From the NCBI GenBank assembly GCA_951406725.2, contig OX597815.1, positions 82,398,001 to 82,462,000 of the forward strand: DNA of 64,000 bases, read 5' to 3'. The notes beneath the pieces were generated by a model, which worked only from the letters and a program-made list of their open reading frames with translations, did not search any database and was not told where the DNA came from. Shown here one piece after another: positions 1-64,000 of this stretch; position 1 is the stretch's first letter, and each line of letters starts with the position of its first letter. The stretch is from Octopus vulgaris. Taxonomy: Eukaryota. The position numbers and the translations under genes are program-made.

Positions 1-354
1 TGTGTGTGCATAGTCTTCGATGACAATGTTTATCAGTTTCAATTACTTTCTCGTGATGGATTTTTATAAATTGCAAAATATAAGTGCGACACTCTTAATA
101 TTTCATTCAGAAGATGACACCGAGAAGGACTGAAATATTGATCGACCTACGCTTAACGACGGAGAAACACACTCATGTTACTATCGTTTTGTATTATTAA
201 TAGCTCAATGTGCTCTCAGAAATATTTTTTACGAGGTGGGTTTTACTACTAATGCTATTTCCGCAGCGAAAGTTCTTCCAATGTTCGAGTGTACACAAAC
301 GTGTTAAATATTATGGTGTAACAACACATTTGTACATACCAGCATACGCGCACT

Positions 355-412
<58 letters not shown>

Positions 413-1145
413 TTGTAGATACATAGGTATTGGCATGAGACTCGCACATCCATGCATTCATACTGCTGATATAATTACACGCACGCACTCTCACCGGCCT
501 AGGATCCTATATCACTCAAGTCCATTCGAAGTGTAGCCAGAGAGCGCGGCGTCACCAGCTTTCTGACCGGCTGAGCTACCCAATAAATACTCCCTTTTAA
601 TGGATTTGATGCCACTGGAATTTCAGTTCTACTCCTAATAATACCATATGACCCACCTTGACTAATAACAGCCCAGCTTCCGGTAGCTCTCTTGGACTTC
701 GAGTAACCTCTCCATTCGGCTACCCGAGCCCCACCCACACAGACAGGTTTCTACTAGGAACCTACGAAACTTTCAGTTGTTTGGAGTCGAATCAGATTTA
801 AATCATAAGTATCAAATAATAACAACAATAATAATAACATAAAATATATATATATATATATGATGTATATAGATATATGTATAACAATAATACATATGTA
901 TGTATGTATATATGTATGTATAAAATAAGATCACAAACGTGTGAAAGTTTCACTACAACTGCTTTAAACGCATTTTTTTTATTGATGAATAGTTTAATAA
1001 CATGATGAAAAAACCCTTTTCTTCAGCTTGATTAAAAATTTGGTTTGGAGAAGAATAACCCTTATATTGGATAAAAGCCCCGTATGTCATTAAAATTAAT
1101 GAACATATATTATGAAGATTAATAAATACTCTACCAACATACAAG

Positions 1146-2223
1146 CTGTGCAAGGTATTTGAGGATATATCGAGTAATTTCAGAAAACGACTCTAACCTA
1201 GAAAAAGTCAAATGTATTTTAAGGAAATAATTTTGCACATGTTCTGAACTAACTTCCTTATAAACAAGATTATTGTATGAATCCGTCTACATCTTCATTG
1301 ACTCCTTCAATTCGGACCAGAATCGTTGGCGTACCTGAACTAACATTTTGGACCTCACCTAAAGAATGGCAGCCTTCAGTGAAGCTATGATATTGTGATG
1401 ATGTCCACTAGTTTCCCTTTCAACAACGCTCCAAACGTTGTAGCACATGGTATAAAAATCTGGTATGCTTGCAGTGCACATGTTCGGTGTTACTTGATCA
1501 TAAAGATTTTCTGACATCCAATCTTAGGTTTTGGAAAAAGTGCTGAATCCTGTTGAAACACGCATGGCCTTCCATTACATCAATCGACATATTAAACAAC
1601 TGTTTCTAGCACCTCACAGTATCGAGCAGCGTTAATTCTAAAACTCTGTGGAAAGTTGGGAGTGGCATTAAATGACCTTCGTTAATAACCATTCCTAAAT
1701 CCATCACAGTTACTGAAAACTTAGTGTGTTTCACTCGGAAACGTCAGAAGGGTCTGCACAAAACTTTTGGTCTTGGTTAAAGTTTACATATATTCGTGAG
1801 AGATTTTAACTTCGTAAAGTAATAGCTTGACATGGTTTCCTTGTGTTATTCCAGACATAAATTGGGTCCTCTTAAGGCTTGAATTGAATGTCCTCATGCA
1901 ACGCAGTTCTACCAGTCCGCTCTGATACCTGATGGTCTTAGGTGATGGCACTCAATGATTTTCCGGGATCGCCATCCAAGTTTTAAGCCCGTCTGATGAA
2001 TTGCGGTGTCTTTAAAGTCTTCAGACGTTTAGAGTGTTCATTTTTGGTACAGTTGAAATATTCCCGCCAGAAGTTTTGGATCCCATACATATCTTGCAGC
2101 ACTCAAAATGTTGGCAATTTCCAAATCGCTGTGTTCAGGTTCAGCGACGAGGTAACAAGGACTACATATATTGTCATTGATTTAAAGAAACATACTGATA
2201 ACTAAGCGTCCAAATACTCCTCA

Positions 2224-2226
<3 letters not shown>
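1146..2226 (-). mobile_element. Decayed IS630-Tc1-mariner transposon, maT/DD37D-like
   Basis: Minus-strand translation across stops and frameshifts gives KHTKFSVTVMDLGMVINEGHLMP..FPQSFRINAARYCEVLETVV..NGRPCVFQQDSA..WMSENLYDQVTPNMC..IPDFY..YNVWSVVERET..HNIIASLKAAI, matching the DDD domain (FQQDSAP, WPPSSPDLNP). Weak TIR remnants ctgtg..gtatttg / caaatac..cacag. Confidence 0.75.
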
Positions 2227-2282
<56 letters not shown>

Positions 2283-3512
2283 AAATTTATTCGAATGCGT
2301 TAATATATTTCTTAATTGTAAGGCTTACAGGAATAGACATCTTGAATATATTTTCTTTGCAATCATCTACATGCTTATTCTTATTTTGATAATATACATA
2401 GTTTTCATCTCAAATGGCCGCACAGTTATTTCTCATACTTATTATTATTATTATTTTTTTTGTTTCCACTCACTATTACCACCCCGAATCGCACTCATTA
2501 ATCTTAATTTTTCCTTTAACAGTGTATATTTTGAAAAAAGTTTCTTCAAGAACAAAGCATAATACTTCTAAAAAAAATCAAGGTTCGAATATTATCTCCA
2601 TGTACTAATATTTTCATCTCTTTAAACAACGCTCAAAAATAGAGCACAAGAAACTCAGTGTAGCGATGAAAGAATTTTAACTTCCAAAATTAATATAGAA
2701 TATAGTTCTGCTGATATAGAATTACTGTTTTGAGTACACACGTTATCCTTTCTGTTCACGCTTTGTGTGTTCGCACACACACATACAAACATGTGTACGA
2801 ATATGTGAGTATTTTTATCGAAATCAATGGCGAAGCTATTATTAACTTATTAACGAGAGAAAATGTATTTGTTTAAATGAAATTTAAACGAGGACATCCT
2901 TATCTGTATTCATACTTACACTTCCAATCAAATTCTTCCTCGCCACCCCTCTCTTACACATACATCTTAATGGATACATTAGCACATATGCATGCTCACA
3001 TATAGCTCGTACAAACTATGCTATACGTGTAAGTGGATGCAAAAGGAAAGCAGTACAGTATTCAGTACTTCTGGTATATATTTAATAAATGTGTAAGGAC
3101 TTAAATTATAGGATTTAATTAAATATCTCAAAATTTAAAAGTTCATAACATCGCTACTTAAGCTCCATACATGCCAGCTTAGAACATTCTTGTACACACA
3201 CAGACACCCCATATATAAATGCATGCATATATGTATACATATATACATATGCGTGTGTGTGTGTGTGTATACATACATAGATGTATGCATGATATGTATG
3301 TATATATAGATATATGAATATATGTGGGTGTGTATGTGTGTATATACATATATATATGTACATGTTATATATACTGTACACATGTGGGTATATATTTATA
3401 CATATATACTCTAATGTATATATGTATGTGTGTGTGTATGTGTATAAATATGTGTGCTCATATATATATACACATATATTCACACACACATGTATATATA
3501 TATATGTATATA

Positions 3513-3552
<40 letters not shown>

Positions 3553-3714
3553 CATACACACACACATATATATACATATATATATACACAATTACAGATA
3601 GATGGATATAAACACGGATATCAACTAAAAAGAGGCGCATAGACAAAGAAATGAAGAATGCAGAATGTCAAACAACAAAATATTGCATATTACTCAGAAC
3701 ACAGCGCAGTTTTA

Positions 3715-4752
3715 ATCATGGGTCAATTCCAGGCTTTTGCAAATTACCCAGTGAATATATTGCGCAGTGAATATATAGTGAAAATACTGAGACAACATGA
3801 TCAATGGTTTCATTTTGTTGTTGACATACACGACATGTTGGGCTACTGCCGTTCTTTAATATGTTGGCCTGGTAGTTCCTCGTAGGTAGGCGTTGATTAG
3901 CCATTGATGGGTCAGGGTTTTGTCAACATCGGCACTATTCGCTCTCTTCGGGTATTTGCCATTGAGATGTTTTTCTTGCCATTTATCAGTCAGAATATCT
4001 AAGGCAGCCTTTTTTAGCACGGGTTTTCATGCGCTTAGCTTTTTCTGCGCTTGTTTCTCGTATGTCTAATTCCGGAATTCGTTGTATTTGGAATTCACTT
4101 AGATATTCCTTTGCTTGTTTTGTTACTGAGTATGATGCTTTCTTGTTTTCATGTTTTGAGACAAGTTTTAACATACAGTTCTCAGAGCTTTTCAGGTAGG
4201 TGTTTAGGCCAATTGTGGCAATCTTCATTGTTAATGCTAGTTGTAAAAGTCCACGGCCTCCCTCTTTTCATTGTCAACAGTTTTCGTATTTTTCTGTCAA
4301 GATTACATATTTCAGTAATTGACCAGTTAACGATATTGAAACTGTAAGTCACGACTGGTATGGCTAAAGCGTTGATCGCTTCGATCCTGTTTCTCGCATT
4401 CAGCTCTGTCTTGAGTATTGCTCTTACTCTGCGATAACATTCATCACTGAATGCCTTATTCAGTCCCCTTCAATTACCCCTAGGTATTTGTAACTCTCCG
4501 CTGTATTTGTAACTCTATTATGACATTCTGCTGGTCAAGGTTAACGTTAGATGTTTCTGTCATTTTTCCTTTGATAACGGTAGCTTTTGCACATTTATCG
4601 AGGCCAAATTGCATTCTGATGTCATCACTGAATTGTTTAACAATTGCTAGCAAGCCCTTGAGTTGTTGGTCATTTTTTGCAAAGTGCTTTAAATCATCCA
4701 TGTAAATAAGATGATTTGTATTTTTATCAAACATTGTATAACCGTACTGTGC

Positions 4753-4755
<3 letters not shown>
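3715..4755 (-). mobile_element. Dong/R4-clade non-LTR retrotransposon fragment (RT C-half to zinc knuckle)
   Basis: ORF 4480-4959 contains NHLIYMDDLKHFAKND..FSDDIRMQFGLDKCAK (RT YxDD); ORF 3716-3904 contains TRNY..CRVCQQQNETIDHVVS (CCHC knuckle of RLE-type elements); the 5' edge abuts a (TAA)n tract. Confidence 0.85.
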
Positions 4756-4945
<190 letters not shown>

Positions 4946-4947
4946 AT

Positions 4948-5150
4948 TATCGCTTGCACGTTGGACGAAGTGCTTAGCGGTATTTCGCCCGTCGTTACGT
5001 TCTGAGTTCAAATTCCTCGAAGGTCAACTTTGCCTTTCATCCTTTTGGTGTCTATTAAACAAGTACCAGTTATACGCACTGGGGTCGATGTAATCGACTT
5101 AAACCCCTTCCCCCAAATTTCAGGCCTTGTGCTTCCAGAAGATAGGATCG
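4948..5150 (+). mobile_element. SINE family 1 (tRNA-derived head, core gtcgactttgcctttcatcctttcggggtcgataaa)
   Basis: B-box-like gagttcaaattcc followed by the core shared with more than 15 copies in the window. Confidence 0.85.
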
Positions 5151-5417
5151 TTATTATTATCAATGTTGCCATCACTCCCATCATGACCCTTCTTTCTGAT
5201 TGGACATAAATTCACGTGAAAAAGAATTCCATAAACAGATGCTGCCACATATCGTACCGTTGAGAAAGATGTGTGAGCTGGTGGTGGTGTGTAGCATGTC
5301 TGTCGGATTTAATTAGGCGGTTATCAACTCAGCATCGGACAATCTGTATTTCTTTATTGCACATAATGAAGACATTTGACTCAGAACAAAGAACATCATT
5401 GTTCATTATGAACCGGT

Positions 5418-5975
<558 letters not shown>

Positions 5976-6867
5976 TATTAAGGAATACTCATAAATTCGT
6001 ACAGTAGTGTTTATGTGCTTATCGCAGGGTAAACTTCTCACCTGGTAGTTCTTTATCACTGTTTTGTGGTGTTATTCGTCACTAATAATCTTGCTAAAAG
6101 TACAGATGTCATAATGTCCCATTTATTCAGTACATAGTACAAAATGTGGTGACCTCTAGGGCCAATAAGTGAAACCTTACTGGGGGTGATATTAAAAACT
6201 GGATATTGTAAAAATCCTATTGCACTTAACTATATAGGGTCCATATGTTTTAGATACCCCAAGAATAACTGATAGTAATGTCAATAACAATAATATTGGA
6301 CGAACGTTTACGCATGAGCACACACACACACACACACACGCAGATACACAAACACACACACACACAAACAAACACTCACACACATATATTTACAAAGAAA
6401 ATCAGATTTTTGACATTCAGACCTTATGAGGAGATAAATGTACGTTCTTGAAAAGCAGATAAAACGAAGTTTTAGTTTTGTGGACATGACCCAATTTTAT
6501 ATATATATATATATATTTAAAACAATGCCTGTACTTTAAACTCAGTGGTTGAGACTATTTAGCTCCCATGGCTATAAGACCAATCACTTTAGTAATATCT
6601 TTCTGGAAAACAAACGAACAATAAAAGAAAAGTTGTTACAACCAGTTAGTTGCAAGTTGAACTCCAGTTAAAATATATTGTAAACGCTGTGAAGAAATCA
6701 TTCAACAAAACATAAGAGATTCAGTTAAGACCCAAGGCTAAATCTGTCACTTAGTTTTAGTCCGGTAGCGAAAGGGCCGAGGCAAACACTTTTCAATAGT
6801 AACACATCTGGTAAATTTTAATGATAAGCTTTATAAAATAAAGAATAATGCTCTCTTTCTCTCCTAA

Positions 6868-7413
6868 CGGTAAGAAGTTCGCTTTGCAAACATGTTCTTT
6901 CGGGTTCAGTCCATCTGTGCGTTACCCTTGGCTAGTGTCTTGTACTATAACGATGGGCCGACCAAAGCCTTGTGAATGGATTTGGTAGACGGAAAAATAT
7001 TTTAAAAAATGTATAAACAAACGACTTAGCGTAAACTGAATGTAAAAACGGACGGGAGACAAACAGACGGTCCGTAATTCTTCATCAGTTATCGACTAAT
7101 TGATAATATTCAGTTTCGCACCTTTAACAATAAGACTCAATGCTTCCCAATTGGCAGTGCCTGCAAAAAAAGGTTTTCTTGCAGAGAATTAGGGACAAGA
7201 GCGTGTGTGTCTTTGTCTGTGTTGTCCGCCCATCCACCGCTTTACAACCGGTGTTGGTGCTTTTACGTCCCCGTAACTTATCAGTTCGGCAAAAATGACC
7301 ATTAAAATAAGTACCAGTATTTAAAAAAATAAGTGCTCGAGTTGTTTCATTCGACTACAATCCCCCCAAGGTGTTGCCCCTGTATGGCCATAGTCTAATG
7401 ACTGAAACAAGTA
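6868..7413 (+). mobile_element. SINE family 2 (tRNA head, CORE-like ccttgggcaagtgtctt, internal microsatellite, tail atgactgaaacaagtaa), decayed
   Basis: cgggttcagtcc B-box; gggccgaccaaagccttgtgaatggatttggtagacggaaa; 3' half acgtccccgtaactta..aagtaccag. Confidence 0.8.
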
Positions 7414-7949
7414 ATATATATATGTTTCTTATATATATATGTGTGTGTGTGTGCATGAATATATGGGTGTGAGTGCACACACATATATACATACATACTT
7501 ATATATATGTACGTATGTATGCATGTATATATGCGTGTGTCTGAGGTATGTGTCAATATATATATATATGTTCATTATCATATGGAATGAGTGTCTTCAT
7601 CACATGTAAACCTATATGCGTTGTAAACTGTACTCTAAATACACATTCTATAAAACAGAAGAAAAATATTGAAACCATCCGCCTTTATGTTATTTCATGC
7701 ATTTTGTAGCTTCCCTCATGGCATGTAGCTTTAATACCGTTGCGCATTAAGCTACATTGGAGCTCGAATTATACACCCAGCTTCATGCTTTTTAAAGTTA
7801 TAAATTTTTAATGAACTGAAGTTCATTTTACATTTAACAATTAACTCTTCTGATCTTCTATTTTAATGTAGATATGCACTGTCTACCACAGGGCATGCCC
7901 TTTATGTATAACAAGATATATACATATGTATGTATGTATCTCTTTCTTT

Positions 7950-8025
<76 letters not shown>

Positions 8026-8719
8026 GTACACATACATATACACACACACATATACATGTATAAGTACACACACATATAGATACACATAAATACATACATA
8101 CATACAAACATACATGAATACTGAATATGGAACATGCTTGCCTCTTTCGTAAATTTTATGAATGTCACGTTTCCAGCCTTTTAAATTTATGTTGTTTTCA
8201 CTTTACATATATGCACATGCACAAATGCGCACATCTATACACACACATGCATCTGTATACATACATACGCACACATGAAGATACACTCACACATTCGTAC
8301 ACACGCACACACTCACAGACACAAATACATACACATATGTTACTTGGTCTTTGCACAAAACACCTTGAAACTAGGAAAAAAAACTTTATTACAGTCACTG
8401 TTTAGATGAAGAGATGGCTGCTTGTACAGACATTAAAATGCTTCAATGTACACAAGCGGACAAGCTAATTAACATGCTAGTGCTAGTTTAATAACTATTA
8501 AAGTTTATTTTAATAAACGTTACAGAATTCAGTATGTTAAAGTATGTCACTATGCTTGAAACATATTTACTTGCCATGGAATAAATATTTATAGATCTTT
8601 ATGTCCAATGATCTTAACTAATATGCCACAGGGTGCAGTATAAACTCGTTTTATACCCCGAGTATGTTTGAACATTTAAATGTTCAGCAATTATATGTTC
8701 TAAATATTTTGGTGACAAG

Positions 8720-8873
8720 CGTAGCGTTGTTGTATGAAGTTTGCTTCCCAGGTAATTGGTTTCGGAGTCAGTCTTACTGCGTGGCATGTTGGCTAAATGT
8801 TTCCTACTATAGCCCTTGGCCAACAAAATCCTTGTGAGGGAATTTGGTTAACAGAAACTGAAATAAGTTAGTC

Positions 8874-8909
<36 letters not shown>

Positions 8910-9100
8910 TTGTCCCCCATTGCTCTTGACAACCGATGCTGGTTTATTTACGTCCACATAACCTAGCGTATCAACAAAAAGAGAAGGATAGAATAAGTAC
9001 CAGGCTTAAAACATATTAACTACTGCGTTCGATTTGTTCGACTAAAACCGTTCAGGGTGCTGCCCCAACAACGCCATTGAAGGAAGCAAATACAAGATAA
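8720..9100 (+). mobile_element. SINE family 2 copy
   Basis: Same 5' half, (GT)n, and 3' half ttgacaaccgatgctgg..agaataagtaccaggc. Confidence 0.75.
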
Positions 9101-10184
9101 TAGATAAAAGATACGAAATGAAATTTGTAATCAATTCAATGTATTCGTGTGTATATATGATATAATGTTGTTGTTGTTGTAGTCGTTGTCGCTGTTGTTT
9201 TTGTTGATGAGAACGTGCGTAACTAAATCTAATATATATATGTTTCATTTCAGTCGAACTCTTCTTTTATAGTAATGTAGCAAAATTCTAAAGCTACAAA
9301 CATTTCAAGTATTGAAAGAATGCCAGTTTTATAACTTTACTTGTTTCAATAGTTTCTAATATTGGCATAAGGCCAAATATTTTGTGCGACGACACCAATC
9401 ACAGTCATATCTATCGCCACACTTTACCACTTGTTTGATAGATTCTTGCAACGATGAAAGGAATGAAGTCGATCGTGACGGGATTAGAGCTAAGAGAGGG
9501 TTGTTGTAATTAAGTATTGCATAGTATTTGATCCTGTATAACGACTGCATCAGCCCGATCTACCTCTGTTAGTTACGATATAAAACATCATTCAATAATT
9601 TGAATTAGTATTTGAGACAACATGGTCTCTGACTGTAATATCAGGAAGTATTCCATCTGCGTGACAACCCCTTAAAGTAATGCATGGTGACTAATTTATG
9701 ATTCCCAAGATATACTGAGTTTCCAGAAAGAACATCTTTTGATATTATGCAGTGTCATACCAACTGTTATCGTCTTTTTAAAGCTTGTCATCAATTTCAC
9801 AGCTAGGGTAAAATCAGTTTATCAGTTTAAGTAATTCCGATATTTATGAAATAGAAATAGTAAATTCATGTTTTTTGTCTTCAAAGAGCAAATAAAATTA
9901 TTGCCTATGCAATATACCTGAACAAATGTGATGTGTGTGTAAATAACAATGAGCCATGGATTCCAACCTGATATATTTCAATATACCGTTTATAGAATTT
10001 ATTAACAATAGAAAGTACATTTTTTGTACTTAGCTCTGTATTAGTTTTGACGGATCACATATAATCAAAGGCATTCAAACTATGACCAGCTAATATCTCT
10101 CCTCTGCTCAAAATTTCTGGCCTTGTTCCAAAATTAATGATAATAATAATAATGATGATGGTGATGATGATGATGATAATAATC

Positions 10185-10257
<73 letters not shown>

Positions 10258-10259
10258 AT

Positions 10260-10497
10260 AAGTGGACGAAAAAAGATGGTATAGGCACACACCAGAAAAG
10301 GTCACTGGGATAGAGAAAGAGCCAAAGCAACCATACTCTGGGATATGCTCGATACACACAGATGAAAACAGAAATTAAGGCCAACAGACCAGATATAGTT
10401 GTCAGAGATCATGAGAGCATCACAACAAATCACAACACATAAAAAAATGCTTTTTAATTGATGTATACACAATACCGGCAGATGACAACGTGTCTCA
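10260..10497 (+). mobile_element. Dong/R4 restriction-like endonuclease fragment
   Basis: Translates across frameshifts to ATILWDM.IHTD..EIKANRPDIVVRDHE..KKCFLIDV.IPADDNVS (PD..D RLE motif); starts right after a (TAA)n tract. Confidence 0.8.
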
Positions 10498-10499
10498 AG

Positions 10500-11100
10500 T
10501 GAGAGTGATTAGGAAAGGGTTACTGAACTGAGTTGAAATATCTCGGATTAGTGAGAGTATGAGAGACCCTGCGGATGGGCTACAAAGAATGGTCGGAGTT
10601 AAAAACAGTTAGGTGTTGAAAGCTGGGAGAAAAGTAAGGCAGAAGGAACAGGGGACATAATGCGGGCAAGGCAAGATCTAGGAAAAATTGAGCAATATCT
10701 AAGAGGAAACTGGAAAAATGGGAAAAAGACCGACCGAGAAAAATTAGAGAAGAAATATAAAATGTGGAAGAACGGGTTTGATGCAGTAACAGGGCAGTTA
10801 AAACAGAGGATCATTATAATCTTTTTTGTTGCTCCATATCTTCTTCAAGAACTCTTCCATTTCCACAATCTTAGGCGTATACTTTACTTCTATCTTACTT
10901 TTGCCAGTTTCCCTATAAAATTTCTTTGCATCCGTCTCCACTATCTTGTTTTGTCTAGAAAATTTGATTCTTATGTATTCGCTGTTTCGCTGGTTCCTTA
11001 GCTGCATGGAGGTTTATAAAATCTTTGATTGATTTTTCTAGCTCGTTTTGTCTTAACGTTTACTTCTTTAGCAAGTTTTTCGAGAACTGATACATCCGCC
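10500..11100. mobile_element. Two Dong/R4 N-terminal-region fragments in opposite orientation
   Basis: Plus strand ARQDLGKIEQYLRG..REKLEKKYKM..VTGQLKQRI; minus strand RIKFSRQNKIVETDAKKFYRETGKSKIEVKYTPKIVEMEEFLKKIWSN; both resemble the pre-RT region of R4-clade ORFs. Confidence 0.6.
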
Positions 11101-11212
11101 GACAGAGGAGGTCTATTGACATGGTTGGTCCTTTTCCGTGTCCTCATTGACACGTAGTTGTGGAGTTACAACTTAAGCAGTGGAATACATGAGATTATTA
11201 AAGGTTGTTAGG

Positions 11213-11382
<170 letters not shown>

Positions 11383-12575
11383 GTGATGCTGTAGGTCGAA
11401 GATATTGCGTGTACCGGGGGTTTGTACTGTCCGCCAAGTCGCAACAAGGAACACAGACAGACAATACTTTACTAAGTATGCGTGAAGTTCCAAGTAAAAC
11501 CGATGTTTTTGCAATACACCTAGATTGTAGGGTATTTCTAAGGTTTTCAGATATTTCTTCAGCTTGGGTGGTATTGAACCCAATAATATGACGACAACAG
11601 GAACAATCTTTATGTTTGACTCTCGCAGCTTGGCGATCTCAATTCTCAGGTTTCCATATTTGACATAATTTTTCTCTTTCTTTCATGATAATATGTTGAT
11701 CTCCTGGCACTGCCACGTTGATTATTAGGTGCTCTTGCTTACCCTTCCCCAAAACTACAATATCTTGCCTTCGGTGCTCGAACACGTTGTCTAACTGCAA
11801 GTTAAAGTCCCAATGGATCTTTGCCTTTCCGTTTTCATACTTTCCATTTTACCAATCTAGTAGAGGTGCGTGGCCTTGAACCTAAAGTGTTGAACACTTG
11901 ATCGTAAGATTGTGGTTTCGATTCCTGGACCGTGTGACGCATTGTTTTCTTGAGCAAAACATTCATTTCACGTTGCTGTCATCCACTCAATTGTCAAAAA
12001 TGAGTTGTACCACGACGAACCAATGTCTCGTCCAGGTAGGAAGTACATACCCCATGAAAACCGACAATCCGGCCCTTATAAATCAATATGACTCGTGAAG
12101 GAAACTTTACCTTTACCTTTAAGCTTTTCTAGTATATGTTGGTACCAAACACCCGTTTCCTCGTATCCATACTTTCCGGCATAGTAGCCAGTGAAGGTTC
12201 CTGGCTACCCTGTCGTGTCTGCGCTTGTACTCTTTCTGCACAAGACTTTCACAAACGCTAACAATGCCTGGCCTTGGGCAGTGATGATTAGGCTTTTAGT
12301 CTTCTTTTTTTATGTCTCTTTTGTTGAGCCATCTCCATGATGCTTCCTGTTTTTTTTAAGTTGTTAGTTTCGCGTTGGAACTAACCATGTAATTCCATGC
12401 AGAGTAGTATTTGTTCTCTCTCACTGGCTACTCATGATCGGAATTCATTAGCCCTCTCAACTCCCATGTCGGTAAATATTTCTACATTAGCAGCATACTG
12501 TAGCAGGTTTTGTTCGCTGTTTACCAAATACTCTGTTATTTCTCTTCTTTCACTGTGGATTTACTCACCTACGCT
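11383..12575 (-). mobile_element. Dong/R4 3' portion (knuckle, RLE, 3' UTR) interrupted by a SINE
   Basis: Minus translation YKRRHDRVARNLHWL..WYQH..GKAKIHWDFNLQLD..EHRRQDIVV..IINVAVPGD..KYGNLRIEIAKL..IVPVVV.LGSIPPKLKKYLKTLEIPY..LGTSRILSKVLS, then a short UTR and (TAA)n. Confidence 0.85.
11863..12121 (+). mobile_element. SINE family 3a inserted in R4
   Basis: Head gaggtgcgtggc..ggtttcgattcc, tail (ctttac)n; TCTAGTA duplicated at 11856-11862 and 12128-12134. Confidence 0.8.
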
Positions 12576-12650
<75 letters not shown>

Positions 12651-12681
12651 TATTATTATTATTATTATTATTATCATTACT

Positions 12682-12890
12682 AAGGCGGCGAGTTGGCAGA
12701 ATCGTTAGCACACCAGGCAAAATGTTTCGCGGCATTTCGTCCGTTTTTGCGTTCTAAATTCAAGTTCCGCTGAGGTTGACTTAACCTTTCATTCTTTCAT
12801 TCTTAATGATGTATTAGCTAAAACACTGGGGCCGATGTAATCAACTAGTCCCGTTACCCCAAGTTTCAGAGTTTGTACCTATAGTAGAAA
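12682..12890 (+). mobile_element. SINE family 1 copy
   Basis: aaggcggcgagttggcagaatcgttagc head plus core. Confidence 0.85.
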
Positions 12891-14665
12891 TGACTACTAC
12901 TACTGTTGCTGCTGCTACTGCTGTTGATGTTGTTGCTGCTGCTGATGATAATGATGATGTCGTTTTCTTTAGGTTATTTTTGTTAAATCTTGTATCTAAT
13001 AAAATATTTCACTATTTCAACTATTATTTATATTTCTCCCTCGTTTTTCAGAGGTCAATAAATTGTGCATGTACTGTAGGTTAATCAAATATACACCTTA
13101 CTTACCAATTCCTATCAATCAGTATTAGTTCAATTAGAATCAGTATCAATACCGGAGACAGTATAACACCGGACTAAATTCATTCCAGTATTTTCCGTTC
13201 TCTTCTTCTCAGTTGCCAGTTCATGATCCGGCGACAGCATCTTTGTCTTTCATCTCACGGTCGATAAAAACCATTTCCCATAAGATGAAAGGATAAAAAT
13301 CATTCCACCATATTCCTGTAAATTGCAAGTTGGGCTTTGTGCCGAAAACAATTGAACGGTACACGTAGAATATATAAGTTAATTAATTCCATATAGGAAT
13401 ATTTACTAATGTTGCTATGAAACTATTTTAGAGTTATATACTACAGAGAGGAAACAAATGGTTCTTTTAACTAAATAATCTCGATATCGAACCAGTTGGA
13501 TCACATTCTGCTTCAGTGAACTCACTAGCAGAGGAGCTATATCATTGAATAACTGTTTAACAAGAATCTAACTTCTGAGGATCTGAGATGTGTTACAATC
13601 TACCAAGCACTGCATGATATCCTTTCTTTCCATAGTCATCCCATTCAATAGGTATGGATCTCTAGCATTCTCTCCCAGCCACTTTTTATATTCATGCATC
13701 TACTGACATAAGTTCAAGCTGAGCATCAACCATATTAATATGATGTAACTGAGCGGACATACAATGGTCATTGGGCTGTCCCATCTCACTTGATTAAGTA
13801 AAAAAAAAAATGACGTAGAAAGAATTTTTGAGCTGTAATTTGAAAAAAGAAAAAGATAGAGCAAATTAATACGTGCTACTTCTATTTTTAAAAGTAACCT
13901 GACACAAGTTTGTAACTCTTCTCATTTACAATGATTGTCTTGGAGATTTAGTTGTTATATTAACAACAAAATAGGCAAGCGATTATATAGAATTGTTGCC
14001 CCCACCCAGTTTGTAACTTAAATAAAATTGTCCCTCAACATACAATTGAACGTTGAGTTACCACTAATGACTTTTGCGTCTACTAAATGAGGATGCCGAA
14101 TGCAATTCAGCATCGTGTAGACTTCCATCCTCAATATTGTTATTGACTACTGTCTTGAACTGTTGGAAGAAAGAAAAAAATTAGGGGAATATTTAAAAAC
14201 TATTCAGTGTCTCACGTAAATGGTAATAAGAAAGAATTGACGAAGAATAGTTGTATCAATCTAAAATTTTACAAATTTTATTCAAGTGAAACGCACACCT
14301 ATGTATATACGTAAGCATGTACGTATAGATGCATGTGTAAACGTGCATAAACAGAAAAAAACATAGACACACACACACTGGCACACATTTACACACACAC
14401 ACACACATGATGGCTGTCAACTCGTTGAACGAGTATTACTATGACTGTCTAAATATGTGTACCATAGCATTTCAAGTGAGAACGACAACGTCCCTTGAAT
14501 CCTGCCAGCCACTTACAGAACTTGTTGCAGGTTCGATATTCGTACAAATTCTTTTGACTTCTTGGTTGTTCTGGATCGTTCTGATGATTTTCTCTGAGCA
14601 TCCTCATATGGTTATATAAACCTGAGCTATTTACACACAGTCTTCTGGTAGATGGTACATGTGAG

Positions 14666-14891
14666 GTTGAAGACGGTGAGCTGGCAGAAACGTTAGCGCG
14701 CCGGGCGAAATGCTTTGCGGTATTTCGTCTGCCGTTACGTTCTGGGTTCAAATTCCACCGAGGTCGACTTTGCCTTTCATCCTTTCGAGGTCGATTAAAT
14801 AAGTACCAGTTACGCACTGGAGTCGATAATCCGTTTGTCTGTCCTTGTTTGTCCCTTCTGTGTTTAGCCCCTTGTGGGTAGTAAAGAAATA
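14666..14891 (+). mobile_element. SINE family 1 variant with tail tttgtctgtccttgtttgtccc..gtaaagaaatagg
   Basis: Intact head and core; 12 bp TSD GGTACATGTGAG at 14654-14665 and 14892-14903. Confidence 0.9.
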
Positions 14892-27632: not shown

Positions 27633-29089
27633 AGTGAAATGACATATTAGACGTACGCTGGGAGTGTATAGAATTAGTTAATAAGAAACGGAGTTTAAAC
27701 TCTTCAAAAACTGAGTAGGTACTTCCAACTGTCTGCTAGATTATTCAGAATCCATCGATATGAATATGAAGCAACTACATGGGTCTTCCAGATCGTATCT
27801 AAATAACCCATTTGTCCGATCAGTAGACAATGAGTTTGTAGAGTGTCCACAATTTCAACTGTTAGGATACGCGGCCCTCTGATTTGTGATCTTCACATTC
27901 TTACATGATAGCATTAATAAATATTCACGCGCTCAGCGTGACGTTTCCGGCGATTGGATTAGAGACTTACTTAGGCTTCAGTTTGCAGGGGCGAATGTCA
28001 ACAAAGACTGTTATAAAAGTCTGCCGAGTGTGATTAGATTAGAAGAGATAGGTAGTGACAAAAAATATATATGAATAAGAGGGGCTTCTAGTGAGCAAAT
28101 TAGAAAAGGTATTGCGACCGACAGGTTAACGTCGAGAATAGACTTCGACAGTTTCTTCTACGCGAAACACAGTAGTTGAACTACGATATAGGACGTCTAC
28201 TGAATGATCCGGAATAAAAGTCGTTCGAAGGCCCCGGGTAATAGAAGAGCAACGTAGATGAATAAACGATAAGTCGGTCTTTGGAAGATGGGGACAGGCA
28301 AGTATTACTCGATTTTAAACAAATGTGTGGGATATTCAGCGGTATTTTGTGCAAATATTCAGGACGGATGGTGGATAGAACTTAATGCTTTCTTTGAGGT
28401 CTATTGCAGCACTAAGTTGAAGTTCAGGAATGTTTCGGAAAACTGGTAATAATAGCCAAGAAGGGTTGGTGGTGAGTCAAGGGTTGGTGAGTCATTCTTT
28501 GTATAGTTTACCTCTAAGATTTGCACATTTATTATAGATTTGTTCCTGTTTTGACAGATTATCATTGCTCCAGGTAACAAAATGAGGGAATTCTCAGCAT
28601 TGTGTACTGTGGAAGGCATGGTCGAGTTGAAAGTTATTGATAATAGCTCTGATCGCTAGACAGTTTATAATTTTGGTCAATATGCCAGCAAAGGTTTTGT
28701 CACAAGTTGTCGGTCACTAAGTACAGAAATCACAGACCTATCACAAACCTGAATTCGATGGGGGCTCTGATCAATTTGGATCCATCAAACGATTTTCATT
28801 GGATCCATCAAGGTTATTTGGCCAACTGTCTTCAAGGCAGTCAGTTTTGATCCCAATTTCCAAAGGTTCGATCATTTCAACGTGTAGCGGCATTCAATTG
28901 ATGATCATACTAAATGATTACTTATCGGAACTAATTCTAATCACGAAATGTATCGTCTCTCATCTCTTCGGTATTAATTGACTCACGAACTTCTCCAGCG
29001 TAAACTGGAAGTGCTGTTCGAACAAGGACATGAAAGGACAGTGTCAAGACGTAAATGATACCAGTATAGTTCTTTCTGCTAGACGCACA

Positions 29090-29295
29090 TGACCTGAAAA
29101 TTTTGTTTGGGAGATGGGGTATAGTCGATTGCATAACTGGTACTTATTTTATAGACTGCTACCTATTTTATAGACTGTGAAAGAATGAAAGGAAAAGTTG
29201 ACACAATGGAATTTGAACTCAGAACGTAAAGCCGGAAGAAATGCCATGAAGCATTCTGTCCGGCGTGCTAATGATTCTGACAGCTCATCACCTCA
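29090..29295 (-). mobile_element. SINE family 1 copy
   Basis: ctggtacttatttt..atgaaaggaaaagttgac..ggaatttgaactcagaacgtaaag. Confidence 0.8.
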
Positions 29296-29760
29296 GATGA
29301 TGTTGCCGGCATCATGATAATTCATAGTCTGCAAGCCGAAAGACCTCAGTAGCCGACCAGCTAAGATCAAGAAAATATAAGCCCGATAAATATGGGCTCG
29401 ACATATAGTCAATAATTTGATATATTGTACCTACATTAGAAATATATATTTCTAAAGGTTCACTAAAGGTTTTAATAATATCGACATTTATAGCGTAAAC
29501 ACTCTGAAAACAAAATACTATATTTTCATGATTTCAATTTGAGATTAAGTAGGCAAAATATTGCTAGCGGACAAACGGTTTTTCGAGACTATTCATGTCT
29601 AGAAGGTATGCTTCAATAAATTTATTAGTATTTTGTACAATTTCACGCTTCTTAGCCTTCAGAGTTGTCAGATACTACACGCAAGTGTACTCACAGAAAC
29701 AAACATATACACACACACATACTAGTATACATCGATATATATATATATGCATGTATACGA

Positions 29761-29808
<48 letters not shown>

Positions 29809-30098
29809 ATATAAACTAGCGTGTGCATAGGCATAAGTATATAATTACATCTATCTATCTATCTTTCTTTCTGAATGTATGTATAGCAAATAATATATTT
29901 CACTATATTGGTTTTCTGTCCGTATGTCTCTTTTTTTCGATCATTGTGCCTGAATTTCTGATTTTCTTTCACCATCTATCACTTTCTCATCTATCCTCTC
30001 TTCTTCGTCTTTCTTTCTCTCTGTCTCTCTGTCGCTCACTCTCTTCCTCTCTGTGTGTCTCTCTCTTTGTCTCTCTCCCTCTCTCTATATATGTATAC

Positions 30099-30164
<66 letters not shown>

Positions 30165-30477
30165 CGATTGTAAACCATACCGCTGTTACTAGTTTGGGTC
30201 AAGAAGTAACTCATTCATAACAACAAGCATAATGTTATATCTGCAGCAGCAAATCCAACAGTAATAATGATAATAACAACTACAAGCAACATAGTACTCA
30301 AATAAAAGACCAGTAGTAAATGGACGACTTGCAGTAAGAAGTATACAGCGTACGTGGGTGGAATGAAAAATGGCACGCGCGTGCGCACATGCACACACAC
30401 ACACACACACGCACACACACAGGCTAACACACATACGCACGTATCTGTGTTTGATACGCACATTTGATACGCACATG

Positions 30478-31170
30478 TATCTGTTTTTGTCCCCCGCCAC
30501 AGCTTGCCATCTGTTCGTAGTGTTTACATCCCCGTGAACTAGCAGTTCGGCTAAAAGAAACCGATAGAATAAAACCAGGCTTAAAATGAAAATAAGGGCT
30601 GTGTGTGTATTCGTTTCTTCAAGGCAGTACGGCAGCATGGCGCCGTCTGGCAACAGAAACATGTAAGAAATAAAAGACATATATTCTTTTATTCTTCTAC
30701 TTGTTTCAGTCATTTGACTGCGGCGATGCTGGAGCATCGTCTTCAAGGCTTTCTAGTGGAAAAAATTGACCTCAGACTTTATTCTTTGTAAGCATAGTAC
30801 TTATTCTTTCGTCTCTTTTGCCGAACTGGTAAGATACGGGCACATAAACATACCAGCATCGGTTGTCAAGCGTACAAATACATACATACATATATACATA
30901 CACACATAATACATACATACACACACACACACATATATAGCACCCTAAAGAAGTGGTGACTGACACCATAATGCACACAAAAAGTAAAATTTTGTAGTGT
31001 GCACCAATTGGTAGCAGAAACATATGTACGTGCACAATTGGAATACCGTGATTGACAGCAGAATAAAACTGGACATATAAATCTCTATTCTCCTTATTAA
31101 TTCATTATACATATTCACCCACAAGGTTTTGGTCGCCTCGAAGCTATAGCAGAAGACACTTGCCCAAGGG
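30478..31170. mobile_element. SINE family 2 cluster: plus 3' half tail-to-tail with a minus copy
   Basis: 30478-30675(+) tail; 30685-30870(-) tail; 31115-31170(-) CORE segment gctatagcagaagacacttgcccaagg. Confidence 0.75.
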
Positions 31171-31680
31171 GATGAAAGAGAGCAGTAGAAAGGCACATAC
31201 TTAGACCCACACATATATCGTCTTCTGTTCCATCCACAACTTTACACAGTCTTCTAACGCTTAGCGTTACTTCTTGCACAGTAATACGTTATCCGAGTCC
31301 AAAGTCTATTTACTTTACCTTCTCTAGACTGCGCTCTAATCCAAATTTTTACTGTTTTGTAACGTTTGTCTCAGGAGGCTTTATGTCCTCTGACATTACT
31401 ATATAGAATATTTGGTGATGCAAGGTTTTGGTTGGCTCGAACGCAGAAAGAAGTTAGAAGTGAGTGTCCGATAAGACCACGAAATTCCTTTGCTTGGTGT
31501 CTGATCCGAAAGGTTGCAATAGAACAAATTTTACTAAGGACACTCAAAGAGCAAGAAATTGTACTGAACCAGGTGAAGTGATGTGCCTAGATTGCAAAGG
31601 AGTGGACCCCTATTCCATATACGGTACAAGTACATAACCCAAGAATGAATGATAATGTAAAGTCAAGCAACGTCTATGCG

Positions 31681-31732
<52 letters not shown>

Positions 31733-33478
31733 ACTGTGTGTGTGTCTGTATGAATGCATGTGTGTTTGTATATTCAATAATTTAGCTGGCATTGATTTCG
31801 AAGTTTTACCACTTATTGTCCTCGTCAGATAACCATTTTCCGAGTCCAAATCCTATCCTTGTCTACGCATATACTTCGCATTTCAGTATTCTGGATTCGA
31901 TAAAATGTTTCCCATTCAAACACTAGCATCTTATAAGTTGCTACCTCAACTTATAAGACAAACTATAAATTAGCTGTAATAATTTCTGTAAAAAACCTCT
32001 AGCTCTGTTTGCAGATAAGAAATCAATCCTTATTTTAGTGATAGAATTCCTAAATATGTACCAAAAAGTTATAAGTGCCGAAGAATAATTGATTATCTAT
32101 CCATATTCCTGACATCGAATTCGATTTGCTGTAATAAGAACATACAAAGAGTTTTGACATATTGGAACAAGGACAGAACTTGTACATTTGTACTAAGAGC
32201 AGATTTAACTGCCTTCCTTCTCATCTTGTACTTCTCCCTATGGCTATCATCACTATGCTATATATTCAGAGATTGATAAAAAAAACCTGTTAGGTCAAGG
32301 TTTGATCACATCGACTAAATGCCTCACCTAGAAATTTGTGAACTATTTTATCAGTTTTAGAAATGGAACAGTCGGTCGATGACTAACAACAGGAAAGTGT
32401 GCCAAAGTCATTGTTCACTTTTTGAGAAATATTCGTCGCACTTTCAACCAAGTCCCAGAGGATGGATGATTTTCACACATCTGGAACTAAAAGTAAAGAG
32501 AATGTAAAAGTTTTGTGTTTTCAAACGATTTAAATAGCACTTCCTCAATATAATTGCATCCGTTTCAATAAATAGCCTAAGTTTAAGTCCTTAACCAAGA
32601 AATACAAGTCCGAAATATCCATTTGTGGTCTTAGTATACAGATTTATATCATAATTCACACACACACACTTATATATGTGTATGTATACACACTCACATA
32701 CACGCACATACACACACACATACACATATATATATATATGCATACTTATCTAACTATATATACAGATGCACATATCCTTATACCTGTAGAAGCACACACA
32801 AGTTCAAATATATATGGTTTCCATAGAAAACAAGTTAATTTATTCAAACATCACACAATAGTGCTTAAAGTGCACAATAAAATATTTAAGGAGAGTTAAA
32901 GAGACGTCTGAGCTATGGTAGATGCCTACAGAGTAAAGCTGATGGGAATTTGAGAAAACCAAATGTTTTCGTTTGAGAACATATACGATGTACTTATATA
33001 TATATATATACAAATATAAGGGGACAGCCACTAAGTGGTTTTCTTACATGCTGAAAGTAGACGCCAAATCGTTTAGCCACGAAAAATGCGTACTCATTTA
33101 ACGACGCGTAGGATATACGTGTACAAGACACTATGAAAAGATATAAGAGCAGCAGTCAATTCCATACTTCGAAGTTTCACCATTAATAATTAACAAAGGG
33201 ATACATAATGACAGAAAACGTATACATACCATCTCCGTAAAAGACATAGGTGCGTATAGGGTGCCACCATAATACGTCATGTATTCAGTCCAAATGTCTT
33301 CAACCACCGCGCCTAGCCAGAATAAATCAGCAGCAAATAAAATTCAGCGGTGAATTACCTGACTCGAGAACTAAAATATTCAAAAATATAAGTACTGAGG
33401 CTAAAAATTATTATTAAGAAGTAACAATTTATACCAGTGGCCAGCATGGTCAAAAAAGGACTGGAAATTATATTATAT

Positions 33479-33528
<50 letters not shown>

Positions 33529-33640
33529 TTATATATATATACACATATATATACATATAAAGGGTGAAATATAATTAATTTAAGAAAATCAATAGATTTC
33601 ACCTAGTAGTCTTTCGGTATGGAAAGGACCATATTCGGTA

Positions 33641-33693
<53 letters not shown>

Positions 33694-34902
33694 TATAATT
33701 ATATATATATATGTATGTATATGTATATGTATATGTATGTGTGTATGCGCGCGTGTGTGTATTTGCAAATGTATGTATTCACACACATATATACTTATGT
33801 ACTTTAATGGGACCACGTTAATGTGCTCTAGGCAGGTCCTTTTTTTCGTTACGGCCTCCACAAATCTGCCAAGTGTCTGAAGTAAGGAAGCTATATATTC
33901 GTTCAGTAATTCACATAAAAACATAAAATTAGAAGTTAATCGCTGCCCTTTATGTTGTGCTTGATTTACCTCCTGAGGTTATTTGCGTATCTTTACAAGC
34001 CGTTTCAACAGAACAAGAAAAACGAAACAAGAAGAACGAAACAAACAAAATAGCAAGCAGATGTCAACAATGAATTTGTAAACAATAAAACCAACTTCAA
34101 TAAAAAACAGATTTTTATCATGAAAATATTACAAAAATATGGTAACATATAAACGCAAGGATGCGTATATAGGTTCATATACTCAATATATATTAGACCT
34201 TCACGCATACATATGCACAGATACACACAAACATACGCACAAACCCGCTCACATATTCATGGAGGAAAATACATTTTGTTTAGCCACGTTTGGAAGAAAA
34301 CATTTGAATTCTATTTTTATCTAGCATTTTTAACGATATTTCATGTTTCTTTTATGAGATCTTCATAATCCCATCTTCAAAGCGAGCTGATGTTGGCGTG
34401 TATCGCTGCTTCCTTGCGGTAGGTAAAATAAATGTGAGTGGCGTAGACATTTGACTGGAATTTGAATTTTGACCGTTGCTTACTTTTGTTCCTTATTAGA
34501 GTATTTTGTATCTATGTATATTTTAACCATTTTTCTGTGTTGTATTTAAATCGTTAGCCGTTAATTTTTCTGGTGACAAAATTTTATAGAGTTCAGATGT
34601 GTTGTCCATTCCTGTTTTCGTGTTTTGCTTTGTATTGTTTGGTGTAACGCCTTGCAATCAATCCCTATGTAAATTTAGTACGCACAACAATTAAATAAAG
34701 ATTCATTTGTTAAATTGTTTTAATTTTTAATGTTTAAGATACCAGTTACTAATACCTTACGTATCTTCTACACGAAAGGCACAAAGAAATATATAGACTC
34801 AAGTAAATATAGAGAACATATTAGCAGCAATAATAATGGTAGTTTCTGATTTAAGTACACCACAAGCCAGTAAGCTTTGATTGGAGAGATCTAGTTGCAG
34901 AA

Positions 34903-35120
34903 CAGGACGCCATGATAGATCGTTAGCTCCTACACGCATTTTTTTCTCCCCATGTTTCTCTCCTTGATTTTTCTGTGTATCTTTCTGTCGAAGAGCGTAG
35001 GCTCGAAACGTAAAAGACTTTTTCTATTTCTATTCCTGAGCGCTATACTAATACATCTGTTTGTTTGTACTCCACCTGCCTTCGTCTTTTGTTTATTTTC
35101 GTAAACTTTCCCGTTAAATA
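34903..35120 (+). mobile_element. Penelope-like pLTR family C, HHR-like motif at 34980-35017
   Basis: tcttt-CTGTCGA-a-gagc gtag gctc-GAAA-CG-TA-aaaga. Confidence 0.6.
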
Positions 35121-35139
35121 TAGAGAATATTCTCACAAA

Positions 35140-36050
35140 TATTATACAACGTAAGCAGTAAAATATCTACCTACACGAGAATATAATGTATCTCCATAAG
35201 TGAAGAATTAGATAAAATAATTCTGAGAATAAAAGAAACCCTTGTCAGCAACAGTTATTTATAGAAAAAACTAATTGGTTAAGCCTTAGAGCGATATATA
35301 CAAAAATACAAAGCATAATATGCATCAGATATCACACTTACTACATATATATATATATAGTAAAAACACATATATTCACGACACAAAATTTAGTATATAA
35401 AATCAAATGTATCTCACTATAAAAACAGATGAACACATTATCGAAATAAAATAGAACACAAAATGTATTGCACCTACGCATAAACGAATACTAATGATAT
35501 ACAGTATAAACTACAAAAGCTAAAATCCCTCTTATCAATAGAAAACAAAAAAGCTTTTAAACCACGAACGAAAAACTAATATGAATGCAATCTATAAATT
35601 TGATTACAAAAGTTAAATTTGTAAACTACACGACCCATTATGCTACACTGACTGTTTCTAGTACGATATTCTTCTGCTGGTACATGATGCATTGTTATAA
35701 AATGTTGGAAACAATAGTCGTAACACAGATTAAATGCTAAAATAAATACACCGATACCACACAATACACACAAAAGGAAATACATTCAAGACTGATGACT
35801 TATAAACGTGAAAAACAGATTTTAAATTTCAAGTTTTAATGCCTACAAAAATCACATTGGGTTTATCTACGATAAAGAGATAGCAACACACTTCAAAATC
35901 ACTTCACTCTGAGGATGAGACAGTACAAAAAAAATCTAGAAATGTTGATAATTGAATAGAGAACTTTACTGATCGTAACAAGCTATAAATAATTTATAAC
36001 AATTTAGGAAGAAAAGAAAACATAGTTGAAAAAGAATAATTTAAACAGTT
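35140..36050 (+). mobile_element. Possible decayed Penelope-type RT coding relic
   Basis: Very A-rich strand right after a pLTR, with scattered remnants (ASDITL, APTH, KTD..YK..QILNFK) resembling PLE RT; no open frame. Confidence 0.3.
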
Positions 36051-36330
36051 ATTGTTACAAAATAATATACGTATACACCCCCCCCCCACATATATATGTA
36101 TATACACATTCTCATAGACACCAAAACACACACATGCGGATTCATAAATACATATATTTAAAAAACTGGTTGCATGTTTATATTATCATGTGCATACATA
36201 ACTGTGTATGTATTTATGTATATATAAATATCTATATGCATGTATGTATGTATGTATGTATGTATGTATGTATGTATGTATGTATGTATGTATGTATCTA
36301 TCTATCTATCGGTCTGTATGTCTGTCTGTC

Positions 36331-36382
<52 letters not shown>

Positions 36383-36384
36383 AT

Positions 36385-36710
36385 AATAAATATTAGGGAA
36401 TAAATCCAAATTTACAGGGAAAAAATCAGATTTTGGATTAAATCCAATTTTATAGTAAAATATTATATAATATTAATTAGAGACAAAACCACTATTTTGC
36501 AAAACAAACAAGGAAAGACTTAATCAATACATAAAATTTTAATAAAAAGTAAAAAAACCGCCACTACAGTTGTTTCATGTCTTGAAGGACAATCTTCAGG
36601 TGGATTTCCGATTTTCAAATCAGTTTCGGTTATTTTACTTTTTATTAAAATTTTATGTATTGATTAAGTCTTTCCTTGTTTGTTTTGCAAAATAGTGGTT
36701 TTGTCTCTAA

Positions 36711-36722
<12 letters not shown>
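36385..36722. mobile_element. Inverted-repeat pLTR-like element (family D) in (TA)n
   Basis: About 95 bp near-perfect arms 36465-36560 and 36627-36722 enclosing a hammerhead. Confidence 0.7.
36561..36603 (-). ncRNA. Type I hammerhead ribozyme motif
   Basis: Reverse complement: ccac-CUGAAGA-u-uguc cuucaa gaca-u-GAAA-C aacu G-UA-gugg; GUA cleavage triplet. Confidence 0.65.
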
Positions 36723-36762
<40 letters not shown>

Positions 36763-36767
<5 letters not shown>

Positions 36768-36974
36768 ATCCAAACAAGAAAACACAAAAAAAAACACAAC
36801 AACGCGAGGACGTGGAACAAATACAGTATTATTGGATGCGCAGGAAAGAAGGAAAGGAGGAGGGTTTAACGTTTCGAGCGGAGCACTTCGTCGGAAACAT
36901 AGGAGAAGGAAAGATCCAGAGAAGGGAAGACAGAGGAAAAAAAATCGCCAACGGTACACACGAAGTCACATTTT
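36763..36974 (-). mobile_element. Penelope-like pLTR family A copy (HHR 36864-36898)
   Basis: Reverse complement of 26209-26417; flanked by (TA)n and (TACA)n. Confidence 0.7.
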
Positions 36975-37198
36975 ATACATACATACATACATACATACAT
37001 ACATACATACATACATACATACATACACTCATACGCATACATGTATATGCATTCATGCCTGTATCCTTGCGTACACATATGCATATACCCAGATTCAAAC
37101 GTACATACATAGATACAAATATATGAATATGGGAGTGCACGTGTTTGTGCAAATATATATATATATATATACACACACACATAGATATGTATGTATGC

Positions 37199-37231
<33 letters not shown>

Positions 37232-37303
37232 TGTATGTATGTATGTATGTATGTATGTATGTATGTATGTATGTATGTATCTATCTATCTATCTATCTAT
37301 CTA

Positions 37304-37357
<54 letters not shown>

Positions 37358-37664
37358 CATAAGCTAACAATAAAATAACTAAAATGAAAAAAAAAATTAA
37401 ACAAAGGGAAGTCAATTTCCTTCTTATTTTCTTCTCTTTAAGCTTTTTTTTCCTACTCGACCACGTCTTTCAAAAGTTCTCTATTGTCACTTTGTGCTTC
37501 TAAAGTGTTTTCTAAAAACAAATAAAAAACAAAAACAAAAAACTTAACTTTTCCCTCTTTTGTACAATAATAAATAAGAAATAAGAAGAAGAAAAAAAAG
37601 GAATATTCCACTATCAGAAGAAAGCAATTCTAGAAAGTGGAAACAGATGCAGACTTAACAAACA

Positions 37665-37815
37665 TGGTGATGAAGATGATGATGATGATTATGATAAATG
37701 ATGATGATGAAGATGATGATGATGATGATAATGATGATGACGATAGTAGTTATTGTAGTAGTAGTATTGATAATATAGCAACAAGAACAATAACAACAAC
37801 CACAATAATAATAAC

Positions 37816-37856
<41 letters not shown>

Positions 37857-37912
37857 CAACAATAATAATAGTAATAACAACAACAACAACAACAACAACA
37901 ATAATAATAATA
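37665..37912. repeat. (GAT)n/(AAT)n/(AAC)n microsatellite block
   Basis: Directly visible. Confidence 0.95.
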
Positions 37913-38603
37913 GATTAAAGTACAAAGCAAAAACAAAAAGACAAACAGTCAAACAAGCATACCTTGCCTACAAAAGCCACAAGAGAGAGAGCATAATGGC
38001 CGTTTAAATATTTTCATACATCGTTAACGATAAGGCGATGTATACCAGTCGTTTCTACACCAACACCAGTGCCAACCTCACCGCCACCACCGCCTCTACC
38101 ACTCATGCTACCCCCGCCTAGTATCTACACCGCCATTGGCCCCGTAACGTTCTGCTACTCCTAACACTACATCAACACTACTACCGTTGCCACAACTTCG
38201 ATATCTATCACTACTGACACCTCCGCCATTACAACCGTGACTGTCACCTCCAACAATACCACAAGTATCAGTAATCTTGCCATAACCACTACTACCAACA
38301 CATACAACACCATCACAGTACCACAAACACTGCTACCACCGACACCATAATCAGTACCAGCACAAGCACCAGTGCCAGTGTTGCAATTGCTACTACCACC
38401 ATCACCACAATCCTACTGCTACAAACAACACAACTGCTATCAGTACGAGTACTACATTCAATACTACAATCACTACCATTCCAACCCCAACCACTACCAC
38501 CACCACCACCACCACCACCATTGCCATCACGATCACTAATAATTTAGTGTCACCATTACCAATCGAAATGAAGCCACCACTACAACTGTGGGCATTACCA
38601 TTA

Positions 38604-38710
38604 CCACCACCGCTGCCGCCACCGCTGCCGCCACCGCTGCCGCCACCGCTGCCGCCACCGCTGCCGCCACCGCTGCCGCCACCGCCGCCGCCGCCGCCAC
38701 CACCACCACA
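38604..38710. repeat. GC-rich 12 bp minisatellite (CCACCGCTGCCG)n inside a degenerate (CAC/CAT) tract
   Basis: About 7 tandem units visible. Confidence 0.9.
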
Positions 38711-39477
38711 ACCAATATCACTTACATCACCACTGCCACAGCTAACATTAGTACCATTAACACTACGACAGTGACCATTACTCTTGAAATGTCTTTGCCT
38801 CTTATTGCAGGACCATATCTCACTTTGTCATACGCATCCTACTCTTCTTACTTCACATTCTTTATCCTACTTTTAGCACATTATTGTCATCATGTCGTCG
38901 TCGTCGTGTTGTCTTCCCTCGTGTGGTAGTCGCAGTGGTCGTCTCAGTTATATCGTCGCCATCCTTTTTGTCATTATCATTTTCATAACTATTGCAATAA
39001 TTATCCATGTCAACCTACTTATCACTACCAACATTATCGTCATAAATATCAATATCATCGATATTATGACAACGACGACGATGATAACTAGTCTTTTCAT
39101 CACCAACATCTCTACCTCTATCATTAAAATTATTTCTCTCAGCCTCACATCATTACGATGACATCGGATAGCGACCCACCGCATGACCGCCATTTCGTAC
39201 GATAGTCTCTCTCCACTACTATCATCGCAACCATAAACTCAATGTCATCTGTCTCCTATTATCATTTCTCTCTTTTTCTCACGTTTCATTATTTCTCTCC
39301 TTTCCTCCATTTCATTACATCACCATCATCAACACCTACATTATTAACGAGGAAACCTCTAAGCAGACACTTGAGTTGCAAGAAACAGAAGACAAATAAT
39401 CCTCAAAAATACGTCTTCAAAAATAGTTAAATATACAAGATAAACTAATAGTAAATGTATTATTTAGGTATAGAATT

Positions 39478-39680
39478 AAAGCGATGAACTGGCAGAATCG
39501 TTACCATACCGGCATTTCGCCTGTTTTTTTTTTATGTCCTCAGTTCAAGTTCTGCGGTGGTCGATTTTCTTTTTATCCTTTCGGGGTCGATAAAATAAGT
39601 ACCAGTTGAATACCAGGATCGATCTATTCGAATTACTCCTCTCGAAATTGTTGGCCTTGTGCCAAGAATTTGGAAACAAT
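39478..39680 (+). mobile_element. SINE family 1 copy
   Basis: ctggcagaatcgtta..atcctttcggggtcgataaaataagtaccagttg. Confidence 0.8.
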
Positions 39681-40022
39681 TATTTAAGAATAGAATATCA
39701 AACAATATTACTTGGCATATGGAAATATTTTTCATACCTACAAACGCCATCAGAAAACGAAACTGGTTACGAATCAGCTCAACACAAATCAGGCTCTGAA
39801 AACTACGCTGAAAGTGCGTTGAAATGTAAATATCAAGGAAAGTCTTCGAAATATTCACACAATCAACAATAAAAGAACATTTGTAGGTAATTGAGAAAAA
39901 TTCTCAAAAGAAATTACATTATCAGAACAATACTGATAAAACTGGAAGGATCTTTCTTACCTCCCTTCCCATTTTGTCGGGACTGAACAAAATGTATTCG
40001 AAAATAAACGTTTCTCACACAA

Positions 40023-40058
<36 letters not shown>

Positions 40059-41035
40059 AAGAGAGACGGCAAAGAATAATTGATTATCTTATGAATGTCA
40101 TTAGCTTGCTGTTGTTTCTGTTACAAGATGCAGTGAATTCATAATCGAGTGCCTAAATAATACTTTATAGCTTCATTGTATATCATAAGATTTGTTCCTC
40201 TGTCATCTCTCTTTCTTACTATCGCTCTTTACTCAACCAGCACTTCATTGTGATAAGAAGCTTGCTTCCCAAGCTCATGGTTCCGAATTCAATCCCACTG
40301 CTTGGCACCTTGGGCAAGTATCTTCTACTATAGCCTCGAGTCAACAAAAGCCTTGTGAGTGGATTTATATGTTGATATATATAATGAAGGCGGTTATATG
40401 CATTATAAAACCAAAAAGGAAGTATTCAGTTGTCAGTAATTGTGACTGAGAGTGCAGGGTAGCACTTAAATTGCTAGAAATAAGAGTGAAATACCTTTAG
40501 AGTCGCAAAAAGCATATATCTATGCAGTGACAGGGGAGATAACCGTCTCACAGCAAATGAGACCACGAAATATACCGCCACCAATCTCATCAGCCATTGT
40601 CGTGATATTGGGTTACAGACCCACCCAACAAAACTTTTAAGCGCACACTCCATCATTATTAAATCATTGATGCTCGTATTATCCATTTTTGAAATAATAT
40701 AAACAACATTATAGCTAAACTCCCTATATATCACTAGCAATCAGCAGCAACACACGCTCAAACCATTACCTCTTCTTCCCTACACATCTAACTACCACAG
40801 TTACATGACAATGATATTATCCAAAATTCCCCCGACGCCTTTGCACATCAATGAAGAAGGTAAAAGTACTTTTACAAGTTTAAGTATGAAAAAACCACCC
40901 AAAAAGTACAATGGCACGAGTTAGCTAAGGAACATATTAAGGGGTTTTCAAAATTCCACAACACCGAAACCACCATCATTGACACTCAAAGAGAAAGAGA
41001 GAGATTATATGTATGTGTATATATATATATGTATG

Positions 41036-41095
<60 letters not shown>

Positions 41096-41129
41096 AAGAG
41101 AGAGAGAGTAAAGAGAGATATGTATGTAC

Positions 41130-41182
<53 letters not shown>

Positions 41183-41921
41183 CATACATATGTACAAATA
41201 CACATACACATACAGACATATATATCCAACAAAGTAATTATAATATATATCTATAAAATATATAAAAATATAGTTCATGAGGCAACGCCATAAGTACGAC
41301 AATAATTGTAAAGTTAAAAGAACCAACTTTATAAAAAAGAAATAATGACATGTTTAAACACAATGCCCAAAAACCTCAAAATACATAAACAAAGTATAGA
41401 AAAACAGCATCCTGGCGAATAGTTTTGTTTAATGCAAACCTTAAAATTAAGAGAAAATACTAAAAAAGAATAACTAGCCTCATCATCAAAAAGGAAAATG
41501 GTCACACCACAACTCATAACAAAATAATAATTTTAAGTAATATACACAAACTGAAACATCATGCAAATGCCCTCGGGAATTGATTTTTCTAAATCAGCTT
41601 CTAAAAAACACGAAGGCAAGAACATGAACAAAAATAAGTAAATTGATAAATAAAAATAAAGAGAACACAAAAATTTAGTCATAACTTGACCGCTATTTTG
41701 ATCTCTTGCATTCCATCAAACATAAAGAAAGTAGTAAGGGAATCTAAAAAACCGAAATGCTTCTATCCACACTGATACACTTAAAATACACATGGTATCC
41801 AGAGATCATGAGATTTATTAACATCTATAATTACTCGTATCAAAAGTTCAAAAATTAAGAAGCCGGACAAAATTATATCGATTATAAATCTTACAAAAAC
41901 CTTCAAGTAGAGTAATAAATT

Positions 41922-42225
41922 GGCACTCCGTCGGCTACGATGGCGAAGGTTTCAGTAGAACCGATCAGTGAAACAGCCTGCTCATGAAATTAACGTGCAA
42001 GTGGTTGAGCATTCCACAGACACCCCTAGCCTTAACGTAGTACTTAGGGAGATTCAGAGTGGCACAGAATGCGACAAGGTTGACCCTTTGAATTACAGGT
42101 ATTACTCATTTTTGCCAGCTGAATGGACTGGAGCAATAAGAAATAAAGGGTGTTACTGAAGCACACAATGCATCGCCGGGAATCGAACTTACGATCTTAT
42201 CCCTAACCACTAAGCCACGCACCTT
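41922..42225 (-). mobile_element. SINE family 3b (same head/core as 11863-12121, different tail)
   Basis: Reverse complement aggtgcgtggcttagtggttaggg..gttcgattcccggcga..cagtccattcagctggcaaaaatgagt. Confidence 0.8.
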
Positions 42226-42244
42226 AACAAGTGGAGTAGTACCA

Positions 42245-42455
42245 TTTCTACTACAGGCACAAAGCCTGAAACTTTGAGGGTGGGTATGGTCGATTACGTC
42301 AACCCCAGTGAGTAACTGATACTTATGTTATCGACCCTGAAAGGATGAAAGGAAAAGTCAATCTCAGCGGAATTTGAACTTAGAACGTAAGGACAGACGA
42401 AATACTGGTAGACTTTTTGCTCGGCGTGCTAACCATTCTGCCAGCTCACCGCCTT
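42245..42455 (-). mobile_element. SINE family 1 copy
   Basis: tcgaccctgaaaggatgaaagg..ctgccagctcaccgcctt. Confidence 0.85.
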
Positions 42456-43579
42456 CAAATGACGCAATATCAAAGAGAAATTTTGTACTCCGTCTAAAAA
42501 AAAAGAGGAAGCAAGGTTAGTCCTTGATGTCACTGACTCACATATATCGCTGAACACCCCATTACATCTAAAACCAGCTCAGAGCATCCATGATAGCTTC
42601 AACAAGAATAAAAATAATTAACTCCGACATGCATCATCCTAGCGACAGCATACCATTCGATTCATCACTGCATATCGGGTAGTGTAACGTCGTCCTCAAC
42701 ATTGGTGAGCATGATATAAATGGGATGGTAGGGTTGTTGATCGTGCCTTCTCTTTTGGCCGACAACCGGAGGCTGACCTGTGGAACCACAACAATAATCA
42801 CAGTAAACTCAACGCTAGCTGTATCAGGAATAACCTGCAGCTACACAGAAATAAGATCAGCAAACTTCAGAAAAGACACACACGTAGTTGAAAGGGATGC
42901 GCTGAGTGCACCACAAATTTATCGTTCTGGTTGCAGCTCTTATTAATAATCACGTTAAACTCACTCCATTGTGTGTTCCATAGGGTTATACATGGTCTGA
43001 AAGAAGCTATAACGCGATGTATAGAGCATATAACGAAAGAAAAACAAAATATAGACATCTGCATGGTATTTCTTTATTTCATGTTACATAAATTTCTGTA
43101 TTCAGTATGATAACAGTTGTTAATTATCGAATTCTGAAACATATGTAACATGAAATAAAGAAATGCCCATATCAAGGTCATGTCCCCTTTTCTTTCTCTC
43201 TCTCTCTCTCTCTCTCTCTCGCTTTGTGTGTACACACAATTACAGATATATACATAAACATACACGTACATACATACACAAACACATACACACACATATA
43301 CTTGTGTACACGGCCAAGTCAATGGTTAAGTTGAGTGTGACAGAAAATTAGCATTAACAACAGCCGAAATCTTCCAGGCTACCATAATGTGATTAATTAA
43401 CCCATTAGTTAATGCAGCAAGTAAAATCAGCTAAATCTCCATCAAATCACACTTTACTGTCTTAAATAAAGACGCATTGGATAATCTAGTTGCATTTGCT
43501 CTTACCCAGAACCTTTGGAGTTGGCCTTAACTGGAATGCGTCTGATTAATTACGGTTAATACAAGGCTAAACGAAGGCA

Positions 43580-43790
43580 GAAAGTTAGCATAATGGTTAG
43601 TAAGCTGGGTATAACGATTAGCGGCATTTCGTCCGTCTTAACAATTTGAGTTCAAATTCCGCTGAAGCCGACTTTGCTTTTCATCCTTTCGGGGTCGATA
43701 AAATAAGTGCCATTTGAGCCCTGATGTCAATGTAAACGACTTATCCCACCCACCAAATTTCTCGCGTTGGACCAAAATTTGAAACCAGTA
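43580..43790 (+). mobile_element. SINE family 1 copy
   Basis: gagttcaaattccgctgaagccgactttgcttttcatcctttcggggtcgataaaataag. Confidence 0.85.
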
Positions 43791-43859
43791 TAGAGATAAA
43801 CGAAATAACAAGAGCAGCAAGAAGCAGTTGAACAACATAAATGTTTAAAAGAGAAAACC

Positions 43860-44210
43860 AGCCAGAATAACGTTAGAGGGTACTCAGCCGAAACGTAGTG
43901 ACAGCAACAATCAAGAGGAGGATACTACTAATTCATGATATTAATACCTTACCTTGGAAAATACAGAATTGTATTAGCTAATCAGTACGGAACAGACGTA
44001 AGACATCAGTGGTGGTTTATACGCCTTAAAAATTCTCTGACATGGCTTACGGGCACAGCGTAGAGGATAAAGGCGCTGGTTAATGCAAGTTTTGAATTCA
44101 ATCCCAGACAAGGTACTGATTGAATCAAAAGACACCTGAAGAAGCTGGAGCGTGTATAGGCGAAACGTATACGTTTCACAGGGAATGAGGCAAGAATCAA
44201 GATGAAGACA
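43860..44210 (+). mobile_element. Decayed family B pLTR pieces
   Basis: agagggtactcagccgaaacgtagtg and gacacCTGAAGAagctgg..ggcGAAACgta (44131-44170) resemble 15925-15990. Confidence 0.45.
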
Positions 44211-44683
44211 TCTGTCTGAATAATATATTAAAGATAAATATACATGCAAAAGATCATGGACCAGAATAAAGTACGAAAGAGATAGAAGAAGACAGAATGA
44301 AAGAAAAGAAAGTGAAAAGCTGAAAGAAAGTAGTTAAATACAGTAGAGAAAGAAACAAGGAGAGAAAGGGAGGGATGGGAAAGGAAATAAATAAAACGTG
44401 GATCTGTTGCTAAGACAGGAATAAAAAAAATTGAGAAAGCAACCATACACAAAACCAGAACAACAGTAGCAACAGCATTTAACGACGACTAAACCATGAA
44501 CAACGTGAGAAGTTAAGAATAGGCATTATAATTAAAGATAAGTAGATCATGCCAGTGGATAAACCACGAAAATAAACAGAAAACAAAATGTGTATAATTT
44601 TAGTAATAATTCAGTGGTGTTTTATAATTAAAAAAAATAAAACATAATAATAATAATTTTACCTTATATGCATATATTTATGT

Positions 44684-44725
<42 letters not shown>

Positions 44726-45344
44726 GCACACATATTGTCGAAATATAATTACCAATCATTTTGTAAGCACGTATGTACGTATGTACGTATGTATGCATGC
44801 ATGCAAGCAATGCATGTATGACTGTATGTGTGTGTGTGTGTGCGTGTGTGTGTGTGTGCGTTTGTGCGCATACATTTATATCTGTATATACGTAAGTGTG
44901 AATCTCTTCTGATTATTTTAACTTTCTCACCAAAGGGAAGAAGTGTGTGAGAACGACAGAAGGGGGCGGGGAAAGTTTCCAAGACAGAAACTAGGCTCTT
45001 TCATAGGGAATTTAGGCACCATCATCTAAGAAGTTATGAATTGCATGTATGAGTGTATAAGTATATGGAAGCATGTATGTATGTGTATTGAATGTGTATA
45101 CCAGCACCCAAATATTTACATATGTACATCATTACTATCATTGACATCTTAGTCGTTGTCATCTTCCTCTTCATCATTATATATTTATTTATAAACACAC
45201 AGCTTCATGAAATATCAAACAATTATATATATATATGCATCTATATGTTTATATATATATATATGTATGTACGTGTGTGTGTATGTGTATGTGCATGTAA
45301 GTATATATATGTATCTATATGTATGTGAATATATATATACATAC

Positions 45345-45402
<58 letters not shown>

Positions 45403-45654
45403 TCAACTGCAAATATACATTTGTACACATACAGACACGCACTCACACGTGCACATATATTTGGATTCTAGCGTGAGGTTCATTAATTATTTTTTCTACT
45501 CTAGAGTCGGCTACCATTGTTGTGTATACGTACGTATGCATCTCTCTCCCTCCTCTGTATATATAGATAAATGTATGAATATACATATAAATGAATATAT
45601 ATATATATACATATATATGCATATACATATACATGTATACATATGTATATATAA

Positions 45655-45686
<32 letters not shown>

Positions 45687-45704
45687 GCATATATATATAT
45701 ATAC

Positions 45705-45770
<66 letters not shown>

Positions 45771-46738
45771 ATGTTTGCCTTTAAATAGAGTATGTAAATC
45801 AAGGTTCACGATTGGGCTGCTTTACTTTTTTTTTAATAATAATACTATCTTTTATACACTCATTATATTTTCTCTTTTGTTTTGTTACTCGAAATTTCAT
45901 TGTTTATATATATTTTCAAATATTTTCTTCATTATCATTATTAGATTTGTAATATTTCCAGATTTGTTGATAGAAAATTTGGCAAGTTAGCAGTGTTTTT
46001 ATGAAAATATTCATAAGTCTTTGAGAGAAAGGCGCACAGCAAGCTTTTAGAAACGTTAACTGGAATAAGAATACATTTTATCCCCGAGAGAAGGAATTAA
46101 ATGGGATTTCTGCCAACACTTTCAAAGCAAGGCCGATTTATGAAAACACTTACACACAAACACACACAATTCCAAATACATTATGAAATACACCTACAAG
46201 CACATTTACATATAAATAAACACGCTCACAAACTTACACATACGTATATATGAAAATGCATAGAACCCTATATACAAAGTACGAAACGAATCTAAATTAG
46301 TTGAAATAGAATTCCACATATACACGCAAATATAGAAAAAATTCACAAACAGTAACGGCTTCATTAATAGCGGAAACTACAAACCCAAAATCAAATCAAC
46401 TATACAGCTCAAGTGAAATTAAACTGTGAATGTAACCAGGAATCATTGATTAATCATTTTTTAAATACAACAATGGAGATTTTAACAGTTCAAAGTTATT
46501 AACATGGTGCCTTGATGCCCAATACACAACATAAAATCAACATGCAATACACATCATTTCATTCAGAAAGACCGAAAATATGGTTTCTAAAATGGTAGAT
46601 GTCTTGGAAGAGTGAGGAAATCATGATGGATATTGTTCTAATTTAAAAGCATAAAGTGATAATTTAGAAATCTAGAAATGTTTAATAAAACAAAGAGGTA
46701 AATTCGAACGCCAATGAGTCTGCAGTATAATTCATTTG

Positions 46739-46769
<31 letters not shown>

Positions 46770-46889
46770 GTATATATATATATATATATTTTATATATAT
46801 ATATACACTCATACACACGCACAAACACATGTATATATATAAAATATTTATTCTGCGATTTGAAACGACAATTTTTAAATACAAACAAA

Positions 46890-46985
46890 TGGTCGGAAAA
46901 TGATGAACTCACCTCAGGCAGAATCGAACCAACAAATCAACGCTTACACGGCTCCTTGCACATCTGATTGGCCAAACGGTTACCC
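46890..46985 (-). pseudogene. tRNA-like or SINE-head relic
   Basis: Reverse complement has A-box-like tttggccaatcag and B-box ggttcgattct, but the cloverleaf is imperfect. Confidence 0.3.
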
Positions 46986-47128
46986 ATCGATTTCAGCCAA
47001 ATGCAGTTAATATATACTTAAACTGCCTAATATTACATATAATACTTATAAACAAACACGAAAGGCTTTGTAAGTTATGGAGAGGAAGTTACTATGTCTA
47101 GAGGAAGTTACTAAGTCTACTAATAGTA

Positions 47129-48418
47129 CGAGGGGCGTTCAATAAGTAATGCCCCTGACCCACTTCCCATAGCAGTAGAGCAACGAAACTTGGCACAGTT
47201 ATTAGTCTTTTTCTACATAGCAATCACCCAGAGTTACGCATTTCTCCCATTGTTTGATGCAGCTCTGGAGACCGTTTTTGTAGAAGACCCCAGCTTGGTC
47301 CTCCAACCTGAACGTGACTTCAGAAATCAAGGCTGCATCATCTGGGAAACGCTTTCCTTTCAAAAACAACTTCATGACTGGGAAGAGGTGAAAATCAGAG
47401 GGTGCAAGGTCAGGAAAGTAGGGGGATGGGGGAGGAGTTCATAGCCATACGCCTGTGCTTCTGATCTGGCGACAAGCGAGTTGTGGACCGGAGCGTTGTC
47501 CTGCAGGAGGAGGATGCCTTTGCTGATCTTGCCCCGCCTCTTGATTTTGATAACTTCTCTTAATTTCATCAAAAGTGAAGCATAATAGGCTCCTGCAATT
47601 GTGGTACCCTTTGCCAGGAAATCTGTCATCACTACTCCGTCCTAGTCCCAGAAGACTGTGAGCATGACCTTGCCAGCGGAGGGCTGCACCCTTGCCTTCT
47701 TTGGAGGGGGTGAGTCACGGTGCTTCCACTGCATTGACTGGGCTTTGGTCTCTGGATCATCGTGATGGACTCAGGTTTCATCCTGTGTAATCAGTCTTTT
47801 GAAAAATTTTGACTCATCTTCTTGGCACATCTCCAAATTCACCCTCGAGCAATCGACGCGTTCTTGCTTCTGGAAAGGCGTGAACATCCAGGGAATCCAT
47901 CTTGCAGACACCTTTTGCATATGCAAATGGTCATGAATGATAGTTTCCACAGACCCGGTACTAATCTTGACCTCATGGGCTATTTGGCGAATAATTATGC
48001 GTCGATCTTCCAAAATGGCAGCCTCAACTTGACGGACAGATGCCTCATCAATGGCAGAAGGGGCGACCAGATCTGGGAGCTGTTTCCACAGAGTTCCGAC
48101 CATGTTTGAATTCACGATGCCAGCGTTTTACAAGGTCATATGATGGGGCATCATCACCATAAGTTACTTTCATTTCATCAAAAGTCTCCCGTGGTGTGTG
48201 TCCTTTCAAATACAAAAACCGGATCACTGCTCGACACTCAACAGGCTCCATTTCACACTTGACTCGGTTCAAACACCTGTAAATCAGAAACCACAATTAA
48301 TTCAGAGCTGTAATTTGCCACTTACTCTATAGAGATATAAATGATTGCACATGCAAAATTTCAGCTAGATCAAACAACTGCAAGTGGGTCAGAGGCATTA
48401 CTTATTGAACGTCCCTCG
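47129..48418 (-). mobile_element. Full-length mariner (DD34D) transposon, 1290 bp
   Basis: About 37 bp TIRs cgaggggcgttcaataagtaatgcccctgacccactt / aagtgggtcagaggcattacttattgaacgtccctcg, with TA duplicated on both sides. Confidence 0.95.
47202..48251 (-). pseudogene. Mariner transposase pseudogene
   Basis: MEPVECRAVIRFL (HTH)..RSGRP..KVSARWIP..ITQDET*VHH.DPETK.QSMQW..LLQDNAPVH..PHPP..PDLAPSDFHLFP..YVEKD*; broken by frameshifts and a stop at 47771. Confidence 0.92.
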
Positions 48419-48769
48419 TATAATATTATATGTAGTATATGTATGTGTGTGTGTGTATGTGTGTGTACACACACACATATATATTGAACTATGAGTTAAA
48501 ACCAGCTTGATGGATATAAACAAAATCGAACACACAAGGTATGTGTTTTGCTAGTTCGTGGTGAGGCTGTGCTTATAGGCATAAGAAAATGTTTTCTCTT
48601 CAATGCGCCTGGTGTTAAAACAACAGGAAGCCATATACGTAGCTTTCACAGGGCCACGTTTAGGGTACGCAGTATTGATAACTTACAAGCATGGATGTCT
48701 ATCACTCCTGAATCGGACCTGATGCGACTTACCTCGCTTCTTTATGACTTTGAATATATTCTCTTGTAA

Positions 48770-48948
48770 TTATTCTTTTATTCTGTTACTTGTTTCAATA
48801 ATTTGACTGTAGCCATGCTGTAGTACCACCTTTAGTCAAAGAAATCGACGCCAGGACTTACTCTTTGTAAGCCTAATGCTTATTATATCGATTATGAGGC
48901 GATGGTAGAGGGGGACAAACACAGACACAGATATACATACATACATAC

Positions 48949-49013
<65 letters not shown>

Positions 49014-49226
49014 GGCGCAGGAGTGGCTGTGTTTGTCCCCCTAGCATTGCTTGACAACCGATGCTGGTGTGTTTACGTCCCCGTCACTTAGCGGTTCGGC
49101 AAAAGAGACCGATAGAATAAGTACTGGGCTTACAAAGAATAAGTCCCGGGGTCGATTTGCTCGACTAAAGGCGGTGCTCCAGCATGGCCGCAGGCAAATG
49201 ACTGAAACAAGTAAAAGAGTAAAAGA

Positions 49227-49299
<73 letters not shown>

Positions 49300-49465
49300 C
49301 ACGAGAGGCTTCTTTCAGTTTTCGTCTACCAATTCTACTCTCAAAGCTTTGGTCGGCCCGAGGCTGTTGTAGAAGACACTTGCCCAAGGCACCACGCAGT
49401 GGGACTGAACTCGGAATCATTTTGTTGGGAAGCAAGCTTCTTACTACACAGTAACTTCTGCGTCT
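48770..49465. mobile_element. Nested SINE family 2 copies: plus copy 49013-49229 inside the microsatellite of a minus copy
   Basis: Minus 3' half 48770-48930, minus 5' half 49300-49465, and a plus copy with tail aagtaaaagagtaaaagagt between them. Confidence 0.85.
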
Positions 49466-50394
49466 GTGTATGCAATTAATTTAGTTTAGTGTCGCAATTT
49501 TGATAAAATAGTTCAACTTGATTAAAGAAAAAAAGTAACTCAAATGTAAATACGCAAACAATGACACATACACACACACACACACGCACACATACACACG
49601 CTCATACACACACAGTAGTGAATATTATGAGGAACAGCACACATTCACTCGCACACATACATACATATACGTATGAGAGAAAGGATGACACTATGAAATG
49701 TAGAATATATGTGTACAAGTGTGCGCAAGTGTGTGCTCGTGTGTAGTTGTATGTGTACGATTGTACGTACGTATATTTGTATGTATATATTTATGCATGT
49801 ATATTTGTGTTTGTACGATTGTATGTATGTACATCTAACTTTCATACAACAAATATATACACATACGCACACTTAAAGGTGCATAAGTATCCAGGATATA
49901 TCGAAGACAAAGGAATGCAATATATAAGAAAAATAAACGTTAATCCGAAAGGGATATATCCATAAATCAAAGACGATCCTAGAATTCAACTCAAATCAAA
50001 ATAGGAAAGGATAAAAGAAACAATAATAGCAAAATATGCTCCTACTTTACCTAAGTAAATTACATTTTCAGTAACATATACTGATAGCAGCCAGAAATGT
50101 AGGGTATAGAAGAAAACGAAAACTAGGGACATAATGCAACATTTGATAGTTGCAATACATGTATTTATAAACTGATACATAATGGGCTCACAAACATTTT
50201 CCTTCCTGAGTTGCTAGTTTATAATATCGTGCAGTGTTGGCGTAATTAGTGTAATCAATAAAGTGTACAATAGTTGAACGCCATAAAACATACAATAGAC
50301 ATACATTATTATGATTTAATTTAATTAAATTAAAAACATTAAATTCTCCTGTGGTTAACATTGCCTTTCCTCCTCCCGGGGGAACAAATGCTTG

Positions 50395-50535
50395 TCGGCA
50401 AATGCCGTAGGGGTCGACTTTACCTTTCATCTTTTCGGGGTCGATAAAATACCTACCAGTTGAACACTAAGGTTGTTTTAATCGACTTACCCCTTCCCGA
50501 AAATGTTTAGCCTTGTGTGAAAAAATTGAAACCAA
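50395..50535 (+). mobile_element. SINE family 1 3' part
   Basis: gtcgactttacctttcatcttttcggggtcgataaaata. Confidence 0.75.
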
Positions 50536-51049
50536 TTTGATTCAATGTCACAGCGTTAATAAAACAGTTCAACTTGACACTTTCTGAAAACTAACTCAAA
50601 GTTTGGCAATTTCAGAGAAGCACACTCACATATCTTATATAATTGCCTGAAATCTGGTTTTTGGTTACGAATATTGCTAAAATCTGTTGTTCAAAGCCAC
50701 AAGAGGGTGGAAACATTACAAGACTCAATATATTTTCTAGACACAAGTGTTACGTTGTCTTCTTTGTAATTGCTTTAAAATTCCAGCTTTTTTACAAAGC
50801 TCGCGTAGATCAACTATGAAGGAAAAAACTTTGTGCAAATAGGAATTGGTAATACTGGCTCAGAAACTGGGTTGTCATTCACTTCCGCTAAGGTAACAAG
50901 TCCCATTTGCTTCAACGCGAGACCACTCACATACATGTACACAATATAAATAACTTTGTATGCGTCTATATAGACTTATGTGTGCGTGTGTGCGCGTGTG
51001 TGTATTGTTGAGCGCTAAAGCCATTTATTCTATATACAAGCACACGCTC

Positions 51050-51745
51050 ATGGCTGTGTAGTAAGAAGCTTGCTTCCCAATAACACGGTTCCGGGTTCAG
51101 TCCTACTGCGTGGTACTGTGGGCAAGTGGTTTCTACTGTAGCCTCGGGCCGGCCTAAATCTTGTGAGGGGAATTGGTAAACGGAAACTGAAAGAAGCCCG
51201 TCCCTTCTTTGGATCTTTCCTTTTCCTATGTTTCTGACGAAGAGCTCTGCTCGAAACGTTAAACCCTCCTTCTTTCCTGAGCGTCCAATAACACTATTCT
51301 TGTTCCATGTCCTCGCGTTGTTGTGTTTTCTCTTTGTGTTTTCATGTTTGGATTAACTATATAAATATATATATATGTACCGGAGTAAACACATAAATGT
51401 GAAACAAGGTGGAAAAAAGAGTACTCAAATACTAGGGGTACAGTAATATGCTTTACTTAAAAGCAGCAGAAATTCAACAAAACCTGTTACTCGGAGTTTC
51501 ACGTTCTATTTTAACAAAAACTGTCCGACGAACAGATATATTTGTGTGTATATGTGTGCGTGTCTGAATTTGTCCTTCTGCCATCCCTTGTTGATGTGTT
51601 TATGTCCCCGAAACATAGCTGTTCGGCAAAGGAGACCGATAGAATAAGTAATAGGCTCACAAAGAATAAGGTCTGGGCTCCATATCTTTGAGTATAGGTG
51701 GCACTCCAGCATGGCTGCAGTCAAAAGACTGAAACAAATAAAATA
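51050..51745 (+). mobile_element. SINE family 2 copy carrying two pLTR-like insertions in its middle
   Basis: Head tggctgtgtagtaagaagcttgcttccc..ggaaactgaaagaagcccgtc (to 51202); tail 51560-51745. Confidence 0.8.
51203..51359 (+). mobile_element. pLTR family A copy with canonical-core minimal HHR (51230-51264)
   Basis: gttt-CTGACGA-a-gagc tct gctc-GAAA-CG-TT-aaac. Confidence 0.7.
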
Positions 51746-51749
51746 ATTT

Positions 51750-51798
<49 letters not shown>

Positions 51799-51805
51799 CG
51801 CGCGC

Positions 51806-51840
<35 letters not shown>

Positions 51841-51874
51841 TGTGCACGTGTGTGTGTGTGTATGTGTGTGTGTA

Positions 51875-51910
<36 letters not shown>

Positions 51911-52099
51911 CTCAAATCTCCTCATATCTTTTGTAGAGGTGTGAAAACGAGCATAGACCAAGACAACACTCTGTATCGTTTATTTCGCTTGTGATTCCCT
52001 TTATTGTATTTTCAAAGCAGTGAAATATCGCATCTGTGTTTTCTATTACAGAAAACGGTCTTTAGATGTAATACATCAAAACATGACCGGTTTCTTCTT

Positions 52100-52700
52100 T
52101 TAACATTACAGGTAAAGTGATGGAATCAGTAATCCACAAACAACTGCCAAGTTGTCTGTCAAGCAACCAACCAACCCATCACCAAAAGGCTTAGATAAAT
52201 CCAAATCACAGTATATATTCTCTAGATATAGCCTCTTCAACATATATGGAATAACTAGCTTGACATAGACATCAAAGTTACTTCTGAGAGAATTTAGCAC
52301 GAGAGATTCTACGTTAAGCTAAAATTTAAGGGAATACGTGAACTGTTAACGTGCCCTCAAAAATACATTATTTGGTGATCCCTCACCGACACGGTTACCT
52401 CTTCGGGTACATCAATTGACCTATTGCCCACAAGTTCATTAGGCCAACACAGTATTTTAATATGAAGGGCACTGGTATGAAAGAGACAGTACATTTATAA
52501 CTACGATGGACCTTTCAACCATACTATGTTAATCTCAACAGTTTGGATAGGAGCTTTCAGCCTTCTATTTGAATTTTGGAGAAACTCCTTTCAAACAATG
52601 AAAGTCGATGAGACACAGGTTTAAAATACAATCAGAAATGCAATGAGCTATCGCCTGGCTCGTACGAAATCTGCAACTAACAACGTCATTATTTAAAAAT
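52100..52700 (-). mobile_element. Very decayed LINE RT relic
   Basis: IYCDLDLSKPF resembles IYLDFSKAFD; upstream FLRAR resembles GFxxGRS. Confidence 0.3.
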
Positions 52701-52996
52701 GTGTGACATAAACAACCATAAGTATTTTAAATATATATTACCCTACGTTACGCAAACGTCAGAAACAATTAAAAAAGGGGAAAATAGACAGTATCAGCAG
52801 AATGAACACCAACTGGAACAGGAAAAACAATAGTAACAGCAACAACAACAATTGTGGTAACTCCAACTTCACTACCAGTATCACCGACAACGGTGTCTCA
52901 GCCGACCATGTCTACACCAAAGCCATTAGCTTCGTTATCATCATTACTGTCAGAGGTCTTATTTGGAAAACCACCATCACTATCATTACTAACGAA

Positions 52997-53057
<61 letters not shown>

Positions 53058-53367
53058 TATGACTTAGTCTCAAATGCCTTAGTATTCACCAATTTTCCTT
53101 TAAAATTATATACCAGACTGCTTTCTCCAACACCCATACAACTACATACACCTCACAAATACACACACACATATATATACATATGTCTTTTTATGTGTGT
53201 ATGTGTATATACATATAGTAGTAGTAGTAGTAGCAGCAGCAGCAGCAGCAGCTAGAAGTACTGGTAACGACAGTAGCGGTACTGGTGGTGTAAGTAGTCT
53301 ACATAAAACAGTAGGAGGAAATTGTTATCTTTGTGCATAGATCGATATTGATTATCGGACATTTATT

Positions 53368-53558
53368 ACCATGACAGATCGCTAGCCACTAAACCCTTTC
53401 TTTATTTCCTCTCCCTGCTTATTTCTGTGTTCCTTTCTGTCGAAGAGCGTAGGCTCGAAATGTAAAAGACTTTCTCACTTCCCGAGCGTTAAACTAATAC
53501 ATCTGTTTGTTTTTTACACACCCGTCTTCGTCTCTTGTTTTTTGTAAATTCTCACTAT
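53368..53558 (+). mobile_element. pLTR family C copy at the centre of an inverted duplication
   Basis: cttt-CTGTCGA-a-gagcgtaggctc-GAAA-TG-TA-aaag (53433-53468). Confidence 0.65.
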
Positions 53559-53784
53559 ATATATGTGTGTGTGTGTGTTTTATATTGCCCAATAAATGTC
53601 CAATAATCAATATCGATCTATGCACAAAGATAACAATTTCCTCCTACTATTTTTATGTCGACTACTTACACTACGAATATCATTCCTATCGTTACCAGCA
53701 CTTCTAGTTGCTGCTGCTGTTACTACTACTACTAGCGTCCCCGGAAGCAAAATCAACAACAGATAAAAGATTCTGAATCAAGGT

Positions 53785-54015
53785 GCAGACGTGGCTGTGT
53801 GGTAAAATGCTTCCTTCCCAACCATGTGGACTTGGGTTCCACTGCGATGCACATTAGGCAAGTGTCTTGTATCATAGCCCCGGGCCGACCAAACCCTTGT
53901 GAATAGATATGATAGACAGAAACTGAAAGAAGCCCGTACACACACACATGCATATATATTTGTGAGGGATAAGTAGTTGTATGGGTGTTAGAGAACTCAC
54001 TGTCAGGTACAGAAT

Positions 54016-54047
<32 letters not shown>

Positions 54048-54305
54048 CGTATGTATATATGTATGTATGCATTTATGCCTATGTGCACGCGTCGTTGTGC
54101 AAGTGTTTGTCACCCATTATCTCTTGAAAATTGGTGTCGGTTTGTCTAAGTCCCTGTAGTTTTGCGATTCAGCAAGAAAGACCGATAAAATAAAGACCAG
54201 GCTTAAAGAAAATAACTACGGGGATCTACTTATTTGAATAGACCCTTCAGGGCGGTGCTCCAGCATGACCGCAGCACATTGCCTTCAATAAGTAAAAGAA
54301 AAGAA
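53785..54305 (+). mobile_element. SINE family 2 segments
   Basis: Head gtggctgtgtggtaaaatgcttcc..gaaactgaaagaagcccgt; tail ggcggtgctccagcatgaccgcag. Confidence 0.75.
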
Positions 54306-55033
54306 AAGAAGAATCCATTATATATTTCGTCACCACTGATTCTCATCAACAACACCGTGACGCACATATCAAAAGCTCACCACTACCACCACCACTACCA
54401 AAAAGAAATATAAAACAAAGAAAAGCGAAACTAAGAAGTGAGAGGCGAACGAGCTACTCTCTTTATGATCACCCCGTTTGCATGAAATAGCAGCCAAATA
54501 ACTACCACGCCATACTATACTAATAGAAGAAATTATACATTGGATAATGTGGCCAAGTCTCAGACGTAAAACATGCGTTTGATCAGGGGTTGAATTGCTT
54601 TGATTATGTGTTTGCCATCTCAATCAGCACTGACCTAAGACTATATTTTTAACAGCAGTAAGAGTAATAAAACAAGATCATCATCATCATCATCATCATC
54701 ATTAGTAGCAGCAGCAGCAGCAACAACAACAACAACAACAATAACAATAACAACAACAACAACGCCCACCACAGTCATATAATCCATTACACTCACATGC
54801 GTATACACAGTACACATACACAAAACGCCCGATGCAGCCGATCGGCCTGATACAAATGATAGCTAAATTTTCCACAAATCACAAGCTACAATATCTATTT
54901 TTATGTATTTTTTTAAAAAGAGGAAAAAGATCTGAAGGTTGTGACGGAAATGCCTTTGTTCATAGGTCTGTCCAATTAGAGGTGACCTAGTGTTGGAAAA
55001 GAAAGAAAACGAAAATAATAAACTGCATATATA

Positions 55034-55090
<57 letters not shown>

Positions 55091-56037
55091 CATCACCACC
55101 ACCACCACCACCACCACCACTACCATGAAAACATCAACAACACTGTTCCATCCATCGTGCCTTATCAAATTTACCATACTCGTAAGCACCTCTAAAGCAG
55201 CAACCACTTCGATCATAAAACCATCGGTCCTAACACGTTTACCAATCAAACTCAACGTAATCAGCAGTCTTAATTGCACCACCATTAACACCTCCACCAA
55301 CACTGCCACCACCAGCCCCGCCATCACCAGTACCACCACTACCAGGTGCCCCCAGCACCACCACCACCACCACCACCACCCGCCCCTCCACCAGCACCAC
55401 CAGCCCCTCCACCACCACCACTACCACCAACACCACCACTCCCAGCACCAGCTCCAACACTAGCACCAGTACCACCACTAGCACAGTACCACCACCACTA
55501 TCACCCCCAGCCCACCACCAATCGCTACCATCAAAATGTACAACAATGCAATTCACATAATTGCTATTTATATCCCAGCAACCATCAATGTCTCTAACAA
55601 CACCATCCTCCTCAGTAGCACCACCACCACTATCACTATCACAGTTATCTCCACTATCACATCTGTATGGAACGATGAGGGAGGTTTTTATGCAGTCATA
55701 TACAAACAAGCACACATCATCACAATCACCGTAACCATCACTGTTATACCTATATGCCCGCTACCATCATAGCCATTACCAAAGACCACTTAGAGGTGAC
55801 AAAAGATATAAGTACATTAGCCACTATAAATAAGAAATAGGTCAGTAGAATTTGCTGCGCTCAGATTTTAGTTACCTAGTTACGGCAGTCACACCTGAGT
55901 CTTCACCTGTCATATGTGTGTGCGTCTGATAAGTGCACGTGCATCAGATGCATGCGTATCGATACCTGCACATATGTGCCAGGCCATATTCAATGTATAT
56001 GTGAATGTAAGTGAAAATGCTAGTGCTGAACACACAC

Positions 56038-56082
<45 letters not shown>

Positions 56083-56309
56083 CATATCTATAACTGTATA
56101 CGTGTGTTCGTGTATTCATATGTGTATATTTATGCACATGTATCCATGTATGTATGTATCATTCGCTATTTATTTATTTATTTATGTACATCTATATATG
56201 TGAATGTTTTCATGTTCAGGTGTGATAAAAATAATTTTACATTAATCTGTTCCGTTACTCTATACTTTTGTAGAGTACAAATTATCATTTTCTACCAAGA
56301 ATAATATAG

Positions 56310-57498
56310 ACAGTGACTTCGAAGCGTTGACCAGCTAGGTCATTGTCGGACTGCATTGCATTGAAGTTAATCTTGGCTTTATATAGTCTTTGCTAAATTA
56401 GAATCTTCTTTGGTTTGTGGGTCCGAGAGGAGTGGCAATTAGGTTTTAGGGTGGCTGGCGGAAGAAGGTTGTTGTGGAGATAACTTTATGAATTGAATTT
56501 GGATTTATGATATTGTTTAGAATGTATTAATGTATGTAGAACATATTAAGCAGGTAGGTATGTTTGGGTGTGTTCCCTTCAGATATTGTCTTTTTGTGGT
56601 TCACAAAAAGGATGTAGGCATGTCTAAGATGTGTCAATAGTTTTAGTTATATATATAAATGGAAGAGGGTCATATAGCTGGAGGCCTAAAATAATTTATT
56701 AAAAAATGCCTACATTTGAAACAGAATTGAAGAAATATTTATAAACAACTAGCCCAAAAATTATGCCTACATAAAATACAAAGGTTAGAATTTCTATATA
56801 TTAATAATATTGCTTATAGAACAACGAATCCCCAGAGAAAAACATACAGACCAACAATCATCTTGTGAACATCAAAGCACAAGGGAAATAAATTTCTATA
56901 CTAAACATACTACGGTATACAAGACTAATAACCCTACCTTCTAAATACAAACAGGAAATGCCCTAAATAACAACAACAACAGCAAGTAAAGAAACTGTCC
57001 AGCTAAAACATACCACTTTCCTATAATATTTTGTGAAAACTAAGGGTTCACAAGATAGCTGGTACATCCAAATACTAAGTTTTTAAATACTGGACTAAAC
57101 TTTGAAACTTTGACCTTTACATTATCAAAACAAAGGAGTAAATCTTATAAAACTAAAACTACTAACGTATCCTAGACCTACTTACATCCTTTTACTGGAA
57201 CCACTAAAAAACAATCCCACGACCTGAAGGGAACACACCTGAATATACACATTTACTTAGAAAGTTCTACATAATGATTAAATTCTAAACAATAACATAA
57301 CTACAAATTTAATCAATGAAAAAATTCTCCAAAACACCTCTCAACCAAAATTAACCCTACAACCCAATTGCTACTCCACTCACATCCACGTTCCCAAAGA
57401 AGATTCTTAACTCAACAAAGGCTGTATAAAACCAAAATTAACTTCAATGCATCACAGTCCGACGACAACTGGGCTGACCGAAAATTCGAAGTCATTGT
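56310..57498. mobile_element. Old Penelope-like relic with about 330 bp diverged inverted terminal arms (family E)
   Basis: 56310-56635 is the diverged reverse complement of 57165-57498 (e.g. gtgtgttcccttcag / ctgaagggaacacac, tgcattgaagttaat / attaacttcaatgca); HHR remnants at both outer ends. Confidence 0.6.
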
Positions 57499-57515
57499 CA
57501 ATAATATTCTTGTTT

Positions 57516-57563
<48 letters not shown>

Positions 57564-57639
57564 AACACATTTGTATGTGCAGCACGTATGTACAGATGTA
57601 TACACACGCATACATATATAATAATGCATGCGTACATAC

Positions 57640-57683
<44 letters not shown>

Positions 57684-57696
57684 ATATATATATATA

Positions 57697-57730
<34 letters not shown>

Positions 57731-58404
57731 CTATATATATATATGTGTATGTATGTATGTATGTATGTATATGTATATATATAAATATATATATGTGTGT
57801 GTGTGTATGTGTGTATATATATAGGCGTGTGTATATGTGTGACTTTGCATATGTGCGTATAAACAAACCATTTCAGCGTATTTAATACACAGCTCCGGGT
57901 TAAATAGTATTTCTTTTGATTTCTTTAATATTTCCTGAAGCCTCTGTTATTATCCATTAAAATCAAGAATGCACTATAGAAATCAACAGCAGTACTTGAC
58001 TAATGTTTTACGAAGCTTGTTAGGTTGAAAGGCAAGGATAACCTCAGTGCGATTTGAACGTAGAATATAAAGAACCATAACATAACACCGGAAGCACTTC
58101 TATCCCATTTACTGAGGATTCTGGTAACTGATGAATGCATAAGGAATATTTTCAGCTCTGTATAGGAAGTCACACTGTCTCTATTGTCAGAAGATTTCGT
58201 CTGTATAGGTACATATACGTGTTTAAAATGCGTGTAGTTTAAAAATCATAATTAACATGATCGAGGGAAAAGAGCATATGCTTAGGAGAAGGTGTAGGTG
58301 CGTGTTCAAGATGTTTTCTTCTCAATCAAAGGGTCATGGCTTTAGTTCCACTGCGTGTCAACTCGGGAAAGTCTCCGCTACTATAACCCTGTCCGAGAAA
58401 TACC

Positions 58405-58614
58405 TATTACTTTACTACCCACAAGGGGATAAACACAGAGGGGACAAGCAAGGAAAGACAAGCAGATTAAGTCGATTACATCGACCCCAGTGCGTAACTG
58501 GTACTTAATTTATCGACCCCGAAAGGATGAAAGGCAAAGTCGACCACGGCGGAATTTGAACTCAGAATGTAACGGCAGACGAGATACGGCTACGCATTTC
58601 GCCCGGCGTGCTGG
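58405..58614 (-). mobile_element. SINE family 1 variant inserted into a family 2 SINE
   Basis: Same tail as 14666-14891; TSD ccga(g/a)aaatacc at 58393-58404 and 58615-58626. Confidence 0.85.
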
Positions 58615-58666
58615 CCGAAAAATACCATTTGAGTGATATACAAGACTGAAACTGGTTCCATACATA

Positions 58667-58776
<110 letters not shown>

Positions 58777-59310
58777 CACACACATATATGTATGTATGCA
58801 TATATATGTACATACATTTTGAATTATCAGAAGCTCTAATAAATTAAACATTACTCAATGTATGTGTTTTGTTTATGCGCTTATTAGCTACGGGATTGCT
58901 TGTTAAAGTGTTAAGAAACTTGGCATCTTAAAGGGATTTCCCCTGACGCAATCCCACAGGTAATAAGCGCGTGAACAAAACACATACATTAAGTATGTGT
59001 TATTTGTAATGTTTAATTTATTAGACCTGCTTATAATTCAAAATATATATATATATATATATATAGCAAGTTATAGAATCTCAAGTAGAGATAGAGTAGT
59101 AACGTATACTAAACAGTAAAGTGAGTAGCTACATCAAAGTGGCAGATGAATGTTACTACTAGTCTAACCCCAGGCGGATTCTCCGCCACCTGGTTTTCGT
59201 GTGTGGTATCATACATATATAATTATATATATATAACATACATATATGTGTATGTGAGTGTGTATGTATGTAAGTGTGCGTATGCATGTCTGTATATATA
59301 TATATATGCA

Positions 59311-59536
<226 letters not shown>

Positions 59537-60385
59537 AGTGTAAACGTCTGTGTAGTTGACTCCCACCGCTTGTAATATATGTTGTTTACACCATCGACAC
59601 TCAGTCTTTCGGCAAAAGCCTCGATAGAATAAACATCAGATTAAAACTAATTACTAGTAGCGATTTATCCGACTTCTTCAAGGCTGTATACCGTGATGGC
59701 CGCAGCCCAATGACTGATGCAATTAAAAGAATACAAAAATACATAAGGTGTGGTCTTAAATGTATATTTCAGTGAGTTGAAATCTTTACTCGTCGAAAAT
59801 ATCCATACATTCCATAGAGAAAGTGTCCAACTATCAATAATTAAATCTAAAAACAGCCAGCAAGGTAGTAACGCTAATAATTTGTTTTTTTTTTGAAAAT
59901 ATTGATAATGCCGCATGGGATGGAATCTGGATTTTATCTTCAAACGGCATGGAAAATGAATATCAATTTAATTGTAGCTTGGCTAACGTTTGCACAAATC
60001 AGTAAATCTTTCATTTACAGATTTCTATAATAGGATGAGCATTTTTTCTTTGCTCAGAAAGACCGGGCTACCTTTAACTGAGGAGACCTAACCAGGTTGA
60101 AACACCCTATCTCTCGAGCCACCGTCATTCTGAGTGAAGCCTTATGTTTTATCAGTACAAAATTCTTTATGAACGATTTCTCTAGAACAACATGTCATAG
60201 TTAATGCCCTTCTACGTTTGTATTCTCTTTATAAATGTTGTACAGATTTTATTATGATCTCATGTTGTTTCAAGCGCGATTTATTAACTTAAAGGCGTTT
60301 TAAAACTCACTACCGTTAATGACCAGTGGGAAGTTAGTCAGGAATATGAAATTTCAGCTGTGCTAATTTAATAAGTGAACAGTGA

Positions 60386-60461
<76 letters not shown>

Positions 60462-61059
60462 CATACATACATACAAGCATATATATATATGCATATATTT
60501 ATTTACACGCACACACATACATATATATGTATACTTATATACATATAGACATGCAAATACAAACATATGCACTCACTCTCTCTTTCTCTCATTTCCTTTC
60601 TCTCTCTCTCTCTCACGCACATATTTATATATGTATTTGTAATAAACTGGAAGAAAGACAAGTAACTCTGACTTTTGCTGAGGTTTCAAGATCGATGATG
60701 AGATCGATGCAGTTAATATTTCCTTTCTACTGCTGCAGATCAACATCTGTAGGAAAAGTAAAAGAAAAAAAAGCGGGTTGAAAGAAAATTCTAGGGGGAC
60801 GATGTTCGGGGTAGAAAGGAATAGGAGTAGTTATGAAAGCCAGAACTGAGCGGTGGGCTAGAATAACGCTTGTGTTTGCTTTTATAATGTTTTATTTTTT
60901 TTATCTTTAATGCGTATGTATGTGCAACATTGTTTTCATATAGATATATAACACTGCTTTTTGCACTTCACTTGTTTAAAAAAGTACAGTTGAAATTTCA
61001 TATACCACACACTCACACACACACAAACACACACACAGACATGCAGACACACATTATTT

Positions 61060-61280
61060 ATATTTTTTATTCGTTTAGTTGTTTCAGTCATTTGACTGCG
61101 GCCATGCTGGAACATCACCTTGAAGCGTTTTCAGCCGAACAAATCAACCCCAGGACTTATTTCTTAAGTCTAGCACTTTTCGATTGTCCTTTTTGCCGAA
61201 CAACTAAGTTACAGGGACGTGAAATCACCACCAACGGTCGCCAAGTGGTGAAGTGGTGATGGGGAGGATAAGCACAGACT
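61060..61280 (-). mobile_element. SINE family 2 3' half
   Basis: gtttcagtcatttgactgcggccatgctggaaca..taagttacagggacgt. Confidence 0.8.
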
Positions 61281-61811
61281 CACACACAGACACACATTTA
61301 TATATATATATACATATACATACATACATACATACATGCATATATATATATATATATATATATATAGCAATTAAGGACAACTACTTAATAAGGAAAACTT
61401 AACAAGAAATTGTCAGGTAGATAGCGTAAGAACCTCATAAGAGAAAAAATTTCGAAAATAATTATTTCTTATTGAACATATTAATTTATATATAGAGGGC
61501 ATTATATACTTGCCAGAAGGCATTATACATACATGCCAAACGCTAAGAGGGACAATTAGTCATTTCTACCAAAAATATTACTAATCCCACCGAATGCAAT
61601 TTCTTGTTAAGTTTTCCTTATTAAGTAGTTGTCCTTAATTGCTAAATTTTTATTCCGAAAAAACTTTTCCTCTCCCGAAATGCAATTCGTTAAAGTTTGC
61701 CATTTGACAGGATGTAATATATGTAAACTCACCCATGTGCTTCGTTGAATGTTGAACAGTTAGCTGATCGACTTAAGCGGGGCAGGGTCGTTGTTTATTT
61801 ATAATGCATTC

Positions 61812-61859
61812 AGGCCTGCTGATGAGTACGTAAGTATGAAATCACTGTGATACAGGTCT
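61812..61859 (+). ncRNA. Type I hammerhead ribozyme, copy 1
   Basis: AGGCCTG-CTGATGA-GTAC gtaa GTAT-GAAA-TCAC t GTGA-TA-CAGGTCT: all core nucleotides present and three helices pair. Confidence 0.85.
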
Positions 61860-62291
61860 ATATATTTTTAAATGTCTTACTTTGAAGAATTGCATTCGGT
61901 GGGATTAGTAATATTTTTGGTAGAAATGACTAATTGTCCCTCTTAGCGTTTGGCATGTATGTATAATGCCTTCTGGCAAGTATATAATGCCCTCTATATA
62001 TAAATTAATATGTTCAATAAGAAATAATTATTTTCGAAATTTTTTCTCTTATGAGGTTCTTACGCTATCTACCTGACAATTTCTTGTTAAGTTTTCCTTA
62101 TTAAGTAGTTGTCCTTAATTGCTAAATTTTTATTCCGAAAAAACTTTTCCTCTCCCGAAATGCAATTCGTTAAAGTTTGCCATTTGACAGGATGTAATAT
62201 ATGTAAACTCACCCATGTGCTTCGTTGAATGTTGAACAGTTAGCTGATCGACTTAAGCGGGGCAGGGTCGTTGTTTATTTATAATGCATTC

Positions 62292-62339
62292 AGGCCTGCT
62301 GATGAGTACGTAAGTATGAAATCACTGTGATACAGGTCT
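62292..62339 (+). ncRNA. Type I hammerhead ribozyme, copy 2
   Basis: Identical to copy 1. Confidence 0.85.
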
Positions 62340-62769
62340 ATATATTTTTAAATGTCTTACTTTGAAGAATTGCATTCGGTGGGATTAGTAATATTTTTGG
62401 TAGAAATGACTAATTGTCCCTCTTAGCGTTTGGCATGTATGTATAATGCCTTCTGGCAAGTATATAATGCCCTCTCTATATAAATTAATATATATATATA
62501 TATATATATATTTTATATTTTTTCTCTTATGAGGTTCTTACGCTATCTACCTGACAATTTCTTGTTAAGTTTTCCTTATTAAGTAGTTGTCCTTAATTGC
62601 TAAATTTTTATTCCGAAAAAACTTTTCCTCTCCCGAAATGCAATTCGTTAAAGTTTGCCATTTGACAGGATGTAATATATGTAAACTCACCCATGTGCTT
62701 CGTTGAATGTTGAACAGTTAGCTGATCGACTTAAGCGGGGCAGGGTCGTTGTTTATTTATAATGCATTC

Positions 62770-62817
62770 AGGCCTGCTGATGAGTACGTAAGTATGAAAT
62801 CACTGTGATACAGGTCT
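62770..62817 (+). ncRNA. Type I hammerhead ribozyme, copy 3
   Basis: Identical to copy 1. Confidence 0.85.
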
Positions 62818-62961
62818 ATATATTTTTAAATGTCTTACTTTGAAGAATTGCATTCGGTGGGATTAGTAATATTTTTGGTAGAAATGACTAATTGTCCCTC
62901 TTAGCGTTTGGCATGTATGTATAATGCCTTCTGGCAAGTATATAATGCCCTCTATATATAA

Positions 62962-63007
<46 letters not shown>

Positions 63008-63014
63008 TGTATAT

Positions 63015-63357
63015 ACTAGCACTATGACCCGGCAACGCTGGGTCATAGTGCTAGTGCATGAATATACAGCTGCGTGCGTACGCACATACACGCGCGTCCT
63101 GTCCAAATCTCCGACCAATCACGTACAGCCAGCTGGCATTCAATTAACGTATCAAGTTTCAGGTATTTTGATTGGGTTTTGGATAGAAAATTCACAAAAA
63201 AGTCACTTCTATTGATTTTTTTAATGGCTTTGCGAGGTGAATGGGGAAATGTAAAGATGTGCACGACCACCCTTGGACGGTTTTGAATGCGAGCCCTCTA
63301 ACTGAAAAATTCTGGATTTGTATTAAGGATACACACACAGACAGACATTTTACCGTT

Positions 63358-63362
<5 letters not shown>
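63015..63362 (+). mobile_element. DINE-1/HINE-like non-autonomous element
   Basis: Perfect 16 bp hairpin ACTAGCACTATGACCC..GGGTCATAGTGCTAGT at the 5' end; 3' end acacacagacagacattttaccgtttatatatat; embedded in (TA)n. Confidence 0.6.
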
Positions 63363-63390
<28 letters not shown>

Positions 63391-64000
63391 GTATGTATAC
63401 ACATATGCGTATGTGGGCACAGGACGTCACGGAACGTAGACAACATTAATAACGACAGACCCTTCATCAGTTGTGGGCTGTTTTTCTAATCCGTATTTTG
63501 AGCAATTCAACGACAAGATATGCCTTCGATAAAACAGTTGCTCCCGTAAAACAAATTAAATAAAATTTGGGACTTTGCGGAGGGTCAAAATTGGTAACAA
63601 AAATAGGACAGTGAAAACAAACAGGAAGGGCTGCTAAGCCTAAACGAGGTCAGGTGGCGAACACGGAGAAAAAAGCGTGGACAGGAGACAGACAAGAACG
63701 CGTCTGACTCCTCCAGCTGCAATGGAAAGAAAGAAACACAAGTTAGAAAAAGAAAGATGGTCACGTGGAAGCCATGAGTGAAAAGGAGGAAGAATGAGGG
63801 AGGGAGAATGGCAGACAGAGAACTGTGAAAGGGAGAGGAAAAGATTTGGTGAAAGTATAAGAGTGAAAAATGAGAGGGGAAAAAGGAGAAGTAAAAGAAT
63901 AGGAGAAAGGAAGATATATATTAATATATATATCTACAAATGTTACTTGCCGAGGCTGGAGGTAAGGACAGAGCCCATGACTTTCGTAATTTCACCGATA

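Follow-up and report, generated by a model that had tools for sequence, protein, structure and literature searches.

How does a short repeat that encodes no protein come to lie in tandem, with a hammerhead ribozyme (HHR) in every unit, at many places in an octopus genome? The window analysed here, a stretch of 64,000 nucleotides of Octopus vulgaris DNA, raises this question close to its end, where TRF places a tandem array at 61597-62998 (period 478, 2.9 copies, 98% matches). The original prediction saw in this array a non-LTR retrozyme whose monomer RNA could be circularized and re-inserted by a Penelope reverse transcriptase (RT).

The insertion in the window

An identical type I HHR of 48 nt occurs three times on the forward strand, at 61812-61859, 62292-62339 and 62770-62817, with predicted cleavage after A61852, A62332 and A62810, respectively, and the stems and core that had been written out for it are present at all three places. 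With unit position 1 set at window position 61853, the base 3' of the first predicted cut, these cuts bound two forward-strand units of 480 nt (61853-62332) and 478 nt (62333-62810). The two are 97% alike, and alignment of the units bears out the sizes first given for them. The retrozyme unit is a short, low-GC tandem repeat, dispersed over many loci; its longest ATG frame is 36 amino acids, and it has no protein coding and no LTR layout.

The extent initially proposed, 61597-62964, holds for the array but not for the insertion as a whole, which is larger (61367-62963) and includes an inverted left arm that had been missed. This arm (61367-61601, 235 bp, reverse strand) lies directly left of the array, comprises unit 36-270 and matches unit 36-281 at 98.8%. 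The right arm (61597-62963, forward strand) comprises unit 225-480, two full units and unit 1 to ~150, and the arms are joined at a microhomology of 5 bp (61597-61601). Both outer ends run into TA repeats, a (TA)n target run at 61340-61366 on the left and an AT/(TA)n target run at 62953-63004 on the right, of which the first ~11 nt also match the unit. In the family at large, outward arm ends fall either at unit ~142-153 (site A) or at unit ~270-275 (site B), and inner ends are scattered. At this locus (L069) the left arm ends outward at site B, coinciding with a match to the B-end pattern, and the right arm at site A, between 62952 and 62963.

The right arm also contains both sites internally, A at 61994 and B at 62122, within a structured domain of the forward strand (61905-62125). 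The consensus fold of this domain across 12 subfamily sequences has 36 pairs, 6 of which are changed on both sides, and we predict that it is an RT-binding region. The 478-nt unit, which had been put forward as a second released RNA, carries a private TA-run replacement just after site A that is found in 1 of 186 internal A-site regions; it is therefore a local change or a polishing error, and not a second RNA species of the family.

Other repeats lie nearby. A SINE-like repeat of very high copy number (extreme contig depth) at 61065-61240 adjoins the left side of the insertion, and a high-copy repeat at 63015-63330, which may be Helitron-like, has a hairpin of ~40 bp at its start, directly after the TA run. 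Elsewhere in the window, a 317-bp repeat at 25245-25853 (two copies, 85% matches) is unrelated to the retrozyme unit.

Conservation and fold of the hammerhead

In the genome (G000), the 41-nt HHR core has 330 exact matches, against 0 for a reversed control, and a pattern of core plus stem III finds 2,078 motifs, against 0 in the control. The 480-nt monomer is predicted to fold with its two ends, 5' and 3', held together by stem I, at z = -6.8 relative to shuffled sequences for the forward strand and z = -1.9 for the reverse strand. The 330 core matches and the strength of this fold together indicate that the motif is not a product of chance.

The Rfam search that had been suggested as a check gave nothing for the HHR at gathering level in the window, the miRNA matches being microsatellite noise. 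No family of the hammerhead clan CL00010 reaches its gathering cut-off at this HHR, and the best match on 111 bases is Hammerhead_HH9, which at 16.5 bits (E = 0.067) falls well short of the 52 required. As Rfam does not call the HHR, covariation was used as the test. Among 20 mutually related sequences, chosen from 38 distinct ones to span subfamilies, 95.7% of cells are paired and 8 of the 10 pairs in stems I and II are changed on both sides; the invariance of stem III in this set is uninformative, since stem III was imposed by the search pattern. As the 20 sequences are not independent, comparison with their shuffled versions does not amount to a probability. The HHR is thus conserved with compensatory changes across subfamilies, a pattern that suggests selection.

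It had also been argued that a near-palindromic stem III with a 1-nt loop marks the HHR as one that cleaves as a dimer. Such a loop cannot close, and in the monomer form helix III has 4 pairs and a 3-nt CUG loop. The bases flanking the loop are C and G in 2,078 of the 2,344 motifs that a loosened pattern finds in G000; among the first 100 motifs listed, the loosened pattern adds 10, and in 7 of these 10 the flanking bases can pair. Helix III is weak, but differs from that of dimer-type HHRs, which is 1-2 bp long (PMC4209133) with a small palindromic loop. The case for a dimer requirement is weakened by this greater length, and near-palindromy holds for any hairpin. Predicted energies are -0.3 kcal/mol for the stem III hairpin and -10.1 kcal/mol for the two-molecule duplex, and in the monomer the active fold is 3 kcal/mol less stable than the predicted minimum, which is inactive. 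The duplex energy and the flanking bases favor a capacity of the HHR to dimerize, as distinct from a requirement, and cleavage as a dimer is plausible. Evidence from frog retrozymes points the other way, only 1 of 9 dimers having cleaved in vitro (10.64898/2026.07.22.740005).

Related and unrelated HHR-bearing repeats were also encountered. Older sister subfamilies, about 65-90% alike (L040:1100-2100, L198-L227 and L236-L239), have a longer stem II and likewise a two-armed layout with A and B ends, and one of them has a perfectly palindromic stem III. A second set, apparently unrelated and with other stem III loops, is found at L228, L229, L231, L232, L233 and L235, with repetition after about 270 bp in L229 and a period of 594 bp in L228.

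A young family dispersed in the genome

The identification as a non-LTR retrozyme is upheld. Its recent activity is supported by identical units on contigs C2, C6 and C19, the 480-nt unit being 100% identical at C6 and C19. The proposed copy-number check, a DNA search of G000 in which 39 of 1,012 candidates were scored, revealed a dispersed young family on at least 20 contigs. We regard the element as almost certainly a non-LTR retrozyme. The loci fetched for analysis were those 39, together with 21 from the list of exact HHR matches and 20 from the list of B ends.

With AT-rich columns masked, the arms of one locus differ by 0.51%, compared with 1.41% to other loci, and are identical in 24 of 44 cases (p = 3e-5); for full units the difference is 0.10% inside a locus and 1.35% from one locus to another. 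Sequence divergence thus argues for arms of one locus sharing one template variant. At L044, L055 and L134 the arms differ by 2-4%. Long arrays contain interspersed variants (L063, L090), which points to later exchange as a further influence on how many units an array has and how uniform they are.

Two loci deserve separate mention. At G000:C1:64639650-64655254 (L090-L091), an arm of about 32 units (15 kb) stands opposite an arm of 0.5 kb, making this a candidate for a source locus or for a later local expansion. At L032 (G000:C19:68616800-68617950), about 31 bp of unique flank is repeated in inverted orientation across the insertion.

Every insertion with both ends classed combines one A end and one B end

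Most of the fetched loci consist of two arms placed back to back. Of 79 loci with an arm, both ends could be classed in 42, and all 42 combine an A end with a B end, as L063 and L131 do; 13 further loci are two-armed with an unclassed end, and in the remaining 24 one arm is seen. A search of G000 with the terminal patterns, which is independent of the choice of loci, found 296 B ends and 227 A ends. Among the 68 A and 100 B ends listed, which span C1 to C5:94.5 Mb, all 36 outward-facing neighbor pairs within 20 kb are A plus B, with no AA or BB pair (P about 1e-11 if ends were independent); one further neighbor pair faces the same way.

The insertion target is (TA)n. A target duplication containing C or G, pure TA runs not being informative, was seen at 2 of 49 loci, and at L060 a direct duplication of 14 bp is as staggered nicks would leave. 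The junctions between arms (n = 55; arm ends compiled by hand) show microhomology in 26 cases, an insert in 23, of which a few large ones are alignment breaks in older copies, and a blunt join in 6. Five inner ends (L034, L042, L044, L058 and L064) lie at unit 93-96, the 5' edge of the best-conserved stem, which is possibly an RT stop or a joining hot spot.

Penelope-like elements in the same genome

G000 contains families of Penelope-like elements (PLEs) with intact, near-identical frames of 775, 781 and 1312 amino acids. We assigned the clade names Neptune-type, Naiad-like and Poseidon-like to PLEs presumptively, from motifs. The 775-amino acid frame matches RVT_1 and GIY-YIG and is identical in 91 of 91 scored matches; this very young family (e.g., L101 and L118-L119, C3:5854060-5862730) has a unit of 4,270 bp, a 30-nt tail and a minimal hammerhead-like motif with the core variant CCGAAGA. 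The 1312-amino acid family (L261-L275) is likewise very young, with a hammerhead-like motif before the ORF, a 57-nt tail and a long Asn-rich insert of a kind also described in rotifer PLEs (PMC3846280). Its frame has no Pfam match, and we call it a PLE from its RT and GIY-YIG-like motifs and its layout.

All three families insert in (TA)n, and the distance between their two ends is about 30, 37 and 57 nt, respectively. Wherever both ends of an inverted pair could be seen, one was A and the other B, in 5/5 (775 amino acids), 1/1 (781) and 7/7 (1312) cases, or 13/13, although among the last seven one has a tail deletion and one is interrupted by N; in two more of the fetched pairs a single terminal end is visible. 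Retrozyme insertions thus agree with the PLEs of G000 in target, two-armed layout and A/B rule, and they carry the signature of PLE-mobilized sequences, namely an inverted 5'-truncated arm, a tail at one end and a microsatellite target. The Penelope link of the original prediction is supported on these grounds, and the retrozyme is very probably mobilized by a PLE.

Linkage to a PLE ORF with RT and GIY-YIG had been suggested as a check, and no fetched insertion has such an ORF inside it. In BLASTN, the unit matched nothing but AT-rich noise or neighboring retrozyme copies at 30 loci of the 775-amino acid family, 30 GIY-YIG loci, 25 Naiad-like loci and a further 45 PLE loci. Local alignment of the unit to 31 pLTR ends gave one z of 2.6 and otherwise at most 1.2, and a covariance model of the A/B domain run on 12 PLE loci gave a best E of 0.11. 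Thus, the PLE families sampled, which represent a minor fraction of the 28,990 candidates, showed no pLTR sequence or structure in common with the retrozyme. At 12 HHR loci with other stem II/III forms, no HHR-linked PLE frame was found. A likeness of the retrozyme to the end of the 781-amino acid family, noted by eye, was lost on shuffling.

Template and mechanism of insertion

The locus is one insertion, with two arms that end at A and B in (TA)n, and we consider it probable that these were written by a PLE that primed on both strands of the cut target, probably from circular RNA. Read-through transcripts would cleave themselves, aided by pairing of neighboring HHRs, and a host ligase would close the 480-nt monomer. 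A PLE protein, probably a dimer, would then make staggered nicks in the two strands of (TA)n, and one cDNA would be primed at A and the other at B, a two-site priming in which we have good confidence. Each RT would continue round the template for a length that differs between events, so producing tandem units, until the two cDNA 3' ends anneal through microhomology and copy each other, which would amount to second-strand synthesis. More tentatively, and with somewhat less than even odds, every Penelope-type insertion may be made by an asymmetric RT dimer whose subunits have to take different start sites on one RNA; the retrozyme circle would then mimic this two-site platform purely through its structure, have a tail four times as long as is usual and be copied by double rolling-circle reverse transcription.

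The circular template is suggested by the behavior of the arms at the predicted cleavage site. In loci partly selected for HHR presence, arms cross this site intact 196 times, and arm ends do not pile up there, with at most 1 of 134 inner ends within 3 nt. As the HHR appears to be kept by selection and the RT is not stopped at the cut, cleavage followed by ligation of the monomer is the simplest reading of the sequences. Circles are formed by other animal retrozymes (PMC7229834), circularization of the 480-nt monomer is plausible, and we lean toward the circle as the main template. In RNA data, for which 14 of 24 runs were taken as RNA by guess and which consist of contigs only, so that circles cannot be revealed, one contig from X17, 515 nt long, runs round the entire unit, a pattern that a circle and a tandem repeat would both produce.

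Two-site priming would also hold if the template were an uncut linear multimer transcribed from existing arrays, with the HHR acting elsewhere and no circle formed. Homogeneous source arrays of up to about 32 units do exist, uncut RNA is the dominant substrate of an anole PLE in vitro (PMC11167929), and the arm lengths of an identical trio of loci (L031, L032 and L069) fit linear copying. Both inner ends lie within 25 nt of each other at 14 of 55 loci (5.9 expected, p = 0.002), which fits a common 5' end, and 7 inner ends lie at unit 5-14 (about 3 expected), so some templates could be linear. However, some of the coinciding ends are several laps apart (L057), the monomer folds with its ends paired, and the HHR is conserved with compensatory changes, yet ends at the cleavage site are not piled up. 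We judge an exclusively linear template to be unlikely.

A more distant alternative is single priming, with the second arm made by fold-back self-priming or a template jump and a shorter A end cut later by the endonuclease at the TA-rich A site. Self-priming has been suggested in rotifer PLEs (PMC3846280), resolution by the endonuclease has been put forward to account for the tail (PMC8557442), and a short TA run does follow site A. The loci in which each arm is shorter than one unit are informative here: in 7 of 20 the A arm is contained, or nearly so, in the B arm, as single priming would allow, but in the other 13 each arm holds at least 9 nt private to it, so that neither can be a fold-back copy of the other, and at three short-arm loci the arms share no sequence at all. 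As both genomic ends moreover match the RT start sites of the anole PLE (PMC11167929), single priming seems highly improbable. Finally, the tandem units, inverted arms, TA flanks and some unequal exchange in long arrays could also suggest a satellite that spread through recombination, a foldback DNA transposon or an artefact of assembly. These readings can be set aside almost entirely given unlike outer ends, random inner ends, a covarying HHR, a strong fold on one strand only, copies on at least 20 contigs and the same layout at dozens of loci with different flanks.

Relation to known elements

PLEs are already known to have an inverted arm, an optional tail and two RT start sites. The locus is a real, young retrozyme of a known class, and its insertions record a strict two-site, two-strand rule that is common to PLEs. 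Like the animal non-LTR retrozymes described from coral, mussel and axolotl (PMC7229834) and from vertebrates (10.64898/2026.07.22.740005), it has non-coding tandem units of low GC content that each carry a single type I HHR, a dispersed distribution, a strongly self-paired monomer and PLEs in the same genome. Its unit of 480 nt is above the 170-400 nt of the RNAs in the former report and inside the range of 51-972 bp in the latter. Two-armed insertions with fixed, unlike ends are found here, and no such description was found for animal retrozymes in the available portions of these two reports. A pLTR sequence link, for which we found no case, is given for 24 of 57 frog families (10.64898/2026.07.22.740005).

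Similar to EN+ PLEs as described (PMC8557442; PMC3846280), the retrozyme has a head-to-head inverted arm, partial tandems, a tail at one end, a microsatellite target and microhomology junctions. In contrast to them it has no ORF, its arms can each hold several units, and its tail measures about 120-128 nt, where theirs is optional and 30-40 bp long. The one-end tail, termed "often" present or "optional" in these accounts, is strict here (36/36 for the retrozyme, 13/13 for PLEs).

For the anole Poseidon element PAc, work in vitro describes two internal RT starts downstream of the HHR and nicking and extension of both strands at an AT-rich target, with which, as far as genomic copies can tell, the retrozyme agrees; PAc is also predicted to dimerize (PMC11167929). 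HHR mutants of PAc insert normally, cleavage not being needed, and its choice of start site is alike on both strands (PMC11167929); in contrast, the genomic copies described here imply a different site for each strand in every single event.

Comparison with a different class of element is also instructive. In L1 twin priming, cDNA is primed on both target strands and the inverted product is joined by microhomology, but the second primer is used in only a minority of events and anneals at internal positions that vary. The retrozyme, in contrast, has fixed positions for both starts and normally has two arms.

The words hammerhead, retrozyme and ribozyme are absent from the main text of an octopus repeat annotation (PMC13282606), and a literature search restricted largely to the main text of open-access papers found no published cephalopod retrozyme and no statement of a strict one-A-one-B rule. 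The origin of the inverted repeats and one-sided tail of PLEs has been named as an open task (PMC8557442), and the case for the enzyme behind the movement of animal retrozymes has been built only on co-occurrence and on similarity to pLTRs (PMC7229834; 10.64898/2026.07.22.740005). The retrozyme and three autonomous families of one genome share a countable rule, one A and one B end per insertion, and this insertion scar ties retrozymes to the Penelope machinery. The rule predicts a simple outcome in the existing in vitro PLE system, for which a 480-nt non-coding RNA with two mapped, predicted start sites would be a compact test substrate.
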